DNA of 58,817 bases from Clostridiales bacterium (lineage in GTDB: Bacteria; Bacillota; Clostridia; Christensenellales; UBA1750), in assembly GCA_015056005.1 (NCBI GenBank), contig SVHB01000004.1, positions 1 through 58,817 on the forward strand, in the 5' to 3' direction. A program made the position numbers and the translations under genes. Shown here one piece after another: positions 1 through 58,817 of this stretch. The notes under the pieces were generated by a model. That model was not told where the DNA came from, made no database searches, and was given only the letters and a program-made list of their open reading frames with translations. Each line of letters begins with the position of its first letter. Positions within the stretch are counted from its first letter, which is position 1.

Positions 1-466
1 AATCCATTTCCCTTTCAAGGAAGATGCAGGATATGCTGTCGTTTGCGGTAGATACTATAGCCGGCTTTTTGCCCGCTTTTATCATCGCGTCAAATATGGT
101 CTCGATCCTGATCACGGGCTTTGTATAACTCTGTATGCCGTGGACCTCGGGCTGCGCGCCGGTGTACATGGTGCCGAAGCAGACAGGGGTGACCGAGGGC
201 ATTACGCAGGCAAGGGGCAGGGTAATGCTCGTCCTTTCCTGAACGGGAATATAATAGGAAGAATATTTCTGATAAAGCCAGAGCGCGACAGCGTCGGGGT
301 TGTACATAAGAATCCTGTCAAAATTTCTGCCGCAGATCCTGTTTTTCATGGAAAGCAGAGCAGGGTTGCCCTCGTTTGCTTTTTCGGGAGCTTCAATGCC
401 CATAAGAGAGCAAAGAGCGGCGCAGACGCCATCGAGATTATAGGAATTGTAAACCTGATCGTTCAT
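1..466 (-). CDS. alkaline-phosphatase-superfamily protein (nucleotide pyrophosphatase/phosphodiesterase-like), N-terminal part; the gene continues past the window edge
   Basis: Absent from the ORF track because it is open to position 1. ATG at 464-466 follows an AAGGAAG SD. My translation is MNDQVYNSYNLDG...MPSVTPVCFGTMYTGAQPEVHGI, which carries the NPP-type nucleophile-Thr ... HG motif. No in-frame stop down to position 1. Confidence 0.6.
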   Translation of the reverse strand, partial: MNDQVYNSYNLDGVCAALCSLMGIEAPEKANEGNPALLSMKNRICGRNFDRILMYNPDAVALWLYQKYSSYYIPVQERTSITLPLACVMPSVTPVCFGTMYTGAQPEVHGIQSYTKPVIRIETIFDAMIKAGKKPAIVSTANDSISCIFLEREMD

Positions 467-729
467 ATTTATCTTCCTTTCTTTTTATTTGAGCAAAATA
501 GTTGCTGCAGGCTGTTCCGATAAAAGTTTTTATGCTTTTGGGCTTGATTTATTTCGCATTTGGTCTTATTCTCTAAAGAGAGTAGTTAACAATGATGAAA
601 TTTTTTTATTCTGTGGATCGAGTGTAAATATTATAACACAGTTTTATTGTTTTTTCACTATCATTTAAGCCGCTCTGTTACATGCATTGCTCCACGTTTT
701 AATATAAAAGAAAGGCGGAGAAGAATAAT

Positions 730-2355
730 ATGAAACTTCAAAGGGTTTTTGCACTGCTTCTGTGTGCGGCGCTTTTGCTTTGCGGCTGCTCAAACGGAGC
801 CAAAGAAGAAACGCAGATCACGGCTGTTGAGATCACACCGGATCCTGCTTATATCGGAAAAGACGGTGTTTTTGAATACCCAATGGAGCCGGTCACTTTG
901 AGCATCAATCTTGACCCGGTCGATCGCAGCACGATCCCTGCCTGGGCTCTTGAATATTATATCTGGGATATCATTGCCGAAAAGACCGGCGTTACCTTGG
1001 AGCGCATCGGCTCTTCGGGTCAGGGCGGCGGAAACAACGATGCGATCTATACCCTGATCGCCTCAGGTGATCTGCCCGATATTTTTCTGAATAATTGGTT
1101 TGCCTATTCAGACGGACCCGAAGACGCGATCAAGCATAATATAATCCTCAGGCTCAACGAGATATATTCCATGTATGCCCCGAACCTTACCAAGGTGCTT
1201 GAGGAAAACGAGAAGTGGGCAAAGGATACGGCAACGGACGACGGCACATATTATGTTTTCCCATTCCTTCGCTCTTCGGGCGGACAGTCCTCTTACGGCT
1301 TGGCTTACAGAAAAGATAAGCTTAATGAGTTTGATCTTGAGGTGCCCGAAACTCCAAGCGAGCTGGAAAATGTTTTAAGGGTGTTCAAGCAAAACGGCGA
1401 GGGCTGCGGATTGACTTTTGAATACCGCTATCTGTTCACGGGCGAACAGGGCTACGGCACCGCTCTTCAGTCGGGCTTCGGCATCAAATCCGGCTTCTAT
1501 ATCGAAGACGGCGCGGTTCATTTCGGTGAATGTGAACCCGCTTATGAGGAATTTGTTTCCTGGCTCAATAAACTGTATTTGGAAGGCCTGATCGACCCGG
1601 AAATGCCCTCTGTCGATAAAACCATCCTTCAGAACAAGTTTAGAAACGGTGATGCTCTGGCAGTTCTTATGGGTCCGGCTCAAAGCGCTGCGGAAGTAAG
1701 CGTATTCGGCGAAGGCTGGGAGATCGCAGGCGGTCCTTCGCTTACGCCTGAAAAAGGTACTGCGCCCAAGTTCGGTCATGCTGAGAATTCATATACCGGA
1801 GCCTCCTGCGCAGCCATCTCCACAGATTGTGAAAATATTGCGGCGGCAGCCCGTTTCCTTGACTGGTTCTATGCACAAGATAACCTTGAATTGTATCAGC
1901 GCGGCGTTGAGGGCTTTGCCTATGCGGTGGTCGACGGCGAATATACCCGCGATATCGATCACCTCATTCCCTTAGAAGGCGAAAACGCCGACAGCGTTTC
2001 AATGCGCATGCGCTATGCGCAGATATCCGGAAACTGGCCAATGAAGATGCTGGAAGGTATGAGTAGCTCGCCCGATGCCGCTTCTCCTCAGGAGAAAATC
2101 TTAGCGGCATGGAGCAATAACAATATGGCTGAGCATATCATGCCGCCCATAACTCTGACCCGAGACGAATCCTCCGATTACATCACTCTCTTTATGGATA
2201 TCGATACCTATATGAGAGAGCAGATCGCCCTGTTCATCACAGGCGTTCGCCCCATGTCGGAATTTGCCGATTTCACTCAGATGCTTGAAAAGCTTGGCGT
2301 GCAGCAGCTTATCTCGATCCAGCAATCCGCCTACGACCGCTATCTTGCGCGTTGA
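730..2355 (+). CDS. extracellular solute-binding lipoprotein, LplA-type sugar ABC transporter component (orphan paralogue)
   Basis: 541-aa ORF with an upstream SD AAAGGCGGAG. Lipoprotein signal MKLQRVFALLLCAALLLCGCS. Long blocks are identical to the ORF at 6745..8415 (WALEYYIWDI, AEKTGVTLER, WAKDTATDDGTYYVFP, GLTFEYR.LFTGEQGYGT). Confidence 0.85.
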   Translation: MKLQRVFALLLCAALLLCGCSNGAKEETQITAVEITPDPAYIGKDGVFEYPMEPVTLSINLDPVDRSTIPAWALEYYIWDIIAEKTGVTLERIGSSGQGGGNNDAIYTLIASGDLPDIFLNNWFAYSDGPEDAIKHNIILRLNEIYSMYAPNLTKVLEENEKWAKDTATDDGTYYVFPFLRSSGGQSSYGLAYRKDKLNEFDLEVPETPSELENVLRVFKQNGEGCGLTFEYRYLFTGEQGYGTALQSGFGIKSGFYIEDGAVHFGECEPAYEEFVSWLNKLYLEGLIDPEMPSVDKTILQNKFRNGDALAVLMGPAQSAAEVSVFGEGWEIAGGPSLTPEKGTAPKFGHAENSYTGASCAAISTDCENIAAAARFLDWFYAQDNLELYQRGVEGFAYAVVDGEYTRDIDHLIPLEGENADSVSMRMRYAQISGNWPMKMLEGMSSSPDAASPQEKILAAWSNNNMAEHIMPPITLTRDESSDYITLFMDIDTYMREQIALFITGVRPMSEFADFTQMLEKLGVQQLISIQQSAYDRYLAR

Positions 2356-2363
2356 TGAAAAAG

Positions 2364-2398
2364 CAAAACAGGTGAGAATCTTCTCACCTGTTTTTTTG
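2364..2398. terminator. bidirectional rho-independent terminator between convergent genes
   Basis: Stem CAGGTGAGA / TCTCACCTG (2369-2377 / 2382-2390), flanked by an A-run on the left and TTTTTTT on the right. Confidence 0.8.
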
Positions 2399-2442
2399 TT
2401 GCGATTATCCCGGATAGCAGATGATATGATCGACAATGCCTG

Positions 2443-4740
2443 CTATCTCTTTTTGTTTTCTTCGATATATTTGCCGGGGGAGATGCCTTCATATCGCTTG
2501 AATATTCTGGCTAAGGTAAGGGCGGAATTGAGCCCGACCGCCTCTGCGGTCTTTTCCACCGTCGCTTTGGGCTCTAAAAGCAGCTGCTTTGCCTTTTCAA
2601 GCCTTATCGTGCTTATGTGGTGCAGAAGCCCTTCGCCCGTGGAGTTTTTGAAGGCAACGTAAATATAATTTCTTGATCTGTTGAATTTTTCGCAGATGCT
2701 GTCGATGCTCAGGGTCGGGTCTGCGTAATTTTCGCGGATGTAGGCAAGCACGTCCTCGCAGAACTTATCCTGTGAATCGCCGCGCTTTACCTTGCATTCG
2801 CGGTTTACTATCGTGAATATCTCAAACAGCGAAGCCTTCAGCTCATCGCGCCCTGCCTTGTACATGTGGGAGAGCAGATAGCCTATCCTTTGTTCGGTCT
2901 CGATATCGCTGCCGGTGTTCTGGTATATCCTCAGCGCCGTTGCCGCCATATCGTAAGATAGGCACCTGAGCAGTATTCCCGCAAATTCTCCGCAGTTGTT
3001 TTCTGCCCAGAGCTCGTCCAAAAGGACTGCAAGCTCTTCCTCGGTGCCGTGGAGCAAAAGGTTTGAAAGCCTTGTATCGTCGGTTATCTGGTAATGATAC
3101 TTGATCAGGGAGGTATGTCCGCTTGAAGAATCATCGCTGGCTTCATTGTGTATGAGGGTGTAGCGCAGTGCAAATATCGCTTCTCTGTAGGCATCGGCGG
3201 CACCCGCAAATCCGGTATGCACGGCGCTGCTCATGCAGATAAGCTGTTCGTCGTAATTGTTTTCCCATGATACGGTGAAATTGTAAATAGTGTTAGCCGC
3301 AAGATCGGAGAAGCCGATCTCGATAGACGCATCCATGTTCATTACGATTATAAACATATTATCGCTTGTAAGGTATCGCACGTCGATACCTTTTTCTGCA
3401 AGCTCGACTCTGCATTTTTCAGCAAGCACGATAAGGAAAACATCCTGCTCGCTTGAAAGCGGGAGCTCGTTTTCTATAGAAAAGACGAGCACGCCAAAGC
3501 GGTCATGTTTAAACGCGAGCTCCATTAGCTTATCCTCATCGGGCAGGTTGTCTTCCGAGGCGTTTAAGAGCATGGCAAGGTATGAGTCCTGAAGTTTCCT
3601 GTCCTTGACCTGCAGTGTTGTGGTCATATGGCTCACCGTCTGCTGAGAGCGCTCGACCGCATCTCGTATAAGGGAAAGCTCGCTGTCGTTTTTGCCGATA
3701 TCGCCTGTTGCTATCATATCTCGTATCTCCATTAAAGGAGAAGCGTTCCTGACCGCAAAGCGCATGGTGGAAAACGCAGCCATCAAAAAGGTTATGAGTA
3801 TGCTTATGCCGCAGATGATAAGCAGCATGGAAGCGCTGTAGGAATTCGCGCTGTTTGAGGCATAAAGCGCGTAATAGATGTTCATATGCTCGCTGCGGGT
3901 CAAGAACAGCGAACCGTGCGAGGTGGATATCATCTCGTCGCAGCCGTCAAGGGCAAGCTGGGAGAACGCAGTTTCTTCCAATATATTACCCCATACGGAG
4001 TAATCGCTGGAGACAAAGACCGTTCCGTCCGCAAGCACGATAGCGATTGAAACTCCCTCGTCAAGCTCAATGTTTTTGAGCATCTTTGCCATGCTCGTGC
4101 CCTGTACCGAAAAATATGCCTGAACGCTTGAATTGTCGGTGTTTGAATCAGCCAGCATAAAATACAGCTCGTTTGAACTGCCTGTATGCGGTTCTGCTGA
4201 GTTTGTCATAAGAACAAATGCGTCGCCGGAGTTTCTGTTATAGAAGTATTCATGCCATTCGGAAAAATCGGGCATGTAATCCTTGTAGCTTGCGGTGTGG
4301 ATGGCAGGAGAGTAGGAAAGCGTTTCTGTGGTGACTATATAATCGTGATTGGGGAAATAGAGGTGGATATCGCTGATGAAGCTGTTTAATTGAATGTAGG
4401 TTTTCATCTGCGAAATGATGTCTATCTTATCCTGCGAATACGCAATATCGTCTATATCTGTGGAACGTGAAAGCCGCTCGACCTTTCTGTCGTCAAGGTA
4501 TTTTATGAGCACTGTCTGCGCGTCGGAGAGGTTCATATCAAAGGATGCGCCGATCTGGTTTATGAGCACCGAATACGCTTGATCTGCGCGCTGCCTAAAC
4601 TGCATTCTTGATATCTGATAGGTTATCACGCCGAATAAAACGGATATACAGATAAAAAGCGCGATCGTTCGCGCCCAGAGCATGATTATGCTGTTCTTAT
4701 TGGGCGTATCTTTAATATACTTTATAAGTTTTGATATCAA
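2443..4740 (-). CDS. membrane-anchored AraC/XylS-family transcriptional regulator with an extracytoplasmic sensor domain
   Basis: 765 aa. N-terminal TM helix (IIMLWARTIALFICISVLFGVITY), a roughly 270-aa outside segment, and a second TM helix (LLIICGISILITFLMAAF). The C-terminal double HTH is typical of AraC (LSIDSICEKFNRSRNYIYVAFK ... TAEAVGLNSALTLARIFKRYEGISPGKY). Confidence 0.85.
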   Translation of the reverse strand: MISKLIKYIKDTPNKNSIIMLWARTIALFICISVLFGVITYQISRMQFRQRADQAYSVLINQIGASFDMNLSDAQTVLIKYLDDRKVERLSRSTDIDDIAYSQDKIDIISQMKTYIQLNSFISDIHLYFPNHDYIVTTETLSYSPAIHTASYKDYMPDFSEWHEYFYNRNSGDAFVLMTNSAEPHTGSSNELYFMLADSNTDNSSVQAYFSVQGTSMAKMLKNIELDEGVSIAIVLADGTVFVSSDYSVWGNILEETAFSQLALDGCDEMISTSHGSLFLTRSEHMNIYYALYASNSANSYSASMLLIICGISILITFLMAAFSTMRFAVRNASPLMEIRDMIATGDIGKNDSELSLIRDAVERSQQTVSHMTTTLQVKDRKLQDSYLAMLLNASEDNLPDEDKLMELAFKHDRFGVLVFSIENELPLSSEQDVFLIVLAEKCRVELAEKGIDVRYLTSDNMFIIVMNMDASIEIGFSDLAANTIYNFTVSWENNYDEQLICMSSAVHTGFAGAADAYREAIFALRYTLIHNEASDDSSSGHTSLIKYHYQITDDTRLSNLLLHGTEEELAVLLDELWAENNCGEFAGILLRCLSYDMAATALRIYQNTGSDIETEQRIGYLLSHMYKAGRDELKASLFEIFTIVNRECKVKRGDSQDKFCEDVLAYIRENYADPTLSIDSICEKFNRSRNYIYVAFKNSTGEGLLHHISTIRLEKAKQLLLEPKATVEKTAEAVGLNSALTLARIFKRYEGISPGKYIEENKKR

Positions 4741-5048
4741 GATGCTCGCCCTCTTTCAAATTGATTCTATGCTGATCTTTAAGTATGCCGTTTGCATATA
4801 TGCATTATAGCATAATTCGACGTTCTTTTACAGTGTCAAATCGATCCAATGGGGGAGTAAAGTTCAAATTGCTTGTGAAAATGCAAATTGATAAACAAAT
4901 TGAATCGTAAAGTTGAAATTGATAATTTATTGCGTTCAAAAAATCAGATAAAATTGTTGTATCAATAAAACCCAATACCTTGTTTCACCCGTTAAGATCA
5001 TTAAGCGCTTTAGTGGTTATATTCTCATTATCTAAAGGGGGGGTCTTG

Positions 5049-6659
5049 ATGAACACTATCTTCAAGGATAAAAACGGCAAGCCGATCTATGTGCTTGGTC
5101 TTCAGGCGCACAACTCCAGCAACGGCTGCTGGGAGATGATTGACTCGGCGATCGAGGCTGTCAAAAAATACCACGGAAATACACTGGAGGTTCCCGTGTA
5201 CTGGTATCAGCTTGAACCCGAAGAGGGCAAGTACGATACCTCCATGGTAAAGGAACTGATAAGAAGGGTACGCGCAGGCGGTCTTCACCTCGTCATCCTC
5301 TGGTTCGGCTTTTCCAAGAACGCGGACATTACCTATATGCCCGAGTGGGTCAAGGCGGATCCCGAGAAATACTGGATGGCAATGGGGCTTGACGGCGTGG
5401 TCACCGCTCAGATATCTCCCTTCTGCGATGCCTGCATCGAGGCGGACAAAAAAGCTTTCGTGGAAATGATGAAGGCAGTCAAGGAAGTTGACGAACAGGA
5501 GCGCACCGTTATCGCAGTGCAGGTCGAAAACGAGATCGGCATCTATCCTCTTGACCGCTGCTATTCCAAGGCAGCTCAAAGGGCCTTTGACCTTGGCGTT
5601 CCCGATGAGCTGATGGATCTTACGATAGAGGATTCCGGCGCAAAGGACGAGGGCAGGGATTGGTACGACCACTTCGGACGCCACGCTCACGAGGCCTTCA
5701 CGAGCTGGTATTTTGCAAAGGCTATCGAAAAGATCGCTTCTGCGGGCAAGGCTGTATATGACCTTCCCATGTACATGAACGCCGTAGTAGGCGAGCTCAG
5801 GCAGGAGCTGGCGGGTCAGAGCTATTCCTCCGGCAGCCCCGTAGGCAGGGTCATCGATATCTATAAGCGCGGCGCGCCCTCTATCTGCAACTGCGCTCCC
5901 GATATTTACCTTGCGCACAAATCCGGCTATCTGAGGATCTGCAAATCTCATGCAAGGCCCGATAACCCCCTGTTTATCCCCGAGACCGGCACCGGCGGCG
6001 ATAATTTTGCCATCAACCTGATCCACGCGGCCGGCGATTTCGGCGCGATCGGCATCTGCGGTTTTGGCGCGGAGCATACCATCGATACCAAAGGCGAGCT
6101 TACGGAGGATTCCAAAAAGGTTGCCACAACCATGCAGATCATCGAGAGGATGTCGCCGATCCTTCTCAAACACGGCGGCACCGACAAGATCTTCTGCATC
6201 TCTCAGGAAGAGGGTCAGCAGCTGCAGTATGTGAAGAGGGAGAAGTTCCACATCACCTTCAACTTCACTACCGTCAACGGCAAAGGTTATAAGCTCGGAC
6301 GCAATATGCGCCCCGGCAGAGCCCTCAACGACGATCCGGATATGTTTGATCAGCGCGGCAGAGCCCTCATCTATGAGGCAAGCCCCTATGAATACTTCAT
6401 CTCCGGCGTCGGCTTCACTGCAAGGTTTTTGCGCAGGTCCGATCCCTACGACAAAGCCCCTTATCTTACCTACCAGTCCCGCTCCGCAACCGAGCTTTGC
6501 GCCCTCACCGTCGAGGAAGGTCATTTTGACTGCGAAGGCAATTGGGTATGCGAATTCGTAAGGCGCGGCGACGAGCTTGACTGCGGCGCGTTCTGCTACC
6601 CCGGCATCGTGCTTAGAGTAAAGCTCAACGAAAAGCCCCTCCACGGCTACGATCACTGA
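5049..6659 (+). CDS. cytoplasmic clan GH-A glycoside hydrolase, GH35-like / DUF5597-type beta-galactosidase family
   Basis: ORF 4980..6659. I moved the start to ATG 5049, which follows the SD AAAGGGGGGG. N-terminal GKPIYVLGLQAHNSS and the VENEIG acid/base-type motif. No signal peptide. Confidence 0.7.
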   Translation: MNTIFKDKNGKPIYVLGLQAHNSSNGCWEMIDSAIEAVKKYHGNTLEVPVYWYQLEPEEGKYDTSMVKELIRRVRAGGLHLVILWFGFSKNADITYMPEWVKADPEKYWMAMGLDGVVTAQISPFCDACIEADKKAFVEMMKAVKEVDEQERTVIAVQVENEIGIYPLDRCYSKAAQRAFDLGVPDELMDLTIEDSGAKDEGRDWYDHFGRHAHEAFTSWYFAKAIEKIASAGKAVYDLPMYMNAVVGELRQELAGQSYSSGSPVGRVIDIYKRGAPSICNCAPDIYLAHKSGYLRICKSHARPDNPLFIPETGTGGDNFAINLIHAAGDFGAIGICGFGAEHTIDTKGELTEDSKKVATTMQIIERMSPILLKHGGTDKIFCISQEEGQQLQYVKREKFHITFNFTTVNGKGYKLGRNMRPGRALNDDPDMFDQRGRALIYEASPYEYFISGVGFTARFLRRSDPYDKAPYLTYQSRSATELCALTVEEGHFDCEGNWVCEFVRRGDELDCGAFCYPGIVLRVKLNEKPLHGYDH

Positions 6660-6744
6660 TCCCTTGCCTGATTGGCGATCACAAGTGGAAAACACAGGTT
6701 ATCACCCTTTTGGGAGATAAAATAAATGAAAGGCAGAGAGAATC

Positions 6745-8415
6745 ATGAAGAAACTTTCCAAGCTTCTTGTAGTGCTTCTGGCTATGGCTCTGGTCATGTG
6801 CGGCTGCGCAAGCGATACCGGTGATACCGGCACTGCTTCCGGCACCACTTCCGGTTCCTCCACTGGCACTACCACCGGCACCACTTCCGGTACCACCACC
6901 GGCACCACCGACGCAGGTACTGCCGATGCGTTCACCTATCCCATGGAACCCATCACCCTTTCCGTCAACATCGACGAAGTCGACCGTGAATCCATCCCGG
7001 ATTGGGCTCTTGAGTACTACATTTGGGACATCGTTGCCGAAAAGACCGGCGTTACCCTTGAGCGTGTAGGCGCTTCCGGTCAGGGCGGCGGCAACACCGA
7101 AGATATCGCTCTGATGATCGCTTCCGGCGAGCTTCCCGACATCTTCATCAACAACTGGCTCTCCTATCCCGGCGGCCCCGAAGCTGCTATCAAGCAGAAC
7201 CTGATCTTAAAGCTCAACGACATCTACACTCAGTATGCTCCCAACTATTCCAAGGTGCTTGCTGAGAACGAGCGCTGGGCTAAGGATACCGCTACCGACG
7301 ACGGCACCTATTACGTATTCCCCCTGCTGCGTGCAGCACGTGACCAGACCTTCTACGGCTTCGGCTATCGTCAGGATAAGCTCGACGAGTTCGGTCTCAC
7401 CGTTCCCACCACTCCCGATGAGCTCGAAAACGTTCTCCGCGTTTTCCAGCAGAACGGCGCTGAGTGCGGTCTGACCTTCGAATATCGCTTCCTGTTCACC
7501 GGTGAGCAGGGCTACGGCACCGACCTCCAGTCCGGTTTCGGTCTGAAGTCCGGCTTCTATGTAGACGAAGGCAAGGTTCATTTCGGCGAAGCTGAACCCG
7601 CTTACAAGGATTTCATCACCTGGATCAACAAGCTCTATACCGAAGGCCTGATCGACCCCGACATGCCCTCCATCGACAAGGCAACCTCTCTTGCTAAGTT
7701 CTCCAACGGCACTTCCTGGGCTGCTCTGATCATGTCCACCATCAACGTTGCAGAACCCGGTGAGATCAACGACGGTTGGGACACCGTTGGCGGTCCCGCT
7801 CTGGCAACCGCTAAGGGCGAAACTCCCCAGTTCGGTCACATGCAGAACTCCTACGCAGGCAACGCTTCCGCCGCTATCTCCACCGACTGCGAAAACGTTG
7901 AAGCAGCTGCCCGTTACCTTGACTGGTTCTACGGCGAAGACAACCTTGCTACCTATCAGCACGGCGTTGAAGGCTTTGCCTACGCTATCGTTGATGGCGA
8001 ATATACCCGTGCAATGGAACACCTCATCCCCATCGAGGGTGAAGGCGCTGACCAGGTAAAGACCCGTATGAGCTACTCTCATATCGGTACCAACTGGCCC
8101 ATGAAGATGCTCGACGGCATGAGCCACGATCTTGAGATGTATGATTCTCAGAAGCAGATCGGCGAAGCATGGCGTGCACACAACATGGCTGAGCACATCC
8201 TGCCTCCTGTAACCATGACTCAGGACGAAGCAAACGAATATGCAATGCTCTTCACCGACATCGATACCTACATGAGAGAGCAGATCGCCATGTTCATCAT
8301 CGGCACTCGTCCCATGACCGAATTTGACGACTTCCAGAACACTCTCAAGCAGCTGGGCGTAGATCGCGTTATCGAGATCCAGCAGGCCGCTTACGACCGT
8401 TATCTGGCTCGCTAA
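6745..8415 (+). CDS. extracellular solute-binding lipoprotein of the sugar ABC transporter (LplA type)
   Basis: 556 aa. Lipobox LVMCGCAS followed by a Thr/Gly/Ser-rich linker. Paralogue of 730..2355. Lies directly upstream of two permease genes. Confidence 0.9.
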   Translation: MKKLSKLLVVLLAMALVMCGCASDTGDTGTASGTTSGSSTGTTTGTTSGTTTGTTDAGTADAFTYPMEPITLSVNIDEVDRESIPDWALEYYIWDIVAEKTGVTLERVGASGQGGGNTEDIALMIASGELPDIFINNWLSYPGGPEAAIKQNLILKLNDIYTQYAPNYSKVLAENERWAKDTATDDGTYYVFPLLRAARDQTFYGFGYRQDKLDEFGLTVPTTPDELENVLRVFQQNGAECGLTFEYRFLFTGEQGYGTDLQSGFGLKSGFYVDEGKVHFGEAEPAYKDFITWINKLYTEGLIDPDMPSIDKATSLAKFSNGTSWAALIMSTINVAEPGEINDGWDTVGGPALATAKGETPQFGHMQNSYAGNASAAISTDCENVEAAARYLDWFYGEDNLATYQHGVEGFAYAIVDGEYTRAMEHLIPIEGEGADQVKTRMSYSHIGTNWPMKMLDGMSHDLEMYDSQKQIGEAWRAHNMAEHILPPVTMTQDEANEYAMLFTDIDTYMREQIAMFIIGTRPMTEFDDFQNTLKQLGVDRVIEIQQAAYDRYLAR

Positions 8416-8433
8416 TCAAACATATAAAATGCA

Positions 8434-8465
8434 CAGGGGAGAGTTTATCTCTCCCCGGCTTTTAT
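8434..8465 (+). terminator. intra-operon hairpin / partial terminator after the binding-protein gene
   Basis: GGGGAGAG-TTTAT-CTCTCCCC (8436-8456) followed by GGCTTTTA. Confidence 0.6.
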
Positions 8466-8485
8466 CTTAAAGAGGAGGAAACCAC

Positions 8486-9412
8486 ATGCGCAAATTCAAC
8501 AGCGCTTCCATCAAAAGGGACTGGAAGTGGAACTGGCCTCTTTATGTCATGATGATCCCCGCAGTGGTCTTTTACATCATGTTCGCCTATATTCCCATGT
8601 TCGGCAACATCATGGCATTCAAAGAATTCGTTCCCGGTGTGGGCATACAGGGCTTTTTCATCGGCGAATGGGTCGGCCTTAAATACTTCAAACAGTTCAT
8701 CGAAGGTATATATTTCTGGAGACTTATCAGAAATACCGTTCTTATAAGCCTTTACAACCTCATCTTTTCTTTCCCTGCTCCCATCATTCTGGCAATACTG
8801 CTTTCAGAGCTTCCTTTCAAGGGCTATAAGCGCGTGGTGCAGACCATCACCTATCTGCCCCATTTCGTATCAACCGTTGTTATCTGCGGTCTTATCGTAA
8901 ACTTCTCTCTTTCCACCGGTCTGTTCAACGATTTTATTGAGCTTTTCGGCGGAAGCAGAGTACCGCTTCTGCAGGATCCCAAGTATTTCCGCACCATTTA
9001 TGTTGCGTCGGGTATCTGGCAGGGCATCGGCTGGGGCTCCATCATCTACCTTTCCGCTATCGCCGGTATAGACGCTTCCCTTTATGAAGCCGCTGTTATA
9101 GACGGCGCAAACAAGTTCCAGCAGATCATAAACATCACGATCCCTTCCATCATGTCGACCATCATCATCATGTTCATTCTTCAGATCGGTCAGATGATGA
9201 ACGTCGGTTCTGAAAAGATCATGCTTCTGTATAACCCCTCCATCTATGAGACCTCCGATGTTATTTCAACTTATGTTTACCGTATCGGTCTTGTCCAGAT
9301 GAACTGGTCGTTCTCCGCAGCCGTCGATCTTTTCAATAAGGTCATTAACTTCATACTTCTTATCACCGCCAACGATATCAGCAAGCGCGTGAGCGAAGTA
9401 TCTCTTATGTAA
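8486..9412 (+). CDS. carbohydrate ABC transporter permease (LplB-like)
   Basis: 308 aa, multi-pass membrane protein. EAA-type loop AAVIDGANKFQQIINITIP. Confidence 0.9.
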   Translation: MRKFNSASIKRDWKWNWPLYVMMIPAVVFYIMFAYIPMFGNIMAFKEFVPGVGIQGFFIGEWVGLKYFKQFIEGIYFWRLIRNTVLISLYNLIFSFPAPIILAILLSELPFKGYKRVVQTITYLPHFVSTVVICGLIVNFSLSTGLFNDFIELFGGSRVPLLQDPKYFRTIYVASGIWQGIGWGSIIYLSAIAGIDASLYEAAVIDGANKFQQIINITIPSIMSTIIIMFILQIGQMMNVGSEKIMLLYNPSIYETSDVISTYVYRIGLVQMNWSFSAAVDLFNKVINFILLITANDISKRVSEVSLM

Positions 9413-9424
9413 GGAGGTGCGGTA

Positions 9425-10300
9425 ATGAAAAGACCCTTAGGCGAAAATATATTTATCACAGTAAATACTATCGTCCTCACGCTCCTTTGCATACTGTGCC
9501 TGTATCCCTTCTTCTATGCCATCTGTGTATCCCTGAGCAATCCTCAGGAGCTGGCAAAGGTATCCGGCTTCATGTATAAGCCCGCCGGCTTCAGCCTTGA
9601 TGCGTATAAAGCCGTGCTTACAAACAGGCAGATATTCACCGGCTACAGAAACACGCTGTTTATCGTGTTTTTCGGTGTTCTGATCGAGCTTGTTATCACC
9701 ACCATGACCGCTTATGTTCTCTCCAGAAAGAATGTTCTTTGGAGAAACACTCTCATGATGTTCATCGTGCTCACCATGTACTTCTCCGGCGGTCTTATCC
9801 CCACTTATCTCATCGTCCGCGAGTACGGTCTGTATGACTCCCTGTGGTCTTTGATCCTGCCCGTTGCGATGAACGCGTATAACATGATCATTGTGCGCAC
9901 CTACATGGCGTCAATACACGATTCACTCTCAGAATCCGCCATGATAGACGGCGCCGGCCATTTCACGATCCTCTGGAAGATATTTGTTCCTCTGTGCAAG
10001 CCTTCTCTTGCGGTGCTCGTGCTCTATTCCGGCGTAGGTCACTGGAACGGCTGGTTCCGTGCATTCATATACCTGTCCTCTTCCACCAAATATCCCCTGC
10101 AGTTGGTTCTTAGAAACCTGCTCATTCAGGGCTCTACCCTTGATATGATGAACAGCATAGCATCCGGCGATCATGAATTTGTGCTCAACACCTTAAAACA
10201 GGCCTCTGTCATGGTCTCCACCCTCCCGATACTGTGCATCTATCCGCTGCTGCAGAAATACTTCGTCGGCGGTATCATGATCGGTTCAATCAAGGAATAA
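9425..10300 (+). CDS. carbohydrate ABC transporter permease (LplC-like)
   Basis: 291 aa, multi-pass membrane protein. EAA-type loop SAMIDGAGHFTILWKIFVPL. Starts 12 nt after the preceding permease gene. Confidence 0.9.
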   Translation: MKRPLGENIFITVNTIVLTLLCILCLYPFFYAICVSLSNPQELAKVSGFMYKPAGFSLDAYKAVLTNRQIFTGYRNTLFIVFFGVLIELVITTMTAYVLSRKNVLWRNTLMMFIVLTMYFSGGLIPTYLIVREYGLYDSLWSLILPVAMNAYNMIIVRTYMASIHDSLSESAMIDGAGHFTILWKIFVPLCKPSLAVLVLYSGVGHWNGWFRAFIYLSSSTKYPLQLVLRNLLIQGSTLDMMNSIASGDHEFVLNTLKQASVMVSTLPILCIYPLLQKYFVGGIMIGSIKE

Positions 10301-10351
10301 TTTACCCAACCTTTGCGCGGATGGTCCTCCCCGCGTGATCCCAATAATCGT

Positions 10352-10386
10352 AAAGCGCCATTTTTAGGATGGCGCTTTTTTCTTTA
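10352..10386 (+). terminator. rho-independent terminator of the ABC transporter operon
   Basis: AAAGCGCCAT / ATGGCGCTTT stem followed by TTTTCTTT. Confidence 0.8.
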
Positions 10387-10416
10387 TGGCTGATATGGTA
10401 TACTAAAAGAAAAAGG

Positions 10417-11328
10417 ATGAATGATATTATGAAGGACAGGCTTTTTGAAAGTACGCTGATATACGAAAACACATACAGGATAACCAACTGCTTTGACAGC
10501 CATGAAAGGATGAATACTTTTTCGTATCTGATTATAGGCGATGAAAGAGCGATGCTGATCGACACCATGTTCGGGTACGGAAATATCAGGGAATATTGCC
10601 AAAAGCTGACCGATAAGCCCGTAATTCTTGTCTGCACCCACTATCACGGCGATCACACCGGCGGAAATTTCGATTTTGACGAGTATTATATGCACGCCGA
10701 CGATATACCGTTCATGAAGAGCGCCTTTGACAGGGCGATGAATGATACTGCGGCTTACCGTAATATGCGCCTTTCGCAGATGAAGAACGCCGTCTTGGAT
10801 GAATTTAAGGAAAAAGTCACCGCAAACGATTTTTCCATGCCCCACCCTATTTGCATCTGGCCGATATTTGACGGAGATGTTTTTGACCTTGGCAAAAGGC
10901 TGATAGAAGTCGTGCACGTCGGCGGTCATACCCCGGGCGAGATCGTTTTGATCGACGCGGAGAATAAGCCGGCGTTCACAGGCGATGCCTGCAATTCCAA
11001 CACACTTCTGCAGCTCCCGGGCTCGCTTAGCGTTGAGGAGTATAAAGAGTTTTTGGTAAAGCTGAAGGGAAAGCAAAGCCTGTTCGACCATTGCTACGGC
11101 GGTCATGAGGATTTTGATTCTTCCATAGTCGATGAAGGTATCGAGCTTGTGGACAGGGTGCTTTCGGGCACCGACGATAAGGAGAAATCGGAGAGCTTTG
11201 GCAGGACCTGCTTTTATGCCGCTTATCACAAAGAATCCGGCAGGGGCAGAAAGGACGGCAAGCGCTTCAACATGGCGTATCTGCCCGACAACATTTGGAA
11301 AAAGGAAAAACAGGGAAGAATACTGTAA
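10417..11328 (+). CDS. MBL-fold metallo-hydrolase
   Basis: HxHxDH motif (THYHGDHTGG). The ORF-track start at 10369 lies inside the upstream terminator, so I use ATG 10417. ATG 10429 is also possible. Confidence 0.8.
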   Translation: MNDIMKDRLFESTLIYENTYRITNCFDSHERMNTFSYLIIGDERAMLIDTMFGYGNIREYCQKLTDKPVILVCTHYHGDHTGGNFDFDEYYMHADDIPFMKSAFDRAMNDTAAYRNMRLSQMKNAVLDEFKEKVTANDFSMPHPICIWPIFDGDVFDLGKRLIEVVHVGGHTPGEIVLIDAENKPAFTGDACNSNTLLQLPGSLSVEEYKEFLVKLKGKQSLFDHCYGGHEDFDSSIVDEGIELVDRVLSGTDDKEKSESFGRTCFYAAYHKESGRGRKDGKRFNMAYLPDNIWKKEKQGRIL

Positions 11329-11330
11329 TG

Positions 11331-11370
11331 AAAAAAGAGCACGATCGTTTGATCGTGCTCCTTTGGTTTT
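11331..11370. terminator. bidirectional terminator between convergent genes
   Basis: GAGCACGATC-GTTT-GATCGTGCTC (11338-11361), with an A-run on the left and T-rich sequence on the right. Confidence 0.7.
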
Positions 11371-11371
11371 A

Positions 11372-12943
11372 TCAGTCGTCGCGTTCCTTTTCAAAATCGT
11401 AAACTGCGCCGGTCAGAGCGTCGACGTCGCAGCTGTATTCATAACCTCCGGACTTGAACTCTATCTCGTATACCTGCCTTCCGTCGTCCCTGTCGAGCTC
11501 GCACTCAACTCTGCCTGCCTCGGATGCATCGATACCGGCCTTTTTGAATGCTGAATCAAGCGCTTCCTCGCGGGAGATAAAGGCCGTGACGGGCTTTTCT
11601 GTCTCTTGAGCGGAAGGTGCCGGTGATCCGGGCTCTGTCGTCTTATGCGTGTTCGAATTGGGCACGGCTGTGGCCTGAGGTATAATATAGTCTGCCCTTT
11701 CGTGGGAGTACTTATAGACCTTGCCCGTGACCGCATCGATCTCGTATTCGTATTCCAGATGATCTTCTGTTATGAACTCGATATCGTATTCCAATCTTCC
11801 GTCATCGTGGTCGAGCTTGCATTTTGTAAAAGTGACCTGATCGGCTTTAAGTCCTGCGTGATCGATAACGACGGCTTTTGCTTCATCTGAAGTGAGCTTA
11901 GCATCGCTGATTGTATTTCCTTGGATGTAATTCTCCTCGTCCTTAGTCTGAACGGGTTGTACATAATCATCGTCGTACTCTCTGCGGGAGTTTATGACCT
12001 CGCCGGTTTTCGCGTCTATATCGTAATCATATTCATATTCGTTGTACCCGAACTCGACCTCGTATACCATTATGCCTTTTTCCAGATCCAGTTCGGCTTT
12101 GCTGTAGCGGATTTCAACGTTGATGCCCGCATGTGTCAAAGCAGCGTTTATCGCTGCGTCCCTGCCGATATAGGATTTATCGCTGGCGGTCCCCACGGAT
12201 TCGACTCCGTCCAGCCCGCTGCCCAGCAAATTCAGCTGATTGATGGAGAGCTGAGAAAGGTCTTTTTCGTCAAGCGCAGTGTTCTGCTTTGTCATCTGCG
12301 ATATAAGCTGGGCCTTGCCAAGGGATATATCGTACTGTTTTGCAAGGGTCTGCGTGTTTTCGTTATCTTTTATGGTCTGGCTGAGCACTGCTCCTGTGAA
12401 CGCATCCGTATCAAGCAGCTTGCTCACGTCTCCCGTGAGCTTCTCCTGCAGCTTGAGACCTCGCTCAATATCGTCGTTATCGACCGATATAAGGATCGAG
12501 TTTGCGATCTCCGAGATATAGCCGTTTTTGAGCATGGAGCCTATAAGCGCATTTACTGCTGCATCAAGGTCGCTGCCTTTGAGCTCCATATCGCCTATAA
12601 CGGTTTGGGCTTCGATGTTCAGGGGCTTGACCGAAAGCACTCTTTCGTTTTTGTTGATCTCTATCTCAAGGCTTGGGTTCACCTCAAATGCGATAAGGCT
12701 GTCGACTGCGTTTTGGACATACAGCCTGTTTGCTCCCATCAGGCCCACTGCGCAGATGATGAGCGCTGCGGCGGCCGAGATAAGCCTTCTTGTGATGTTC
12801 CTTTTCTTTGGCGTAAAGCTTACGACGTTTTTGCTGCCCTGAGCAATATCGGTCATGATGGGGCCCAATTCGTCGGGCGCGGCGTTTTTGAACGCCTTTT
12901 TGACTTTTTTGTTTATCTGATCGTAGTTTTCGTTCCTTTTCAT
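11372..12943 (-). CDS. anti-sigma factor, single-pass membrane protein with three PepSY-like repeats
   Basis: TM helix LISAAAALIICAVGLMGA. Repeats YEYDYDIDAKTGEVI, EYEYEIDAVTGKVY and YEYSCDVDALTGAVY. Start set at the second ATG (12943), which follows a GGGGA SD. It begins 4 nt after the sigma gene stop. Confidence 0.7.
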   Translation of the reverse strand: MKRNENYDQINKKVKKAFKNAAPDELGPIMTDIAQGSKNVVSFTPKKRNITRRLISAAAALIICAVGLMGANRLYVQNAVDSLIAFEVNPSLEIEINKNERVLSVKPLNIEAQTVIGDMELKGSDLDAAVNALIGSMLKNGYISEIANSILISVDNDDIERGLKLQEKLTGDVSKLLDTDAFTGAVLSQTIKDNENTQTLAKQYDISLGKAQLISQMTKQNTALDEKDLSQLSINQLNLLGSGLDGVESVGTASDKSYIGRDAAINAALTHAGINVEIRYSKAELDLEKGIMVYEVEFGYNEYEYDYDIDAKTGEVINSRREYDDDYVQPVQTKDEENYIQGNTISDAKLTSDEAKAVVIDHAGLKADQVTFTKCKLDHDDGRLEYDIEFITEDHLEYEYEIDAVTGKVYKYSHERADYIIPQATAVPNSNTHKTTEPGSPAPSAQETEKPVTAFISREEALDSAFKKAGIDASEAGRVECELDRDDGRQVYEIEFKSGGYEYSCDVDALTGAVYDFEKERDD

Positions 12944-12947
12944 TTTT

Positions 12948-13496
12948 TCATCCCCTTTCAAGCATATCGCGCAGCTTTTTGAGGGCGCGATGGTATTTGG
13001 AAAGCACTGTGGGCAGCGGCAGGTCCAGCATGCTCGCTATCTCCCTGTGCTTAAAGCCCGCGCTTGCGTGCAGTATCACTATCTCACGCTCTTGGTCGGT
13101 GAGCTTTTCCATGCAGAGCCTGATGATCGCCTCGTCCTGAGGCGTGACGGAATTGTTGCTCTCGATATAGTCTAACCAATCCTCAAAAGGCTCAGCCGTC
13201 TTTTTTCTTTCCCTTAGCTTCATCAGGCAAAGGTTTCGGGCGATAGCCATTATGTACGCCATGGGTCTTTTTTGCGCTTTGTATGAGGCAGCGGCACAGT
13301 GCAGGTTTACATATGTGTCGTGCAGTACGTCCTGTGCATCGTGTGCGTTTTTCAGCATTGAAAGTGCGAGCGCATACACCGCGCCGTGCGTTATTTCGTA
13401 AATATCTGCGATCGCCTGCATATCACCCTGCCGAAGCTCTTCCATCAGGCTTTCCAGCTTGTCAATGCTTTCGTATGTTAATGTCAAGAAAATCAT
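12948..13496 (-). CDS. ECF-type RNA polymerase sigma-70 family factor
   Basis: Region 2 (DVLHDTYVNL) and region 4 HTH (HREIASMLDLPLPTVLSKYHRALKKL). Start moved to ATG 13496, which follows the SD GGAAACGAAGG. Confidence 0.85.
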   Translation of the reverse strand: MIFLTLTYESIDKLESLMEELRQGDMQAIADIYEITHGAVYALALSMLKNAHDAQDVLHDTYVNLHCAAASYKAQKRPMAYIMAIARNLCLMKLRERKKTAEPFEDWLDYIESNNSVTPQDEAIIRLCMEKLTDQEREIVILHASAGFKHREIASMLDLPLPTVLSKYHRALKKLRDMLERG

Positions 13497-13565
13497 AGGC
13501 CTTCGTTTCCTTTCATAGAATAAATGCACGAACACACCGTTTTATTGCGCGAGGGGGAATATTTT

Positions 13566-14106
13566 TTATGCTTTTTTTGGGAGAAGGCTTTGCCTTCTCC
13601 CAAACCCATCAGCTATCAGGGGGGGATGTTCGAGATGGCTGCGCCCTCTCGAGCTCTGGGCCCAGAGGATTGCATCCTCTGGACTCCGCGGCTGTTTGGT
13701 TGAGTAATTGAATACGTTGGCTTACGCGTTGCCCGTAAAGTGTGGGCAACGCGTGATTGCTTTTAAGGACGGTTATGCGATGGAGGTTTGGACAGCCCAT
13801 CGTCCGTTTCTGTTTTGCGAGAGCAAATTCTAACAGGGTCAGAGTATTTTGCGTGCGCGGATTATGGGTATGTGAAATTTATGACGGCTGGAGAATTGGT
13901 TGGTTTAAAAAGAAGGAAAAGTCGTTTCGCGCACATATCGCACGCCGAAGGCGCATATCGCTCACCGAAGGGGAATATCGCTGCCCGAAGGGGAATATCG
14001 CTGCCCGAAGGGGAATATCGCTGCCCGAAGGGGAATATCGCTGCCCGAAGGGCAATATCGCTTCCGCGCAAGCGGAAATATCGCTGCACTGTAAGTGCAA
14101 TAATGC
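13566..14106 (+). repeat. mosaic hairpin element, locus R1 (one arm plus array cargo; boundaries approximate)
   Basis: hp1a GGGAGAAGGC/GCCTTCTCCC at 13579-13601. hp1b TCGAGA..TCTCGA at 13630-13652. pal2 CCAGAGGAT-TGC-ATCCTCTGG at 13662-13682. CCGCGGC box. hp3 GCGTTGCCC-GTAAAGTGT-GGGCAACGC at 13726-13752. GTATTTTGCGTGCGCGG box near 13843. ATATCGC-hairpin array at 13935-14106. Confidence 0.85.
13966..14065 (+). repeat. 20-nt tandem repeat inside R1
   Basis: CGAAGGGGAATATCGCTGCC occurs four times without change (13966-14045), followed by one diverged unit. Confidence 0.95.
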
Positions 14107-14111
14107 TTATC

Positions 14112-14138
14112 AAAAAAGGCGCTGCAAAACAGCGCCTT
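14112..14138 (-). terminator. rho-independent terminator of trpB
   Basis: AAGGCGCTG / CAGCGCCTT stem. On the minus strand it is followed by TTTTTT. Confidence 0.8.
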
Positions 14139-14150
14139 AAATATTTGGAA

Positions 14151-15371
14151 TTACCTCAGACCGAAGTTTTCAAGAACGTAGTCCATGTCCTTGTCGCCTC
14201 TGCCGGAGAGGTTGATGAGCACGGAGCCGTGTTCCATTTCCTTGGCAAGCTTCATGCCGTATGCGACTGCGTGAGAGCTCTCGATGGCGGGAATGATGCC
14301 CTCGAGCCTTGAGAGCTTGAAGAATGCGTCGATGGAATCGTTGTCGTCGATAACGTCGTACTTGACTCTGCCGATCTCCTGCAGGAAAGCATGCTCGGGA
14401 CCGGAGGAGGGATAATCAAGACCGGAAGCTACGGAATAAACGGGAGCGGGATCGCCGTTTTCGTCCTTGAGCATGATGGAATTGAAGCCGTGCATGATGC
14501 CCTCGGTGCCGTATTTGAGGGAGGCTGCGTGGTCGCCCAGCTTGGGACCGCGGCCGAGAGGTTCAATGCCGTAGATGTCAACGGGATCGTTCAGGAATCC
14601 TGCAAACAGACCCGCTGCGTTGGAGCCGCCGCCCACGCAGGCAACTATGGCGCTGGGCAGATGACCGGTCATATCGATGAACTGCTCCCTTGCTTCGATG
14701 CCGACAACGCTCTGGAAATCTCTTACCATCATGGGGAAGGGATGAGGACCAAGCACGGAGCCGATGCAGTAAATAGCGTCGTTGTATTCCTTGCTGTATG
14801 CGTCAAAAGCAGCGTCAACAGCTTCCTTGAGGGTCTTAAGGCCATGAGTTACCTCGACCACGTTTGCGCCGAGGATCTTCATCCTTGCAACATTGGGAGC
14901 CTGCTTTTTGATATCGACAGAGCCCATGTAAATATCGCATTCAAGGCCGAAATATGCAGCAGCGGTGGCAAGAGCTACGCCATGCTGACCTGCGCCGGTC
15001 TCTGCGATGACCTTCTTTTTGCCCATGTATTTTGCCAGCAGCGCTTCGCCCATGCAGTGGTTGAGCTTGTGCGCGCCGGAATGGTTCAGATCTTCGCGCT
15101 TGGCGTAAAGCTGTACCCTGCCGCCCAAAGCGTCGGAAAGCCTTTCCAGATGGGTAACGGGAGTGGGTCTGCCCTGGAATTCCTTCCTGATCCTTCTGAG
15201 CTCGGCGATGAACTTTCTGGACTGAGCGATGGAATAATATGCCTGAGTGATCTCTGCCATTGCAGCCTTGAGCTTGTCGTCAACGTATACGCCGCCGTAC
15301 TTGCCGAAGAAACCGTTTTTATCGGGATAATTGTTGAAATAAGTATCGAAATCTACGTTGTTGAACTTCAT
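14151..15371 (-). CDS. trpB: tryptophan synthase beta chain (stand-alone)
   Basis: 406 aa. FGKYGGVYV, the PLP-lysine motif HSGAHKLN, and GGGSNAAG. No trpA or other trp genes in the window. Confidence 0.9.
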
Positions 15372-15750
15372 TTTGTCTTCCTCCGAATGTGTTTTTGTCT
15401 TGCTTGGCGATGCTTTGATTCAATTTCGCCATCGCTTGGTCAAAAGTGCCATGTCTTCCTCCGAAAATAAAAAATCCCCGGCAGAGAATCCTTTGTTCTC
15501 TGTCAAGGACGAAACTTCTTTCGTGGTGCCACCTTGTTTACGGCAATAGCCGCGCTCTTTGATAGGATACCATCATATCCCCCGCAATTAACGTATGCGC
15601 TCACGTCGCAGAATACTCTGTAAATATTACATTTGACTGCGCCCTCGGCGGTCCATTTGATGACCTGTTTTTCGCCCGCTCTCAGCTAATCGGACTCTCT
15701 GTGGAAGCATGATCACCGTTATCTCCGCGTCAACGGTTTTCTGTTGAGTT
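15372..15750 (-). promoter_or_regulatory. T-box leader (tRNA-Trp-responsive candidate) controlling trpB
   Basis: The minus strand carries AGAGAG and the T-box sequence AAACAAGGTGGCACCACG (15522-15539). A terminator hairpin CAGAGAA/TTCTCTG follows, then GGGGATTTTTTATTTT. Candidate specifier UGG-A at 15653-15655. Confidence 0.8.
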
Positions 15751-15756
15751 TTGTAC

Positions 15757-15785
15757 ATAATACACCCTATTCAAAATCTTGTCAA
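15757..15785 (-). promoter_or_regulatory. sigma-A-type promoter of the trpB leader
   Basis: Minus strand: TTGACA (15780-15785), 17-nt spacer, TATTAT (15757-15762). Confidence 0.65.
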
Positions 15786-15805
15786 GCTTTTGTATAAAAA
15801 TTCAT

Positions 15806-16366
15806 GGGGATGGGGAGACGTTTTTTGAGGAAGGGCTTTCAGCCCTCCCTCAAACTCCCTCCCGACCAAGGGATTGCATCCCTTGGAACCCGCGGCATTT
15901 TGGGATCAGGAATGTTATGCTTTTGCGTCGACGTGGCCGTAAAGGGTGGCCACGTCGAAAATAGCAAAGCGCTTATTCAAAAAGGGTCGGAGTATTTGAC
16001 CCAAAGCCTAACTCTCCTAAAAATAAATCATGCGTGACCCACGAGGCGGTCGTGCGGAGCGCGACCGCCAATGATATACGCCTTGCGGCGTGTGATGAAT
16101 GATATATTCCTGCGGAATATGATATATGCGCTGCGCGCACATGATGGTTAGTAACCACCCAACCGTCTAACTCTCCTAAAAATAATTCACGAGTGGCCCA
16201 TACCTGCCGGGCCACTCGTAAGCTGAAGTATGAAATTCCTCAATCCAAAAGCTGCGGGATCCAAGGGATGCAATCCCTTGGTGGATGAGGGTTTGGGAGA
16301 AGGCGAAGCCTTCTTCCAAGAAAGAGAGCTCGAGAGGGCGCAGCCATCTCGAACGTACCCCCAAAA
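15806..16366. repeat. mosaic hairpin element, locus R2 (composite of a forward partial copy and reverse copies)
   Basis: Forward arm: hp1 15827-15851, pal2 15866-15886, hp3 15930-15956. Reverse arm: hp3 16191-16217, pal2 16261-16281, hp1a 16295-16317, hp1b 16330-16352. ATGATAT-variant hairpin array at 16071-16146. A truncated hp3 half lies at 16032-16040. Confidence 0.85.
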
Positions 16367-16367
16367 C

Positions 16368-17651
16368 CTACTTAATGCAGTCCTTGCCGCCCATGTACAT
16401 CCTGAGGGGCTCGGGGATAGCTACGGTACCGTCTGCGCGCAGGTTATTTTCGAGGAACGCGATGAGCATTCTGGGGGGAGCTACGACGGTGTTATTGAGG
16501 GTGTGGGGGAAGTAATTGCCCTTCTGCTTGCCGCCCTTTACGCGGATGCCGAGCCTGCGTGCCTGAGCGTCGCCGAGGTTGGAGCAGGAACCGACTTCGA
16601 AATATTTTTGCTGACGGGGAGACCAAGCCTCAACGTCGACGCTCTTGACCTTGAGATCGGCGAGGTCGCCGGAGCAGCACTCGAGGGTGCGTACGGGGAT
16701 ATCGAGGGAGCGGAAGAAATCGACGGTGTTGGTGTAGAGCTTCTTGAACCATTCCATGGAATCCTCGGGCTCGCAAACAACGATCATTTCCTGCTTTTCG
16801 AACTGATGGATGCGGTAAACGCCGCGCTCCTCGATGCCGTGCGCGCCGACTTCCTTGCGGAAGCAGGGGGAATAGCTGGTCAGAGTCTGGGGGAGCTGGG
16901 CGGGGTCGAGCATGGTGTTGATGAACTTACCGATCATGGAATGCTCGGAAGTACCGATAAGGTAAAGATCCTCGCCTTCGATCTTGTACATCATGTTTTC
17001 CATCTCGGTAAAGCTCATAACGCCGGTTACGACTTCGCTTCTGATCATGAAGGGGGGCACATAATAGGTGAAGCCCCTGTCGATCATGAAATCACGGGCA
17101 TAGGAAAGGATAGCGGAATGCAGCCTTGCGATATCGCCGGAAAGATAGTAGAAACCGTTGCCGGAGGTGCGCCTTGCGCTGTCCAGATCGATGCCGGAGA
17201 ACTTTTCCATGATATCAACGTGATAGGGAACCTCGAAATCGGGAACGACGGGCTCGCCGTAGCGCTCAACTTCCACGTTTTCGGAATCGTCCTTGCCGAT
17301 CGGAACGGAATCATCGATGATGTTGGGGATGACCAGCATGCGCTTTTTGATCTCGGCTTCGTATTCGGTCTCCTTGACCTCAAGGTCAGCAAGCTCCTTT
17401 GCCATTGCGGCGACTTCGGCCTTTGCCTTTTCGGCCTCGTCCTTTAAGCCCTTTGCCATAAAGCCGCCGATCTGCTTGCTGATAACATTGCGCTGGTTCC
17501 TCAGCTCATCGCATCTGGTGCGGGCTGCGCGGTATTTCTGGTCAAGGTCGATGACCTCGTCTACCAGAACCAGCTTGTGATCCTGGAACTTTTTCTTGAT
17601 GTTCTCTTTTACAAGATCGGGATTGGTACGGATAAGCTTGATGTCTAACAT
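16368..17651 (-). CDS. serS: seryl-tRNA synthetase
   Basis: The protein from MLDIKLIRTNPDLVKENI has a class II aaRS core (FRKE, GSCSN). The 51-codon N-terminal extension in the ORF track runs through the T-box leader, so I trimmed it. The start coordinate is good to +/- 1 nt. Confidence 0.95.
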   Translation of the reverse strand: MLDIKLIRTNPDLVKENIKKKFQDHKLVLVDEVIDLDQKYRAARTRCDELRNQRNVISKQIGGFMAKGLKDEAEKAKAEVAAMAKELADLEVKETEYEAEIKKRMLVIPNIIDDSVPIGKDDSENVEVERYGEPVVPDFEVPYHVDIMEKFSGIDLDSARRTSGNGFYYLSGDIARLHSAILSYARDFMIDRGFTYYVPPFMIRSEVVTGVMSFTEMENMMYKIEGEDLYLIGTSEHSMIGKFINTMLDPAQLPQTLTSYSPCFRKEVGAHGIEERGVYRIHQFEKQEMIVVCEPEDSMEWFKKLYTNTVDFFRSLDIPVRTLECCSGDLADLKVKSVDVEAWSPRQQKYFEVGSCSNLGDAQARRLGIRVKGGKQKGNYFPHTLNNTVVAPPRMLIAFLENNLRADGTVAIPEPLRMYMGGKDCIK

Positions 17652-17908
17652 TATGTTTTCCTCCTGAAAGAGTACCGGTCGGATAAAAAAAGATCCCCCG
17701 GCCATGATATTACATGGGACGGAAGATTCCGCGTTGCCACCCAAATTGCCGGCAGTATGCCGACCGCTCGTTTTTCGCTGTAAAGGGCGAACCCTCCGAC
17801 TCATCGCCGGCAGCTCGGAAAGCGGAAGCGAATGGGCTCAGCTCCGGCTCGCACCTTCCGCCGGCTCTCTTTGGCAAAACGCCCAACGCTGTTTTCGTCT
17901 GCGCTGTA
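17652..17908 (-). promoter_or_regulatory. T-box leader controlling serS
   Basis: Minus strand: AGAGAG, GGTG, and the T-box sequence AATTTGGGTGGCAACGCGG (17729-17747). A hairpin plus TCTTTTTT sits just before the SD. TATAAT at 17915-17920 lies upstream. Confidence 0.8.
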
Positions 17909-17944
17909 AACCATATTATACACGCTTTGCACAAATTTTTAAAG

Positions 17945-17990
17945 CCCCAAAAGCAAGAAAATGCGCCCGGTTTTTGCCCTGCGCATTTTC
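17945..17990 (-). terminator. rho-independent terminator of the lipid-kinase operon
   Basis: GAAAATGCGC / GCGCATTTTC (17957-17990). On the minus strand it is followed by TTGCTTTT. Confidence 0.7.
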
Positions 17991-18023
17991 TTATATCAGA
18001 AAGGAGGAGAACGTATTATCCTG

Positions 18024-18920
18024 TCATCTTATTATGCTGATCGCCCTGGGGATGTTTTCGATCCTTGCTATGCCTTCAAAATTTGCGGGATCGCCGTCAA
18101 GCGACCACGGGGTGGAGTCCGCCCTTGTGACCGTGATGGACGAGGCCTTGAAAAAATCGATGTTCCGCCTGTCGTACTGCATGGTCGACAGCTGTTTTAC
18201 GCACTGTGCAAGGTCGGAAAGGTTCTGCGGCATCTTTATCAGCATCACCTCGAACATGCCGTCGCCGAAGGAGACGACCTTGGGATCGAGCTGCATAAGC
18301 CCGCATACCTGCGTGGAGTTTGTGACCGAACCGAAAATATAGCTGCCCGAATGGGTCACGCCGTCGGCGTTGAATGAAAGATCGTACGCTTTGAGCGTGC
18401 GTATGTCCTTTATGCCTTCAAGAACGTATGCCAAAGACCCGAGCGCGTGCTTGCTCTCCCTTGGGGTCACGTTGACCGCCTGTGTAAAATATCCGAAGCT
18501 TGCGACAAAAACGAAATAGTTTTCGCCCATCCTGCCCAGATCGAACTTCTGCGGATTGTCAAACCCCTTGACCAACGCCCTCGCCGCTTCAAAGGGGACC
18601 CTGCTTATGCCCGATGACGCGGCAAAAATATTGCCCGTGCCGCAGGGGATCACGCCTATGGGCGTATTTGCCCCGGAAAGGTACACTCCGCGCACGACCT
18701 CGTTTAAGGTACCGTCGCCGCCGCAGGCGCAGATAACGTCGTAATCGCCTGAAAGCTTCCTTGCCGTTTCAAATGAATCGCCCGGGTATGCGGTCGTGTG
18801 CACGTCCACCGCAAACCTTTTTGTCAGCTCGTCCAGAACCTGTGAATATGTGCCCGGAACCGTGGTCAGTTTGCTGAAGGGCGTGGTTATCAGTAAAAGC
18901 TTGTTTTTCGTTTTTATCAC
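18024..18920 (-). CDS. diacylglycerol kinase-family lipid kinase (YegS/BmrU type)
   Basis: 298 aa. GGDGTLNEV motif. GTG start. Confidence 0.85.
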   Translation of the reverse strand: MIKTKNKLLLITTPFSKLTTVPGTYSQVLDELTKRFAVDVHTTAYPGDSFETARKLSGDYDVICACGGDGTLNEVVRGVYLSGANTPIGVIPCGTGNIFAASSGISRVPFEAARALVKGFDNPQKFDLGRMGENYFVFVASFGYFTQAVNVTPRESKHALGSLAYVLEGIKDIRTLKAYDLSFNADGVTHSGSYIFGSVTNSTQVCGLMQLDPKVVSFGDGMFEVMLIKMPQNLSDLAQCVKQLSTMQYDRRNIDFFKASSITVTRADSTPWSLDGDPANFEGIARIENIPRAISIIR

Positions 18921-18936
18921 CTGCCGATGACGTAAA

Positions 18937-19653
18937 TTATGCCGTGCAGGTCTTCATGAGCACGTCTTTTATAAGCCGCTGCCCGTTCTCGTTGGGGTGG
19001 ATGCCGTCCTCGCACATGAGCCTGCCGTAATTATCATTATACAGGAACGCGCTGCGAACGTCCACGCACCTGACCTGCATTTTGGCCGCCAAATTGGTAA
19101 CAGTTTGTGAATAAAGTTCCTGATAGCGGTATATCCTCTGCTCGTCGCCCAAAAACTCCATTATAGAGTCCCTGTCTGCGCCAAGGCGGGTGATCCAGTC
19201 AAGGTACCTGTGCGCGTCGATCGGCGGAAGGTTCATGATCACGGGCTCTATACCCTTTTCACGGATAAGCGAGATCATCTTCTCGTAGGTCTCAATGAAC
19301 ACCGGCAGGGGAGTGTTGGGCAGGTGCTCCTCTTTGGGAGATGCGGCGACCTTGTTCCAGTCAAAATCGCAGTCGTTGCCGCCGAACTCCAAAAGCACGC
19401 AGCTGCCCTCCTTTGCATTTTTCAAAAAGCGCTCGACCTGTACAAGCCCTTTTTCTATGGTGCAGCCGAATTTGGCGCGGTTCACTATCATCCCGGGAAA
19501 TTCTTCCATCAGTTCGCTTGCCGCGCTGCCCTGAGCAACGTAATACCTGCCCGCGTCGTCGAGCATGATCCCCTTCATTATAGAATCGCCGAATATTTCA
19601 ATGCCGCGGTTGATCATCTTCGATAAACCGGATGCAAAAACCTGAAATGCCAT
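18937..19653 (-). CDS. SGNH/GDSL-family hydrolase
   Basis: Blocks FGDSIMKG, GGND and DGIHPN. Start set at ATG 19653, 5 nt downstream of the SD AGGAGGTG. Confidence 0.8.
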   Translation of the reverse strand: MAFQVFASGLSKMINRGIEIFGDSIMKGIMLDDAGRYYVAQGSAASELMEEFPGMIVNRAKFGCTIEKGLVQVERFLKNAKEGSCVLLEFGGNDCDFDWNKVAASPKEEHLPNTPLPVFIETYEKMISLIREKGIEPVIMNLPPIDAHRYLDWITRLGADRDSIMEFLGDEQRIYRYQELYSQTVTNLAAKMQVRCVDVRSAFLYNDNYGRLMCEDGIHPNENGQRLIKDVLMKTCTA

Positions 19654-19698
19654 AAGCACACCTCCTAAGACATAGAACCAAATCTCTTTACATCTGGT

Positions 19699-19727
19699 AT
19701 TATAAACCAGATGACGGGGTTTGTAAA
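19699..19727 (-). promoter_or_regulatory. sigma-A-type promoter (SGNH hydrolase / lipid kinase operon)
   Basis: Minus strand: TTTACA, 17-nt spacer, TATAAT. Confidence 0.6.
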
Positions 19728-19743
19728 TAGATTTCTGATAAAC

Positions 19744-19772
19744 TTTACATATTTTTTTTGATGTGCTATAAT
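19744..19772 (+). promoter_or_regulatory. sigma-A-type promoter (zinc-ribbon gene)
   Basis: TTTACA (19744-19749), 17-nt spacer, TATAAT (19767-19772). Confidence 0.6.
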
Positions 19773-19811
19773 GTATCTTGCGTTAATATACGCCAAAGGA
19801 GTTGTTATATA

Positions 19812-20519
19812 ATGAGCGCAATGGAGCAGCTGTGGATATATCAGCAGGCAGATTCTAAAGTAGTGAAATATGAAAACGAGATGAGGCAGGATCCCAACCG
19901 CCGCAAGCTCGTAAAGCTTCGCAATTATTATAAAGAGCAGCAGAATGCCATGCAGTCTGTTGAAGACGGTGTAAGCAAGACCGAGAAGACCATCGCTCAG
20001 TGCCAGAGCCAGTATGAGCAGCTCAAAAAGAGGCTTGAAAGCTGCAGCACCAGGACGAGCGAGGACGATTTCTCCTCTGCGTCCGAGGTCAAGAGCGCGA
20101 TTTCGGACATAAACGATATCGTCTTAAAGCTTCAGCAGCTTCAGCAGCGCCTTCAGGCAGCAGTAAGAGAGGCCGACGGTCTCAACCGCAGCCTCAGGCA
20201 GGCTCGTTCAAATGCTCAGCAGGCGAAGAACGATTACACCGAGCTCAAGAAGGAATACGATGAGCAGCTCGCTGTTCAGACCGAGGAGCTCAAAAAGCTG
20301 GAAGCCGAGCGCGACGCTCTTTCAAGCGGCATCCCGCCCCAGCTGATCGCAAAGTACAATTCGGTCAAGCAGCGCTGCTTCCCGCCTATCGCAAAGCTTG
20401 TGGGCGAAAAATGCGGCGGGTGCAACATGGAACTGCCCGCTGTCACTCTTTCCGACGCATCGCGTGACGGCGCCATCGTCGAGTGCGAGAACTGCGGCAG
20501 GATACTTTACGTAAAATAA
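19812..20519 (+). CDS. coiled-coil protein with a C-terminal C4 zinc ribbon (COG1579-like)
   Basis: Long heptad-like region, then CGGCNMELP...CENCGRILY. Start set at ATG 19812, which follows the SD AAAGGAG. Confidence 0.7.
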   Translation: MSAMEQLWIYQQADSKVVKYENEMRQDPNRRKLVKLRNYYKEQQNAMQSVEDGVSKTEKTIAQCQSQYEQLKKRLESCSTRTSEDDFSSASEVKSAISDINDIVLKLQQLQQRLQAAVREADGLNRSLRQARSNAQQAKNDYTELKKEYDEQLAVQTEELKKLEAERDALSSGIPPQLIAKYNSVKQRCFPPIAKLVGEKCGGCNMELPAVTLSDASRDGAIVECENCGRILYVK

Positions 20520-21160
20520 ATATCAAAAGCCCTGTTAATTACATCCATGCGGCGGGCTGTTTCGGCTGAAGGGCCGGAGCAGCTCGCTTTTTCGTACACG
20601 CTTTTCTGCCAGTTGGCAAACTGCACAAGCGTGCCGCTCATCTCTTTAAGCAATATTGGGCCGAAGAAGGCCTCCTCGTCAGTGAGCCTCATTTCTCCCT
20701 TTTCGGCTTTTATAATTATATAAAATTTTCCGTTTTCACGAAGGATGGCTTCGTCCGTGATCGCATAGCCCATCTTTTGCAGGCCTTTTCTCAGATCCTC
20801 ATGGTCGGTGTTGGCCTGCAATACCATCGGGCATGGGATATCGCCCGCCGCTGTTAAAATATCCAGCACGGTGAGCCCGCCCATACCGCAGATGGAGACT
20901 GCGTCTTCTTCCTTTGGCGAAAGCCCGATCAGCCCGTCGCCGACCCTGACGCTCGCCCTGTCCTCAAGGTCGTATTCGATCACGTTGTTCCTGCCCCGCT
21001 CTATCGCAGGCGCGCTGATGTCCGACAGCACGGCATACTCTGCCATGTCTTCCAAAAGCATGTACACAGGCAAAAGCCCGTGATCCGATCCGATATCGTA
21101 TATGGTATTGCATCCCGCAAGCATCCTCGCGACAATGCCAAGTCTTCTTGAAATCTGCAT
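20507..21160 (-). CDS. trmK: tRNA (adenine(22)-N(1))-methyltransferase
   Basis: MQISRRLGIVARMLAGCNTIYDIGSDHGLLPVYML matches the TrmK N-terminus. The 49-codon extension in the ORF track lies inside repeat R3, so I trimmed it. Confidence 0.85.
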   Translation of the reverse strand: MQISRRLGIVARMLAGCNTIYDIGSDHGLLPVYMLLEDMAEYAVLSDISAPAIERGRNNVIEYDLEDRASVRVGDGLIGLSPKEEDAVSICGMGGLTVLDILTAAGDIPCPMVLQANTDHEDLRKGLQKMGYAITDEAILRENGKFYIIIKAEKGEMRLTDEEAFFGPILLKEMSGTLVQFANWQKSVYEKASCSGPSAETARRMDVINRAFDIYFT

Positions 21161-21165
21161 GTTGG

Positions 21166-21862
21166 TCTCCTTTTTTGGGGGGGAGTACGTTCGAGAGGTT
21201 TCACCTCTCGAGCTCTCTGACCAAGGGTTTGCAACCCTTGGATCCCGCGGCTTTTTTATGAGTAATTGAATACGTTGGCTTACGCGTTGCCCGTAAAGTA
21301 TGGGCAACGCGTGATTTGTTTTTAGGAAGGTTATGCGGTAGAGATTTGGACGGTCAAGCGATCGCTTCTATTGTTTGTTTGAGGATGCTCATTATAAAGG
21401 CTCTCTCTTGAGGGGGTGACGCGTTAAGCAAACAGTCCGGTGGACTGTTTGCAGCCAAAGTCCGACGCGGGCTTGTTCCGCGGCGCGTCGCTGGCACGGG
21501 AACCGTGACTGATGAGGTGTCCCCCGCGTGCGCTTTTTCTTGGCATGCAGAAAAACGAACGTTATAGCGATATACTCGCTTCGCTCGTGCGATATGCGCC
21601 TTGCGGCGCGCGATATGTGCGCGAGAGGGCTTCTTTCCCTTGTTCAACTAACCGATTCTTCATCCGTCATAAATCTTACGAACGAATAATCCGCGCACAC
21701 AAAATACTTGTCTGTCGCATAAACTTCCACTATCGCATTTGCCGCGCACTTTCGCATAACATCCCGCAATCTCAAAAGCTGCGGGATCCAAGGGTTGCAA
21801 ACCCTTGGGCCCAGAGCTCGAGAGGGCGCAGCCATCTCGAACGTTCCTCCCCCACCGTCCTC
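21166..21862. repeat. mosaic hairpin element, locus R3 (inverted arms, composite cargo)
   Basis: Left arm: hp1 TCGAGAGG/CCTCTCGA 21191-21211, pal2 21221-21241, hp3 21284-21310. Cargo hairpins at 21428-21452, 21463-21490 and 21495-21507, followed by ACTGATGAGGTGTCCCCC at 21508-21525. Reverse ATATCGC array at 21567-21616. Right arm: pal2 21788-21808 and hp1b 21818-21840, with no hp3. Confidence 0.85.
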
Positions 21863-21863
21863 A

Positions 21864-21898
21864 TAAAAAAGATCGGCTTTCCGGGGAAAACCGATCTT
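21864..21898 (-). terminator. rho-independent terminator of aspartate kinase
   Basis: AAGATCGG / CCGATCTT stem. On the minus strand it is followed by TTTTTAT. Confidence 0.8.
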
Positions 21899-21910
21899 GG
21901 GCATATGGAA

Positions 21911-23224
21911 TTACTGTACGAAGGCTTCGTAGATAGCTACGATTGCTTTATTGAAATCGGCGGTCTCGATAGCGACGATGATATTCATTTCGCTGGAGCC
22001 CTGATCGATCATGCGCACGTTGACGTGGCTGTTTTTGAGGGCGGCGAAGAGCCTGCTTGCGGTACCGGGCTGACGGACCATGCCGCGGCCGACGGTAGCG
22101 ATGAGGGAAAGACCGGTGGTGATCTCGATGGAATCGGGCTTGCAGACTCGGTAGAGATCGGTCACGACGTCGTCAAGCTTGCCGTCAATGGAAGAATCGG
22201 CAACAACGACGGTCATGGTATCGATGCCGGTGGGCAGATGCTCAAAGGAAATTCCGTGATCTTCAAGCACCTTGAGCACTCTGCGGCCGAAACCGAGCTC
22301 GCTGTTCATCATCGCCTTATCGATGGTGATGGCGGTAAAGCCCTTATGACCCGCGATACCGGTGATGGTATCGAACATATGGGGCGGAGCGTCGGCAACG
22401 ATGGTGGTGCCGCGGTCTTGGGGACGGTTGGTGTTGCGGATATTGATCGGGATCTGCGCCTGCTTTACGGGGAAGATCGCTTCCTCATGCAGAACGCCCG
22501 CACCCATGTAGGAAAGCTCTCTGAGCTCTCTGTAGGTGATGACCTCGATGGGCTTGGGATTTTCGACTATTCTGGGATCGGCCATAAGGAAACCGGAAAC
22601 GTCGGTCCAGTTTTCGTAAAGCCTTGCGTTGACAGCGCGGGCAACGATAGCGCCGGTGATATCGGAACCGCCCCTTGAGAAGGTCTTTATGGAACCGTCG
22701 ATACGGGAACCGTAGAAACCGGGAACGACCGCGCGCTCGATGTTTTCAAGCCTGGAACCGAGCTGCTCGTAGGTGCGCGCAGCGTCGTAAGCGCCCCTTG
22801 CGTCAAAGCTGATGACCTCTGCAGCGTCAACGAACTCGTAGCCAAGGTATGCGGCAAGAAGGATACCGTTTAAGTATTCGCCTCTGCTTGCGGCATAATC
22901 GGCGCTCTGACCGTTCTGGATGGAATATTTTACGATCTCGAGCTGACGGGCGATGTCGCTTGTGATCTCAAGCTCCTTTGCGATCTCAAGGAAACGCGAT
23001 TCAATGATATCGAAAACGGGAGAGATATCCTCGCCCGCCATGGCAAGAGCGTTGCATTTATACAGAAGATCGGTGACCTTCTCATCGCCGGAAAAGCGTT
23101 TGCCGGGTGCGGAAGGCACAATATAACGCCTGTTGGTATCTGCTTCGATTATATTTTTTACCTTGCGGAACTGTGCTGCGCTGGCAAGAGAGCTGCCGCC
23201 GAATTTTGCAACGATAATGTCCAT
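21911..23224 (-). CDS. aspartate kinase
   Basis: 437 aa. N-terminal VAKFGGSSL. C-terminal ACT-like region. Confidence 0.9.
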   Translation of the reverse strand: MDIIVAKFGGSSLASAAQFRKVKNIIEADTNRRYIVPSAPGKRFSGDEKVTDLLYKCNALAMAGEDISPVFDIIESRFLEIAKELEITSDIARQLEIVKYSIQNGQSADYAASRGEYLNGILLAAYLGYEFVDAAEVISFDARGAYDAARTYEQLGSRLENIERAVVPGFYGSRIDGSIKTFSRGGSDITGAIVARAVNARLYENWTDVSGFLMADPRIVENPKPIEVITYRELRELSYMGAGVLHEEAIFPVKQAQIPINIRNTNRPQDRGTTIVADAPPHMFDTITGIAGHKGFTAITIDKAMMNSELGFGRRVLKVLEDHGISFEHLPTGIDTMTVVVADSSIDGKLDDVVTDLYRVCKPDSIEITTGLSLIATVGRGMVRQPGTASRLFAALKNSHVNVRMIDQGSSEMNIIVAIETADFNKAIVAIYEAFVQ

Positions 23225-23302
23225 AAAATGCTGCCTCGTTTCCTTGTTTTACGCTTATATCGCCTGTCGGGACGAAAAAAGTGTAAATTTATCAATATTA
23301 AA

Positions 23303-23331
23303 ATTATATGAACAAGCGCATATTTTGTCAA
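23303..23331 (-). promoter_or_regulatory. consensus sigma-A promoter of aspartate kinase
   Basis: Minus strand: TTGACA (23326-23331), 17-nt spacer, TATAAT (23303-23308). Confidence 0.7.
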
Positions 23332-23375
23332 GAACAATTTAATGATCGTTCGCGTTTTGTGCATATGTTCGGGTA

Positions 23376-23404
23376 TTGCAAACATCATTGATATTTGCTA
23401 AAAT
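23376..23404 (+). promoter_or_regulatory. candidate promoter for 23464..24198
   Basis: TTGCAA, 17-nt spacer, TAAAAT. Confidence 0.4.
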
Positions 23405-23463
23405 ATGCTTATGATACTTAAATCAATAGCGCAGCACAGAACGCGGCGAAAGGAAGCGGTGTT

Positions 23464-24198
23464 TTGTTGAATAAGGTAATAAAAAAACCTGAATATAACG
23501 GCTACTATGTGTATAACGGCTCTCCCGTGATGCTCCTTGGCGGCGCAAGGCAGGAAAACCTGCTTGATCTGCCCGATATGGTAAGGCATATGGAGCAGCT
23601 CAGCGAGTGCGGCGGTAACTTTGTCAGATGCACCCTGCCTTCGGTGGAGAATGCGGAGTATCAGGCAAAGCTGAAGCTTCTTCTTGATACCTGCCTTAGG
23701 CTGGGCATAATCGTCTCCATGAACGAAGGGTTTGAAAATATCGTAAAGCATTATCCCAATATAGTCTATGATGCCGATGCGGCTCTTGTGCGCGGCTCGG
23801 GCAGGGGCGTTGACGCAGCAGTCAAGGAATTCTGGGAATCGATGCTCAGGGGCAAACCCGCGGTGAGGTTTGCGCCTCCGCCTCAGGGTATAGGTCTTGA
23901 TCAGACCGCGCAGCGCCATATCAGAAGCGCAAGGATATTCCTTGAAAGCTACGATATATTTACCAGCAAGCCTTTGACCGAGGGCGTTGCAAGAAACGAT
24001 GCGGGCGATATCGCGGTGTTCTGCATAAAGCCCCAGACCTTCAGGATGGATATGCTCGACCCCGATGAGTTCTATCATATCTATTGGCTGGACATAGTTT
24101 CGGGCAACGTGATGAGGGAATCCCTCTCGGGTCAGGACAAAAAAGCTGTGACCACGATGTTCGGAGGTCTGCAGATCGGCATAGTGAAAAAGGCGTAA
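23464..24198 (+). CDS. hypothetical protein
   Basis: 244-aa ORF with a TTG start after the SD AAGGAAGCGG. I recognise no family. Its codon usage matches the neighbouring genes. The antisense ORF 23398..24078 looks spurious. Confidence 0.5.
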   Translation: MLNKVIKKPEYNGYYVYNGSPVMLLGGARQENLLDLPDMVRHMEQLSECGGNFVRCTLPSVENAEYQAKLKLLLDTCLRLGIIVSMNEGFENIVKHYPNIVYDADAALVRGSGRGVDAAVKEFWESMLRGKPAVRFAPPPQGIGLDQTAQRHIRSARIFLESYDIFTSKPLTEGVARNDAGDIAVFCIKPQTFRMDMLDPDEFYHIYWLDIVSGNVMRESLSGQDKKAVTTMFGGLQIGIVKKA

Positions 24199-24244
24199 GC
24201 AATAAATTTAATAAATAAATTATTCATAACAGGAGGAAAACCAA

Positions 24245-25393
24245 ATGTCTAAAAGCGATGAAGTCCTGAGCAAATTCCAGCAGGATGCAGAAGTTGAAGC
24301 AATAGATACCAGCCGTGTGCTCAAGGTCGGTATCATCGGCACCGGTTGGATCGCAGAAAGCCACATCGAGTCCTATAAGAAGATGCCCGATGTCAAGGTC
24401 GTTGCAATGGCCGATCTTATCCCCGGCAAGGCAGAAAAGTTTGCAAAGCGCTACGGCGTTGAAAACGTAAACTTCTACCCCGACCATAAGTCCATGCTCG
24501 AAAACGAAGAGCTGGATGCGGTCTCCGTTTGCACCTACAACACCCAGCACGCTGTCTGCACCATCGACGCTCTCAATGCAGGCGTTCATGTTCTGCTTGA
24601 AAAGCCCATGTGCGTAACCACCGAAGAAGCTGTTGAGATCATCCGCGCCGAAAAGGCAAGCGGCAAGATCCTCTCCATCGGCTTCCAGCCCCGCTTTGAC
24701 GAGAACATGAAGATGATCAAGAAGATCGTCGATTCCGGCGTTCTCGGCGATATCTATTACATCCAGACCGGCGGCGGCCGCCGCAGAGGCATCCCGAACT
24801 CCACCTTCATCGAGAAGAGCACCGGCGGTATCGGCGCACTGGGCGATATCGGCTGCTATTCCCTTGATATGGTCCTCAACGCCATCGGCTATCCCAAGCC
24901 CCTGACCGTATCTGGCTACACCTCCGATTTCTTCGGCAAGTCCTACGAGTATTCTCTGCCCGAGAACGCATGCCGCTTCAATGTTGACGACTTCGCTGCC
25001 GCTTTCATCAGGCTCGAAGGCGACATCATCCTCGACTTCCGTATTGCATGGGCTATGCACCTTGACACTCCCGGCGATACCGTCATCCTCGGCAAGAAGG
25101 GCGCTCTGCGTATCCCCTCCACCGAGTGCTGGAACGGCTCTGTCGGCGGCCCCATGACTCTGTATTACGATCTTGCGGGCACTCAGGTAGAGACCACCAT
25201 CCCGATCCTCAAGAACAAGGGCGAAGGCGGCCTGTTCGACAAGAAGATCCGCTCCTTCCTCGACGCCATCAAGACCGGCGGCGAAGCCCCCGTTCCCTCC
25301 AGCCAGATCCTGTACAACCAGGCCATTATCGACTATATCAACATCTCCGCTCAGCAGGGCAAGGAAGTTGAAGTCGTTATCCCCGAGATCTAA
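24245..25393 (+). CDS. Gfo/Idh/MocA-family oxidoreductase
   Basis: N-terminal Rossmann motif VGIIGTGWIAESH. 382 aa. Confidence 0.9.
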   Translation: MSKSDEVLSKFQQDAEVEAIDTSRVLKVGIIGTGWIAESHIESYKKMPDVKVVAMADLIPGKAEKFAKRYGVENVNFYPDHKSMLENEELDAVSVCTYNTQHAVCTIDALNAGVHVLLEKPMCVTTEEAVEIIRAEKASGKILSIGFQPRFDENMKMIKKIVDSGVLGDIYYIQTGGGRRRGIPNSTFIEKSTGGIGALGDIGCYSLDMVLNAIGYPKPLTVSGYTSDFFGKSYEYSLPENACRFNVDDFAAAFIRLEGDIILDFRIAWAMHLDTPGDTVILGKKGALRIPSTECWNGSVGGPMTLYYDLAGTQVETTIPILKNKGEGGLFDKKIRSFLDAIKTGGEAPVPSSQILYNQAIIDYINISAQQGKEVEVVIPEI

Positions 25394-25405
25394 AAAAGAA
25401 AGGGC

Positions 25406-26131
25406 ATGAATATGGAATACGGATTGCAAATGTATTCGGTCAGGGATATCACTCCCACCGATCTTGACGGCGCTTTGAAGCAGGTCGCCGAAATAGGCTA
25501 TAAATACGTTGAGTTTGCCGGTTTCTTCGGTCACAGCGCCGAAGATGTAAAGGCCATGCTCGATAAATACGGCCTCATCTGCTCCGGCACCCATACCGGC
25601 CTTGCAGATCTCAAGGGCGATTTTGACGAGCTTATTGCCTATCATAAGACCATCGGCAACAAGAATATCATCATCCCCGGCGCTCCCATCGCGACCAAGG
25701 CAGATGTTGACGCGCTGATCGATTTTGTAAACGAGATGCAGCCCAAGCTTGCAAATGAAGGCATAACCCTCGGTTTCCACAACCATCACAGGGAATTCCT
25801 CCCCAATCAGGACGGCATCATCACCTATGACGAGCTCGAAAAAAGGACCACCATCAACCTGCAGATCGATACCTACTGGGCTTTTGTCGGCGGCAGAGAT
25901 CCCATCGAAATGATGGAACGCTTAAAGGACAGGGTAAAGATCATCCACATCAAGGACGGATCCAAGGACGGCAAGGGCAAACCCCTCGGTCTTGGCGAGG
26001 CTCCTGCGGATAAGGTATACAAAAAGGCAAAAGAGCTGGGCATGCTCATGGTCGTTGAGTCCGAGACCTGCGATCCCGACGGCATGACCGAGGCAGATAT
26101 TTGCTTCAAGTTCCTCAAGGCTCAGGAATAA
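25406..26131 (+). CDS. sugar phosphate isomerase/epimerase (xylose isomerase-like TIM barrel)
   Basis: 241 aa. Family-typical layout (YKYVEFAGFF ... GFHNHHREF ... IHIKD). Confidence 0.8.
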   Translation: MNMEYGLQMYSVRDITPTDLDGALKQVAEIGYKYVEFAGFFGHSAEDVKAMLDKYGLICSGTHTGLADLKGDFDELIAYHKTIGNKNIIIPGAPIATKADVDALIDFVNEMQPKLANEGITLGFHNHHREFLPNQDGIITYDELEKRTTINLQIDTYWAFVGGRDPIEMMERLKDRVKIIHIKDGSKDGKGKPLGLGEAPADKVYKKAKELGMLMVVESETCDPDGMTEADICFKFLKAQE

Positions 26132-26147
26132 AACAAAAAATCTTTTT

Positions 26148-26183
26148 CGGGCGCTTGCAAAAAATAGCAGGCGCCCGTTTTTT
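26148..26183 (+). terminator. rho-independent terminator
   Basis: CGGGCGC / GCGCCCG stem followed by TTTTTTG. Confidence 0.75.
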
Positions 26184-26247
26184 GTATTTGAGAATAATAT
26201 GCCTCGCCGTTGAGAAAATAACACCATATGATCAAGTGAGGTATGCT

Positions 26248-27930
26248 ATGCTTTCAAATGTCATCGTGTTTCTGCAGCTTTTGTTTTCGGGCGCGATAGC
26301 TCTGTGCTTTTTTCTGCAGCTCAGGCAGTCGGGCGCGGCTAAGCCGCAGAATACAAGGAATTACCAAAGAGAACTGGACAAGCTCAAAGCGCAAAGAAAA
26401 ATATCGCTCAATCTCCCTTTGAGCGAGGCGATCAGACCCAAGAACATGGACGAGATCATCGGGCAGGAGGACGGTCTGAAAGCCCTTGTAGCCATATTGT
26501 GCAGCCCAAACCCCCAGCATGTTATAATCTACGGCCCTCCCGGTGTTGGTAAGACCTGCGCAGCCAGAGCGGCGCTGGAAGCGGCGAAAAAGAGCGGCGT
26601 TTCCCCTTTTCGCACCGACGCGCCTTTTGTTGAGGTGGATGCGACCACCGTGCGCTTTGACGAGCGTTCGATAGCCGATCCGTTAATCGGCTCGGTGCAC
26701 GATCCCATCTATCAGGGCGCAGGCGCTCTGGGCGCTGCGGGAGTTCCCCAGCCCAAGCCGGGCGCTGTCACAAGGGCGCACGGCGGCGTCCTTTTCATAG
26801 ACGAGATCGGCGAACTGCACCCCATCCAGCTGAATAAGCTTCTGAAGGTTTTGGAAGACAGGGTCGTGATGCTCGATTCCGCTTACTATAACCCCGATGA
26901 TCCCGCGACTCCTGCCTATGTCCATGAGGTGTTTTCAAGCGGGCTTCCCGCTGATTTCAGGCTGATAGGCGCTACCACCAAGCCGCCCGAATCCATATCG
27001 CCGGCAATAAGGAGCAGGTGCATGGAAATATTCTTTGAGCCCCTTGGTGACGACAGCATAAGGATCATCGCCAAAAACGCCGCAAAGAAAGCGGATATGA
27101 CCATAGAAAAGCAGGCGCTTTCCTGCCTTGTCTCCTATTGCCCCGGCGGCAGGGACAGCGTCAACATGGTCCAGAGCGCAATCGGCTTTGCCATGCAGTC
27201 GGGAAGGAAGCAGGTGGAGCTTTCAGATATAATGTCGGTCATCAGAAGCGGCAACTATTCCCCGAAATATGAGCGGAGGATAAGGGAAAGACCTGCCCCG
27301 GGCTATGTGAACGCGCTTGCCGTTGCAGGACCAGGCGCGGGAGCGCTTTTGTGGGTGGAGACGGACGCAAGATGCGGCGGCGGCAAGTTTAAGGTGACCG
27401 GCATCGTTGAGGAGGAGCGCATCGGCGAAGGAGGGCAGCGCCAGCTAAAAAGAACCTCGCAGGCGGGATGCTCTGTGGAAAACGTGAAGACCGCGCTTTC
27501 CAATATGGGGATAGATCTTTTGGAATACGATATCCATGTGGATTTCCCGGGAGGTATCCCCATCGACGGGCCTTCCGCGGGTATCGCCATGGCGCTTTCC
27601 TGCTACTCTGCCATAAAGGAGATACCCTTTGATATAAAAACGGCGGTCACGGGCGAAATTTCCGTTCTGGGCGAGGCTCTGCCCGTGGGCGGCATACGCG
27701 AAAAAGCGCTTGCGGCAAAAAAAGCGGGCGCCAAAAGGATGCTGATCCCCTTGGGCAACGAGCGCGACGCAAAAGACTCCGGGGTGGAAGGGATAGTGTT
27801 CGTCCCTTTTCCTTCGCTTGAAAAGGCAATAGAGCTGATGCAGTCCCCGCTGCCGGAGCATATGCAAAGCGCCGAAAAAACAGAAGGCGTTTTAAGCGCC
27901 TCATCAAAGGGCGATATTGCTGAAAATTAA
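26248..27930 (+). CDS. lonB: ATP-dependent protease LonB
   Basis: N-terminal TM helix, Walker A GPPGVGKT, and Lon protease serine motif DGPSAGIAMA. Start moved to ATG 26248, which follows the SD AGTGAGG. Confidence 0.85.
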   Translation: MLSNVIVFLQLLFSGAIALCFFLQLRQSGAAKPQNTRNYQRELDKLKAQRKISLNLPLSEAIRPKNMDEIIGQEDGLKALVAILCSPNPQHVIIYGPPGVGKTCAARAALEAAKKSGVSPFRTDAPFVEVDATTVRFDERSIADPLIGSVHDPIYQGAGALGAAGVPQPKPGAVTRAHGGVLFIDEIGELHPIQLNKLLKVLEDRVVMLDSAYYNPDDPATPAYVHEVFSSGLPADFRLIGATTKPPESISPAIRSRCMEIFFEPLGDDSIRIIAKNAAKKADMTIEKQALSCLVSYCPGGRDSVNMVQSAIGFAMQSGRKQVELSDIMSVIRSGNYSPKYERRIRERPAPGYVNALAVAGPGAGALLWVETDARCGGGKFKVTGIVEEERIGEGGQRQLKRTSQAGCSVENVKTALSNMGIDLLEYDIHVDFPGGIPIDGPSAGIAMALSCYSAIKEIPFDIKTAVTGEISVLGEALPVGGIREKALAAKKAGAKRMLIPLGNERDAKDSGVEGIVFVPFPSLEKAIELMQSPLPEHMQSAEKTEGVLSASSKGDIAEN

Positions 27931-28111
27931 ATTATACAGGGATAATTTTAATGTTAATCCTTGCGTTTGCTTTCCTTGTGTGATATGATATATTAGATGC
28001 ACTATGATGGGTGTAATTCTGTGCATCAATATCAAGAATGCACAGACCGCGGGACAGATACATAACTAAAATAAAATACCCGCGCTCCTTAGAAAGGAAA
28101 GGTTTTTCACA

Positions 28112-29440
28112 ATGAACGTTAAGCAGGAAATCGTAGCGGCCAACCGTGTCAAACTGACCATAGAGATCAGCAGCGAAGAATTTGCCGCATCAATGGCTGT
28201 AGCATATAAGAAGATGGTCGGCCAGATCTCCATCCCCGGCTTCCGCAAGGGCAAGGCTCCCCGCAAGGTTATCGAAAATTACTACGGCGAAGGTGTTTTC
28301 TACGAAGAAGCCTTCAACGATTGCTTCCCCAAGGCATATGAAAAGGCTATCGAGCAGGAAGGCCTGTTCCCCGTTGAGCAGCCCGAGATCGACGTGCTTG
28401 AGATCGGCACCGGCAAGACCTGCGTTTTCACCGCAGAATTCTTTGTAAAGCCTGAAGTCACCCTTGGCGAGTATAAGGGCGTTGAAGTTGAAAAGCACGA
28501 GCATCCCGTGACCGACGAGATGGTCGAGACTCAGATCAATGCCGACCGTGAGCGCACCTCCCGCTGGGTAGACGTTGAGCGCGCCTGCAAGATGGGCGAC
28601 AGAGTCACCATCGACTATTCCGGCAGCGTCGACGGCGTTAAGTTCGAAGGCGGCACCGCTGAGAACGCTCCCCTCGAGCTTGGCAGCGGCACCTTCATCC
28701 CCGGCTTTGAAGAGCAGGTAGACGGCCTTGAGATCGGCGGCGAAAGGGATATCACCGTTACCTTCCCCGAGGAATATCATTCCGAGGATCTGGCAGGCAA
28801 GGAAGCCGTATTCCACATCGTTCTTCACGGCGTACAGGAGAAGGAGCTCTCCGAGCTGGATGACGAGTTCGCAAAGGACGTTTCCGAGTTCGATACTTTC
28901 GAAGCTTATAAGAACGATATCCGCGAAAAGCTTGAGAAGCAGGCTGCCCAGCACACCGACGATCTGTTCACCAACGCTGTTGTCGATAAGGTAAGCCACA
29001 ATGCCACCATCGAGATCCCCGCTCCCATGATCGAGCGCGAGATCGACAACATGGTTCGCGATATGGAAATGCGCATGATGTATCAGGGCATCCGCATGGA
29101 AGATTACTTCAAGTTCACCGGCATGACCGAGGAGACCCTGCGCGGTCAGTATCGTGAGACCGCCGAGCTCAGAGTCCGCGGCGAGCTGGTTCTTGAAGCC
29201 ATCCGCAAGGCAGAAGGCATTGAGGCCGATCAGGCAGATGTTGACGCTCTTGTTGCCAAGTACGCAGAGCAGTCCGGTATCGAAGCCGAGAAGTTCACCG
29301 AAAGGTTCACCGATTCCGATTGGGACTACATCAAGACCGATGCAGCCACCCAGAAGACCATCGATTTCCTCAAGGCAAACGCCGTAGCTGTTGAGCCCAA
29401 GGTTGAGGAAGTAAAAGAAGAAGAGGAGAAGGCTGAATAA
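28112..29440 (+). CDS. tig: trigger factor
   Basis: 442 aa. The GFRKGKAP ribosome-binding signature and a PPIase domain. Lies upstream of clpP-clpX. Confidence 0.95.
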
Positions 29441-29505
29441 TCAGCCTTCTTTCCCACATAATATCTTATGCGGACAAAACCGCATCCGAAAGGAGCTGTA
29501 AACAG

Positions 29506-30090
29506 ATGAGTTTAGTACCAGTAGTCGTTGAGCAGACCAACCGAGGCGAGCGCTCTTATGACATTTATTCAAGGCTTTTAAAGGACCGTATCATTTTCCT
29601 CTCCGGCGAGATCGACGACAATACCGCAAATCTCGTCGTAGCGCAGATGCTCTTTTTGGAGATGGAAAACCCCGATCTTGATATAAACCTTTATATCAAC
29701 TCCCCGGGCGGTTCCGTCACTGCCGGCATGGCAATATACGACACCATGCAGTATATCAAATGCCCCACCGCCACCCTGTGCGTAGGCATGGCAGCCTCCA
29801 TGGGCGCTTTCCTGCTTGCAGCGGGCGCAAAGGGCAAGCGCAGGGCGCTTCCCAACAGCGAGATCATGATCCATCAGCCCTCCGCCGGCACCTCCGGCAA
29901 GGTCACCGATATGCAGATCTATCTCGATCAGTTCCAGCGCATCAAGACCAATATGAATACCATTTTGGCTGAGCGCACCGGAAAGACCGTTGAGGAAGTC
30001 AAAAACGCCACCGAGCGCGATAATTTCATGGACGCCAAGCAGGCTCTGGATTTCGGCATCGTCGATGAGATCGTTGCCCCCAGAAGATAA
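29506..30090 (+). CDS. clpP: ATP-dependent Clp protease proteolytic subunit
   Basis: 194 aa. Catalytic Ser (GMAASMGA) and His (IMIHQP) contexts. Confidence 0.97.
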
Positions 30091-30132
30091 ATTCGGCAGT
30101 CGTATAAATCTCAATCCGCGAAAGGATAAATA

Positions 30133-31398
30133 ATGACCAAATTCGAGGACAATAAAAAGCAGCTCAAATGCTCTTTCTGCGGCAAAACGCAGGATCAGGT
30201 GGGCAAGCTCATAGCCGGCCCCGGCGTGTGCATCTGCGACGAATGCGTGGAGCTCTGCCGTGATATCATCATGGAAGACACCGCTTCTCCGGAAAAGCCC
30301 CAGCTCGATACTCTGCCCAAGCCCAAAGAGCTCAAAGAGAAGCTTGACCAATACGTTATCGGACAGGACGAGGCAAAGCGCGCGCTGTGCGTGGCGGTTT
30401 ATAACCACTACAAGCGCATCTATACCCCTTCTTCCAAGGACGATATTGAAATAACCAAGAGCAATATACTCATGCTGGGCCCCACCGGCAGCGGTAAGAC
30501 TTATCTTGCCCAGACCCTTGCCAAGATACTCAACGTGCCCTTTGCCATCGGCGACGCCACCGCGCTCACCGAGGCGGGCTATGTCGGCGAAGATGTCGAG
30601 AACATCCTCTTAAAGCTCATTCAGGCTGCCGATTACGATATCGAAAAGGCGCAGAGGGGCATCATCTATATCGACGAGGTTGACAAGATCGCAAGAAAGA
30701 GCGAGAATATGTCCATCACCAGAGACGTTTCCGGTGAAGGCGTTCAGCAGGCTCTTTTGAAGATCCTTGAAGGCACCGTCGCCGCCGTTCCTCCTCAGGG
30801 CGGCAGGAAGCATCCCCAGCAGGAGTTCATCCATATCGATACCACCAACATCCTGTTCATCTGCGGCGGCGCTTTTGCCGCGATCGACGGCATCATCGAA
30901 AGCCGCATCGGCAAAAAGCTCATGGGCTTCGGCGCCGAGATCAAGACCAGAGAGGAAAAGGACGTGGGCGAGATCCTGCGCCAGATCCAGGCGGAAGACC
31001 TTTTGAAGTTCGGTCTTATCCCCGAATTCGTAGGCCGTCTGCCCGTGGTCGTGACCTTAAACCAGCTGGACGAGACCGCGCTTGTGAACATCCTCACTCA
31101 GCCCAAGAACGCTCTTTGCAAGCAGTATCAGAAACTGTTTGAGCTGGACGGCGTGGAGCTTTCCTTCACCGACGAAGCGCTTTCCTATATTGCCCGCACC
31201 GCCATTGAGCGCAAGAGCGGCGCAAGAGGTTTAAGAAGCGTTATCGAAGGCATCCTGACCGACATCATGTACGACATCCCTTCAAGGGAAGACGTAAAGA
31301 AGGTCGTAATCACCGAAGCCGCAGCCAGGAAAGCCGCAGCGCCCGTGCTCGAGCTGCTTGATGCAAACATGATCGAGAGCGGCGAAGCAGGAATGTAA
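30133..31398 (+). CDS. clpX: ATP-dependent Clp protease ATP-binding subunit ClpX
   Basis: N-terminal C4 zinc finger (CSFCGK...CICDEC). Walker A GPTGSGKT. Confidence 0.97.
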
Positions 31399-31409
31399 AA
31401 CCATAAACG

Positions 31410-31445
31410 ATCCCCGTATCATGCGATGCGGGGATTTTTTGTTTT
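31410..31445 (+). terminator. rho-independent terminator after clpX
   Basis: ATCCCCG / CGGGGAT stem followed by TTTTTTG. Confidence 0.8.
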
Positions 31446-31520
31446 GTTTATAAAAATATGCAGCGTTTTTGAAACATAAGCGGATATATTTGCGTCTAAC
31501 CGATATAAACACAAAATCGG

Positions 31521-32195
31521 GTGATACAAGTGAAAAAGCTGCTTTTGTTTGTTTTTGCGCTGATGCTTTTGGTCGGATGCCAAAAAGGCCCCGTGATCGA
31601 TGAAAGATCATACGAGAAAAGAGAGGATGCGGTCGACATATCCTTCAGTGAGGGGTATTCTTCGATGGCCCTGAGCCTGCCGGACACATGGGAGAGCGAG
31701 GAGTTTTCCTTTGAGCATATGTTGGGGCTTATTTTATCGCCCAAAGACGACCCCGATTTTTCCGTGCGTCTGGAATTTCACAAAAGAGGGCTCGGGATAT
31801 GCGGCACGGGGGTGACCTTTACCGATATCGAGTTTGAAAACGGACTGTCGGCGACCGAGTGCAGGGAGACCATCGGCAATAAGCTGAGCCTGCTCTATAT
31901 CTTTCACGACCTCGCAGGCGATTATGCTATGAGCATTTCGGCGCCCAAAGCCGATATCGAAAAATTCAGGGATGATATTTCCTATATCGTGTCCTCGCTT
32001 AAGCTTGGCGGCGATATGATGAGCGGGAGCAAAGCCGCAGAGAAAGCAAAAAAATACTGCGATATCGATTACGACAGAACAAGAGCCGATTTTGACTATG
32101 AGACAGGAAATTGGTCCGTGATGTTTACAAATTCAAAGGACAGCTCCTTAAAGCAGGAAATAACGCTTGATAAGGACGGAAAACTTATTGACTGA
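31521..32195 (+). CDS. hypothetical lipoprotein
   Basis: Signal peptide with lipobox LLLFVFALMLLVGCQ. GTG start at 31521, or GTG at 31530. Confidence 0.6.
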   Translation: MIQVKKLLLFVFALMLLVGCQKGPVIDERSYEKREDAVDISFSEGYSSMALSLPDTWESEEFSFEHMLGLILSPKDDPDFSVRLEFHKRGLGICGTGVTFTDIEFENGLSATECRETIGNKLSLLYIFHDLAGDYAMSISAPKADIEKFRDDISYIVSSLKLGGDMMSGSKAAEKAKKYCDIDYDRTRADFDYETGNWSVMFTNSKDSSLKQEITLDKDGKLID

Positions 32196-32225
32196 AAGCG
32201 GCAGTGAGCCGCTTTTTTATTTTTT
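32196..32225 (+). terminator. rho-independent terminator
   Basis: AAGCGGC-AGTGA-GCCGCTT followed by TTTTATTTTTT. Confidence 0.8.
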
Positions 32226-32273
32226 GACCTCTGTTCGCCTTTTCAAATTCCGCTGATATGATATAATTTAAGC

Positions 32274-33503
32274 ATGAATAAAAAACTGGCGGATAATATG
32301 ATAAACATTACGATAGATCAGGCGAGAAGATTTATCCTCCTGCGCCATGGGCTTTTGGATAAGCATATCTATGAGGGAAAGGCAGGCGCGCTTGAGTTTA
32401 TAAAAAGCTGCGGCTGCATCCAGTTTGATCCCGTGGATGCCTGCGGAAAAAACGCGGAGCTTACCCTGTTTTCAAGGGTGCGGGGCGCAAAAAAGCAAAT
32501 TCTTTACGATCTGCTTTATAAGGACAGGCTGCTTTTGGATTACCCCGATAAACAGCTTGCCATCATCCCCACGGATGACTTTCCCTGTTTTGAGCGATAT
32601 CGAAAGCTGTCTGAACGCGGATATGAAGAGTTTGAAGGGTTAAGGGAGCTTTGCGATAAAGCGAAGGAATATATCGATAAAAACGGGCCCGTTTCTTCGG
32701 ATACCCTGCCTTTGGAGGGCACGATCTTCTGGCATTCCTTCATCCATTGGAGCGGAAACTGGCATAAGGAATCAAACGCCGCAAGAAGCGTCCTTGAGCA
32801 GATGTATGCTTCGGGCGAGCTCATTATCCATCACAAGGAAGGCACGAGAAAGTTCTACGATATAGCTAAAAAGCATATCGCAAAGGATATCCTTTTGGCT
32901 CCCGACCCCATAAAAGACGATTACGAGCACAAAAAATGGCGTGTGGAGCGCAGGATCGGCGCTGTGGGGCTTTTGTGGAACCGCCCGTCGGACGCGTGGC
33001 TGAACATCCCGGAGCTTGATAACGAGACAAGGAAAAGGATATTTGAGGAATTACAGGCCAAGGGCCGCATAATCCCCGTGAGCGTTGAGGGCATTCGCGG
33101 TGAAATGTATATAAGGCAAAGGGATATAGAACTGCTTGAAAAGGCGATGAGCGATGAGAGTTTTAAGCCAAGGTGCGAGTTCATAGCTCCCCTTGATCCC
33201 ATGATGTGGGACAGAAAGCTTATCAAAGCGATATTCGGCTTTGAATACTCGTGGGAGATATACACACCGGCGGAAAAAAGGAAATACGGCTATTATGTGC
33301 TTCCCGTGGTCTTTGGAGAACGCTTTATCGGGCGCATAGAAGCCGTTGCGGACAGAAAAACGGATACTCTTGTTGTCAAAAATTTCTGGTATGAACAAGA
33401 TGTGCGGCGCAGTAAAAAGCTCTCGGGCGCGATCATGTCCACAGTAAAAAGGCTTCAAAAGTTTAACGGATCAAAGGAAATCAGCATGGAGTGTGAGATA
33501 TAA
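32274..33503 (+). CDS. winged-helix DNA glycosylase-like protein (YcaQ/AlkZ, HTH_42 family)
   Basis: 409 aa. C-terminal block FEYSWEIYTPAEKRKYGYYVLPVVFGERFIGRIE is typical of the family, recalled from memory. Confidence 0.7.
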   Translation: MNKKLADNMINITIDQARRFILLRHGLLDKHIYEGKAGALEFIKSCGCIQFDPVDACGKNAELTLFSRVRGAKKQILYDLLYKDRLLLDYPDKQLAIIPTDDFPCFERYRKLSERGYEEFEGLRELCDKAKEYIDKNGPVSSDTLPLEGTIFWHSFIHWSGNWHKESNAARSVLEQMYASGELIIHHKEGTRKFYDIAKKHIAKDILLAPDPIKDDYEHKKWRVERRIGAVGLLWNRPSDAWLNIPELDNETRKRIFEELQAKGRIIPVSVEGIRGEMYIRQRDIELLEKAMSDESFKPRCEFIAPLDPMMWDRKLIKAIFGFEYSWEIYTPAEKRKYGYYVLPVVFGERFIGRIEAVADRKTDTLVVKNFWYEQDVRRSKKLSGAIMSTVKRLQKFNGSKEISMECEI

Positions 33504-34597
33504 TGGAGAGATTCAAATACCATTTTGAGCCCAAAAGCGGCTGGATGAACGACCCGAACGGTCTGGTGTTCTTCGGCGGCAAATATCACGCATTTTTCCA
33601 GCATAACCCCCACGACACCAAATGGGGTCCGATGCACTGGGGACATGCTGTGTCGGATGATCTTATCTGCTGGGAGGAGCTGCCCATCGCGCTCTATCCT
33701 GATATGCCCTACGAGAACAGCGGCGGCTGCTTTTCGGGCTCTGCGATAGAAAAGGACGGAAAGCTCTATCTTTTCTATACAAGCGTGTCCAAGGAGCTTG
33801 GTCAGACCCAGTCGATGGCGATAAGCGAAGACGGCGTAAACTTTACAAAATATGAGGGCAACCCCGTGATCAAAAACTCTCCCCTTGGTTCAAACGCAAA
33901 TTTCCGCGACCCAAAGGTGTTCAAGCGGGGCGAGGATTATTTTATGGTGACCGGCGCGGAAACCGACGGAATCGGAAGGGTGCTGCTTTTTACCTCGAAA
34001 GACCTTGTTTCATGGGATTTTGTTGCCCCTCATTATGAGACCGATGAATTTGGCGGAACCCTTGAATGCCCCGATATGTTCCCACTTGGCGATAAATGGG
34101 TGTTGATGTTCTCGGCGATGAAGCCGAAAAAATATTCCACGGTGTTTCTTATCGGCGATTTTGACGGAAAGACCTTTGTTCACGGGAACCCTGAGTATGT
34201 TGAAGCGGGGCTTGATTTCTACGCTCCCCAGACTCTGCTTTCAAAGGAAGGCAGGCGCATTATGATCGGCTGGTTCTATCATTGGGGCAAGACTCTTCCC
34301 ATGGGCGCAGATTCCGCAGGCGCGCTCACTCTCCCAAGGGAGCTTAGCCTTTCAGGCGATAAGCTAATCGCCAAACCGATAGCACAAGCGTGTGGATTGC
34401 TTGAAACGCAAAACGACCACGTAAACATCAGCGGCACTGAGATCAGAATCATAAACGGTGATGAAACGATAGAGCTGATAGATACAAGGGAAAACGGCAT
34501 AGAAAAAATAAGCAAAATCGATATACTCTTTGATAAAAAAGCGGTAGAAATATTTATAAACGGCGGCGAAATGAACATTTCGCGCTGGCTGATATAG
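33503..34597 (+). CDS. glycoside hydrolase family 32 (beta-fructofuranosidase / sucrose-6-phosphate hydrolase-like)
   Basis: WMNDPNG, FRDP and ECPDMF catalytic blocks. At 364 aa it is short for GH32. The start overlaps the previous stop (TAATG). Confidence 0.85.
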   Translation: MERFKYHFEPKSGWMNDPNGLVFFGGKYHAFFQHNPHDTKWGPMHWGHAVSDDLICWEELPIALYPDMPYENSGGCFSGSAIEKDGKLYLFYTSVSKELGQTQSMAISEDGVNFTKYEGNPVIKNSPLGSNANFRDPKVFKRGEDYFMVTGAETDGIGRVLLFTSKDLVSWDFVAPHYETDEFGGTLECPDMFPLGDKWVLMFSAMKPKKYSTVFLIGDFDGKTFVHGNPEYVEAGLDFYAPQTLLSKEGRRIMIGWFYHWGKTLPMGADSAGALTLPRELSLSGDKLIAKPIAQACGLLETQNDHVNISGTEIRIINGDETIELIDTRENGIEKISKIDILFDKKAVEIFINGGEMNISRWLI

Positions 34598-34609
34598 GAG
34601 GAAAGCAAC

Positions 34610-35485
34610 ATGAAGCAGATCAAGGTAGGAACCTGTATTCCCGGAACCAAAGCGATGGACTGGATCCCCCATATGCTTGATATCGGCTGTGAGACCGTGG
34701 GCATCAATTTCCACATGAGCCTTGGCGGAGTCGACTTAAAAGAGCTTGCGCCCAAGGTAGTGGGGCTTGTCGATGGCAGAGCAGAGGTCGGCAACCTCGG
34801 CTTCTACTGCAACGCGATCGAGAACGAGGACCACTTAAAGACCCTGCACGAGGTCATCGATATGGCTTCTGCGTTCAAAACAGGTGTTGTCTCGACCTTC
34901 GCAGGCGGCTATTCGGGAAAGAGCGTAGAGGACGCAATGCCCAAATTCAAGGAAGTATTTTCAGAGCTTGCAAAGCATGCTGAGGATCGCGGCGTAAAGC
35001 TCGCCATCGAAAACTGCCCGATGGGCGGCACGTGGAACAACATCACCTGCAATATCGGCTTTAATCCCGCTGCGTGGGAAATGATGTTCAACGAAGTAAA
35101 TTCCCCCGCTCTGGGCCTTGAATGGGAGCCCGCGCACCAGATGGCGCAGCTCATCGACCCAATAGCAAACCTTCGTCAGTGGGCGGATAAGATCGTCCAC
35201 ATCCACGGCAAGGACGCGACCGTCGATTGGGATGCAGTCAAGCGCTATGGCGTTATAGGTCAAAAGCCCTTTGCATATATGCGCATGCCCGGCTTCGGTG
35301 ATGTGAACTGGAGAGATGTCTTTTTCATCCTGCATCAGCATGGCTATGAGGGCGATGTCTGCATCGAAGGTTATCATGATCCCATTTATTCGGGCGATTG
35401 GGAAATGACCGCACAGAAGCACGCGGTGAATTACCTCAAATGGGCACGCGGCGGCGATTTCACCCCCAACCCCTGGGATAAATGA
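34610..35485 (+). CDS. sugar phosphate isomerase/epimerase (TIM barrel)
   Basis: 291 aa. Family-typical blocks (LAIENCP, HIHGKD). Confidence 0.75.
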   Translation: MKQIKVGTCIPGTKAMDWIPHMLDIGCETVGINFHMSLGGVDLKELAPKVVGLVDGRAEVGNLGFYCNAIENEDHLKTLHEVIDMASAFKTGVVSTFAGGYSGKSVEDAMPKFKEVFSELAKHAEDRGVKLAIENCPMGGTWNNITCNIGFNPAAWEMMFNEVNSPALGLEWEPAHQMAQLIDPIANLRQWADKIVHIHGKDATVDWDAVKRYGVIGQKPFAYMRMPGFGDVNWRDVFFILHQHGYEGDVCIEGYHDPIYSGDWEMTAQKHAVNYLKWARGGDFTPNPWDK

Positions 35486-36603
35486 TGGACAGGAACAGGT
35501 TTTATATCGGCACATACTGCCTTGCCGATTATGCAAGGGACGAGGCGCATATAAAGGATCTGAAGGACTGCGGCATAGATTTTATCGCCAATCTTCAAAA
35601 TGACAGGGAATGCCTTGATACTCTTGATAAATTCGGCGTAAAAGCAATGCTGGCGGGAGTGACCAAAAGGTTTGATGCGCCTTCTTATGAGCAGGAAAAG
35701 GCGCTGGATGAGTTTTGTGACCATCCGGCTGTGCTTGGTTTTGATATAGGCGATGAGCCCGGCGCGGGAGATTTTGCCGCCTATTCAAAGCTGGCCAAGA
35801 CGGTAAAACGAAAATGGCCCGAAAAATTGCCGTATCTCAACCTCTATCCCAGCTACGGTCAGCTGGCGTCGCTTTCCAAGGAAGAAGCCCTGCGCCAGCT
35901 GGGAACAAAGGATTTTTGTGAGTATATCGATAAGTTCACAAAAACCGTCGATACAGATTACATTTGCTATGACCACTACATGTATTCAAACGATGTGGAA
36001 ACGGCGATATCCGATCTTTATACCGTATCTAAAGCCTGCAAAAATACCGGAAGGGACATGTGGATAGTCCTTCAGGTCAATTCCCACGTGCCCGACAGGT
36101 GGATAAGCGAAAACCAGCTGCGCTTTCAGGCGGGCAGCGCGCTTTGCTTCGGCGCAAAGCTCATCACATGGGCGTGCTGGACAAAGGGCTGGTGGCATAA
36201 TCAGGTGCTGGACTCAAACGGCGAAAAAACGCGCCAGTACGAAAGGCTCAAAACGGTGAACCACGAGCTCAAAGCCGTGTCTGAAATTTTCATGCCCATG
36301 AAGCATATCGAAACGATAATGCTCAAAAAGGGCGGGAAAACGGATGTCGGAAAGTGTTTGGATCTTGCTGCCGATGCAGATATGATCGTGGGAAGGTTTT
36401 TATCCGATAAAAACGAAAGCCTTCTGATCTCCAACGCCTCAGACCCATGGGATAATGCCCCCGGTGTAAACACGCTGACCTTTTCTGTCGATCATCCTGT
36501 GCAGGTCTTTGTAAACGGCAAAAAAGTTGCGCCCTGTGTCTGCTGTTCAAAGTACAGCGTCGAGATACCCACCTGCGGGTTTGCTGTGGTCACAGGAGAA
36601 TAG
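35482..36603 (+). CDS. hypothetical TIM-barrel glycosidase-like protein
   Basis: 373 aa. The ATGA start overlaps the upstream stop. Weak GH-A-like features (GFDIGDEPG). The family is not identified. Confidence 0.5.
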   Translation: MMDRNRFYIGTYCLADYARDEAHIKDLKDCGIDFIANLQNDRECLDTLDKFGVKAMLAGVTKRFDAPSYEQEKALDEFCDHPAVLGFDIGDEPGAGDFAAYSKLAKTVKRKWPEKLPYLNLYPSYGQLASLSKEEALRQLGTKDFCEYIDKFTKTVDTDYICYDHYMYSNDVETAISDLYTVSKACKNTGRDMWIVLQVNSHVPDRWISENQLRFQAGSALCFGAKLITWACWTKGWWHNQVLDSNGEKTRQYERLKTVNHELKAVSEIFMPMKHIETIMLKKGGKTDVGKCLDLAADADMIVGRFLSDKNESLLISNASDPWDNAPGVNTLTFSVDHPVQVFVNGKKVAPCVCCSKYSVEIPTCGFAVVTGE

Positions 36604-36607
36604 GGCT

Positions 36608-36808
36608 ATGTACAGGCGTATACGTGAACTGCGTCAGGACAGCGATCTTACGCAAAACAAAATCGCGCAGATGCTGAATATGTCGCAGACCGGCTATTCA
36701 AAATATGAGACCGGCGAAAACGATATCCCTACCCAAGTGCTCATAAAGCTTGCGGATTTTTACAAAACTTCGGTGGATTATATCCTTGGTCGAACGAATA
36801 AGAAATAG
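36608..36808 (+). CDS. XRE-family helix-turn-helix transcriptional regulator
   Basis: 66 aa: MYRRIRELRQDSDLTQNKIAQMLNMSQTGYSKYETGENDIP. The ORF-track start at 36527 overlaps the previous gene, so I trimmed it. Confidence 0.8.
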   Translation: MYRRIRELRQDSDLTQNKIAQMLNMSQTGYSKYETGENDIPTQVLIKLADFYKTSVDYILGRTNKK

Positions 36809-36896
36809 AATGCGGAGGTATATTCGCGTTGCGGGTTCAATGAACCCAAATCCGTTCCCCAAGAACTAACTTAATTGAAAAAGAGACTTGATTTAG

Positions 36897-37065
36897 GTGA
36901 AATATCCTTTGGATGTGAAATAATGACCTGCGGTCATTGTGAAATTTGATGCTTTGCATCAAGTGAAATGAAATAAATCCGCTCACGCCCGCATGCATTT
37001 CACACGCCGCAGGCGTATTTCACGCACGAAGTGCATTTCACAAATCCCGCAAGGGATTTATTTCG
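36897..37065. repeat. solo array of six small hairpins separated by GTGAAAT (left half) or ATTTCAC (right half)
   Basis: 7-mers at 36897, 36915, 36939 and 36963 (GTGAAAT) and at 36997, 37017 and 37035 (ATTTCAC). Hairpins at 36904-36914, 36922-36938, 36946-36962, 37004-37016, 37024-37034 and 37042-37059. Confidence 0.85.
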
Positions 37066-37068
37066 TTG

Positions 37069-37112
37069 AAAAGAAAAACCTTTTGCCCGATGGACAAAAG
37101 GTTTTTCTTTTC
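37069..37112. terminator. bidirectional rho-independent terminator (tRNA-Asn and XRE transcripts)
   Basis: 15-bp stem AAGAAAAACCTTTTG / CAAAAGGTTTTTCTT (37071-37109), T-rich on both strands. Confidence 0.8.
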
Positions 37113-37187
<75 letters not shown>

Positions 37188-37233
37188 ATATTCTTTTCGA
37201 TCACCTTTGGCGAACCTTTTGGCGAACAACAAT

Positions 37234-37262
37234 AGTATACCCCAATTTTTTTGATTTGTAAA
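37234..37262 (-). promoter_or_regulatory. candidate promoter of tRNA-Asn
   Basis: Minus strand: TTTACA (37257-37262), 17-nt spacer, TATACT (37234-37239). Confidence 0.55.
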
Positions 37263-37283
37263 TACCTTTTTAAAAATTTGCGC

Positions 37284-37315
37284 AAAAAAATTGCGCCGAA
37301 AGCTTTTTCGGCGCA
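37284..37315 (-). terminator. rho-independent terminator of 37323..39341
   Basis: TGCGCCGAAA / TTTCGGCGCA stem. On the minus strand it is followed by TTTTTTT. Confidence 0.8.
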
Positions 37316-37322
37316 GCAGTGT

Positions 37323-39341
37323 TTATTTCCTCTTTATCCAGTTTGCAAACGAATATTCGCCGCGGTAATTGCTGGCGTTGTAATGGGGGTATTTGTGGGG
37401 CGCGTATTCCATATCGCCCTCTGGCGCTTTACCATCCTGAGTGTAGATGTACATTTTGTACCTGTCCCAAACCACGATCTCATCGCGCTTGTCACCGGTT
37501 ATGTCGAGAACTTCCGCCGCAAGGGTGGGATGACCGTCGTCGGGGAATTCGACCACGAGCCTGCCCTGTCCGTCATAAAGCCCGCCGTATTTTTCCGAGC
37601 TGTTCATGAGTATGAGTTCGGTGCCGTCGCCCTGCCAGTTTACGGGGGTCACGATGTTGCCGTTTACGCCCTGTTCCATGTGCCAGAGCTCGTTGCCGTG
37701 ACCGTCGTAGAGGTAAACGATGCCCTGATTGCCCCAATAGGTCGTGCAGGCGATCTGAAGCCCTTCCATTTCGGGAATATAGTTTGCGATGCTTATCCTC
37801 TGACCGTGACCGTTGATATCGCGCAGGAGTATCTTTCCGTCCTTGGAAACTATCATGAAGCCTTCCCAGCCGGAAACGATGGCGATGACCTCGCCCTCAC
37901 CGGGGATGAGCTCGCCCACAACTATCTCATCGGTATGGTCGGTGTTTATGGGCAGCTTCCAGATAAGCTTGCCGTCGCTTGAGACCATGTTATAGCAGGA
38001 GAATATCTCGTCCCTTTTATCGCCGTTGAAATCATAGCCGAAGGGGAAATGCCCGGTGTTGAAATCGTTGAACATCCACTTGAAGTTCAGGTCTTTGTCA
38101 AACAGCCAGAGCCTTGCATACCTGTCCTTTATCATTATATCGGAAGGACGGTCATTGCCGGAAATATTTACTATGCGGATGGCGTCGATATTGAGCCTGT
38201 CAAAGGAATGACGCTTGAAATCCATGCCGCAGAGCTTTGCTGCGTCTTCCACGTTCTGAGGGGTGTGGATCTGCTTTTTGACCTGACCGGTCCTGCCGTC
38301 GAGAATAACGAGCTTGAAATCCATGCCGCAGATGACCTCGTCAAAGCCGTCGCCGTCGATATCGTAGATCTGCATGGGAAGGTCTGCGGTGAGCTGAGTG
38401 TTTTCGATCAGGTCGCTGGGCTCACCGATCTGCCAGAGCACCTCGCCCGTTTCCATCGATACCGCGGTCAGGCAGGAAATGAAAGCATAGCGGTCCTTGT
38501 ATACCCTCTTCTGGTTCTGCGCCATGATGAAGAAGAGCTCATCGGTGCCCAAGAGATGGCCAAACCTGATATGCCTGCCCGAGCCGAAGTTTTTAAGATC
38601 GATCACCTTGTGCAGGCGCATTTTGCTGTATTTTGCCCTCTGTACGGCAAGATCATCGGCATCGGCTTTTTCCTGATCCAAAATGCGATTGTATTCGGTT
38701 TCATCGCAGACAACTTTAAGCTCCTTATACTGCGCGGGCATGAATGAGGAGAGCGCAGCGCAGCCTTCTTTGTAGGTATCGTCGGATGCCTTGATCACAA
38801 GCTCGTCGTTTACATAGCAGCAGATGGTGCTGCCGGATACGCTGACCTTGAGAGTATAAAAGCTGTCGCAGTCATATTCAAAGGGCTTTTCATCTATGGT
38901 GGTGCGCTCAAATTTCACCGTTTTTTCAAGCAGTACACGGTCGTAGTAAAGATAAAAGCCGTAGTGCATCATGCTGGTCTGATAACGGAAAAGCAGACCG
39001 CAGGGACCGTCCTTGATAAGCGGACGGATAACGGCGGATACGGTATAATCGCGCCATTTTTTGCTGCCGGATACAAGCGCGGTGTTGGTACCGTAAATGG
39101 TGGGTTTATCTTCCCTTGGGATCATCCTTTGCTGCTCCATAAGGTGCCTGCCCTCGTAAGGGGTAATCAGCCAGCTGGGACCTGTGAAGCTGTAGCAGGA
39201 AATGGGGTCGTAAAAATTGCCCTGATATCCTTCGGGCGGATAATAGTGATATTCACCCATGGCAGAGTGCTGGGTGTCATAGGGGAACGCGCCGATGGGG
39301 AAATCGGAGAAATCCTCATAGAGCAAAGAAAATACCATCAA
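37323..39341 (-). CDS. cytoplasmic beta-propeller protein with FG-GAP/VCBS-like calcium-binding repeats and an N-terminal lectin-like domain (possibly polysaccharide-lyase-related)
   Basis: 672 aa, no signal peptide. Repeats DIDGDGFDEVICG, DFNGDKRDEIF and ITGDKRDEIVVWD. The product assignment is tentative. Confidence 0.6.
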   Translation of the reverse strand: MMVFSLLYEDFSDFPIGAFPYDTQHSAMGEYHYYPPEGYQGNFYDPISCYSFTGPSWLITPYEGRHLMEQQRMIPREDKPTIYGTNTALVSGSKKWRDYTVSAVIRPLIKDGPCGLLFRYQTSMMHYGFYLYYDRVLLEKTVKFERTTIDEKPFEYDCDSFYTLKVSVSGSTICCYVNDELVIKASDDTYKEGCAALSSFMPAQYKELKVVCDETEYNRILDQEKADADDLAVQRAKYSKMRLHKVIDLKNFGSGRHIRFGHLLGTDELFFIMAQNQKRVYKDRYAFISCLTAVSMETGEVLWQIGEPSDLIENTQLTADLPMQIYDIDGDGFDEVICGMDFKLVILDGRTGQVKKQIHTPQNVEDAAKLCGMDFKRHSFDRLNIDAIRIVNISGNDRPSDIMIKDRYARLWLFDKDLNFKWMFNDFNTGHFPFGYDFNGDKRDEIFSCYNMVSSDGKLIWKLPINTDHTDEIVVGELIPGEGEVIAIVSGWEGFMIVSKDGKILLRDINGHGQRISIANYIPEMEGLQIACTTYWGNQGIVYLYDGHGNELWHMEQGVNGNIVTPVNWQGDGTELILMNSSEKYGGLYDGQGRLVVEFPDDGHPTLAAEVLDITGDKRDEIVVWDRYKMYIYTQDGKAPEGDMEYAPHKYPHYNASNYRGEYSFANWIKRK

Positions 39342-39427
39342 AGCCCCTCCTAAAAGTAAAGATGCGGAAATTTTCGTAAAATTCTATATAATTATACATC
39401 CTTATGTAAAATAATTCAACGTTCTAT

Positions 39428-39455
39428 TTGCGCAAAGGGTTTTGTGTGGTATAAT
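39428..39455 (+). promoter_or_regulatory. candidate promoter of the DapA-family gene
   Basis: TTGCGC, 16-nt spacer, TGgTATAAT (extended -10). Confidence 0.55.
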
Positions 39456-39490
39456 GTGCTTATAAAAACTCTATCTCGGGAGGCATATAC

Positions 39491-40402
39491 ATGAAAGAAC
39501 TCAAAGGGCTCATAGTGGCAATGGCTACTCCGTTTGATGAAAACGAAGAGCTTGACTTTGCCGGTGTAAAGCCGCTTTGCGATAAATTGATCGAAGATGG
39601 CGCGGACGGCATTTTCTGCGCAGGCTCTATGGGTGAATGCGCGGCGCTTACTGTGACCGAGCGCGTTGAGATCGCGCTTGCGACCGTAAACGCGGTCGCG
39701 GGCAGGGTTCCCGTTGTTGCAGGCGTTGGCGATGTTACCACCAAGGCAGCCGTAGAAGCCGTAAAAAGGCTCAGGGGCAGCGGCGTTGATTTCATCTCCC
39801 TTGTTATGCCCTACTACCTGCGCCCCAGTCAGGAAGAGATGTACGCGCACGTGGCAGCAGTTATCGCAGCCAGCGATATCCCCGTTATGGCGTATAACAT
39901 TCCACAGAACACCGGCACCGATATTTCCGCTCAGATGCTGGGCAAGCTCTACCGCGAGGACGGTCTTATCGGCGCTAAGGATTCTTCCGGCGACCTTGCC
40001 AAGATGCAGGCTTTCATCGAAGCCACCGGCGACGATTTTGCCATGATCTGCGGCAGCGATCCCCATATCCTGACCTCTTTGACCATGGGCGCAAAGGGCG
40101 CTATTTCCGCCCCCGCAAACGCGCTCACCAGGATCTCTTCCGCCATATATGATCTTTATATGGCAGGAGACATGGAAGGCGCAAAGGCAGCTCAGGCCGA
40201 TTGGGATGTATTTACCTCCGCGATCGCAGCTACCGGCAGCTTCCCCTCTACCGTCAAGCGCGCCACCAATCACTTCACCGCGCCTGTCGGCCCCGCAAGG
40301 CGTCCGATGCTCCCCATCTGCGATAAAAAGTTCGCCGATGCGCTGGATGCGGTCAAGGACGTTTATGCAAAATACTACCCCACCCGCGGGCTCACTCTGT
40401 AA
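39491..40402 (+). CDS. dihydrodipicolinate synthase-family lyase (DapA/NanA-like aldolase)
   Basis: 303 aa. N-terminal GLIVAMATPF and GSMGE are typical of the DHDPS family. Confidence 0.85.
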   Translation: MKELKGLIVAMATPFDENEELDFAGVKPLCDKLIEDGADGIFCAGSMGECAALTVTERVEIALATVNAVAGRVPVVAGVGDVTTKAAVEAVKRLRGSGVDFISLVMPYYLRPSQEEMYAHVAAVIAASDIPVMAYNIPQNTGTDISAQMLGKLYREDGLIGAKDSSGDLAKMQAFIEATGDDFAMICGSDPHILTSLTMGAKGAISAPANALTRISSAIYDLYMAGDMEGAKAAQADWDVFTSAIAATGSFPSTVKRATNHFTAPVGPARRPMLPICDKKFADALDAVKDVYAKYYPTRGLTL

Positions 40403-40422
40403 TTCATTTGGAGGATAATAAA

Positions 40423-42210
40423 ATGGCAGACATCAAGAAAAGAAGCGAAATAGAAAAGTCGAAGACTTGGGCTATCGAAGACATTTTTGCAACCATCGAG
40501 GATTGGGAAAAGGAATTTGCAGCCCTTGCAAACGACATCAATGTTATGGGCACCTTCTCCGGCAGGCTGACCGAAAGCGCTCAGACTCTTTATGATTTCT
40601 TCAGCACCGAAGAAAAGCTGATGATCCGCATCGGCAACCTCAGGACCTATGCTATGATGTATCAGGATCAGGATACCGGCAACTCTGAGGCATCCGCAAT
40701 GAGCGAGAGGGCAATGGGCCTTATCGTGAAGGCAAACGCTCTGGTCTCCTTCTCAGAGCCCCAGCTGCTTGCCGCTCCCGACGGACTTATCGAAGGCTTC
40801 ATAAACGAATATGAGCCCCTCAAGGAATACAAGTTCGAGATCGAAAAGATCCTGAGGATGCGCGCTCATACCCTTGACGAGGCAGGCGAAAAGCTCCTTG
40901 CTCAGGCAGGCGAAGCTCTTGCTACCCCCAGAAACGTATACACCATGCTCACCAACGCCGATCTTACCTTCCCCGAAGTTTCCGACGGCAAGGGCGGCAA
41001 GACCAAGCTTTCTCACTCCCGCTTCATCCCCATGCTGGAAAACCCCGACAGGGCTGTTCGCGAAGAGGCATACAAGGCTTATTATGATACCTACAAGACC
41101 ATCAAGAACACCACCGCAGCTTCCTATGCAGGCCTTGTAAAATCCCGTGCCTTTAACGCAAAGGTACGCGGCTACGAAAGCACTCTTGAAGCTTCCCTCT
41201 ATCCCCTTGCTATCCCGCTGGATGTTTATACCTCCCTTGTCGATGCCATGCACGACGGCGTGAAGTATTTCAACGAGTATATGGACCTGCGCGCAAAGCT
41301 CCTCGGCGTTGACAAGCTCCGCTATTACGATCTGTATGTACCGCTGTTTGAATACGACGGCATGGTGACCTTTGAAGAAGCAAGAGAGAACATCCAGAAG
41401 GCTCTGGCTCCCCTTGGCGAAGAATATGTCCGCGACAGCGCGCATGCGTTTGATGATCGCTGGATCGATATGTGCGAAAATCAGGGCAAGCGCAGCGGCG
41501 CTTACTGCACCGGCGCATACGGCGTGCATCCCTACATCCTTTGCTCTTATCAGAATACTCTGGATAATATGTTCACCGTTTCCCATGAGCTGGGTCATGC
41601 GATGCATACCTTCTATTCTTCCAAGAATAACGGCTATTTCGCATCTCATTACTCCATCTTCCTTGCCGAAGTTGCTTCCACCACCAATGAGATGCTGATG
41701 GCAAGATATCGCATCGACAACGCTACCTGCAAGGAAGAAAAGCAGTATCTTTTGAACCATCTGCTTGAAACCATGCGCACTACCATGTACCGCCAGACTC
41801 TGTTTGCAGACTTTGAGCTCAGAGCACATCAGGCCTATGCAAACGGCACCGCGCTTACCTCCGACTTCCTCTCCAACCTCTATAAGCAGGTCAACCTTGA
41901 GTACTATCCCACCGTTGAGATGGATGACTACATCCCCTACGAATGGTCCAGGATCCCCCATTTCTATACCGCTTACTATGTATACCAGTATTCCACCGGT
42001 ATCGCAGCTGCGGTCAAGTTCTCCAGCGATATCTATAACAAGGTTCCCGGTGCGCTTGAGAAATATCTCGGCTTCCTGAGCGCCGGCGGCACCAAGTACC
42101 CCATCGACGTGCTCAAGGATGCAGGTCTTGATATGACCAAACCCGATACCGTACGTCAGGCTCTCGAATTCTTCAAGGAAATTTTGGACGAGCTCAAGGC
42201 TACTTTATAA
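40423..42210 (+). CDS. pepF: oligoendopeptidase F (M3B)
   Basis: HELGHAMH zinc motif. Start set at ATG 40423, which follows the SD GGAGGA. Confidence 0.9.
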   Translation: MADIKKRSEIEKSKTWAIEDIFATIEDWEKEFAALANDINVMGTFSGRLTESAQTLYDFFSTEEKLMIRIGNLRTYAMMYQDQDTGNSEASAMSERAMGLIVKANALVSFSEPQLLAAPDGLIEGFINEYEPLKEYKFEIEKILRMRAHTLDEAGEKLLAQAGEALATPRNVYTMLTNADLTFPEVSDGKGGKTKLSHSRFIPMLENPDRAVREEAYKAYYDTYKTIKNTTAASYAGLVKSRAFNAKVRGYESTLEASLYPLAIPLDVYTSLVDAMHDGVKYFNEYMDLRAKLLGVDKLRYYDLYVPLFEYDGMVTFEEARENIQKALAPLGEEYVRDSAHAFDDRWIDMCENQGKRSGAYCTGAYGVHPYILCSYQNTLDNMFTVSHELGHAMHTFYSSKNNGYFASHYSIFLAEVASTTNEMLMARYRIDNATCKEEKQYLLNHLLETMRTTMYRQTLFADFELRAHQAYANGTALTSDFLSNLYKQVNLEYYPTVEMDDYIPYEWSRIPHFYTAYYVYQYSTGIAAAVKFSSDIYNKVPGALEKYLGFLSAGGTKYPIDVLKDAGLDMTKPDTVRQALEFFKEILDELKATL

Positions 42211-42221
42211 GGAGAATATCA

Positions 42222-42563
42222 ATGCAGGGTTACGATAAGAAGGAAGCGGTGGAATATATCGTTTCCAAGATCGACAGAAGCGAGCTTGCGGGTGTTTCCG
42301 AAAACCGCATCAGATCGCTTGTTCAAAAGGCAATAGAGCTGGATTTTGAGTATATGGAAGAAAACGGCGTGCTCAAGGGCGGCATGATGGGCGACAGCTT
42401 CTATGACGACGACGATGCATACGATTTCATCTGCGAAAACCTTTTAAGAGAGATCGGCGCCGATGACGACGAAGAGCTCATCATAGCTCATGTGGTCGAT
42501 GCATATATGGACTGCCAGCAGGATTATATGCAGGAGCGCGGTCTGCTTCAGTGGGAAGACTGA
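42222..42563 (+). CDS. hypothetical small acidic protein
   Basis: 113-aa ORF, SD AAGGAGAA, tightly packed between pepF and the sirtuin gene. I recognise no family. Confidence 0.55.
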   Translation: MQGYDKKEAVEYIVSKIDRSELAGVSENRIRSLVQKAIELDFEYMEENGVLKGGMMGDSFYDDDDAYDFICENLLREIGADDDEELIIAHVVDAYMDCQQDYMQERGLLQWED

Positions 42564-42569
42564 TAAGCT

Positions 42570-43289
42570 ATGTCAAATGAGCTTCAAAGCCTCATAGATA
42601 ATGCGGGCAGGATAGTGTTTTTCGGCGGTGCGGGGGTTTCGACTGAATCGGGAATTCCGGATTTCAGGAGCGTGGACGGTCTTTATAACCAAAAATACGA
42701 TCATCCGCCGGAAACGATACTCTCACATACCTATTTTAAGTATTATACTGAGGAATTCTTCCGCTTTTACCGCGATAAGATGCTCTATCTTGACGCAAAG
42801 CCAAACGACGCACATATAAAGCTTGCCCGCCTTGAAAAAGCGGGCAAGCTGCTTGCAGTTGTTACTCAGAATATTGACGGGCTGCATCAGATGGCGGGCA
42901 GCAAGACCGTGTATGAGCTGCACGGCAGCGTGCATAGGAATCACTGTACCCGCTGCAAAAGAGCGTATGGCGTTGAAGCCATAGCTCAAAGCACGGGCGT
43001 GCCCAGATGTTCATTTTGCGGCGGGATCATTAAGCCCGATGTGGTGCTTTATGAAGAAAGCCTGCCCGAGCGGGCGCTGAGCCACGCGATATCGGCAATA
43101 AGAGCCGCAGACCTTCTGATAATAGGAGGCACCTCTATGACCGTATATCCCGCAGCAGGGCTCATAGAGCATTTCAGGCGCGGGAAGATAGTGCTCATAA
43201 ACCGCGACCCGACAGCCTATGACGGCAGAGCCGACCTTATCATAAGGGACAGGATCGGTCAGGTGTTTTCAAAAATCGAGATAAGATGA
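42570..43289 (+). CDS. NAD-dependent protein deacylase (Sir2/CobB type)
   Basis: GAGVSTESGIPDFRS and QNIDGLH motifs. Zn ribbon CTRC...CSFCGG. 239 aa. Confidence 0.9.
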   Translation: MSNELQSLIDNAGRIVFFGGAGVSTESGIPDFRSVDGLYNQKYDHPPETILSHTYFKYYTEEFFRFYRDKMLYLDAKPNDAHIKLARLEKAGKLLAVVTQNIDGLHQMAGSKTVYELHGSVHRNHCTRCKRAYGVEAIAQSTGVPRCSFCGGIIKPDVVLYEESLPERALSHAISAIRAADLLIIGGTSMTVYPAAGLIEHFRRGKIVLINRDPTAYDGRADLIIRDRIGQVFSKIEIR

Positions 43290-44291
43290 TCATCCCTCAT
43301 AGCGCTTGATAAGGCTGATTTTATCGTTTTCAAACTCAAATGCGTATACGCTTGCCGTGTACGCATTTTTTGCGCTGTTTTTTATCAGCGCTATGACCGC
43401 GCCTGCGTTTATCCCCGGACAGTACCTCGCCTTTTCGGCTCTTTCAAAATCGCCCAAAAACGCGCTTAGCATGGTAAAATCAAGATCGTTTGCGTAGCTT
43501 TCGCTCAAATAGCCCATTGCTTCTTCTTCAAGACCAAGCGACACTGCCTGAGCAAGCGCCAGCGCCGTGTCGGTATGGTCAAGCTGAGAGGGCTTTTCAA
43601 GCACGGTGATCTCTTCCTGTATTTTTTTGAGCCTGCCCGAATCCTCTGAAAGCGCGGTGAGCTTTATATGACCCATAATATCGTAAAGATCATCCCTGCA
43701 AAGCAGCTGTCTGCTTTCTATCCTGAGCCTTGTGCCCGATTCGTCGGCAAGCAGTTTGATCTCATCGCCCTCTTTTTTCAGCAGAATAAGCCGCTGTTTT
43801 CCGTCTTCGATATCGCAAAGCAGCCCTACGCAGGGAAGCGGCGAGGAGAGCTCTCTGACGGAGCCTGTCAGCCCGTCTTTTATGTCGTATTCAAACAGGT
43901 TTTGGTCGTATTCGGTGCTCTGCGCCCTGAGCTTAAGCCCGCTGCCCTTGTATAGCGCGTATTCGATGCCGTCCGATATGATGGAATCGATCTTTTCCCA
44001 AGGCAGAACAGCTTTTATGGGCAGACATTTTATGAATATCTCGCTTATCCCGTCGGGCCAGACGATGTGCTCAAATTCGCAGTCCTCCAAAAGCGGCGCT
44101 CCTGCGTTAAAACTCAGCTTGACCGAGCAGGGCAGGAATTCTCCCTCGGGAAGCACGGTTATGAATACATCCCCGAATGACGCGGCAGGCAAGGACAGCG
44201 CCCCGCCCGCGTTCCCCGAAGGCCTTCCGTTAATCAGCACAAGTCCCTTTACATCCGTATGTATCACTATCATCGGCACAGCCGTAATCAT
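43290..44291 (-). CDS. hypothetical protein
   Basis: 333-aa ORF with compositional coding character. I recognise no motif. Its stop directly abuts the sirtuin stop. Confidence 0.6.
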   Translation of the reverse strand: MITAVPMIVIHTDVKGLVLINGRPSGNAGGALSLPAASFGDVFITVLPEGEFLPCSVKLSFNAGAPLLEDCEFEHIVWPDGISEIFIKCLPIKAVLPWEKIDSIISDGIEYALYKGSGLKLRAQSTEYDQNLFEYDIKDGLTGSVRELSSPLPCVGLLCDIEDGKQRLILLKKEGDEIKLLADESGTRLRIESRQLLCRDDLYDIMGHIKLTALSEDSGRLKKIQEEITVLEKPSQLDHTDTALALAQAVSLGLEEEAMGYLSESYANDLDFTMLSAFLGDFERAEKARYCPGINAGAVIALIKNSAKNAYTASVYAFEFENDKISLIKRYEG

Positions 44292-44337
44292 ATCAATACA
44301 CCTCCAAGAGATTTTATTCGCATGCGGTGATCGATAT

Positions 44338-44925
44338 GCTTTTTGTGGGGGTTTGTTTTTTGGGGAAGGGTTTCACCCTTCCCCAAACCCCATCTGACCA
44401 GAGGATTGCATCCTCTGGACTCCGCGGCATTTGGGATCAGGGAATTTAGGCTTTTGCGTCGACGTGGCCGTAAAGGGTGGCCACGTCGAGGATGGCTGAG
44501 TGCTTATTCAAACAGGGTCAAAGTATTTTGCGTGCGCGGATTCCTCGTTCGCGAAATTTATGACGGCTGAAGAATTGGTTACTCTGATAAGCCGCAAAAG
44601 CCCTCTCGCGCACATATCGCAGCCGAAGGCTATATCGCGCGCCGAAGGCGCATATCGCTGCGCCAAAGGCGCAATCTTTCCACGCCGGCATTGGCTGCCG
44701 CAGCATAACCCTCTTCCATATACCGCGAATCCCATCCCACTGCCTGACCCTCCTGAAAATAAATCACGAGGAACCCATACTTTACGGGTTCCTCGTAGGC
44801 TAACGTATAAAATTACTTGATCAAAAAGCCGCGGGATCCAAGGGTTGCAAACCCTTGGTCAGGTGGGTTTTAGGGAGGGCTGAAAGCCATCCCTAACGTC
44901 TCCCTAACGTCCCCCTCGTCTCCCC
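44338..44925. repeat. mosaic hairpin element, locus R4 (complete copy with both arms)
   Basis: Left arm: hp1 44362-44384, pal2 44398-44418, hp3 44461-44487. Cargo: GTATTTTGCGTGCGCGG box and ATATCGC array at 44614-44673. Right arm: hp3 44768-44794, pal2 44838-44858, hp1 44872-44894. Confidence 0.9.
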
Positions 44926-45675
44926 CTACTTGATCGGCAGCCACTTTAACACGTGGCGGATGTACTCATCCCAGAAATCCCAGTTATGGACGCCGGGACC
45001 TTCTTCGTAGGTGAGGTCGATCCTGTCCTTGAACCTGTCGCGGAAGGCGGTATTGGACAGATAGAGGAAATCCTCGGTGCCGCAGGCCTGATAGAACCTG
45101 GGCAGGGAAGCACCCTCGGCGATGAGCTTTTCAAGCTGAGCGATGATATCGTTCTCACTGCCGCGGGTGTTCTCGCCGAAAACGGAAAAGAACTCGGGGC
45201 TTGTATTGCGATCCATGATAGCTGCAACATCAACTGCACCGGAGAGGGACGCAACAGCGGCGAACTTGTCGTGGCAGAGCACGCCGAGCTTGAAAGCGCC
45301 GTAGCCGCCCATGGAAAGACCGGCAGCAAAGGTATCCTCGCGCTTAGTGGAGATCGGGAACATGGAAGCGCAGATGGCGGGAAGCTCCTTGCTCACGAAA
45401 TCAAAATACTTGTAGCCCGATACTGTGTTGGTATAGAATGCGCGGTGGGTGGTGGGCATAACGACGATGAGATCCTTGCCGTTTACGTATTCCTCTATCC
45501 TCGTCTTGCGATGCCATGCGCTCTGATCGTCGGAAAGGCCATGGAGCAAATAAAGCACAGGGTATTCTTTTCTTTCGGTCGGGGTGGGGTACTGCGCCTT
45601 TTCGGGGATGATGACGTCCATGCCCATAGCGAGCTGCAGCGCCTGAGAACGGAAATTCACATGAAGTAATGCCAT
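44926..45675 (-). CDS. esterase-family alpha/beta hydrolase (esterase D / S-formylglutathione hydrolase-like)
   Basis: 249 aa. Nucleophile elbow GLSMGGYGA. Confidence 0.85.
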   Translation of the reverse strand: MALLHVNFRSQALQLAMGMDVIIPEKAQYPTPTERKEYPVLYLLHGLSDDQSAWHRKTRIEEYVNGKDLIVVMPTTHRAFYTNTVSGYKYFDFVSKELPAICASMFPISTKREDTFAAGLSMGGYGAFKLGVLCHDKFAAVASLSGAVDVAAIMDRNTSPEFFSVFGENTRGSENDIIAQLEKLIAEGASLPRFYQACGTEDFLYLSNTAFRDRFKDRIDLTYEEGPGVHNWDFWDEYIRHVLKWLPIK

Positions 45676-45688
45676 CGTGTTTGCCTCC

Positions 45689-46288
45689 TTATATGTCGTT
45701 TGTTTTTATAAACTCGTTAAGCTTTTTAAGATCCGATTCGTAAACCTCTCTTAAACTGCGGTTGTAGATAACCGCTGCGGGATGATATATGGGGTAAACT
45801 CTAAACCCCGCTGGCACGAGCGTGAATTCGCCGTGGAATTTACCGATAACAGCGCTTTTTTGTTCCGATATCGCCCTGAGCGCTACGTTACCGAGGGTAA
45901 CGATCAGCTTGGGCTTGATTATGGAAAGCTCCTTTTTGAGCCAGGGTGCAAACAAAGCCAGCTCCTCAGCATTTGGTGCGCGGTTTATTGTCCGACCTGC
46001 GCGCGATATCGCCGTGGGGCGTACCTTGACCGTGTTGGTTATGTAAAGCGAGCTGCGCGCGATTCCCGACAGCTGTAAAAATTCGTCAAGTACGCGCCCT
46101 GCTTTGCCGACAAACGGACGACCTTCAAGCGCTTCCTGTTCTCCCGGCGCTTCGCCTATGAGCACTATCGAGCTTTGGGCGCTTCCATCGCCCCGTACAA
46201 GGCGCTTTTTGTCGGGCGCGTAAAGAACGGCGATCTGCGCTTCCATCTTTTCGTAAAGCGAGGCGAGTTCCTTTTCCTTATTCGTCAT
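45689..46288 (-). CDS. family-4-like uracil-DNA glycosylase paralogue lacking the N-terminal Cys cluster
   Basis: GEAPGEQEALEGRPFVGKAG and YHPAA motifs. Start set at ATG 46288, overlapping the upstream gene by 11 nt. Confidence 0.8.
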   Translation of the reverse strand: MTNKEKELASLYEKMEAQIAVLYAPDKKRLVRGDGSAQSSIVLIGEAPGEQEALEGRPFVGKAGRVLDEFLQLSGIARSSLYITNTVKVRPTAISRAGRTINRAPNAEELALFAPWLKKELSIIKPKLIVTLGNVALRAISEQKSAVIGKFHGEFTLVPAGFRVYPIYHPAAVIYNRSLREVYESDLKKLNEFIKTNDI

Positions 46289-46874
46289 CTGTGCTTCTTT
46301 CCGGGGAAATCCCAAGTTCCTTCATCTTGTCGCGGATGGATTTGAAATCCGCCCACGCAAGGCGCTTTTGCGATTGATCGCGCAGAAGATAGGATGGGTG
46401 GAAGGTGGCGATCATGTGAAGCCCCTTTCGTTCTACCCATATCCCGCGCTGCTTGGTTATGGCGATGTTTGAATCGATGAGGTATTTTGCCGCAGTCGCG
46501 CCAAGAGCAACGATTATCTTTGGCCTCACGAGCCTTACCTGCTCCCTGAAATACGGCATGCACACCTGCGCTTCCTCGGGCAGGGGCGTGCGGTTTCTGG
46601 GCGGACGGCATTTGATTATATTGGTGATATATGTATTTTCGCGGTTCAGATGTATGGAGTTCATCATCTGATCCAAAAGCTGACCCGATGCGCCCACAAA
46701 AGGTCTGCCCTGATAATCCTCCTCGGCGCCGGGAGCCTCGCCCACAAACATAATATCTGCCTCGGGGTTGCCCATACCGGGCACGGTGTTGATCCTGGTC
46801 TTACAAAGCTCACAGTTTCGGCATGCATCTATCCGTTCAAACAAATCTGCCCATTTATCTTCCATTGCCTTCAC
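46278..46874 (-). CDS. family-4 uracil-DNA glycosylase (Fe-S type)
   Basis: N-terminal CRNCELC. GEAPGAEEDYQGRPFVGASG and FHPSYLLR motifs. Confidence 0.85.
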   Translation of the reverse strand: MKAMEDKWADLFERIDACRNCELCKTRINTVPGMGNPEADIMFVGEAPGAEEDYQGRPFVGASGQLLDQMMNSIHLNRENTYITNIIKCRPPRNRTPLPEEAQVCMPYFREQVRLVRPKIIVALGATAAKYLIDSNIAITKQRGIWVERKGLHMIATFHPSYLLRDQSQKRLAWADFKSIRDKMKELGISPERSTDDE

Positions 46875-47021
46875 CGCCTTGATAATATATGTGAAATATG
46901 TATTCCATATAATATATTATAATGAGAATTATTAAAAAATCAATAATGCCTTTATTTGTGTAAGAAATTGTGGTAAAATATCATTTGCGGTTTGCGCAAT
47001 ACTTTGTTTGGTTTTGTACGG

Positions 47022-48062
47022 ATGATAAAGAAAACTATCGATTTTTTCAAAAAATACGGCACATGGATTATCCTCGCCGTAAATATATGCGTCCTTGCGG
47101 TGATAATAATAACCGACGAGGATTTTTCAAAAGGCTTTATAGCGCTGGAAAAGCTCTCGCCGTTTATGATGGTCATGTGCTTTGCCGTTTTTGCGCTCAC
47201 CTTTGTGTTTGAAGGGCTGCAGTTTTACTACATTACAAGGATGTTCGGGACAAAATTTCCCCTTGGCGCAAGCATACACGCGATTATCGTTGAAAGGTAT
47301 TACAGCGCCATCACTCCCACCTGCATAGGCGGGCAGCCTGCGCTCATGTTTTATCTTATGCACAGGGGCGTTCCCGGGCCCGAGGCAGCGTCTGCAATGA
47401 GCCTGAGGTTCATACTTTATCAGTTCACCCTCGTCGCAGGTCTTCTGGCGCTTTTTGTCCTGATGCCGATAATCGGCATATCCATAAACGCAGTGATGAT
47501 GACCGCGCTCATTGTGGGTACCTTGGTGGCGGCTGCCGTGCCTTTGGTGATACTGCTCTTTGCCATCTTCCCTAAAATATCGTATAAGGGAATAAGGCTT
47601 ATTTCCGATCTGGCGTATAAGCTTCGCATCACCAAGGACGCGGATAAGCTCTATGATAAGGTCACCGATACGGTGATGATGTACAGCAGATCCATGAAAA
47701 GGCTCAGGTTCAGGTATACCGTCGTGGTGATTTTCTTCGCCATTGCTCAGTTTGCCACGATAATGTCCATGCCATACCTCGCTTCCTATGCCTGCTCGGT
47801 TGAAATACCGTATATAGAGAGTTTTAGTTATACCCTCATACTCAATACCGCCGTTGCCTATATGCCCACACCCGGCGCATCCGGCGCCGCCGAAGGCGCG
47901 TTCTTCACCCTTTTTAAGGACATGATCCCCGCAGCATCGATAATGATCGTCATGCTCCTTTGGAGGTTGGCATCCTACTATTTCGTCATCATAAGCGGTA
48001 TGATAGAATCCGGCATCATGGCAATTTCCTCCGCGTTCAAAAAGCATAAGAAAACAGCATAA
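47022..48062 (+). CDS. UPF0104 / lysylphosphatidylglycerol-synthase-TM-region-like integral membrane protein
   Basis: About 8 predicted TM segments. The start is uncertain: TTG 46992 or ATG 47022. Confidence 0.65.
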   Translation: MIKKTIDFFKKYGTWIILAVNICVLAVIIITDEDFSKGFIALEKLSPFMMVMCFAVFALTFVFEGLQFYYITRMFGTKFPLGASIHAIIVERYYSAITPTCIGGQPALMFYLMHRGVPGPEAASAMSLRFILYQFTLVAGLLALFVLMPIIGISINAVMMTALIVGTLVAAAVPLVILLFAIFPKISYKGIRLISDLAYKLRITKDADKLYDKVTDTVMMYSRSMKRLRFRYTVVVIFFAIAQFATIMSMPYLASYACSVEIPYIESFSYTLILNTAVAYMPTPGASGAAEGAFFTLFKDMIPAASIMIVMLLWRLASYYFVIISGMIESGIMAISSAFKKHKKTA

Positions 48063-48070
48063 ATAAAAGA

Positions 48071-48105
48071 AAATCTCCGTCCTCCCAAAAGGGGAACGGA
48101 GATTT
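48071..48105. terminator. bidirectional terminator between convergent genes
   Basis: AAATCTCCGT / ACGGAGATTT stem. Confidence 0.7.
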
Positions 48106-48109
48106 TGCT

Positions 48110-51100
48110 TTAGTCAAAGAATGTGACCTGGCTGGTTTCGGGGATCCCGCGGAAGCAGCCTTGCTGGCGGAGTGCGTCGACCACGGATTTGGATACCTTG
48201 GCGCGCGATGCGAATTCCTCAACGGAGAGATAGGGACCGTCCTTCCTTGCTTCCACAACGGAGATCGCAGCGGCCTCGCCCACGCCGGGAAGGGCGTTGA
48301 TGGGCGGGAGAATCTTGCCGTCGACGATCTTGAAATCAAGCGCTTCGCTTTGGTATAAGTCCATGGGCGCAAACTCTATGCCGCGCAGGAACATTTCGCG
48401 CACGAGCTCAAGCTCCGTTACCAGATCCTGATCCTTGGCGCTTGCCTGCTTGCCCTGCGCCTTTATGGAATCGATGGCGCGCTTTACCGTCTCGGCATCC
48501 GTACACATGATGGATGCATCAAAGGTATCGGCGCGGACGGTGTAATAAGCGGTGTAATACTCGATGGGTCTGTGTACCTTGAACCATGCGACCCTGAGTC
48601 CCATCATAACATATGCCGCAGCATGCGCCCTTGGGAACATGTAGCCGATCTTTTTGCAGGAATCGATCATCCACTCGGGAACATCCTTTTCGCGCATTGC
48701 GGCTTCCATCTGCTCGGTAAGCCCCTTGCCCTTTCTGACCGATTCCATGGTCGAGAACGCCATAAAGGGCTCAACGCCAAGCTTTATGAGCGCGTTCATG
48801 ATATCATCGCGGGTGCAGAAGCAGTCGCGCAGGGTGCCGATGCCCTGTCTTACGATCTCCTGAGCGTTGCCGAGCCAGACATTGGTGCCGTGGGACAGAC
48901 CGGATATTCTGACCAACTCGCCCATGGTGGAAGGCTTGGTGTCCTCGAGCATGCCGATAACGAACTTGGTGCCGAATTCGGGTATGCCAAGGCTTCCCGT
49001 TGAGCAGCCAAGCTCCTCAGCGGTGAGCCCAAGGCTTTTGGGACTTTGGAAAATTTCCATTGTCTCGGGATCGTTCAAGGGGAGCTCGGTTGCCTTGAGC
49101 CCTGAAAGATCCTCAAGCATCCTTATCATGGTGGGATCGTCATGACCCAGAATATCCAGCTTTACCACGATATCATGCATGGAGTTGAAGTCGAAATGGG
49201 TGGTGATTATGCCCTTTTCAGCCTTATCCGCGGGGTTCTGGATGGGACAGAACTGGTAAACCTCCCTGTCCTTGGGGATGATTACCATGCCGCCCGGGTG
49301 CTGACCTGTGTTATATTTTACGTCCTTTATGCCCTCGACTATCCTCTCTTTTTCCGCGGTGGTAACGACAATGCCGCGCTCTTCAAAATATTTTGCCGCA
49401 TAGCCGAAGGCCTTCTTTTCGCCCAGGGTGGAAATGGTGCCGGCTTTGAAAACATTGCCCGCACCGTAGAGCTCCTCAACATAGGCGTGCGCTTTGCCCT
49501 GATATACGCCCGAGAAGTTTAAGTCGATATCGGGGACCTTATCGCCCTTGAAGCCCAAAAAGACCTCAAAGGGGATATCAAAGCCATTCCTGTCAAGCTT
49601 ATGTCCGCATACGGGGCAGTCCTTTTCCGGAAGGTCTATGCCGCAGGGGTAAAGCCCGGTGTCTATATCAAAATCGGAATACTGACAGTTGGGGCAGACA
49701 TAATGCGGGGGCAGAGGATTTACCTCGGTTATGTTGCACATGGTGGCTACAAAGGACGAGCCTACGCTGCCCCTTGAACCCACCAGATAGCCGTCGGAAT
49801 TGCTCTTTTTGATCAAAAGATGCGCGCTGTAATAAAGGGTGGCAAATCCGTAGCCGATGATGGAATTAAGCTCCTTTTCGACCCTCTTTTGCACGATATC
49901 GGGCAGCGGATCGCCGTATATCCTCTTTGCGTTGCCCCAGCTCATGCCCTCGATCTCCTCGGCGGCCCTGTAAAGCTCGGGCTGGAAGGTGACCTTGCCC
50001 TCCGGGTGCTTGGGGAACAGCGTCACTGGCTCGCACATGGCAAGGATCTGCCTTGGCGCGTCGATGACAAGCTCGGTTGCGATTTCGGGCGGGAAATAGT
50101 TGAAATCCTCGAGCATTTCGTTCGTGGTCTTGAAATACAGCGGGGGCTGGAATTCCGCATCGTCAAAGCCCTTGCCCGTCATCAATACCTCGCGGTAGAA
50201 AGCGTCCTCGGGATCCATGAAATGCACGTCGCCCGTTGCGACCACGGGCTTGCCCATTTCCTTGCCCAGCTCGTATATCTTTTTGTTCAGGTTCTGGAGC
50301 TTGGTCCTTGATTTTACGATCTCCTTGCGCAGCATGAACTCGTTGTTGCCAAGGGGCTGTATCTCAAGATAATCGTAGAAAGAGGCTATCTTTTTAAGCT
50401 CTGTATCGTTTTTGCCCGCGAGCACAGCCTGATAAAGCTCGCCCGCTTCGCAGGCGCTGCCTATGATAAGCCCTTCCCGGTTCTTTTCGATAACGCTTCT
50501 GGGCATCCTTGGGGTGGATCCGAAATAATCCAGATGGCTGGTGGAAATGAGCCTGTAAAGGTTTTCCAAACCTTTTTGGTTTTTCGCCAAAAGGATGATA
50601 TGATAGCTCTTCGCCTTTGAAGCTGTACGCGTTCCGTACATCGTGTTCAGATCGGAAAGCGTCTTTGCTCCGTCCTGCTTTGCCTGAGCAAGCATCTTTA
50701 TAAGTATTTCCGCGGTCGCCCTTGCGTCTGCAGATGCTCTGTGATGCTTGGAAAGGATTATTCCCAGCTCCTTTGCCAGCTGGTCGAGCTTATGGCTCTT
50801 GAAATCGGGATAGAGCGCCCTTGAAAACGAGAGCGTGTCTATAAAGGTCTTTGTGATGGGCAGATCGCCGCCAGCTTCCGCTATGGAACGGTTTATGAAC
50901 GACTCCTCCACGTGCACATCATGCGCGCAGATGGGGCAGTCCTTGGCAAATTCGCAGAAATCCGCTATCGCCTTTTTGATATCGGGCTTGCCGTAAACCA
51001 TATCGTCGCTGATGCCTGTGAGGGAGGTGATGTTTTCCGGGATCGGTATGCCGGGGTCGACAAAGGTGGCAAACTCGTCGGTGATCCTGCCGTTTTCTAT

Positions 51101-52387
51101 CTTGACCGCGCCGATCTCGATTATCCTGTCGGTGTCGTGAGCGGCGTTTGAGCCCGTCATCTCAAAATCGACAACAACGATTGGTATATCGATGGGAAGC
51201 GCACCGCCGTTTGCGGCGATGGCGTCCATATCGTCGGTAAGATAGCCCTCAACGCCGGGTATAAGCCTGATATTGGCTTTCTTTGCCGCGGCGAAGGCTT
51301 CGGGGAAGGACTGAACAACGCCGTGGTCGGTGATGGCGATGGCCTCGTGCCCCCACGCGGCGGCTCTGTTTATGAGCGCCTTGGGGCTGGATACCGCGTC
51401 CATGCTGCTCATGGTGGTATGCAGATGCAGCTCTATTCGCTTTTCCTCTGCATCGTCGGTCCTGACGGGGATCTTGTGGGGCATTATCGCGTCAACGCGC
51501 ATGGAGATTTCGCGCAGGAACTTGTCATAGCTGACATCGCCCTTTACGCGCACCGCCATGCCGGATTTGATGTTGTTTAAGGGGCCTTCATTTTCTACTT
51601 CTGTTATGATCTTACAGGAAATGCTGCCTGTGTTGTCGGTAATGGAGAAGGTCAGAAGCGCTCTGGTTTCTTTGGCAATGCGCCTGAGCTCGTGCTTGAA
51701 TATCCTGCCTTCGATTATTACCCTGCCGGTCTCCTCGGTAAGCTCTCTCATGGGGGTGGCGCTGCCTTTGAAGGCGTTGCCGTAAAGCGGCTGACCGGGC
51801 TCGGGCGCTTTCGCCTTTTTGGGCGCGGCGGCCTCCGCGGCCTGTGCAAGCTTTAAGTCCGCCTCAAGGCGCTCTCTTGCAAGCTGCTCAAGCATCGCCT
51901 TGGTGTCAACATCCTGAAGCGCAAGCTGCACGTTGAAATCGGCGGAAAACAGCTCGTGCAGAAGTCCGGAGATCTGCTCTGCGCCGTTTCTTGCTCTCAT
52001 ATAGTCAAGCGCTGTCTGAGAAGTTACCGATACGGTGATGGTGTTGCCGTCGCTCTCGCATTTTGCGCCCCTTAGATGTGAAGCGAGCGCAGGAGCGCGC
52101 ACCGAGAGCATCGCCGCGATCGCGGGCATATATTTTGCCGGTTCTTTTATAAAGCTCAGCGCTAAGGCGGGGCAGGCAATGCGCACCGAAACAGACGCAT
52201 CCACAAAGGTGCGCCTCAGTGCTCTTCTCAGCTGCGAAACGAGGATCTCGTCGGGCAGCTTGTCATAGTTAAAGCACACGGTGACCTGATTCTTTTTTTT
52301 ATCTACCAATACTCGGTTAAGCTCCAGCCCGTCAAAGCCAAGGCTGAAACCTTCCTGTTCAAGTTTATCCTTCCAAAGCTCCTGCAT
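48110..52387 (-). CDS. polC: DNA polymerase III, PolC type
   Basis: 1425 aa. Internal DnaQ-like exonuclease (VVVDFEMTG) set within a PHP/polymerase core. Confidence 0.97.
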   Translation of the reverse strand: MQELWKDKLEQEGFSLGFDGLELNRVLVDKKKNQVTVCFNYDKLPDEILVSQLRRALRRTFVDASVSVRIACPALALSFIKEPAKYMPAIAAMLSVRAPALASHLRGAKCESDGNTITVSVTSQTALDYMRARNGAEQISGLLHELFSADFNVQLALQDVDTKAMLEQLARERLEADLKLAQAAEAAAPKKAKAPEPGQPLYGNAFKGSATPMRELTEETGRVIIEGRIFKHELRRIAKETRALLTFSITDNTGSISCKIITEVENEGPLNNIKSGMAVRVKGDVSYDKFLREISMRVDAIMPHKIPVRTDDAEEKRIELHLHTTMSSMDAVSSPKALINRAAAWGHEAIAITDHGVVQSFPEAFAAAKKANIRLIPGVEGYLTDDMDAIAANGGALPIDIPIVVVDFEMTGSNAAHDTDRIIEIGAVKIENGRITDEFATFVDPGIPIPENITSLTGISDDMVYGKPDIKKAIADFCEFAKDCPICAHDVHVEESFINRSIAEAGGDLPITKTFIDTLSFSRALYPDFKSHKLDQLAKELGIILSKHHRASADARATAEILIKMLAQAKQDGAKTLSDLNTMYGTRTASKAKSYHIILLAKNQKGLENLYRLISTSHLDYFGSTPRMPRSVIEKNREGLIIGSACEAGELYQAVLAGKNDTELKKIASFYDYLEIQPLGNNEFMLRKEIVKSRTKLQNLNKKIYELGKEMGKPVVATGDVHFMDPEDAFYREVLMTGKGFDDAEFQPPLYFKTTNEMLEDFNYFPPEIATELVIDAPRQILAMCEPVTLFPKHPEGKVTFQPELYRAAEEIEGMSWGNAKRIYGDPLPDIVQKRVEKELNSIIGYGFATLYYSAHLLIKKSNSDGYLVGSRGSVGSSFVATMCNITEVNPLPPHYVCPNCQYSDFDIDTGLYPCGIDLPEKDCPVCGHKLDRNGFDIPFEVFLGFKGDKVPDIDLNFSGVYQGKAHAYVEELYGAGNVFKAGTISTLGEKKAFGYAAKYFEERGIVVTTAEKERIVEGIKDVKYNTGQHPGGMVIIPKDREVYQFCPIQNPADKAEKGIITTHFDFNSMHDIVVKLDILGHDDPTMIRMLEDLSGLKATELPLNDPETMEIFQSPKSLGLTAEELGCSTGSLGIPEFGTKFVIGMLEDTKPSTMGELVRISGLSHGTNVWLGNAQEIVRQGIGTLRDCFCTRDDIMNALIKLGVEPFMAFSTMESVRKGKGLTEQMEAAMREKDVPEWMIDSCKKIGYMFPRAHAAAYVMMGLRVAWFKVHRPIEYYTAYYTVRADTFDASIMCTDAETVKRAIDSIKAQGKQASAKDQDLVTELELVREMFLRGIEFAPMDLYQSEALDFKIVDGKILPPINALPGVGEAAAISVVEARKDGPYLSVEEFASRAKVSKSVVDALRQQGCFRGIPETSQVTFFD

Positions 52388-52537
52388 ATAAATAACTCCG
52401 TGTGTAAGTGACGATATTTTATCAATTTAATTATAGCACAAACCTCGCTTCAAATAAAGCTTTCGCCCATACGGATATAAAAAGCCTCAAACTTGTGATA
52501 TAATATATTTATATAAGAGTATGCTGAGGTTAAACAC

Positions 52538-54361
52538 ATGAACGATATCTTAAAGCAGAAGCTTGCCGCTCTGCCCGACAGCCCGGGCTCGTATATCATG
52601 AAAAGCGGCGGGCGAATAATATATGTCGGGAAAGCGGTATCGCTCAAAAACAGGGTGCGCTCGTATTTCCAGCAAGGGCGGCCGCATGCCCCAAAGGTGC
52701 AGGCAATGGTCGATAAGATCGACGATTTTGAGACCATCCTCTGCCGCACGGAACTCGAAGCGCTAATACTCGAAAACAACCTGATAAAAAAGCACAAGCC
52801 CTATTACAACATTCTTTTGAAGGACGATAAGACCTACCCTTATGTAAAGGCTGATCTGAAGGAAGCCTTCCCCGCGCTCAGGCTCGTCCGCCGCGTTGAA
52901 AAGGACGGGGCAAAATACTTCGGCCCCTATTTCGGCGCTACAATGGTAAGGGAAATACTTGATGTTGTTGCCGACGCATTCCCTCTTCGCACCTGCACCC
53001 GCGATATGGATAAGGTATATGACCGTCCCTGCGTCAGGTGGGAGATCGGCAAGTGTTTGGGTCCCTGCGTGTACAAGCTCTGCAAGGAATCCTATGATAA
53101 CGCCCTTCACGGCGCTATCCGCTTCCTGTCGGGAGATACAAAGGCGGTGGTCGACGCGCTGCGTGAAAAGATGCTCGATTATTCCAAACAGATGAAATTC
53201 GAGCAGGCGGCAATGGTCAGGGACGCGATAGAGCGAATCGGCAGGCTGACCGAGCGCCAGAGGGCGTTTTCCACCTCGCTCACAGACAGAGACGCTGTTG
53301 CCATCGCGGCTTGCGGGCTCGATACCGTTGCGCAGGTGCTCTACATTCGCGACGGCAGGCTTTCCGGCAGCGAATATTTCAGGCTCGAAAACGCGCTTGA
53401 GGAGGAAACGGGAGAAGTCCTGCGCGATTTCCTTCTCCAGCACTACGATGACGGGCAGTTCATCCCCAAAGAAATACTGCTTGAAACCGATTGCGCCGAT
53501 ATGGCGGTCGTTGAAGAGATACTCTCCGATGTGCGCGGCGGCAAGGTCGATATCCATGTTCCCCAAAGGGGCGAAAAGAAGTCGGTCGTTGATATGGCGG
53601 CGAAGAACGCCAAGGAAAACGCGCTGAAGCTTCACGAGCGCTTGAGCCGAAAATACGAGCGCACCATGGGTGCTTCAAAGGAGCTTGCCGAGATACTCGG
53701 TATCCCGATTCCAAGGCGCATGGAGTGCTATGATATCTCGAATTTTCAGGGCGATCAGTCCGTAGCGTCCATGGTCGTGTTCATAAACGGCGAGCCTGCG
53801 CGCAAGGAGTACAGGCATTTCAAGATAAAGACGGTCGAAGGTCCGAACGATTTTGCGTCCATGGCGGAGGTCATCACAAGAAGGTTCACGCGCCTTAAAA
53901 ACGGCGACGCGTCCTTTTCGGATGCGCCCGATCTTGTCATCATCGACGGCGGCAAGGGTCAGCTTGGTTATGCCTTGGAAGCCTTTGGCAAGGTCGACCC
54001 GCCCTGCAGGCCGCATTTCTTCTCGCTTGCCGAGCAGTTTGAGGAGGTTTATTCTCCCGATTCTTCCGACCCGATCATAATCGACCGACACAGCGATGCG
54101 CTCCACCTTCTGCAGTCCATCCGCGATGAGGCGCACAGGTTTGCAATAACCCATCACCGCGCGCTGAGGCAAAAGAAAACCGTTCATTCTCAGCTCGACG
54201 ATATCCCCGGCATCGGCCCCGCAAGGCGCAGAGCTTTGCTTGCCCATTTCAAGTCCTATGCCGCAATGTCAAAAGCAACTATCGAAGAGCTCACCACCGT
54301 TCAAGGCATGAACGCCCCCGCCGCTCAGGCTGTGTACGAGCATTTCAGGAGGAAGGGGTAG
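52538..54361 (+). CDS. uvrC: excinuclease ABC subunit C
   Basis: 607 aa. GIY-YIG N-terminus (GSYIMKSGGRIIYVGKA) and a C-terminal HhH region. Confidence 0.97.
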   Translation: MNDILKQKLAALPDSPGSYIMKSGGRIIYVGKAVSLKNRVRSYFQQGRPHAPKVQAMVDKIDDFETILCRTELEALILENNLIKKHKPYYNILLKDDKTYPYVKADLKEAFPALRLVRRVEKDGAKYFGPYFGATMVREILDVVADAFPLRTCTRDMDKVYDRPCVRWEIGKCLGPCVYKLCKESYDNALHGAIRFLSGDTKAVVDALREKMLDYSKQMKFEQAAMVRDAIERIGRLTERQRAFSTSLTDRDAVAIAACGLDTVAQVLYIRDGRLSGSEYFRLENALEEETGEVLRDFLLQHYDDGQFIPKEILLETDCADMAVVEEILSDVRGGKVDIHVPQRGEKKSVVDMAAKNAKENALKLHERLSRKYERTMGASKELAEILGIPIPRRMECYDISNFQGDQSVASMVVFINGEPARKEYRHFKIKTVEGPNDFASMAEVITRRFTRLKNGDASFSDAPDLVIIDGGKGQLGYALEAFGKVDPPCRPHFFSLAEQFEEVYSPDSSDPIIIDRHSDALHLLQSIRDEAHRFAITHHRALRQKKTVHSQLDDIPGIGPARRRALLAHFKSYAAMSKATIEELTTVQGMNAPAAQAVYEHFRRKG

Positions 54362-54950
54362 GAGGACGGGGGGACGATTTTTGGAAGAAGGCGTTGCCTT
54401 CTCCCAAACCCTCATCCACCAAGGGTTTGCAACCCTTGGAACCCGCGGCATTGGGAATGTATAATTTCATACGATAGCTTACGAGGAACCCGTAAAGTAT
54501 GGGTTCCTCGTGATTGTTTTTTTGGTTGTTAAGCAATCGTTCTGTAATACAACAGCAAATAATTGTGTGGACACCTCATCAGTCACGCCAAGCGTGACAG
54601 CTTCCCCTCAAGGGGAAGCCAAGAAAACCTCGTACTCAAACATTTACGGTTATGTAGAGCTTGTAAGTCTGCAAACGTATGAAACAACTGATATATCTCG
54701 GCTTCTCCTAGAGGAGAAGCTGTCGCCTTTAGGCGACTGATGAGGTGTCACCGCTTTTTATTTGCTGTTGTATAGCAGAACGGCTGCATAACTCTCCTGA
54801 AAATAAATCACGCGTGACCCATACTTTACGGGTCACGCGTAAACAAACGTATTTAATTTCCGCAGCCAAAAGCCGCGGGATCCAAGGGATGCAATCCCTT
54901 GGTCAGGTGGGTCTTAGGGAGGGGTGAAACCCATCCCTAAAAACGTCTTC
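54362..54950. repeat. mosaic hairpin element, locus R5 (complete copy with a different cargo)
   Basis: Left arm: hp1 54383-54405, pal2 54419-54439, hp3 54483-54509. Cargo: nested palindromic multi-hairpin domain at 54540-54780. Right arm: hp3 54812-54838, pal2 54882-54902, hp1 54916-54938. Confidence 0.9.
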
Positions 54951-54955
54951 CTCTA

Positions 54956-56284
54956 TTAAGCCTCTCTGCGCTTTGCGGTGGCTACGAGGGCCAGACCTGC
55001 CATCATGAGGACGGCTGCTGCGTAGTAGTGAGCATCAACACCGGTCTTGGGGATGGAGTTGCCGGAGGAAGATCCGGGCAGGCTGCCGCCGGGAACGGTG
55101 TAGTTGGGGTAGCTGGGATAAGTGGGAACAGAAGGAACGACGGGAGCGGGGTTGGAAACATAACCGCCGGTGGTCACGAATGCAACGGGATCGCCGTAAA
55201 CATAGCCATTGCCTGCAATGCCGACTGCGCGGACATAGTAAGCGGTGCCGGGCTTGAGACCGGTGACCTTGAGAGCGTAAGCGCCGTTAGCGTCGCTGCC
55301 CCAGAGGGTATCGCCCCAGTTGCCGTTAGCCTTGCGAACCTGGAAACCTGCCTTGGAGATGCCGTTGGAGGCAAAGCCGTTCAGGGTCGCGTTGGCAGAG
55401 GAGATGTTGGTGGGGTTGTTGGTAATTACATAGCTGTAATAAGTGGTGGGATAGTTGGGCACATAACCGTAACCGGGGATGTAATAACCATAACCGGGCA
55501 CATAGTAATAACCGTTGTAGTAATAGCCGTTACCGGGAACAACAACACCGGGAATAATGGTTTCGGGCTTCTCGTCGATTTGATCCTGAGTGATGGTGAA
55601 GGATCCGGTTGCGATCTGAGCGGGAGTTCTGCCATCAGAATAGTTGGCAATTGCCTTAAATTCATAGGTACCGGGGGTCATTTTACCAATGTTCATGGAA
55701 CCGGACCAAGTGTTTCCGCTCTTAGTGCCGGAAACGGAGTACATATTAAGACCGTTTACGGTATAGGTGAAAGTAACGCCGGTAATAGTAACAGGGTTAC
55801 CGTCCTTGACAGGAAGAGAGAAAGTGACCTTGCCGCCGCTTACAGAAGAAGAAACAGCACCGTCAACGGTAGGATCCTGACCATAGGCAACCTTGGTAGT
55901 AGCAGAGACTACAGAGTCATCAATGATGACGTTTCCACCAACACTGCACAGGCTCTTGAAGTAGTAAGTGGTATCAGCAGAAAGAGAAGAGATAGTTGCG
56001 CTGACAGTGCCGCCCGTTAAAGGATTGGAAGTATCTGCAGTAGCAATTCTAAATCCGGTTATACTGGACATATCGGGGGTGGTGCTATAGTAAACACTGA
56101 TAAATTCAACAGTCTCAGATGCTCCTACAGTGTACGGAACGCTGATGGTAGCGCTGGTATCTGTTACATTGGTAATAGAAGGAGCGCTGGTAGATGAAGT
56201 TGCCTGAGCCATCGCCGTAGCCGGGGCCATGAGGCAAAGGAGCATTGCAACAAGAGTGATGAGTGAAACAAAACGTTTGCTCAT
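54956..56284 (-). CDS. cell-wall-anchored surface protein with Fn3-like domains and an (I)PKTG sorting signal
   Basis: Signal peptide ...APATAMAQA. Two Fn3-like segments. Tyr/Gly-rich linker. C-terminal IPKTG, then a hydrophobic helix, then KRREA. Confidence 0.8.
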   Translation of the reverse strand: MSKRFVSLITLVAMLLCLMAPATAMAQATSSTSAPSITNVTDTSATISVPYTVGASETVEFISVYYSTTPDMSSITGFRIATADTSNPLTGGTVSATISSLSADTTYYFKSLCSVGGNVIIDDSVVSATTKVAYGQDPTVDGAVSSSVSGGKVTFSLPVKDGNPVTITGVTFTYTVNGLNMYSVSGTKSGNTWSGSMNIGKMTPGTYEFKAIANYSDGRTPAQIATGSFTITQDQIDEKPETIIPGVVVPGNGYYYNGYYYVPGYGYYIPGYGYVPNYPTTYYSYVITNNPTNISSANATLNGFASNGISKAGFQVRKANGNWGDTLWGSDANGAYALKVTGLKPGTAYYVRAVGIAGNGYVYGDPVAFVTTGGYVSNPAPVVPSVPTYPSYPNYTVPGGSLPGSSSGNSIPKTGVDAHYYAAAVLMMAGLALVATAKRREA

Positions 56285-56406
56285 TAAAGTTTTCCCTCCC
56301 TAATATATTCCATGGCAAATTTTGCCTGGTTCTACATATATTATAACGTATTTTATCGCAAAATAGTTGCCTTTTTAAACTATTTTGCAAAATTTTATTA
56401 ATATTT

Positions 56407-57123
56407 TTATTTGTAGATGTCCAGCAGAGTCTCTACCTTGCCGGGGAGACCGGGCATGGGCAGACCGCGGGTCTTGATGGTGCGGTCGAGGTTCTTAACG
56501 TCCTCAAGGGGAATGGTCTTGGCGTTGCCGAGCTGAACGGCTACGAGGATAGACTGCGCAGCTGCTTCCATCATTTCCAGCAGCTCAAGCGCCCTGCCGA
56601 TGCCCTCATAGGAGCACATGATCGCGCCGTGGTTTTCCATCAGGAAGCCGTTGGAGCGCTCAACGTAAGCGTCGAACATCTCTGCCAGCTCGTCGGAGAG
56701 GGGCTCTGCATAGGGAACCATCAGCATGGGGCCGACCTCGATAACGGGTTCGGGCAGGAATGCTCTTTCCATATAATCCTGTCCGGTGATGGCAAAGCCG
56801 GTGAGGACGGGGGGATGAGCGTGCAGGACAGCCTTGATGTCGGGGCGCTTTTTGAGGATGCGCAGGTGGAAGGGCAGCTCGCCCGTGGGCTTACGGCCGG
56901 TAGAAGCAAACAGGGTGTTGCCGTCCATATCGACGATGCATACATCGTCAAACTGAACGGAGCGCTTTGCGACCTTGGTGGGGGTGATGAGGACAACGTT
57001 TTCATCGACCCTGAAGGAGAGGTTGCCGCCCTGGCTGGTAACGAAGCCCTTGGCGTCCGTTTTATGTGCGGCTTCTACGAGCTCGATTATCTGAGCCTCG
57101 TATTTTTTCTGAAGTTCATGCAT
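56407..57123 (-). CDS. class II aldolase/adducin-family protein (L-fuculose-phosphate aldolase-like)
   Basis: HAHPP motif context (AVLHAHPPVLTGF). Start set at ATG 57123, 7 nt after the SD GGAGGA. Confidence 0.85.
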   Translation of the reverse strand: MHELQKKYEAQIIELVEAAHKTDAKGFVTSQGGNLSFRVDENVVLITPTKVAKRSVQFDDVCIVDMDGNTLFASTGRKPTGELPFHLRILKKRPDIKAVLHAHPPVLTGFAITGQDYMERAFLPEPVIEVGPMLMVPYAEPLSDELAEMFDAYVERSNGFLMENHGAIMCSYEGIGRALELLEMMEAAAQSILVAVQLGNAKTIPLEDVKNLDRTIKTRGLPMPGLPGKVETLLDIYK

Positions 57124-57150
57124 GTCGGTTTCCTCCAATGTATTATATGC

Positions 57151-57504
57151 TTATTCCACAGCAAATGCTATCGTGGTAATGAGACCGTTTTCGGCCTGAG
57201 TGGTATCAAGGCGGCTGTACTGCACTACAACGGGCACGTCGCTGTGCACCAGAGCGGCATAGGGAACGCCCATCTCAACCGCGCCAAGCTTATCCATGCG
57301 GATATGGTTGGTGCGCCTTGCGCCGCATTTGAGACCTTCCTTGACAATGGGTTCACGGTCTTCAAAATAGAAGGTAACGGTGAGGTTTGCGTCCTTGTCG
57401 TTGACGTTGAGAACGCAGATGGCTTCGTGGCTCACATAGTGACCGGGAGTGGTGATCTCGGGCCAGTACATATCGGGAATGAGCCAATCGGTTTTACCGT
57501 ACAT
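57151..57504 (-). CDS. ASRT-family protein (Anabaena sensory rhodopsin transducer-like beta-sandwich)
   Basis: 117 aa. SHEAICVLN...ARRTNHIRMD...VPVVVQYSRLDTTQAENGLITTIAF resembles the ASRT family as I remember it. The start overlaps the upstream gene by 11 nt. Confidence 0.65.
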   Translation of the reverse strand: MYGKTDWLIPDMYWPEITTPGHYVSHEAICVLNVNDKDANLTVTFYFEDREPIVKEGLKCGARRTNHIRMDKLGAVEMGVPYAALVHSDVPVVVQYSRLDTTQAENGLITTIAFAVE

Positions 57505-58621
57505 TTACAAAAACCCCGCTTTCATCGGATAATCTTGCTTTGTCCAAAAGAAGGTTTACATATGCGCCGTCGTCTATAGTGGGCGCGGTCTGCTTTCCTT
57601 CGTTTATGCTGTTTACGAAATTGAACATGGAATGAGCGTGGCATCTGGTAAAGCCGATGCCGTTTTTCCCCGATGGGAACGCTCCGCCGGGCTTTTCGAA
57701 CCTGCCTATGGATTCGATCTGCTTATAGCCCTTATCGAGCCCAAGCGCGCCCTCTTTTTCTGTATTGTCGTAGAACCAGAGCCAGTTGGGGTCGGCGGAA
57801 TCAAACCTTACCGCGCCCTTTGTTCCGGAAATCTCAAAGCGCATGGAATCGTTCTGCCCGGTTGCGATCTTGGTTGCCTCGACCATGCCCATGGCGCCGT
57901 TTTCCATAACGAGGGTCATATACGCCGCGTCCTCTGCGGCATCCTCTGTTTGCCCCGCTTTGTTCGTTCTTTCCTTGTAAAGGGTCTGCGTTTTGCAGAA
58001 GATCTTTGCAACATCGCCTATCAGCCAGTGGACAAGGTCGAGCACGTGGCTGCCAAGGTCGGGCAAGGTGCCCGCGCTTGCGCTTTTGAGCTGCTTCCAG
58101 CCTGCGGGGCGGTTGGGGTCTACAGAGCCGCTGTGCAGATACGCTGCTCGAAACGATATGATATCGCCCACTCTGCCCTCGTCTATCAGCTGCTTTGCGC
58201 GCATGGTGGCAGGGTAGAACCTGTTGTTGAACACGGTGTTTACGATAACGCCGCATTCCCTGGCGGTCTTTGCCATCCTCTGCGCCTGTGCGTAGTCAAG
58301 CGCCAGCGGTTTTTCGATATATATATGCTTTTTTGCTCTTGCGGCGGCGGTGAAGATCTCTTCATGGGTGTCATTGGGCGTACAGATGCAGACCGCGTCT
58401 ATATCGTCCCTTTTGAGCAGCTCCCTGTAATCGTCTGTTGCAAATTCAAGGTCAAGCTCTTCCTTTGCATGAAGCGCGTTTTCAATATGCCCCGAGCATA
58501 CGCCGATAAGCTTTGCCTTAAACCCTGAGTTGTTGTAATAAAGCGGCATGTTGAGTATTCCATAGGCGTGCATCCTGCCCATGAAGCCCCAGCCGATAAT
58601 GCCGATACCGATGGTTTTCAT
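57494..58621 (-). CDS. Gfo/Idh/MocA-family oxidoreductase
   Basis: MKTIGIGIIGWGFMGRMHAY Rossmann N-terminus. The 20-codon extension in the ORF track lies in repeat R6, so I trimmed it to ATG 58621. Confidence 0.9.
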   Translation of the reverse strand: MKTIGIGIIGWGFMGRMHAYGILNMPLYYNNSGFKAKLIGVCSGHIENALHAKEELDLEFATDDYRELLKRDDIDAVCICTPNDTHEEIFTAAARAKKHIYIEKPLALDYAQAQRMAKTARECGVIVNTVFNNRFYPATMRAKQLIDEGRVGDIISFRAAYLHSGSVDPNRPAGWKQLKSASAGTLPDLGSHVLDLVHWLIGDVAKIFCKTQTLYKERTNKAGQTEDAAEDAAYMTLVMENGAMGMVEATKIATGQNDSMRFEISGTKGAVRFDSADPNWLWFYDNTEKEGALGLDKGYKQIESIGRFEKPGGAFPSGKNGIGFTRCHAHSMFNFVNSINEGKQTAPTIDDGAYVNLLLDKARLSDESGVFVNVR

Positions 58622-58641
58622 GTGAGTTTCCTTTATGTAAG

Positions 58642-58817
58642 TTTTTTTGGAAGAAGGCTTCGCCTTCTCCCAAGCCCTCATCCACCAGAGGATTGCATCC
58701 TCTGGACTCCGCGGCTTTGGGTTCAGGTGATTTTATACTTTTGCTTACGATGAACCCGTAAAGTATGGGTTCATCGTGATCGTCTTTGAGAACGATCAAA
58801 CTATTTACGTGCGCGTA
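58642..58817 (+). repeat. mosaic hairpin element, locus R6 (arm only; cut by the window end)
   Basis: hp1 58649-58671, pal2 58684-58704, hp3 GATGAACCC-GTAAAGTAT-GGGTTCATC 58749-58775. The last bases CTATTTACGTGCGCG begin the conserved GTATTTTGCGTGCGCGG box. Confidence 0.85.

Follow-up and report, generated by a model that had tools for sequence, protein, structure and literature searches.

The R1 array of a Clostridiales contig is a hairpin arm of a modular, multi-copy Gut-1-type element of gut Clostridia and phages

The whole stretch of DNA analysed here (the window) comprises 58,817 nucleotides of a Clostridiales bacterium contig (SVHB01000004.1). At 13935..14106 it contains an array, referred to as R1, in which eight ATATCGC linkers are each followed by a 13-16-nt palindromic unit. 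An earlier note, made from the sequence alone, had placed these linkers at 13935, 13955, 13975, 13995, 14015, 14035, 14055 and 14078, and all eight are found there. On one side, R1 adjoins a conserved segment of ~95 nt (13841..13934; a “leader” on the plus strand), which is closed by an invariant GTGCGCG...CGCGCAC complement and which, on the minus strand, is reminiscent of the second arm found in mirrored elements (see below), in that it carries ATTTCAC as well as a motif of the GAACGA type. On the other side, a terminator scan identified the intrinsic terminator (14116..14138, minus strand) of a PALP-enzyme gene (14151-15371, minus strand), with TTTTTT after it on the minus strand and an A/T-rich run before it. 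This terminator stands where related elements have a terminator-type hairpin (“hp0”) ahead of their first arm. On the minus strand, i.e. in the sense of the upstream PALP gene and of the Rfam Gut-1 model, R1 reads as a hairpin followed by GCGAUAU, eight times over. A sigma-70 promoter scan around R1 found none. A small ORF from ATG 13881 in the conserved segment was considered and rejected: in the segment copy at the R3 locus (see below) the frame is already closed after 8 codons, it is not maintained across units with a 20-nt period, and a Shine-Dalgarno sequence is lacking.

R1 has expanded recently. Tandem Repeats Finder reports 7.0 copies with a period of 20 at 13945-14087, and the identical 20-nt units that had been placed at 13966-14045 are contained in an exact period-20 tract (13965..14052) of 4.4 copies of GAAGGGGAATATCGCTGCCC. 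The duplicated unit spans loop to loop and, as a consequence, the resulting hairpins are chimeras with one mismatch: units 3-5 read TGCCC-GAA-GGGGA with a G.G mismatch. Units 1 and 2 also have one mismatch apiece. A further correction to the earlier note concerns the second unit of R3, in which just 4 of 6 positions pair. Because the expansion made mismatched stems, selection on individual hairpins is not strict. Unit number at R1 is polymorphic. In the comparison between strains that the earlier note had proposed, R1 is the same as in the window in strains L003/L004, while strain L005/L006 has 7 units instead of 8, with chimeras differing from those of the window, and this supports the slippage suggested before. 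The conserved segment has also undergone allelic replacement between strains whose flanks are identical.

Three further arrays, R2 (16071-16146, reverse, with the 7-mer changed to ATATCAT), R3 (21567-21616, reverse) and R4 (44614-44673), had been reported in the window, and all are as described. R4 (44614..44673) has three linkers and the units AGCCGAAGGCT, GCGCCGAAGGCGC and TGCGCCAAAGGCGCA, and lies beside a copy of the ~95-nt segment (44520..44613). R3 (21567..21616), with ATATCGC on the minus strand, has three linkers and two units, one of them imperfect; it is identical in six other metagenome contigs and adjoins a segment copy in minus-strand orientation (21617..21710). In R2 (16070..16146), the linkers are (G/A)TGATAT on the plus strand, equivalent to ATATCAT on the other, and what is left of the conserved segment comes after the array in degenerate form. 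The fifth locus is a canonical mirrored Gut-1 element (36895..37068), in which a GTGAAAT arm (36895-36974, plus strand), a centre and an ATTTCAC arm (36992-37068; GTGAAAT on the minus strand) lie directly after the terminator (37070-37110) of a tRNA-Asn gene (37113-37187, minus strand). Both this locus and the ~95-nt segment adjoining R1, R3 and R4 had been missed before. Overall, there are 5 arrays and 3 copies of the conserved segment in 58.8 kb. The arrays neighbour sigI/rsgI and genes for the PALP enzyme, serS, aspartate kinase, TrmK and an esterase, and the intergenic regions of the window are mosaics of several other hairpin repeats. The raw count of ATATCGC in the window is 56, as compared to 12 expected. 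Of 64 GATATC occurrences outside the arrays, 51 are in frame 0 and encode Asp-Ile, and ATATCGC as a genome-wide uptake- or Chi-like word was rejected because Asp-Ile codon pairs account for the excess. As the excess is mostly a codon effect, it is the periodic arrangement and not the number of 7-mers that carries the signal.

The hairpins are short and G+C-clamped, and their stem sequences vary between units while pairing is retained. The fixed part is the 7-mer, which reads GYGAWAU in the direction of the upstream gene and ATWTCRC on the other strand. Of the 106 Watson-Crick pairs that the window's 22 distinct units could form, 96 are present, while shuffled units form 31.4 +/- 4.6 (n=20000, maximum 51 pairs). 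Duplicate units were removed beforehand, and the excess of self-complementarity thus persists after the tandem duplication has been discounted. In 11 homologous arms, 7 of the 16 predicted pairs have double compensatory changes, i.e. base-pairing is kept by compensatory change across distant contigs.

The loops differ between the strands. On the ATATCGC strand, C-GNA-G or C-GNNA-G loops make up 35 of 55, while the complement classes make up 1. GNA accounts for 23 of 38 triloops (complementary class, 1) and GNNA for 12 of 17 tetraloops (7 of them GNRA; complementary class, 0), and the loop is closed by C-G in 53 of 60 units. The previous remark on a GNRA-type loop was therefore right in spirit; overwhelmingly, the loops on this strand are GNA or GNNA with C-G closure. 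This combination is that of the mini-hairpin DNA motif. Hairpins of the GCGNAGC/GCGNNAGC type are extraordinarily stable as DNA (Tm 76.5 C, as compared to 39 C for RNA), and CCGAAGG is present in the ssiA priming signal (PMC13037366). CCGAAGG, GCGAAGC and GCGCAAGC cores are all found in the units. However, mini-hairpin DNA is a thermodynamic motif and not a genetic element, and we found no description in the literature of mini-hairpin arrays with fixed linkers. With RNA parameters, the units are slightly more stable on the ATATCGC strand (14:3), nearest-neighbour DNA energies differ little between strands, and G.U versus A.C mismatches are uninformative as a strand test (7:6). The strand differences in energy are small because the models have no GNA triloop bonus. 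The loop-biased strand is opposite to the Rfam Gut-1 orientation, and loop composition thus points to the strand opposite to the Rfam annotation as the one that may be favored.

R1 is, with high confidence, a member of the Gut-1 structured repeat family (Rfam RF01706), which was described by Weinberg et al. 2010 and has no known function (PMC2864571). On the minus strand, R1 has at least three adjacent short hairpins with the G(U/C)GA(A/U)AU linker, and its stems have the compensatory variation that characterizes Gut-1. The RF01706 covariance model, which has a curated gathering threshold (GA) of 50 bits, matches R1 at 14010-14086(-) with a marginal 51.0 bits, while the match to the rest of R1 (13930-14003(-), 38.3 bits) is below GA. 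The canonical copy (36992-37068(-)) scores 76.6 bits, and R2 (16069-16130(+), 45.3 bits) and R4 (30.4 bits) score below the threshold. The published seed alignment already holds GUGAUAU and GCGAUAU linkers as well as mirrored arms. Thus, the earlier note was correct that the layout of R1 is distinct from CRISPR, from an iteron set and from classical REP, but not that it is new to known systems. R1 and Gut-1 share consecutive short hairpins, covarying stems and G(U/C)GA(A/U)AU separators, and both Gut-1 and the elements here are found in gut metagenomes, after gene or tRNA terminators, and with mirrored arms. By contrast, R1 has 8 units, by recent expansion, instead of 3-4, the GCGAUAU linker throughout, and the conserved ~95-nt segment in place of the second arm of canonical Gut-1. 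Because the family is without known function, membership explains little about R1.

In related elements, a terminator-type hairpin comes first, and after it a first arm of hairpins joined by GYGAWAT linkers and then a centre. A mirrored second arm usually completes the element; in the subtype of R1, R3 and R4, the conserved ~95-nt segment substitutes for it. In minimum-free-energy folds, the mirrored arms pair with each other (z about -5), and one possibility raised by this modeling is that they may pair linker to linker in a ladder of junctions. Because the linkers are invariant, this pairing cannot be checked by covariation, and in single-arm copies such as R1, linker-to-linker pairing between arms is impossible.

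The array grammar recurs beyond the window: a constant 7-mer and a variable palindrome with a 20-24-nt period are present in many other metagenomic and phage contigs. Contigs aligned to R1 have a depth of 50-120 over the conserved segment and ~316 over the first unit, as compared to ~5 over the unique flank; these contigs break inside the repeats, and the depth is readable as copy number only, not as units per strain. Single contigs of 4-12 kb carry 3-5 copies, and the copies in one contig are near-identical. Among GTDB representative genomes, the conserved-segment pattern has one true copy, in a Clostridia MAG from goat colon (L002). That scan returned one further match, a chance occurrence in coding sequence. 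No sequence similar to either element type was found in GenBank phages. R1, then, is the hairpin arm of a modular, multi-copy Gut-1-type element of gut Clostridia and phages.

Such an element could be an essentially neutral selfish repeat, i.e. a tandem or mosaic sequence that is retained in tolerant post-terminator places, grows by slippage and gene conversion and has no host function. The fast gain and loss of units, the chimeric mismatched units, the allelic replacement noted above for the conserved segment, the location in “safe” DNA behind terminators, and the other hairpin repeats that make up the intergenic mosaics of the window would all fit. However, compensatory changes keep pairing across distant contigs, the 7-mer, C-G closure, loop class, hairpin order and arm order are kept across many genomes and phages, and 3-5 copies are retained in compact phage operons. 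We consider an essentially neutral repeat distinctly unlikely.

The elements are polarized relative to genes and terminators. In ~13 of 16 informative cases, R2 and R3 included, the gene ahead of the first arm runs in the same direction as the arm read in its GYGAWAT sense, and in a partly overlapping phage set the polarity of arms versus genes is 8:1. A T-run is directly upstream of the first arm in 14 of 18 cases, and canonical copies begin 2-3 nt past the terminator of at least seven different tRNAs. In phages, elements are present in late operons, between terminase, portal, scaffold and capsid genes. For instance, phage contig L204 has the order terminase-[array]-portal-[array]-unknown gene-capsid-[array], the arrays beginning 27-29 nt past stop codons and one of them being followed by a Shine-Dalgarno sequence and an ATG, while in phage contig L339 the portal stop codon is within the first GTGAAAT linker. 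This operon context points to transcription in the annotated Gut-1 sense, which would be the sense of the surrounding genes.

Our preferred, although tentative, reading is that the array may be a cis-acting structural repeat of RNA ends, similar to REP or BOX elements, located at transcript ends. In this model, the array would work in cis and in single-stranded form, most likely when carried as RNA on a read-through or intercistronic transcript. A stable stack of hairpins just beyond a gene end could serve as a barrier or a handle that protects or processes the 3' end, or halts read-through, and would thereby insulate adjacent units from one another, in the manner of REP/BIME or pneumococcal BOX elements. 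Recognition or cleavage might take place at the exposed 7-mers, and array length would drift via slippage or unequal recombination between units. We infer transcription at this locus, the strand that matters and the barrier or insulator role. Several observations count against this reading. With a good terminator before the array, little sense RNA would be expected within it. Because the stable C-GNA-G/C-GNNA-G loops are on the opposite strand, the loops are “wrong way round” for a sense RNA. In addition, the predicted minus-strand RNA fold of R1 is no more stable than its shuffles (z = +0.4), R2 and R3 are oriented opposite to their flanking genes, the G.U:A.C ratio favors neither strand, and the recent expansion left mismatched stems. 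No RNA-seq run matching R1, a 10-kb stretch with R1-R3 or the related contig L017 was found.

The loop asymmetry, the C-G closure and the slight advantage in unit stability on the ATATCGC strand would instead be accounted for by an independent sRNA encoded on the ATATCGC/ATTTCAC strand, antisense to the Rfam orientation. Such an sRNA would have its 5' end in the centre or in the conserved segment, continue through the arm and end at the flanking terminator, which would be bidirectional, and its GNRA/GNA-capped hairpins would display 3-8 single-stranded 7-mers that might titrate an RNA-binding protein or a complementary RNA in the manner of a CsrB-type sponge. The A-run, stem and T-run of the terminator-type hairpin would make termination possible both ways, the plus strand of R1 ends at a hairpin of this type, and an RNA converging on the terminator of a gene would give the identical polarity to genes. 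Nevertheless, we regard such an sRNA as unlikely: a consistent promoter is absent, with -10/-35-like matches in the centres that differ by element type, R3 and R4 are without a U-tract terminator in that direction, and dozens of copies per genome, as well as copies within phage structural operons, would be unusual for a trans-acting sRNA gene. Among the promoter-like candidates in the centres, TGATATAAA/TGAAATAAA (extended -10-like) and TTGATG-17-TGAAAT were dropped, as they are not conserved across types.

It is also conceivable, if doubtful, that the Gut-1 “RNAs” are mirrored cassettes of ~200-250 nt whose structured strand, with its C-GNA-G mini-hairpins, is opposite to the Rfam annotation, and that they form a new mobile insulator/terminator or DNA-hairpin class and not an sRNA. 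Seen in this way, a cassette would comprise its own A-run/stem/T-run terminator, a first arm, a centre and a second arm, the centre being a repeat of the 3' half of the first hairpin with which it co-varies. Cassettes would trail tRNA operons, ordinary genes and phage late genes. Elements like R1, in which the 95-nt segment is present, would have been derived from them in one lineage and would behave as variable-number repeats.

Alternatively, the units could function at the DNA level by extruding as hairpins or cruciforms in single-stranded or supercoiled DNA (“mini-hairpin DNA”), and serve as priming, topoisomerase or recombination sites, or as sites for HUH-type enzymes that spread them, like REP/RAYT. 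The GCGNAGC/GCGNNAGC signature of 35 of 55 loops, very stable as DNA, would be consistent with this function, as would the multi-copy, mosaic and intergenic nature of the elements and their near-identity within a contig. By analogy, their site after strongly transcribed genes and tRNAs recalls gyrase-binding BIMEs, and mirrored arms would offer the GNA strand to a fork or bubble from either side. By contrast, the 48 ORFs flanking arrays on 22 contigs include no transposase, and specifically no RAYT (Y1/HUH transposase) gene, and no recurrent protein family. Moreover, the stems vary by unit, whereas REP-type recognition uses a conserved palindrome, the nearest-neighbour DNA energies are nearly equal for the two strands, and, given that genes and replication are usually co-oriented in Firmicutes, in most cases the GNA strand would serve as leading-strand template, which is rarely single-stranded. 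We therefore view a DNA-level function as improbable.

Very improbable is an array of binding sites in double-stranded DNA (iteron, centromere or arm-type) in which the 7-mer is read every ~20 bp and orientation switches at the centre. The spacing of approximately two helical turns, the direct repeats that invert around a centre and the frequent position beside tRNA genes in contigs called viral, recalling partition or integrase arm sites, agree with it. However, palindromic spacers would be superfluous for such sites, nothing in this model would account for the compensatory stem changes or the loop signature, the many copies are dispersed, with some between phage structural genes, and the 48 flanking ORFs include no linked DNA-binding gene. 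An iteron or partition site, which would be expected at a single replicon-specific locus beside rep or par genes, was also rejected on the grounds that copies are many and dispersed with no rep or par neighbour, and an attP arm site on anatomy and context.

REP/BIME elements function in mRNA 3'-end stabilisation, termination and gyrase binding. In enterobacteria, they share with the elements here that they are abundant extragenic palindromes at gene 3' ends or between cistrons and form mosaic clusters. However, in REP the palindrome is conserved and neighbours alternate in orientation, whereas here the linker is conserved, stems vary and units are direct repeats; the 7-nt linker alone is constant and there is no GTAG tetranucleotide. 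BOX elements are transcribed and structured, have no mobility gene and influence neighbouring genes. The pneumococcal BOX (boxA-(boxB)n-boxC) is likewise a modular intergenic repeat in which the copy number of the middle module varies by locus and strain, but BOX has no sequence similarity to the arrays, and boxB modules are 45 nt and alike while the units here are 20 nt with differing stems. In CRISPR arrays, identical repeats of 23-50 nt are interspersed with unique spacers that are about equally long, and cas genes usually accompany them. Like CRISPR and the RNA repeats of type III toxin-antitoxin systems (ToxI), which are near-identical and directly precede an endoribonuclease toxin gene, the arrays have a regular tandem period, are built of units that form hairpins and might be processed at a constant sequence. 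CRISPR was rejected because only 7 nt are constant, palindromes of 9-19 nt make up the variable parts, no cas gene is adjacent and copies are dispersed; a type III toxin-antitoxin system was rejected because no endoribonuclease toxin gene lies beside the five loci and the units differ.

The published description of Gut-1 is a single sentence, and it has been an orphan motif, limited to human-gut metagenomes, since 2010 (PMC2864571). Its range is now extended to animal-gut Clostridia and to phage morphogenesis operons, and the element is now seen to be modular, mirrored, multi-copy and tied to terminators and tRNA 3' ends. The data also reveal a strand paradox, in that the polarity follows gene sense while the loops are stable on the antisense strand. 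Thus, a catalogue entry becomes a set of testable hypotheses, i.e. an RNA-end barrier, a sponge RNA or a DNA mini-hairpin element. Should the element influence read-through or mRNA stability, its variable unit number would make expression differ from strain to strain in abundant gut bacteria; as nothing more than a selfish repeat, it would still be a useful marker for recombination and strain typing.

R1, the hairpin array at 13935-14106, is very probably a member of the Gut-1 family of structured repeats (Rfam RF01706) that was lengthened by slippage or unequal recombination. In a scan of the window with all Rfam families, Gut-1 RNA (gathering score 50) matched R1 at 14010-14086 on the minus strand with 51.0 bits and a canonical copy at 36992-37068, also on the minus strand, with 76.6 bits; weaker matches lie at 36895-36974 (plus), 16069-16130 (plus, in the related array R2), 13930-14003 (minus, in R1) and 44627-44697 (minus, in the related array R4). 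The minus strand of R1 reads hairpin-GCGAUAU-hairpin, whereas the canonical Gut-1 consensus is hairpin-GUGAAAU-hairpin and R2 has GUGAUAU. Gut-1 was first described by Weinberg et al. (2010) from 43 representatives, solely from human gut metagenomes, and was held to be a real RNA, probably not cis-regulatory, with no function given (PMC2864571). The GUGAUAU and GCGAUAU linkers, the mirrored arms and the upstream terminators or tRNA are already present in the 2010 seed alignment (PMC2864571); a literature search found no later papers on the family. Thus, the layout, which the earlier note had regarded as unknown, is not new because it is that of RF01706. The note was right that the arrays are neither CRISPRs nor iterons, both of which fail on anatomy and context; readings as a type III toxin-antitoxin RNA or as attP arm sites fail in the same way.

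The anatomy reported from the sequence was recovered throughout. The eight ATATCGC units start at 13935, 13955, 13975, 13995, 14015, 14035, 14055 and 14078, and Tandem Repeats Finder gives R1 a period of 20 with 7.0 copies. Read on the ATATCGC strand, units 1 and 2 are ACGCC-GAA-GGCGC and TCACC-GAA-GGGGA, units 3-5 are TGCCC-GAA-GGGGA three times, and units 6-8 are TGCCC-GAA-GGGCA, TTCCGC-GCAA-GCGGAA, with the GNRA-type loop that had been claimed, and TGCACT-GTA-AGTGCA. The consecutive identical 20-nt units correspond to an exact period of 20 from 13965 to 14052, or 4.4 identical copies. The duplicated 20-mer reaches from one loop into the next, which makes the three identical units chimeric, each with a single G.G mismatch. 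R4 (44614-44673), R3 (21567-21616, reverse) and R2 (16071-16146, reverse, with ATATCAT) all match their earlier description. The stems remain self-complementary beyond chance after de-duplication, a test that the earlier note had set itself: with each of the 22 distinct units in the window counted once, 96/106 pairs are Watson-Crick, versus 31.4 +/- 4.6 in shuffled units (maximum 51 across 20000 shuffles). Next to stems of this kind, arrays of binding sites read in double-stranded DNA seem a very improbable explanation. The raw excess of ATATCGC in the window (56 observed versus 12 expected) was dismissed as evidence, GAT-ATC (Asp-Ile) being frequent. CGATAT/ATATCG (5.7-fold) and GATATC (4.7-fold) are the top over-represented hexamers, and CGATATC and ATATCGC still rank among the commonest 7-mers once the arrays are masked; GATATC then lies in frame 0 in 51/64 cases, so that the over-representation reflects codon pairs rather than a signal.

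The gene content of the window is of Firmicute or Clostridia type. DNA runs containing the locus come from faeces and gut metagenomes, sheep gut among them, and the GTDB species representatives, bacterial and archaeal, gave a single match, a Clostridia MAG from goat colon. R1 sits between the terminator (14116-14138) of a PALP-fold enzyme gene (14151-15371, minus) and the start of a gene for a SigI-like sigma factor (sigI, 12948-13535, minus), beside which is a gene for an RsgI-like anti-sigma factor (rsgI, 11372-12961, minus). R2 lies between the serS end and the PALP gene leader, R3 between the aspartate kinase gene end and the trmK start, and R4 separates the end of an esterase gene from the start of a hypothetical one. 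All genes flanking R1-R4 are on the minus strand; at R1 and R4 the GYGAWAT sense agrees with the gene upstream, and at R2 and R3 it runs the other way. The PALP-enzyme gene and serS stand behind T-box-like leaders (15502-15742 and 17712-17910, both minus), which score 85.6 and 78.2 bits, slightly under the Rfam gathering score of 93. A conserved segment of ~95 nt, closed by the invariant complement GTGCGCG...CGCGCAC, abuts the array in R1 (13841-13934), R3 and R4, and a remnant is kept in R2.

The intergenic regions of the window are also mosaics of further repeated hairpin modules in both orientations (13560-13800, 15800-15970, 16240-16360, 21290-21360, 21770-21850, 44340-44500 and 44820-44900), namely GGGGAAGGG..CCCTTCCCC; CTCGAGAGGGCGCAGCC..; CCAGAGGATTGCATCCTCTGG; GTCGACGTGGCC..GGCCACGTCGAC; and CGCGTTGCCC..GGGCAACGCG, with contig depths up to ~100x that of unique flank. 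A conserved terminator tail, in which TGATTTATTTTTAGGAG comes after a hairpin when read on the strand of the terminated gene, recurs at six places (16014-16034, 16173-16193, 44750-44770, 54794-54814, 21308-21328(-) and 13750-13770(-)), and the terminators themselves therefore seem to be part of a repeat family. Tandem Repeats Finder additionally reported a 12/36-nt repeat, CCGGCACCACTT, inside an ORF (6826-6909), an 11-nt repeat, TCCCTAACGTC, near R4 (44890-44924), and 15/21-nt repeats at 55463-55531.

When metagenomes were scanned for three copies of ATATCGC at 11-16-nt spacing, most matches were unrelated tandem repeats, and 13 contigs had the true array grammar; IMG/VR scans added ~20 more. 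From ~20 complete copies, we derived a shared architecture (L-numbers denote other contigs or genomes with related arrays). It opens with a terminator-type hairpin, which in the GTGAAAT type is an A-run/stem/T-run 0-2 nt past the encoded CCA of tRNAs. This junction of tRNA-CCA, terminator and element involves at least seven different tRNAs (IMG/VR contigs L271, L299, L356, L359, L364, L384, L385 and others), and because an identical stem follows three different tRNAs, the terminator hairpin may belong to the element. In the window, the canonical mirrored element with GTGAAAT/ATTTCAC linkers directly follows such a terminator of tRNA-Asn (37113-37187, minus), the whole spanning 36895-37187. The first arm begins 2-3 nt past the T-run and consists of hairpin 1 (AAATCC..GGATTT), hairpins 2 and 3, and hairpin 4 (GCC..GGC), with GYGAWAT between them. 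The centre carries the 3' half of hairpin 1 again, immediately before AT(A/T)TC, and the second arm has inverted linkers (ATWTCRC). This arm order was seen in ~20 cases and was reversed once (L050). Across the elements compared (L017, L047, L099, L105, L142, L204, L299 and window 36970-36996), the centre copy co-varies with hairpin 1, being GGATTT in L017, GGAATGC in L047 and L099, GGAATTT in L142 and GGGATT(G) in L204, and agreeing at 6/7 positions in the window copy and L299. This co-variation suggests pairing, either long-range or alternative, beyond that of the Rfam model; no equivalent copy of the outermost second-arm hairpin was found in the centre. Among 11 non-redundant first arms, 7/16 consensus pairs show double compensatory changes. 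In the ~95-nt segment of R1, R3 and R4, the GCGATAT-reading strand has GAACGA-type motifs as well as ATTTCAC or ATTTCGC, all of which recall hairpin 1 of the L017 and L047 second arms; these short similarities suggest that the R1 type is a derived form whose second arm has degenerated.

Along R1, contig depth rises from ~5 in the unique sigI flank to 50-120 in the ~95-nt segment and ~316 in the first unit, with up to 630 in neighbouring hairpin modules; these are multi-copy repeats in the community. Five contigs (L017, L047, L105, L204 and L339) each carry 3-5 near-identical copies. Comparison between strains, as the earlier note had proposed, gave two alleles among contigs with an identical PALP protein: L003/L004 have the 8 units of the window, versus 7 in L005/L006 (GCGCC..GGCGC, TCCCC..GGGGA, TGCCC..GGGGA, TCCCC..GGAGA, TGCCC..GGGCA and the last two). 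L005/L006 also have a strongly diverged ~95-nt segment inside identical flanks and, relative to window 11372-13560, lack the sigI-like gene together with the 5' portion of its rsgI-like neighbour (L005 2371-2960). The endpoint of this deletion is inside the hairpin-repeat mosaic adjoining R1. R3 is unchanged in six other contigs. Neither a recurrent protein family nor a transposase was found among 48 flanking ORFs on 22 contigs. With this gain and loss of units on one side and the compensatory changes on the other, we consider a neutral selfish repeat improbable.

Two phage contigs (L204 4980-10210; L339 1480-3000, 4290-4370) have 3-5 arrays between terminase, portal, scaffold and capsid genes. 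GenBank phages gave no match to either element type. In L204, arrays lie on both sides of the P22-like portal gene, one between it and the terminase large subunit gene and one between it and an unknown gene; the capsid gene comes next, and after it a mirrored array plus hairpin. The L204 arrays begin 27-29 nt past stop codons, and one is followed directly by the Shine-Dalgarno sequence AAAGGAGG and ATG. In L339, an array separates the SPP1-type portal gene from the scaffold gene, a first arm ... second arm stands between scaffold and P22-type coat, and the first GTGAAAT linker contains the portal stop codon TGA. If the late genes form the usual single operon, late mRNAs would necessarily include these arrays in the GYGAWAU sense.

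As to the strand, polarity and loop composition point in opposite directions. The first arm, in GYGAWAT sense, follows a gene, tRNA or terminator of the same direction in ~13/16 informative cases (R2 and R3 included); a partly overlapping phage set shows this polarity at 8:1, and there a T-run directly precedes the arm in 14/18. This agrees with the Rfam orientation, in which the linker contributes an extra U.G closing pair. The same polarity would also be expected if a small RNA of the sponge type, read from the ATATCGC strand, converged on the gene's bidirectional terminator; we regard this reading as unlikely. Read on the ATATCGC strand, 60 distinct perfect-stem units have a C-G closing pair in 53/60, triloops of GNA in 23/38 versus TNC in 1, and tetraloops of GNNA in 12/17 (7 of them GNRA) versus no TNNC. 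These loops are the signature of the GCGNAGC/GCGNNAGC mini-hairpin, which has exceptional stability in DNA form (Tm 76.5 C), is far weaker as RNA (Tm 39 C for r(GCGAAAGC)) and is known in priming signals, e.g. ssiA, with CCGAAGG (PMC13037366). An element acting as DNA hairpins seems about as unlikely as the small RNA. G.U versus A.C mismatches (7:6) were uninformative, and model energies differed little between strands. Searches of RNA-seq runs for R1, for a 10-kb stretch with R1-R3 and for L017 found none that contain this organism or L017.

Our tentative preference, a possibility ahead of these others, is a cis-acting structural repeat of the REP/BIME or BOX kind. Placed at the ends of transcripts or in the gaps between cistrons, the row of stable hairpins would be an obstacle to exonucleases or read-through, or would tag sites for processing, and the exposed 7-mers would serve as the recognition sequence. 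R1 adds to Gut-1 a new member, found in an animal-gut Clostridia organism; its arm, expanded to 8 units, is unusual, and the ~95-nt partner segment of R1-type elements is lineage-specific. At the level of the family, the full mirrored architecture together with the co-variation of first hairpin and centre and the tRNA-terminator association may be new, as may the copies inside phage operons, the polymorphism in unit number and the paradox between loops and strand.

Follow-up and report, generated by a model that had tools for sequence, protein, structure and literature searches.

Within the 58.8-kb window (the whole stretch of DNA analysed, 58,817 nucleotides), a ladder of short hairpins lies between two convergent genes: a tRNA-Asn with its own promoter-like TTTACA-17-TATACT (37262–37234) and a small XRE-type helix-turn-helix gene (Table 1). 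The neighbouring genes of the locus are ordinary chromosomal genes. Direct reading and a script check find the seven heptamers, four GTGAAAT and three of the reverse complement ATTTCAC, exactly where the sequence-only reading had put them, and all six of its perfect hairpins between the heptamers were re-found. A degenerate ACGAAAT on the opposite strand adds an eighth heptamer, making the arrangement 4+4. These sites are unusually dense, with 7 of the 17 GTGAAAT sites of the window packed into 145 nt at the array, and the 17 observed compare with 8.15 expected for the whole window from a dinucleotide shuffle. Heptamer spacing is irregular (18–25 bp) and every spacer is a palindrome; the hairpins inside the one array are mutually unrelated, and the heptamer alone is constant.

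The array is formed by two opposed arms. Arm 1 has the orientation of the tRNA and comprises, in order, ACGAAAT, a P1 hairpin (AAATCCC-TTGC-GGGATTT) and three GTGAAAT heptamers with two hairpins between them; arm 2 is antisense and distal to the tRNA. An 11-bp closing helix between GAAATAAATCC and GGATTTATTTC, whose complementarity had already been noted from the sequence, encloses arm 1; GGATTTATTTC lies one base further right than first placed. The bidirectional terminator named in the sequence-only reading is a terminator-like hairpin, for which RNAfold gives a 21–22 bp stem within 45 nt, with A- and T-runs on both strands; a consensus terminator scan does not list it. Terminator, arm 1 (sense), closing helix and arm 2 (antisense) together occupy 216 nt. 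A paralogous copy on another contig of the genome, C52, is 90% identical to window positions 36897–37115, including a homologous terminator with one compensatory change in its stem, and the homology ends at the tRNA and at the first heptamer, so the repeated unit is 36897–37112, terminator included. The array is a separate module with its own terminator-like hairpin and no stray piece of the larger 'full elements' described below; the XRE gene is its neighbour, outside it.

Table 1. Positions of features at the array locus (window coordinates) and of the paralogous gene units (contig coordinates)
Feature	Position	Strand	Basis or remark
XRE-type HTH gene, 66 aa	36608..36808	+	Pfam HTH_3, E 9e-15; convergent with tRNA
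Module	36897-37112		216 nt
Arm 2, tRNA-distal	36897..36969	+	4 GTGAAAT (ATTTCAC in tRNA orientation), 3 perfect hairpins between
Heptamer GTGAAAT, 4 copies	starts 36897, 36915, 36939, 36963	+	direct read, script check
Hairpin ATCC-TTT-GGAT	36904-36914		perfect
Hairpin AATGACC-TGC-GGTCATT	36922-36938		perfect
Hairpin TTGATGC-TTT-GCATCAA	36946-36962		perfect
Central segment	36970..36996		closing-helix distal strand GAAATAAATCC (36970-36980) and short G+C-rich stretch
Arm 1, Gut-1 motif proper	36992..37068	-	same orientation as tRNA; Rfam RF01706
Heptamer ATTTCAC, 3 copies	starts 36997, 37017, 37035	+	direct read, script check
Hairpin ACGCC-GCA-GGCGT	37004-37016		perfect
Hairpin GCAC-GAA-GTGC	37024-37034		perfect
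Hairpin AAATCCC-GCAA-GGGATTT	37042-37059		perfect
Closing-helix proximal strand GGATTTATTTC	37054-37064		complement of GAAATAAATCC
Degenerate eighth heptamer ACGAAAT	37060-37066	-	
Bidirectional intrinsic-terminator-like hairpin GAAAAGAAAAACCTTTTG...CAAAAGGTTTTTCTTTTC	37068..37112		RNAfold; flush with tRNA CCA
tRNA-Asn, anticodon GTT, encoded CCA	37113..37187	-	ARAGORN; Rfam tRNA 70.3 bits
PF05635 and NUDIX-like gene unit behind a tRNA	C52:1-657	-	paralogous unit
PF05635 and NUDIX-like gene unit behind a tRNA	C90:19450-20131	-	paralogous unit
PF05635 and NUDIX-like gene unit behind a tRNA	C99:12135-12900	+	paralogous unit

Identity with the Gut-1 family

Arm 1 matches the Rfam family Gut-1 (RF01706) across the full model (positions 1–77, 76.6 bits, E 1e-15; gathering cut-off 50 bits). 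Arm 2 falls under the cut-off (36895–36974(+), 43.9 bits), and an ATATCGC array of the window reaches 51 bits (14010–14086(−)). Both arms and this second array thus match a single Rfam model, in agreement with the common grammar that had been proposed for them from the letters. A further sub-threshold match (16069–16130(+), 45.3 bits) lies inside a 'full element', in addition to the arrays of the window at 13935–14084 and 44614–44658. The features that define RF01706, three variable hairpins separated by GUGAAAU with covarying stems, are all found, and stem sequences vary among paralogues and species with their pairing kept. A scan of the genome for three successive perfect hairpins with 7 nt between neighbours, leaving the heptamer free, recovers almost only GTGAAAT and GCGATAT arrays, so the grammar is no chance pattern.

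Gut-1 was described in one line as a human gut metagenome sequence and probable non-coding RNA (Weinberg et al. 2010, Genome Biol 11:R31, PMC2864571), and has stood in Rfam since 2010 without a function. The window copy shares with it the habitat of uncultured gut Clostridia. The published family models one arm, as an sRNA (Rfam type 'Gene; sRNA'), whereas the second arm and the closing helix are absent from it, as are the terminator included in the module, its placement directly against tRNA and tmRNA genes, the scarcity of G-U pairs and the PF05635 neighbour; the flanks of the Weinberg seed sequences already hold the opposed AUUUCAC arm. The hairpin ladder is a gene-less copy of this catalogued and still unexplained repeat of gut Clostridia. 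For the window alone that is a modest result, one more gene-less copy; for the family, the two-armed form makes it testable, through its position at tRNA and tmRNA ends, the absence of G-U pairs and the heptamer-matched PF05635 proteins.

Copies behind tRNA and tmRNA genes

The Rfam model returns 61 Gut-1 matches in the genome and our own scanner 60 arrays, of which about 48 are single-arm GCGATAT arrays inside 'full elements' of ~0.5 kb. The genome has five to seven dimers, most of them directly behind a same-strand tRNA gene. Convergent GTGAAAT dimers occur on contigs C10 (the window copy), C52, C26 and C61 and across the ends of C43 and C88, so the array is not the isolated terminator region that it might have been. 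Dimers of this class lie behind tRNA-Asn, tRNA-Ala(cgc), tRNA-Ser(gct) and a tRNA 3' fragment; at C61 the dimer instead lies behind the 3' region of a NUDIX gene. Two dimers with other heptamers, ATGATAT on C29 and GTGATGC on C90, lie behind tRNA-Leu(gag) and tRNA-Arg(ccg), and C95 holds a single-arm GTGAAAT array with no tRNA link. At tRNA-linked dimers the order is constant: tRNA-CCA, terminator, arm 1 (Rfam sense), closing helix, arm 2 (antisense). The inverted dimer first noticed at this one locus is thus an architecture that recurs in the genome and across the order. A broader rule, that every array follows a co-directional gene, was rejected, since a rough ORF heuristic finds such placement for only 34 of 50 single-arm GCGATAT arrays; it is strict only for tRNA-linked dimers.

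The C26 dimer sits behind its tRNA 3' fragment beside an integrated element. The tRNA-like sequence there (C26:9000–9550) is a 3' fragment only and abuts a small excisionase-like HTH ORF, which suggests integration of a mobile element in the tRNA, with displacement of both the tRNA 3' end and the Gut-1 module. At the window locus, five metagenome contigs with the same XRE protein show no strain-level variation across the array; two of the five end inside it. Contig ends fall often in arrays, as in the metagenome contigs L291 and L292 from this locus and at ends of C43, C88, C52 and C61. Variants in the central segment of L292 resemble the C52 copy, reflecting either confusion of the paralogues by assemblers or sequence exchange between the copies.

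Across species (one genome per species), we searched for the conserved arm-2 unit ATTTCAC-TTGATGC-N3-5-GCATCAA-ATTTCAC. The TTGATGC stem with its partner GCATCAA was found in at least 118 stretches from other species, all of them gut or rumen Oscillospirales MAGs. Upstream sequence is long enough to judge in 86 dimers: a tRNA on the same strand precedes 53 of them, ending 127–144 nt before arm 2 in 50 cases, and none has one on the opposite strand. Twenty anticodons are represented among the tRNA-linked dimers of other genomes, and at 67 of the 86 dimers the junction reads CCA followed directly by GAAA. An association with tRNA genes, for which the sequence-only reading had proposed a search, is thus very strong both in this genome and across species. 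Many dimers that lack a same-strand tRNA lie behind tmRNA 3' ends or tRNA 3' fragments; at L183, L200, L208 and L235 the module is flush behind sequence resembling a tmRNA 3' end (GGACAGGGGTTCGA, TCCCCTC and CCTCCACCA in that order, then GAAAA). Placement therefore tracks tRNA-like CCA ends generally, beyond tRNAs. Sampling 151 genomes of the order, from 96 genera, finds Gut-1 in 23 of the genomes and 16 of the genera; its distribution is patchy between genera, and where present it is usually multicopy.

Other non-coding elements of ~190–430 nt, sometimes in tandem, occupy tRNA 3' ends (Ser, Pro, Gln), for example G000 C42:19377–20120, C58:23915–24130 and C88:105–260 and loci L015, L017 and L024. 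They carry their own terminator, an inverted T-arm-like box and a conserved GACCGTCC-GGTG-GACGGTC hairpin, and close with a 17–21 nt direct repeat of the tRNA 3' end. An Rfam search of the small elements beside arrays returned Gut-1, tRNA and an unrelated TPP riboswitch only.

PF05635 proteins linked to the arrays

At 9 of the 102 dimers with enough downstream sequence (a sample chosen by arm-2 sequence), arm 2 is followed at a fixed offset, on the tRNA strand, by a gene of ~115 aa from PF05635, the '23S rRNA intervening-sequence protein' family, whose four-helix bundle is related to PDB 2RLD, an entry of five chains. The genome holds four such genes, on C52, C90, C99 and C34. The first three lie behind tRNAs and are each followed by a NUDIX-like gene (NUDIX read from the translation). 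The C52 gene (C52:313–657(−); Pfam PF05635, 89 bits; PDB 2RLD, E 5e-22) stands directly behind the 90%-identical GTGAAAT dimer, the C90 gene behind the GTGATGC dimer and the C99 gene behind tRNA-Cys and a hairpin-less TTCAC/GTGAA repeat. Behind arm 2 of the window copy there is the 3' end of the convergent XRE gene and no same-strand PF05635 gene; given its presence at the C52 paralogue, the window copy is the non-coding half only. A literature search on PF05635/TIGR02436 returned nothing on tRNA-linked arrays.

The family itself is known from S23p of 23S rRNA intervening sequences and from Avd of diversity-generating retroelements (DGRs). Like Gut-1, a 23S rRNA intervening sequence is a hairpin-rich, structured non-coding element tied to a stable-RNA gene, and complete Gut-1 copies such as C52 encode a protein of the same family beside them. 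The intervening sequences, however, lie inside the 23S rRNA and the Gut-1 element behind tRNA and tmRNA genes, and S23p/Avd systems encode their protein whereas the window copy has no protein gene.

In the 151 genomes, which include non-independent relatives, Gut-1 and PF05635 occur together in 15, Gut-1 alone in 8 and PF05635 alone in 13; as related genomes are not independent, we give no p-value for this co-occurrence. The genome with the best-scoring dimers, G128, is among the 8 Gut-1-positive genomes with no PF05635 match. A same-strand tRNA lies upstream of 11 of the 30 PF05635 genes of the order sample, and at least 18 of the 30 are preceded by heptamer arrays or short tandem repeats, each with its own motif. 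Where the gene is present, the repeats end at its promoter-like −35/−10 region. At L293, L304, L306 and L318 the PF05635 genes lack hairpin arrays but have locus-specific short tandem repeats just before the start codon; these include GAAGAGTTG seven times over and runs of AATGCAG, GGAATTC and GTTGAAA.

In a maximum-likelihood tree of 41 PF05635 proteins (L308 was left out as a mis-picked ORF), the six heptamer classes with at least two members each fall into a supported clade of their own. Different host families are mixed within the clades, and one genome may contain several. The heptamer labels require 6 changes on the tree, the minimum possible, versus 14.1 when labels are shuffled. Protein and array therefore travel together as lineages; from this correspondence we infer that the protein may bind the heptamer of its own lineage.

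Stems, transcription and competing explanations

RNAfold predicts very stable structures for both strands (z about −8.8). In the minimum-energy structure the opposed heptamers are paired, giving the long hairpin-studded helix that had been imagined from the sequence. The heptamers are invariant within a locus, which makes a covariation test of their pairing impossible there, and the sole evolutionary support for the long helix is that the heptamers of the two arms always match between loci (GTGAAAT/ATTTCAC, ATGATAT/ATATCAT, GTGATGC/GCATCAC, GTGATAT/ATATCAC and ATGAAAT/ATTTCAT). Pairing would explain this match, but so, no less well, would shared descent or a shared binding protein. The closing helix, by comparison, is conserved and covaries across loci, with 29 sequence variants that mostly keep 10–11 Watson–Crick pairs of 11. 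Stem pairs in this genome number 797 Watson–Crick, 5 G-U and 9 A-C; unique hairpins across species give 369, 8 and 11 for arm 1 and 682, 17 and 10 for arm 2, so that neither this genome nor the other species shows an excess of G-U over A-C in stems. Selected RNA normally tolerates G-U far more than A-C, and that the two are equally rare here argues for a constraint at the level of DNA or of both strands. When the closing helix is read in the direction of the tRNA, G-U is somewhat commoner than A-C. With no clear asymmetry in the stems and a weak one in the closing helix, we abandoned the attempt to name a functional strand from these counts. The loops are strand-biased (GAA, GCA and GCAA/GTAA, hence GNA/GNRA, on the ATTTCAC strand). 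At other loci the third hairpin of arm 2, CGTGAGCG-(GNRA)-CGAACG, retains a tandem G.A/A.G mismatch between covarying pairs; the feature, seen in the tRNA orientation, is specific to that strand, and the window copy has no such hairpin. Loops and tandem G.A features of this kind are stable not only in RNA but also in single-stranded DNA.

These features bear on whether Gut-1 is a structured non-coding RNA, as its Rfam entry has it. The transcript could arise by read-through of the terminator in the tRNA direction or as an XRE-side 3' UTR that ends at the shared terminator, fold into local hairpins with the closing helix or into a rod with GUGAAAU:AUUUCAC pairing, and either stabilise RNA or act as a sponge that takes up an RNA-binding protein, perhaps that of PF05635. 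The Rfam match with its covarying stems, the stability of the predicted folds, the loops and conserved tandem G.A on one strand, the closing-helix G-U bias and the fixed polarity relative to the tRNA all favour an RNA, as does the precedent of Avd, a relative of PF05635 that works with a structured RNA in DGRs. Against it, G-U makes up only ~1–2% of stem pairs, unusual for selected RNA, and the antisense arm would be unreadable, on one and the same transcript, to an RNA-binding protein that recognises GUGAAAU. Transcription is a further difficulty. A strong predicted bidirectional terminator stands between the tRNA and arm 1, and the far flank is unrelated from locus to locus, or is the promoter of the four-helix-bundle gene, so that no conserved promoter reads the array in either direction. 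No terminator-like site separates the XRE stop codon from the array, and the XRE transcript probably runs through the array to the shared terminator, as the sequence-only reading proposed; its position in an XRE 3' UTR is nonetheless probably an accident of this locus, as the far flanks differ elsewhere. The upstream terminator, the lack of a conserved promoter and the lack of G-U enrichment are indirect signs that point away from an expressed sRNA, and we rank this explanation third and consider it improbable.

Somewhat less doubtful, though still unlikely, is a selfish origin, in which the module would be a REP/REPIN- or MITE-like non-autonomous DNA that targets tRNA 3' ends or terminators, is spread by some enzyme and has no host function beyond termination, the PF05635 and NUDIX genes being passengers. 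Its multicopy, patchy occurrence, near-identical paralogues behind different tRNAs, the 20 tRNA identities with junctions exact at CCA, contigs that often break inside arrays and the other small elements with direct repeats at tRNA 3' ends in the same genomes would all follow. REP, BIME and REPIN elements (the RAYT-associated repeats of Proteobacteria) are likewise intergenic, multicopy and built from a short conserved motif and a hairpin; like Gut-1, they are often arranged as inverted pairs at the 3' ends of genes, and recognition as single-stranded DNA is presumed for both. REP/REPIN copies, however, share their palindrome, whereas here only the heptamer is shared and hairpins differ from unit to unit, and the tRNA-linked dimers stand instead behind tRNA genes with fixed polarity. 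The RAYT-type Y1 HUH transposase (PF01797) that might mobilise them has no match in this 94%-complete genome, whereas the same search recovered the family in 6 of 14 control genomes. The module ends lack terminal inverted repeats, and our search found neither a target-site duplication nor a mobilising enzyme. Integrase-type insertion was rejected also: the genome holds no second copy of the tRNA-Asn 3' end and no direct repeat of the tRNA-Ala or tRNA-Arg 3' ends. Strict conservation of heptamer and stems across families implies selection on structure, and the strain-level contigs are invariant. No match was returned by a blastn search of the module in 50,697 phage records, so a phage origin was dropped; where IMG/VR contigs match it, the matching sequence is a host tRNA flank at a prophage end. 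Far less probable than either alternative is an elaborate terminator or insulator of the tRNA-Asn/XRE pair with no partner in trans. The position between convergent genes and the strong bidirectional hairpin would suit it, but termination requires neither invariant heptamers nor a closing helix, and the module is found again behind 20 kinds of tRNA, where the genes on its other side are unrelated.

Positions 36897–37112 are most likely an orphan copy of a conserved two-armed Gut-1 module that sits behind tRNA and tmRNA CCA ends in Oscillospirales. As to mechanism, the reading that we rank first, and hold tentatively, is that the array is a DNA-level platform of heptamer sites for a PF05635 protein. 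The module has a bidirectional terminator-like hairpin of its own, an arm 1 in which four sense heptamers alternate with three hairpins inside the 11-bp helix, and an arm 2 with the same alternation of four antisense heptamers and three hairpins. Complete versions are followed by a gene for the small PF05635 four-helix-bundle protein and often by a NUDIX hydrolase gene. On this proposal the array would act as duplex DNA or as transiently single-stranded palindromes, its heptamers being sites for the PF05635 protein of the matching lineage. For the window copy that protein would be supplied in trans from C52, behind the 90%-identical array, and the module would here also provide the terminator that separates tRNA-Asn from the convergent XRE gene. 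Iteron and operator arrays and the arm-type sites of integrases likewise consist of short identical motifs, direct and inverted, near a tRNA 3' end or a promoter; here, by contrast, the spacing is irregular and every spacer palindromic, and no replication initiator or integrase gene is linked to the array among its neighbouring genes. Readings of GTGAAAT as parS half-sites, DnaA boxes or −10 elements were discarded, as these motifs misfit the sequence or the heptamer varies between loci. Against the platform, the agreement of heptamer class and protein clade could be mere co-inheritance of linked DNA, the gene adjoins only 9 of the 102 dimers, and 8 Gut-1 genomes have no PF05635 match. Plain duplex DNA is also hard to reconcile with the GNA/GNRA loops, the tandem G.A/A.G and the closing-helix G-U, which fit single-stranded DNA or RNA.

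A broader proposal, more doubtful than the platform itself, is that Gut-1 might be no RNA gene but instead the cis half of a novel type of cassette, in which arrays of heptamers and palindromes of free sequence would be read by a lineage-matched, pentameric PF05635 protein (probably as single-stranded or extruded DNA), with several orthogonal pairs per genome homing to the exact tRNA or tmRNA CCA end, possibly primed or guided by the tRNA 3' end. Were the link to hold, a widespread orphan protein family (S23p/Avd-like) would gain its first function, and an 'sRNA' would be reclassified as a DNA element; a matching protein and array can be obtained from one genome for binding tests.

Among the paralogous gene pairs, the NUDIX-like copies of C90 and C99 appear truncated or interrupted. 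At C90 another Gut-1 arm follows the pair, so that the genes are bracketed by arrays.

Follow-up and report, generated by a model that had tools for sequence, protein, structure and literature searches.

The DNA analyzed here (a stretch of 58,817 nt from an uncultured Clostridia-like bacterium of the gut, referred to below as the window) carries at 44338-44925 a complete two-armed element, e44, built from structured arms which recur at other intergenic loci. The reading we favor, at slightly better than even odds (a probability of about 0.55), is that these arms belong to a lineage-restricted, non-autonomous, modular intergenic repeat family of the REP/BIME/MITE kind, co-opted to form gene 3' ends. 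The first-pass annotation of this region had described the element as complete and non-coding, present in several copies, and composed of structured inverted arms around variable cargo, and this description is borne out by the data presented below. Much is known about dense families of structured repeats from Proteobacteria (REP/REPIN) and a few pathogens, and little about those of gut Clostridia.

Anatomy of the element at 44338-44925

The e44 element ends at the stop codon of the esterase gene located at 44926-45675, and includes the following parts:

44338-44361, + strand: outer T/G-rich leader of the left arm, a degenerate G-box (from the sequence and a comparison of all the arm tips)
44352-44506, + strand: left arm, "B-type" (hp3 without a T-tract); model R1, 145 bits, E 5e-36
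44359-44387, 44398-44418, 44422-44428 and 44460-44489, + strand: hp1, pal2, CCGCGGC and hp3 (loop GTAAAGG) of the left arm
44523-44613, + strand: conserved "box" module, GTATTTTGCGTGCGCGG...CGCGCAC (BLAST against the window)
44614-44673, no strand assigned: array of three 20-nt units (ATATCGC plus a short hairpin), Gut-1-like on the - strand, with C(UUCG)G loops
44674-44751, no strand assigned: spacer module between the array and the right arm, homologous to positions 2010-2095 of contig L040
44749-44904, - strand: right arm, "A-type"; model R1, 167.8 bits, E 8e-42; terminator scan
44870-44896, 44838-44858, 44828-44834 and 44765-44797, - strand: hp1, pal2, GCCGCGG and hp3 of the right arm, with the tail TTTATTTT
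44897-44928, - strand: right-arm G-box, two to three tandem GGGGGACGTTA-like units, beginning one base past the esterase stop TAG (44926-44928)

The positions originally assigned to the arms hold (in the left arm, hp1 at 44362-44384, pal2 at 44398-44418, CCGCGGC at 44422-44428, and hp3 at 44461-44487), and the three hairpins of this arm were reproduced by single-sequence folding. The right arm does carry its parts in mirror order (hp3 at 44765-44797, GCCGCGG at 44828-44834, pal2 at 44838-44858, and hp1 at 44870-44896). The idea that these are the same modules is correct as regards their position and their loops, which are kept, but not as regards the stem sequences, which differ by compensatory changes: the hp3 stems of the two arms, for example, are unlike (GACGTGGCC/GGCCACGTC vs CGAGGAACCC/GGGTTCCTCG), and when the left and right arms were aligned in inverted orientation with BLAST, 69.7% identity was obtained over 122 nt. 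The relation between left and right arms is one of homology between modules: within an element, each arm is an independent copy of the structured unit, and the pair does not amount to terminal repeats of identical sequence. The tetranucleotide TATG occurs at 44334-44337, just before the left leader. The ends of the box are able to pair (GTGCGCG with CGCGCAC); the box itself is about 80% identical to 13843-13934 and, inverted, to 21625-21709, and was also found in contigs L032, L040, and L033.

The absence of any ORF with a credible start or Shine-Dalgarno (SD) sequence, which had been claimed for this element, has to be reworded: a single ORF is present (44500-44820, 106 aa, GTG start), but it is not credible, since it has no SD and crosses the array, the unit number of which varies between copies and strains. 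With a 20-nt period in this array and no conservation of the ORF, protein coding was rejected. The elements, which are 540-700 nt long, are non-coding.

Recurrence of the arm in the window

The arm, which is about 150 nt long, occurs ten times in the window at six loci. The pal2 plus CCGCGGC pattern was detected at 10 sites, on the + strand at 13662, 15866, 21221, 44398, 54419, and 58685, and on the - strand at 16281, 21808, 44858, and 54902, where none were expected (100 shuffles). Covariance models (A2 and R1) were built from nine arms; the arm model recovers exactly those 10 sites, with E-values ranging from 1e-14 to 1e-42, and nothing further in the window. BLAST of the six loci against the window gave a matching network of direct and inverted matches. 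The three approaches agree on the recurrence reported earlier at six loci, all of which are intergenic and which amount to 3152 nt, or 5.4% of the window (the initial estimates being about 3.1 kb and about 5%).

The arm reads, in order, G-rich box, hp1 (or hpX), pal2 followed by GGAnyCCGCGGC, linker, and hp3. The G-box consists of one to three tandem units resembling GGGGGACGTT, and hpX (CGAGAGG...CCTCTCG) either replaces hp1 or is stacked with it. The arms stand alone (13566-14106) or form inverted pairs (15806-16366, 21166-21862, 44338-44925, and 54362-54950), the single occurrence being a correction to the first-pass description. The copies other than e44 are as follows:

13566-14106, + strand: one-armed copy (BLAST, covariance model; array scoring 51 bits with Gut-1), with an extra hp1 unit at 13577-13603, the arm at 13621-13771, a module D, a box at 13843-13934, and a nine-unit array at 13935-14106
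15806-16366, no strand assigned: two-armed copy e15/16 (BLAST, covariance model), with arms at 15817-15975 (+) and 16172-16327 (-), a truncated third-arm fragment at 16006-16041, and an array at 16069-16130
21166-21862, no strand assigned: two-armed copy e21 (BLAST, covariance model), with an arm at 21182-21329 (+) in which hpX replaces hp1, a hairpin-CTGATGAGGTGTC module at about 21480-21525, an array at 21566-21625, and an inverted box
21724-21849, - strand: second arm of e21 (a21R), without hp3
54362-54950, no strand assigned: two-armed copy e54 between the convergent uvrC and fn3-domain genes (BLAST, covariance model), with arms at 54373-54528 (+) and 54793-54948 (-), the interior being an inverted pair of hairpin-CTGATGAGGTGTC modules
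58639-58817, + strand: copy at the window end, with the arm at 58639-58794 and the start of the interior, cut by the end of the window

Taken in full, e54 is a 583-nt imperfect palindrome showing 69% identity. The neighbors of the arms are ordinary chromosomal genes, among them those for an ECF sigma factor, a PLP enzyme behind a T-box, SerS, TrmK, an aspartokinase, an esterase, UvrC, and an oxidoreductase. Six-base palindromes (restriction-like sites) showed no enrichment in the elements.

Conservation of the arm structure

When 16 distinct arms, some located in the window and some on other contigs of the species, were aligned on 33 base pairs, 98.2% of the cells were found to be paired, and double-sided changes had occurred in 18 of the 33 pairs. 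The shuffled and slid controls showed 34-48% pairing and 1-4 double-sided pairs, and none of them reached the values obtained with the arms. The loops are constant, namely UUUCA (in most of the hp1 and hpX copies), UUGCA (pal2), and GUAAAGU (hp3), and so is the linker GGAnyCCGCGGC. Single arms fold into three hairpins on either strand (z-scores from -4.7 to -9.4), and whole elements give z-scores of -9.0 and -9.6, the full-length fold pairing the left arm with the right arm.

These features raise the question as to whether the arms may be functional structured modules selected as RNA, their repeat-like spread being secondary. They might serve in 3' or 5' UTRs as a platform for a dedicated RNA-binding protein or RNase, defining a post-transcriptional regulon, or they might give rise to processed small RNAs. 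A true RNA function is a serious rival to the repeat-family reading, and on balance an unlikely one. The very strong covariation, the invariant loops UUGCA, GUAAAGU, and UUUCA, and the G-U pairs occurring invariantly on the sense strand at both ends of hp3 all speak for it. However, strong covariation on its own is no proof of an RNA gene, and since the two strands fold equally well, the folding is silent as to which of them matters. In addition, the variable pairs jump between a few discrete states, with G-U intermediates almost absent, and these stem variants are shuffled between loci and strains, which points to exchange at the DNA level rather than to gradual compensation in an RNA. The linked variant UUUCA plus CCUGAGAC, present in L016 and L032, hinted that the pal2 loop might form a pseudoknot with CCGCGGC; this was rejected as being sterically unlikely and as resting on one sub-lineage.

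Association of the arms with gene 3' ends

Two properties escaped the first-pass annotation: hp3 and the T-tract following it form a terminator reading inward, and the arms are in direct contact with stop codons. A predicted intrinsic terminator of this kind is present in seven of the nine window arms carrying hp3. A G+C-rich stem-loop followed by a T-tract was found in the right arm of e44 (44797-44765, tail ATTTATTTTC) and in six other window arms, and not in the left arm of e44 (tail GAGGATGG) or in that at 15817-15975 (tail GAAAATAG). Based on its tail TTTATTTT, the hp3 of the e44 right arm is terminator-like with respect to the esterase gene. Runs of at least four Ts after hp3 occur in all eight gene-ending arms vs five of the ten others (p = 0.036, with small counts and hand-assigned categories), and the genes ended by arms do not have any other terminator.

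In all 10 cases in which a gene runs straight into an arm, the G-box starts one base past the stop codon. In e15/16, for instance, the hpX unit and the G-box on the right-hand side reach the stop TAG of serS at 16368; since SerRS is full length in comparison with solved homologs, this arm lies at the natural end of the gene. The stop codons at these 10 junctions, the counts again being small and the categories assigned by hand, are TAG in eight cases, TAA-TAG in one, and TAA in one. TAG ends only about 3 of the 42 window genes that do not adjoin arms, and TGA is found at 0/10 arm-adjacent stops vs 12/46 overall. An eleventh arm, a21R, is located after the aspartokinase gene's own terminator.

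The arms facing gene starts are situated 15-70 nt from the start codon, and their tips are more degenerate, often reading TATG. The copy at 58639 has its beginning 15-20 nt upstream of the oxidoreductase start codon (58621). A promoter scan of the window yielded no promoter for this gene or for trmK through the arm; as both genes start 15-20 nt from an arm, they must be transcribed through it. A candidate outward promoter in the arm (TTTACG, 19-nt spacer, TATAAA) was discarded because the spacing is too long, the motif is not conserved, and the scan did not detect it.

The inward hp3 terminator and the direct contact with stop codons indicate that these arms play a role as gene 3' ends, and judging from the sequence, the arms flush with stop codons probably act as the transcription terminators of the genes in question. 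That the unit is closed by a terminator and touches the stop codons is also what would be expected if the arms functioned as RNA. About half of the arms, however, have no co-oriented gene or promoter upstream, and no sense transcription of these arms is therefore expected.

Junctions, ends, and mobility

The spacing to the stop codons could also be the outcome of insertion. In a classical MITE moved by a TA-targeting DDE transposase (IS630/Tc1-mariner), of which only the neutral insertions survive, an element beginning with G that inserts into the TA of a TAA or TAG stop recreates TAG, which would account at once for the zero spacing, the excess of TAG, and the absence of TGA (0/10 vs 12/46). 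TA is present at the outer junction of most arms, and at both junctions in e44, e54, and the second element of L032, i.e., in three of the five two-armed copies. A plausible original stop is obtained when the empty site of e54 is reconstructed (uvrC ...GGG TAT TAA, overlapping the stop of the convergent gene). This origin is nevertheless rather improbable. A common terminal sequence would be expected, whereas the extreme tips of the e44 arms are unlike (TGCTTTTTG vs GGGGGAGACG); two of the five two-armed copies, e15/16 and e21, lack TA at one end; and the ends facing a gene start read TAT, not TAG. If the empty site of e44 is restored, the esterase ORF becomes fused with the gene that follows; the window genes include no related insertion sequence, and the arms also occur singly.

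The absence of a transposase, as previously noted, holds both for the element and for the window (Pfam, about 46 genes), where no recombinase was present either. There was no RAYT gene among the window genes, and no autonomous copy or candidate mobilizing enzyme was detected in the window genes or in the GTDB and metagenome scans. The qualification "MITE-like" given to the element is justified by its small size, its inverted arms, and its lack of coding capacity and of a transposase. As regards its junctions, no consistent target-site duplication and no longer direct repeat were found at the flanks, and although both ends of e44 match the arm model, as terminal inverted repeats might, their stems differ and their extreme tips are unlike. 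Nor was any empty site found between strains, all the loci examined being filled in the few strains available, the contigs of which are 97-100% identical; the variation observed among them consists only of module replacements and one deletion ending at an arm tip. A MITE in the strict sense is not established.

Exchange of modules between loci and strains

At the 58642 locus, strain L015 (genes 98.9% identical) is the same as the window through hp1, after which pal2, hp3, and the entire interior differ, while in strain L016 (98.0% identical) only a 35-nt patch comprising pal2 and CCGCGGC differs. The L016 replacement variant was also encountered in one of the arms of L032. In L029 and L030, the similarity breaks exactly at the outer G-box tip (13614-13619), and the sequence lacks the sigma gene along with the 5' part of the anti-sigma gene; this break is a deletion or a replacement ending at the arm tip. 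The arrays differ between strains in their number of units (8 vs 9), and the center of the box has been replaced. The same modularity can be seen within the window, where hp1 and hpX are swapped or stacked, one arm lacks hp3, and a third arm is truncated (16006-16041). Between loci, copying and exchange take place at the DNA level and involve entire elements as well as individual modules.

The patch-wise replacement between strains, the double-sided changes without intermediates, and the fact that no transposase was found would also fit a history of passive local duplication and recombination, in which template-switch repair has kept the palindromes perfect and neither mobility nor function is involved. 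We consider this to be very improbable, since the copies are spread over many unlinked loci, at least five contigs being represented, the loops and linkers are conserved while the stems vary, and the arms are placed exactly at stop codons, the T-tract being kept in those that end genes. The conservation of the arms also exceeds that of synonymous sites: the window and L030 differ at 6 of 523 positions in the arms, and at 15 of 407 third codon positions in the adjacent gene. Arms changing less than synonymous sites fit selection on a host function, or homogenization, better than junk DNA, and this slower change is a further point in favor of selection on the arms as RNA.

Interior modules

The cargo between the arms is made up of swappable modules, namely the box (GTATTTTGCGTGCGCGG...CGCGCAC), the array of 20-nt ATATCGC-hairpin units, and the hairpin-CTGATGAGGTGTC modules. 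The ATATCGC-hairpin array described in e44 does consist of three 20-nt units, and is now read as a weak relative of Rfam Gut-1 (RF01706). It scored 30.4 bits at 44627-44697 on the - strand, the gathering score being 50, and the sister arrays scored 51 bits (14010-14086) and 45.3 bits (16069-16130), so that the arrays can be said to be borderline relatives of Gut-1. In both cases, a constant 7-nt spacer alternates with a short hairpin having a UUCG-type loop; the spacer, however, reads GCGAUAU in the arrays and GUGAAAU in Gut-1, and the arms form no part of Gut-1. A far better Gut-1 copy is present without arms at 36992-37068 (76.6 bits). The C(UUCG)G tetraloops of the array and its resemblance to Gut-1 would suit an RNA function of the element, but the Gut-1 strand of the arrays is antisense to the adjacent arm. 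The arm family gives the orphan Gut-1 motif a genomic context. The occurrence of CTGATGAGGTGTC in the interiors of e54 and e21 suggested a hammerhead ribozyme, which was dismissed, as there was no Rfam match and the GAAA/stem III part is missing.

Distribution

Eight further arms were found on four other contigs of the species: three on L032, one on L033, three on L040, and one on L041. These contigs were reached by comparing a profile of arm translations with protein collections, which led to spurious ORFs, and the sequence of the species covered amounts to about 70 kb in all. Positions 1626-2262 of L040 repeat the e44 architecture at a different locus, with 82% identity and swapped modules, which means that the two-armed element is itself a repeated unit. 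The public contigs encoding the window proteins are 97-100% identical to the window and all carry elements. Many public contigs of the species end inside arms, as is the case with repeats in assemblies; the family explains why the assembly of this organism breaks every few kilobases. Extrapolated from the density in the window, the complete genome would be predicted to contain several hundred arms.

Outside the species, the pal2 pattern gave a single match among the GTDB species representatives, in a Myxococcales MAG (L001), which the arm model rejected (5.5 bits). There were no matches to the pal2 and hp3 patterns in the JGI metagenome scans or to the arm pattern in IMG/VR, where the array pattern retrieved unrelated tandem repeats only, and BLASTN of the 588-nt element against the PLSDB plasmids and INPHARED phages gave no match. 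Among the candidates returned by the searches, P0125/L039, from a peptide search, was a chance match without an arm, and P0129 was an unrelated tandem-repeat ORF. The arms match no Rfam family at threshold, which counts against the RNA reading; relaxed thresholds brought up nothing but Clostridiales-2 (27 bits) and chance matches of the miRNA type. Clostridiales-2 (RF02937) resembles the arms in having two hairpins and a purine-rich linker, and aligns weakly, in antisense, to the pal2-hp1 part. The best arm score (27.1 bits) is below the gathering score of 58.6, however, and the conserved linker sequence has no match in the arms, and membership was rejected on these two grounds.

As regards the relatives of this organism, the arm model detected no arm in 40 kb from those in which UvrC is 69% and 61% identical (L012 and L013). 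In a third relative inspected by eye (L042, UvrC 65%), uvrC ends with TGA and an ordinary terminator at the place where the species has an arm. Within the collections searched, the family is restricted to the lineage and, as far as the Rfam, plasmid, phage, GTDB, and metagenome searches show, previously uncatalogued.

Proposed origin and role of the family

In the favored reading of a lineage-restricted repeat family, the feature recognized would be the hairpins, with their constant loops and their stems that are free to vary, probably in single-stranded form and by a factor encoded elsewhere in the genome. This factor might be either a Y1/HUH-type enzyme, as in the case of REP/REPIN, or a host protein. 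Our preferred guess is an HUH-type reader of single-stranded hairpins, in view of the freely varying stems, the dissimilar tips, and the lack of an evident duplication; the TAG junctions would find a neat explanation in a TA-targeting DDE mechanism, which nevertheless conflicts with the dissimilarity of the tips. In most arms, hp3 and the T-tract would provide an intrinsic terminator in the outside-to-inside direction, and an arm flush with a stop codon may have been taken over as the 3' UTR and terminator of the gene. Several observations count against this explanation: in the material covered, there was no autonomous copy, candidate mobilizing enzyme, or empty site; the target-site duplications are not consistent; the arms change less than synonymous sites; trmK and the oxidoreductase gene must be transcribed through an arm; and covariation of such strength would also be expected of a functional RNA.

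A bolder version, which is speculative, is that the arm may be a self-spreading, mobile "gene-end cassette" combining a TAG stop at its tip with a terminator and a structured 3' UTR, the three hairpins of which are recognized by protein or RNA, a cassette which replaces native housekeeping 3' ends throughout the genome and whose constant loops are read by a dedicated partner. If this were true, the orphan Gut-1 motif would be a cargo of such elements and not a free-standing sRNA. If the arms have been co-opted as proposed in the repeat-family reading, they may serve as a model of the conversion of selfish repeats into gene 3' ends. The unit is unusually large and ornate, its covariation is very clean, and its relation to stop codons and terminators is precise, and the family offers a lead to a hairpin-recognizing enzyme.

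Comparison with known systems

The REP/BIME/REPIN elements of Proteobacteria are mobilized by RAYT, a Y1 HUH transposase. Like them, the present family consists of extragenic palindromic units with a conserved hairpin structure, which occur in high copy number and in mosaic combinations with other motifs, are inherited vertically within a lineage, and, REP elements not duplicating their target, show no consistent target duplication. The inverted doublets able to form a long hairpin, of which REP/REPIN are typical, have their counterpart in the four two-armed copies in the window. REP units are arranged as inverted doublets around variable spacers (PMC3337134), and in an account citing Liang et al. 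(2015), many REPs are described as lying close to stop codons and as being able to affect translation and 3' ends (PMC12306157). The present arm, however, is about 150 nt long and has three distinct hairpins and conserved linkers, whereas a REP is one palindrome of 20-40 nt; the doublets measure 0.6 kb here and about 0.1 kb in the case of REPs; and the host is a Clostridia-like Firmicute. The arms are also far longer than Correia, BOX, or RUP, in agreement with the first impression that they are longer and more structured than the known repeats.

The Correia/NEMIS elements of Neisseria and the BOX and RUP elements of Streptococcus pneumoniae are non-coding intergenic sequences of a few hundred bases with inverted ends, which are co-transcribed with the neighboring genes and influence the 3' or 5' ends of these. 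The number of internal units varies in BOX, which is modular, and Correia duplicates TA. The arm family differs from these bacterial MITEs in that it has no terminal sequence common to both tips and no proven target-site duplication, and in that its arms are far longer, have covarying stems, function as stand-alone modules, and show no sequence similarity to any searched record.

The attC sites of integrons are imperfect palindromes situated directly after stop codons; their structure is conserved, and they are recognized as folded single strands. The arms likewise occur directly after stop codons and are conserved in structure rather than in sequence, but their neighbors are housekeeping genes, which lie in both orientations rather than forming a one-way array of promoterless cassettes, there is no integrase among the window genes, each arm has three hairpins, and arms also face gene starts.

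In kind, the family stands closest to the REP/BIME/REPIN elements, with modular MITEs (BOX and Correia, for example) also near to it. It is set apart from the known repeats by the size and complexity of its unit, its built-in predicted terminator, its zero spacing to the TAG stop, and its Gut-1-like cargo.

Breaks between strains at the elements

The locus at window positions 58685-58800 was compared with its orthologs in two other strains of the species (L015 112-267 and L016 1-102). The pal2 stem occurs in three different versions in these three strains, at a single orthologous locus where the genes are 98-100% identical; hp3 and the interior also differ in one of the three, and the breakpoints between the strain variants lie at the module boundaries.

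The sigma locus (window 11310-13619) was compared with L029 2884-4293 and with L030. In this 97%-identical strain the ECF sigma gene is absent, and the RsgI-like anti-sigma gene has lost its 5' part; what is left of that gene is just 73% identical, and the break with respect to the window coincides exactly with the outer tip of an arm. On one contig of that strain (L029 1-379), the interior of the two-armed element at 15806-16366 (from window 16142) is joined to a stretch resembling part of the PLP-enzyme gene (81.6% identity with window 14922-15289); either the repeat has undergone a real rearrangement here or the assembly is chimeric. A truncated third-arm fragment (T-tract and 5' half of hp3, 16006-16041; 92% identical to window 54786-54821) sits inside the element at 15806-16366, and its presence there suggests nested insertion or recombination.

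The gene for the PLP-dependent enzyme (14151..15371) is preceded by a T-box leader (15502-15742, minus strand), whose score of 85.6 bits is slightly below the Rfam gathering score of 93. Directly adjoining the arm at 15806 is a strong promoter-like site at 15785-15757 (TTGACA-17-TATTAT).

Stop codons at the arm borders

In genes running straight into an arm, the G-box begins at the base immediately after the stop codon. In the window and three further arm-bearing contigs (L032, L033, and L040), these stops are TAG (8), TAA-TAG (1), and TAA (1), and none is TGA; TAG is scarce in the rest of the window (about 3 of 42 genes).

Stop codons in contact with an arm
Window: 16368; 44926; 54359; 54954-54958
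L032: 926-928; 2170-2172; 2862-2864
L033: 522-524
L040: 1623-1625

Cargo module and open reading frames within the elements

One cargo module that recurs is made up of a pair of covarying hairpins with CTGATGAGGTGTC(C) after them. The module bears a superficial likeness to a hammerhead, and was rejected as one, no ribozyme model having matched.

Copies of the two-hairpin module
Window: 54560-54770; 21480-21525
L033: 40-95
L041: 50-100
L015: 1-60

Public gene calls within the elements give "proteins" of 63-95 aa (L017 and L026), and comparable spurious ORFs of 40-209 aa occur in protein collections (P0121-P0128). These ORFs are annotation artefacts; they served as handles to locate further copies.

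Gene calls within the elements, window
15825-16037, plus strand
21644-21835, minus strand
13853-14140, plus strand

Similar hairpins elsewhere

In a relative (L042 2129-2200; UvrC 65% identical), the stop codon of uvrC is TGA, and behind it lies a plain terminator, the stem of which (GGCTTCCC...GGAGAAGCC) is similar in composition to hp1 and the cargo hairpins. This likeness may be a coincidence, or may hint at the origin of the hairpins.

At window 36890-37070, with no arms nearby, hairpin arrays form an inverted pair (spacer GTGAAAT / ATTTCAC) adjoining a tRNA gene (37116-37187, minus strand) and its terminator. One half of this pair (36992-37068, minus strand) is the top match in the window to the Rfam motif Gut-1 (76.6 bits).

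Follow-up and report, generated by a model that had tools for sequence, protein, structure and literature searches.

The R5 Locus

The stretch of DNA analysed here (58,817 nt, referred to as the window) carries an intergenic repeat, R5, in the gap between the convergent genes uvrC (52538-54361, + strand) and an ORF of 442 aa (54956-56284, - strand). The uvrC product has six Pfam families on record (UvrC/GIY-YIG/HhH), two of them weak. R5 is a member of a local repeat family, R1 to R6, with copies at approximately 13619, 15844, 21204, 44356, 54378, and 58643, which have inverted arms of about 150 nt in common and differ in their interiors. An earlier note on this DNA, made from its letters alone, had pointed out that R4 and R5 possess the same arms with different interiors, and this was found to be so. 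The left arm of R5 (54378-54525, + strand), common to R1-R4 and R6, was delimited with the direct repeats D5-D8, the inverted repeats I1 and I4, and an alignment of the two halves of R5, while the right arm (54784-54943, - strand) corresponds to repeat D2, with 84% identity to the right arm of R4 (44740-44896). The palindrome was originally placed at 54540-54780. These limits are too narrow, as palindromy spans the whole of R5 (54378-54943, 566 nt), which forms one imperfect palindrome with a mean column identity of 83% between its left half and the reverse complement of its right half.

Each arm of R5 possesses a terminator-like hairpin facing inward. That of the left arm (54479-54513, + strand) lies 3′ of uvrC and has a 16-bp stem followed by TTGTTTTTTT, with equivalents in R1 and R3; that of the right arm (54808-54842, - strand) lies 3′ of the convergent 442-aa ORF and has a 16-bp stem followed by TTTATTTTCA, with equivalents in R2 and R4. 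Both have the G+C-rich hairpin and U run of an intrinsic terminator. Throughout the R family the arm hairpins are of 14-16 bp followed by a T-rich run and all face inward (+ strand in left arms, - strand in right arms), so that the interior of R5 lies between two convergent terminator-like sites. The sole promoter-like match (TTGGAA-18-TATAAT, 54436-54465) is in the left arm, with a predicted start just 5′ of the hairpin of that arm, and no promoter-like site was found inside the R5 cargo.

Three further contigs of the same species carry a near-identical R5 locus. No match to R5 was obtained by blastn in phage and plasmid collections, and a plasmid or phage origin for the whole of R5 was rejected on this ground. 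Comparison through UvrC gave closest relatives with 69% and 61% identity, and these have other genes downstream, thus providing no empty site with which R5 could be compared. It is worth mentioning that Gut-1 (RF01706) matches the ATATCGC hairpin array found at the equivalent position in R1; R5 has no Gut-1 match at all.

Folding of the R5 Interior

The stems and hairpins listed in the earlier note for 54540-54780 are all present at their coordinates, far beyond what chance would give. The outer arms (54540-54562 and 54758-54780, with two mismatches) are as described, and their complementarity reaches 35 nt (54528-54562 with 54758-54792, 86%). These longer arms form the inverted repeat I3, which is unique to the R5 locus, no further copy of the outer arms being found in the window at up to three mismatches. 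The inner arms are indeed perfect, their length being 15 nt (inverted repeat I10, 54570-54584 with 54735-54749) and not 12. The four hairpins (54582-54598, 54600-54619, 54701-54720, and 54722-54737) are correctly placed, but two of them, the GCTTCCCCT and GCTTCTCCT hairpins, had been drawn with loops of 2 nt, which are sterically impossible; each is an 8-bp stem with a 4-nt loop. The centre of about 80 nt (54621-54699) was said to be unpaired and less G/C-rich than its flanks. It is an unpaired, A+T-richer linker for which no homolog was found, and it lies between two hairpins which are designated P1 below.

When folded, 54528-54792 gave z-scores of -13.3 (RNA, + strand), -15.8 (RNA, - strand), and -11.2 (DNA), with none of 200 shuffled controls folding as well. 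With a fold so far beyond shuffles, and with local hairpins that covary (see below), the region is not random intergenic DNA, as the earlier note had argued. However, its proposal of a long closing helix with a multi-way junction was not borne out, this fold having an energy of -98.7 kcal/mol vs. -121.8 kcal/mol for the minimum-energy fold, a single long imperfect hairpin.

The most informative part of the earlier note is its observation that hairpins at mirror positions keep their shape and differ in sequence. This is correct, and the differences between the halves are compensated within each local hairpin, examples being P1 (CCCC/GGGG vs. CTCC/GGAG), the neighboring hairpin P2 (ACGC/GCGT vs. 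GCC/GGC), and the arm hairpin (ACGAGGAACCC vs. ACGCGTGACCC). As compensation takes place inside each half, it is the local hairpins, and not the long-range helices, which evolution has kept.

When the window was searched, no Rfam family reached its gathering threshold on the R5 hairpins. At E-values up to 10, the only matches in 54300-55000 were sub-threshold ones to miRNA precursors (long hairpin) and to whalefall-1 (RF01762), the latter being placed exactly on the two units described below with scores (18.6, 14.7, and 14.6 bits) that fall short of the gathering score of 37, so that the units are not members of this family. A hammerhead ribozyme, prompted by the presence of CUGAUGAG and GUC, was also considered and rejected, as there is no GAAA box and no third stem, and the would-be cleavage site is a G. 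The Rfam hammerhead models gave no match to R5 even at E-values up to 10, with only the CUGAUGA string being present.

A Conserved Double-Hairpin Unit

The R5 interior contains two copies of a unit of approximately 50 nt, composed of hairpin P1, hairpin P2, and a tail, (C)UGAUGAGGUG. P1 (GGCUUCCCC-UUGA-GGGGAAGCU) has a 9-bp stem and is conserved in both sequence and loop. P2 is a G-C closed hairpin of 5-10 bp, free in sequence and covarying. Two types of unit occur. Type B possesses the P1 sequence GCCUUCCCC...GGGGAAGGU and the tail (C)GGAUGAGGUG, and since it differs there from type A, the second pair of P1 covaries (G-C vs. C-G, 51 vs. 43).

Both R5 copies are of type A. Unit 1 (54569-54620, - strand) has P1 GGCTTCCCC-TTGA-GGGGAAGCT, P2 GTCACGC-TTG-GCGTGAC, and tail TGATGAGGTG, and was matched by a covariance model of the unit with 69.5 bits (E-value 8.7e-21); it is also present in viral and genome contigs. 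Unit 2 (54700-54750, + strand) has P1 GGCTTCTCC-TAGA-GGAGAAGCT, in which a C to T and a G to A change compensate each other, P2 GTCGCC-TTTA-GGCGAC, and the same tail, TGATGAGGTG (64.6 bits, E-value 3.4e-19). The covariance model was built on unrelated genomes, and over the whole window it matched just these two units and a remnant in R3 (21482-21522, + strand; 28.5 bits, E-value 1.2e-7), which lacks P1 and retains P2 GGCACGG-GAA-CCGTGAC and the tail CTGATGAGGTGTC. This exact 13-mer has three occurrences in the window, two in R5 and one in R3. The inner stem of R5 is not a selected closing helix but this conserved tail, occurring twice in opposite orientations.

The unit was recognised by scanning IMG/VR for GACTGATGAGGTGTC. 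Among chance matches there were about 15 unrelated contigs in which a near-invariant GGCTTCCCCTTGAGGGGAAGC is followed by a variable short hairpin and then by the string, and a scan in the other direction, starting from the P1 sequence, led back to the tail. The unit recurred in 46 and 37 stretches of viral contigs. Among genomes, taking one for each GTDB species, it was present in at least 120 stretches. P1 and tail are near-invariant in these copies, and P2 is hypervariable yet paired.

Structural selection acts on the local hairpins of the unit, with strong covariation in two samples chosen independently. In a motif-selected alignment of 102 distinct units, 91.8% of cells were paired, vs. 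78.4% with shuffled partners and 40-56% with slid partners, and there were 192 double-change cells vs. 65 in shuffles, the inner pairs of P2 showing four to five pair types each. A second, independent sample, selected through proteins, gave 93.4% paired cells vs. 76.7%, with double changes at all 15 of 15 pairs. RNAalifold independently predicted the same two helices.

The strand which folds is indicated to be that reading P1-P2-tail, given an excess of G-U over A-C (21 vs. 7, symmetric scoring) in P2 on the unit's own strand and a G-U pair at the base of P1 in 83 of 102 units. The loops of P2 are mostly GNA closed by C-G (GAA 45, GCA 22, GUA 10, GGA 8; n = 183). The d(C-GNA-G) element is an unusually stable DNA mini-hairpin, and its opposite strand corresponds to the C(UNCG)G RNA tetraloop; with a stable DNA triloop on one strand and a UNCG tetraloop on the other, the loops are compatible with action of the unit as DNA and as RNA alike. 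Neither P1 nor P2 is followed by a T run, and so the units do not have the intrinsic-terminator feature seen in the R5 arms. A protein-coding unit was rejected, as the length of P2 varies out of frame. Rfam searches of six unit-bearing viral loci placed nothing on the unit.

Distribution and Arrangement

Among the matches listed, genome carriers of the unit were mostly Clostridia (Oscillospiraceae, Lachnospiraceae, Ruminococcus, Acutalibacteraceae, Christensenellales, and Monoglobus), together with two Bifidobacterium isolates and one Anaerolineaceae MAG. Cultured carriers include Pseudobutyrivibrio sp. OR37, Lachnospiraceae bacterium NE2001, Neglectibacter timonensis SN17, Bifidobacterium vansinderenii, and B. 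callimiconis. On viral contigs, units have phage terminase, portal, and major head/capsid genes as neighbors. Identical units of 45-50 nt occur in up to nine unrelated contexts. No single neighboring gene is conserved throughout; the largest cluster of neighbors comprised only 12 of the approximately 190 loci related to R5 and turned out to be DUF559 (see below).

When R5 was compared to these loci, only positions 43-97 and 171-222 of its cargo, these being the two units, gave matches. For its outer stem, its ~80-nt centre, and its arms, no homolog was identified in the approximately 190 related loci, in phages, or in plasmids, and the same search found no homologous domain of about 240 nt. 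The discrete structured RNA domain closed by two nested stems that had been proposed is not supported, homologs being found for the two units of about 50 nt alone.

Elsewhere the units fold individually and are found as singles, as tandems, and above all as inverted pairs, while clusters also exist, an example being locus L129 with orientations -, +, -, +. There are 60 convergent pairs, in which the tails point inward, with spacers either of 2 to ~190 nt or of ~347 nt, and 26 divergent pairs, in which the tails point outward, the P1 hairpins being approximately 22-29 nt apart (regex gap of 30-42 nt) in 14 of the 26. The two types are combined, A with B, in 77 of 79 inverted pairs. R5 is atypical here. 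It is one of two A/A pairs among 23 that are divergent, its linker of 79 nt is unusually long, and it possesses an outer stem. When 21 divergent pairs were scored for flanking stems, extended ones were found in three, namely the window, L095, and L193, and insertion at the apex of pre-existing palindromes was consequently rejected as a general rule. No consistent target-site duplication was found around unit pairs, and the loci fetched showed neither presence/absence polymorphism nor a pair of occupied and empty alleles.

Association With DUF559 Nuclease Genes

The convergent spacers of ~347 nt hold an ORF of 120-130 aa which matches DUF559 (PF04480, E-value 4e-30). The closest solved structures to its product are 3HRL (E-value 6e-19) and, weakly, the Vsr-like homing endonuclease I-Bth0305I (3R3P, E-value 0.006), and it also matches homing-endonuclease profiles in PADLOC and PHROGs. 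Vsr, DUF559, and the I-Bth0305I homing endonuclease have been grouped together previously (PMC3424549). The family is a large one, with at least 7,959 clusters at 90% identity obtained at an E-value of 1e-20 or below from one query, many of them on contigs of less than 2 kb.

In these cassettes the ORF exactly fills the space between the two tails. The GAGGUG of the upstream tail lies 3-8 nt 5′ of the AUG and forms the ribosome-binding site, and the stop codon is inside the reverse-complemented unit, giving the C-terminus ...NTSSVTS* or sometimes ...SPSPQGEG. The 3′ end of the mRNA carries CACCUCAUC, the exact complement of the tail, and this complementarity suggests that the cassette may sequester its own translation start. 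A more general use of the tail as ribosome-binding site was rejected; among 230 units, the start codon of an ORF of at least 60 aa follows the tail in 10% of cases vs. 13% for random positions, and with ORF starts no more frequent after tails than at random, a role in RNA as a portable ribosome-binding site is unsupported.

The frequency of the association was assessed in an unbiased sample of 80 metagenome and two viral loci, fetched by DUF559 homology alone and then searched with the covariance model. A unit was present within 120 nt of the DUF559 ORF in 62 of the 82 loci, and in 29 of the 32 in which the product shares 60% or more identity with the query. More distant DUF559 homologs have weaker matches nearby, including tandem arrays with a period of 50 nt (L255, L262, and L268). 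The ORF may be oriented either way relative to the A and B units. The occurrence of one identical DUF559 protein in several contexts was looked for and not observed, the protein P0228 having a single genomic context across 22 contigs. DUF559 is not a known transposase. No paper was found in the literature which reports the unit sequence or ties DUF559 or ycjD to hairpin repeats.

The 59-kb window itself contains neither a DUF559 gene nor a credible remnant of one. A candidate remnant in R3 was rejected, as its tblastn match (E-value 0.9) stems largely from the TSSVT encoded by the unit and a profile HMM finds nothing.

A parallel is seen in E. coli K-12, whose only DUF559 gene is ycjD. Its start lies within AUGAGGUG, a motif locked in a perfect hairpin of 17 bp, and a CCCTC...GAGGG hairpin forms the end of its ORF. 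Next comes a GC-rich dispersed repeat occurring at 16 places in the median E. coli genome. This repeat is probably boxC, a family present at the fabI (envM) locus. The boxC family is of 56 bp with approximately 32 copies (PMC2267715). Likeness to the unit is in architecture only, a CCCC...GGGG hairpin followed by GAGGGG, and ycjD lacks P2. As the covariance model of the Clostridial unit fails to match the repeat next to ycjD (4.0 bits), the parallel is an architectural analogy and not membership.

Comparison With Known Repeats and Mobile Elements

The REP/BIME elements and the REPIN-RAYT system of E. coli and Pseudomonas resemble the present units in several respects. Both are short extragenic hairpin units of two types (cf. 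Y and Z) which alternate in orientation, occur as singles, inverted doublets, and clusters, and keep their structure by compensatory change, and in both a small nuclease-type gene lies between inverted copies of the unit. REPs are dispersed in intergenic DNA in many copies per genome; the present units are spread over many genomes and contexts, and there are two of them and one remnant in the 59 kb of the window. However, the flanked gene here is DUF559 (PF04480, PD-(D/E)xK) and not an HUH/Y1 RAYT transposase, and the unit lacks the 5′ GTAG of REPs, having instead two hairpins and a conserved 10-nt tail. Since partner units differ in P2, a pair does not form one long REPIN hairpin. Furthermore, REPs are specific to a species, while conservation of P1 and tail extends to different phyla and to phages.

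Like the units within the R5 arms, the pneumococcal BOX and RUP elements and the Correia/NEMIS elements of Neisseria are modular, intergenic, and foldable, have no transposase of their own, and are sometimes nested. They differ in having no sequence similarity to the unit and in being confined to one genus, and BOX has no known nuclease gene. Free-standing Vsr-like homing endonuclease genes such as that of I-Bth0305I, with the T4 seg/mob genes as an analogue in lifestyle, are likewise small selfish nuclease genes inserted between unrelated genes, including phage structural modules, and in the case of I-Bth0305I there is the detectable sequence relationship to DUF559 given above. Conserved hairpin repeats are not known, however, to flank such genes, nor are these known to leave dispersed ORF-less repeat pairs. 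The ends of IS200/IS605 elements and of the gene-less PATEs are comparable in having distinct left and right subterminal hairpins, which are recognised as ssDNA, and in giving rise to ORF-less derivatives, but with the unit there is no TnpA/TnpB gene nearby, no conserved cleavage tetranucleotide was seen, and the DUF559 ORF is found in either orientation. In common with MITEs, the R5 cargo has inverted ends; unlike them, its outer stem and centre are single-copy, and no consistent duplication flanks the pairs.

The unit is of a known kind, that of extragenic palindromic repeats linked to a gene for a nuclease, and what is new is the class of enzyme, the composition of two hairpins and a tail, and the distribution across phyla and in phages.

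Nature of the R5 Cargo

The unit is a conserved, covarying structure present across phyla and in phages, its A and B types pair in inverted orientation, and it very often flanks the DUF559 genes of this subfamily. On this basis we consider it reasonably likely that the R5 cargo represents this dispersed, REP/BIME-like, DUF559-associated hairpin repeat in the form of an inverted pair without a gene, and is a non-autonomous copy. As it consists of back-to-back copies of a repeat which typically brackets a DUF559 gene, it is taken to be gene-less selfish repeat DNA and not a dedicated RNA gene. The full form of the repeat would be a cassette in which two convergent units enclose the gene for a Vsr-like PD-(D/E)xK nuclease of ~120 aa. 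The associated nuclease or a host factor may recognise the units as local hairpins, each on its own strand and most plausibly in single-stranded or extruded DNA, and the units could spread or persist as selfish REP/BIME-like DNA. Mobility of this sort is inferred, and against it stand the failure to find a polymorphic site or a target duplication and the single context in which one DUF559 allele is fixed. ORF-less pairs such as R5 would represent non-autonomous or relic copies. The atypical A/A make-up of R5, the small number of units in the window, and its lack of a DUF559 gene likewise count against the preferred reading. The nested stems of R5 would then be a by-product of the inverted arrangement, not themselves selected, and the pair is probably transcriptionally silent and without a dedicated cellular function. 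R5 itself is a real, non-random, and atypical copy, probably inert, rather than an RNA gene of 240 nt. The interpretation given in the earlier note is partly supported by these results, with its alternative of an ssDNA element coming closer to the evidence than its structured RNA.

Other explanations for the units were also weighed. They might be cis elements acting in RNA, that is, 5′ and 3′ stabilising hairpins with a ribosome-binding site that the partner tail can sequester, in which case they would not be mobile and R5 would hold relics of lost cassettes or barriers to RNA decay or termination between convergent genes. The GAGGUG ahead of the AUG and the complementary mRNA 3′ end in the cassettes agree with this, as do the sequestered start of ycjD within AUGAGGUG and the UNCG tetraloops on the strand opposite P2. 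We nevertheless regard it as unlikely, given that ORF starts are not enriched after tails, that the G-U pairs keep to the strand of the unit irrespective of how the neighboring gene is oriented, and that units occur in unrelated contexts, including phage structural modules. In R5 itself, moreover, the interior is bounded by inward terminator-like hairpins and the only promoter-like site is in the left arm, 5′ of the hairpin there. These same features of transcription count against the proposal that the whole of the ~240 nt is the payload of R5, be it a stand-alone structured ncRNA or a dedicated domain of ssDNA, in which a long helix closes a multi-way junction. In favor of such a domain are its very favorable folding energy (z between -13 and -16), the compensatory changes which maintain the local hairpins, and the near-identity across four contigs of the same species. 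It is considered very improbable, however, with its outer stem, centre, and overall architecture having no homolog anywhere searched, conservation limited to two 50-nt units that occur elsewhere in many other arrangements, a single hairpin some 23 kcal/mol better than the junction, and no Rfam family at threshold.

It is also conceivable that DUF559 belongs to the free-standing homing endonuclease genes and that the units are simply DNA co-converted along with it, with unit-only sites like R5 being scars left after decay and deletion of the gene. The relationship of DUF559 to I-Bth0305I (PMC3424549) and its matches to the PADLOC and PHROGs homing-endonuclease profiles are in keeping with this, cassettes do lie between unrelated genes, including phage morphogenesis genes, and convergent spacers of 2 to ~190 nt are what progressive deletion would give. 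The divergent pairs fit less well, since with their outward tails and a fairly constant linker of ~22-29 nt in 14 of 26 they are not obvious deletion scars. The tails of R5 also point outward with an ORF remnant on neither side, and P1 and tail are conserved far more than a decaying scar should be; scars of homing therefore appear a rather improbable origin for the units.

Extending the preferred reading of the units as selfish, nuclease-associated repeat DNA, a more tentative proposal, which we hold to be possible rather than likely, is that this system is a hitherto unrecognised counterpart of REPIN-RAYT across phyla. The ends recognised would be the structured A and B hairpins, and the enzyme, a Vsr-like PD-(D/E)xK nuclease in place of an HUH transposase, would spread these ends or maintain them in bacterial chromosomes and phages, and YcjD of E. 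coli with its boxC-like repeat would be the enterobacterial version. If true, the very large DUF559 family would gain a function open to test, as would a repeat family unexplained since the 1990s. The function of DUF559 is largely uncharacterised, and the hairpin unit provides a concrete substrate on which to test the enzyme. Little is understood, too, of the short hairpin repeats found outside the Proteobacteria, and the link between unit and DUF559 suggests a second, non-HUH route to REP-like repeats.

On a practical level, the repeat explains an odd palindrome which can be mistaken for an RNA gene, and it probably breaks metagenome assemblies. The reverse-complemented unit also reads through into the C-termini of annotated proteins (...TSS...SPSPQGEG).

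The R1-R6 repeat family of the window

The window carries six local intergenic repeats, R1 (13619-14100), R2 (15844-16323), R3 (21204-21851), R4 (44356-44900), R5 (54378-54943) and R6 (58643-58817), a striking density of one per ~10 kb. They possess inverted arms of ~150 nt enclosing interiors which vary among the copies. Every arm has an outer hairpin of the GGAGAAGGC/GCCTTCTCC type, a second hairpin, CCAAGGG-TTGCAA-CCCTTGG, found also as the variant CCAGAGG...CCTCTGG with its changes compensated, and a terminator-like hairpin of 14-16 bp whose orientation is always inward. Read outward (54400-54449, with equivalents such as 16255-16320), the arms show a hairpin followed by TGGATGAGGG and then a GGGAGAAGGC...GCCTTCTTCC hairpin. 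In order and sequences this is like the P2-tail-P1 arrangement of the unit, the dispersed repeat of ~50 nt. The arm segment scores only 3.8 bits against the covariance model of the unit, so any kinship between the two is putative at most.

Hairpin arrays in the interiors

The ATATCGC-plus-CGAAG-hairpin array within R1 contains a match to the Rfam family Gut-1 (RF01706) at 14010-14086 (minus strand, 51 bits), and a second match at 36992-37068 (minus strand, 76.6 bits) adjoins a tRNA-Asn gene (37113-37187, minus strand). Gut-1 has been published as an sRNA motif from gut metagenomes; here it appears as a hairpin array of 20-nt period in a repeat element. R3 has a GCGATAT hairpin array (within 21400-21710) in the opposite orientation to those of R1 and R4, and a segment, 21604-21708, that is inverted relative to 13843-13947. 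R3 also possesses a unit lacking P1 (21482-21522, plus strand) and a hairpin, CAGTCCGGTGGAC(T/A)GT (21436-21452), which is also present beside units in a viral contig (L019, 365-385). In two loci from elsewhere, L097 (4514-4640) and L103 (3073-3125), short motifs associated with CGAAG hairpins, namely TTCATT plus hairpin and TTTCCTAGTCCC, form mini-arrays between the paired units; these mini-arrays are reminiscent of the ATATCGC arrays of R1 and R4.

Units and DUF559 genes in other genomes

At the 3′ ends of DUF559 ORFs in loci L129, L138, L078 and L172, the C-termini (...TSSVTS*, ...TSSASLCSAPSPQGEGK and ...SGSPSPQGEGVPHP) are encoded by a reverse-complemented unit, and the annotated proteins thus bear repeat-derived tails of variable length. 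The flanks of more distant DUF559 homologs (~56% identity) carry tandem arrays in which weaker unit-like hairpins recur every 50 nt on the same strand (L255, 792-930; L262, 559-647; L268, 945-1033 and 1592-1780). In E. coli K-12 (NC_000913.3, 1351000-1351830), the DUF559 gene ycjD starts inside AUGAGGUG, which is sequestered by a perfect 17-bp hairpin (TCACCTCATTCTGACAA / TTGTCAGAATGAGGTGA). Over 5,426 E. coli genomes, the number of places at which the GC-rich repeat directly downstream of ycjD occurs has a median of 16 per genome.

Other features of the window

Downstream of relatives of uvrC (L198, L199) lie genes for a HAD hydrolase and HPr kinase instead of the 442-aa ORF (54956-56284, minus strand) convergent with uvrC in the window, which places R5 at a synteny break. 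This ORF has internal 39-nt repeats (55457-55534) in which codons for G, Y, P and N abound, and its product has the look of a repetitive protein that is either exposed at the surface or secreted. Two pairs of direct repeats, 877-1176 with 6937-7236 and 2087-2360 with 8147-8420, share ~71% identity and an identical spacing of 6,060 nt, and are probably the trace of a gene block, with ORFs of 541 and 556 aa, that was duplicated in tandem.
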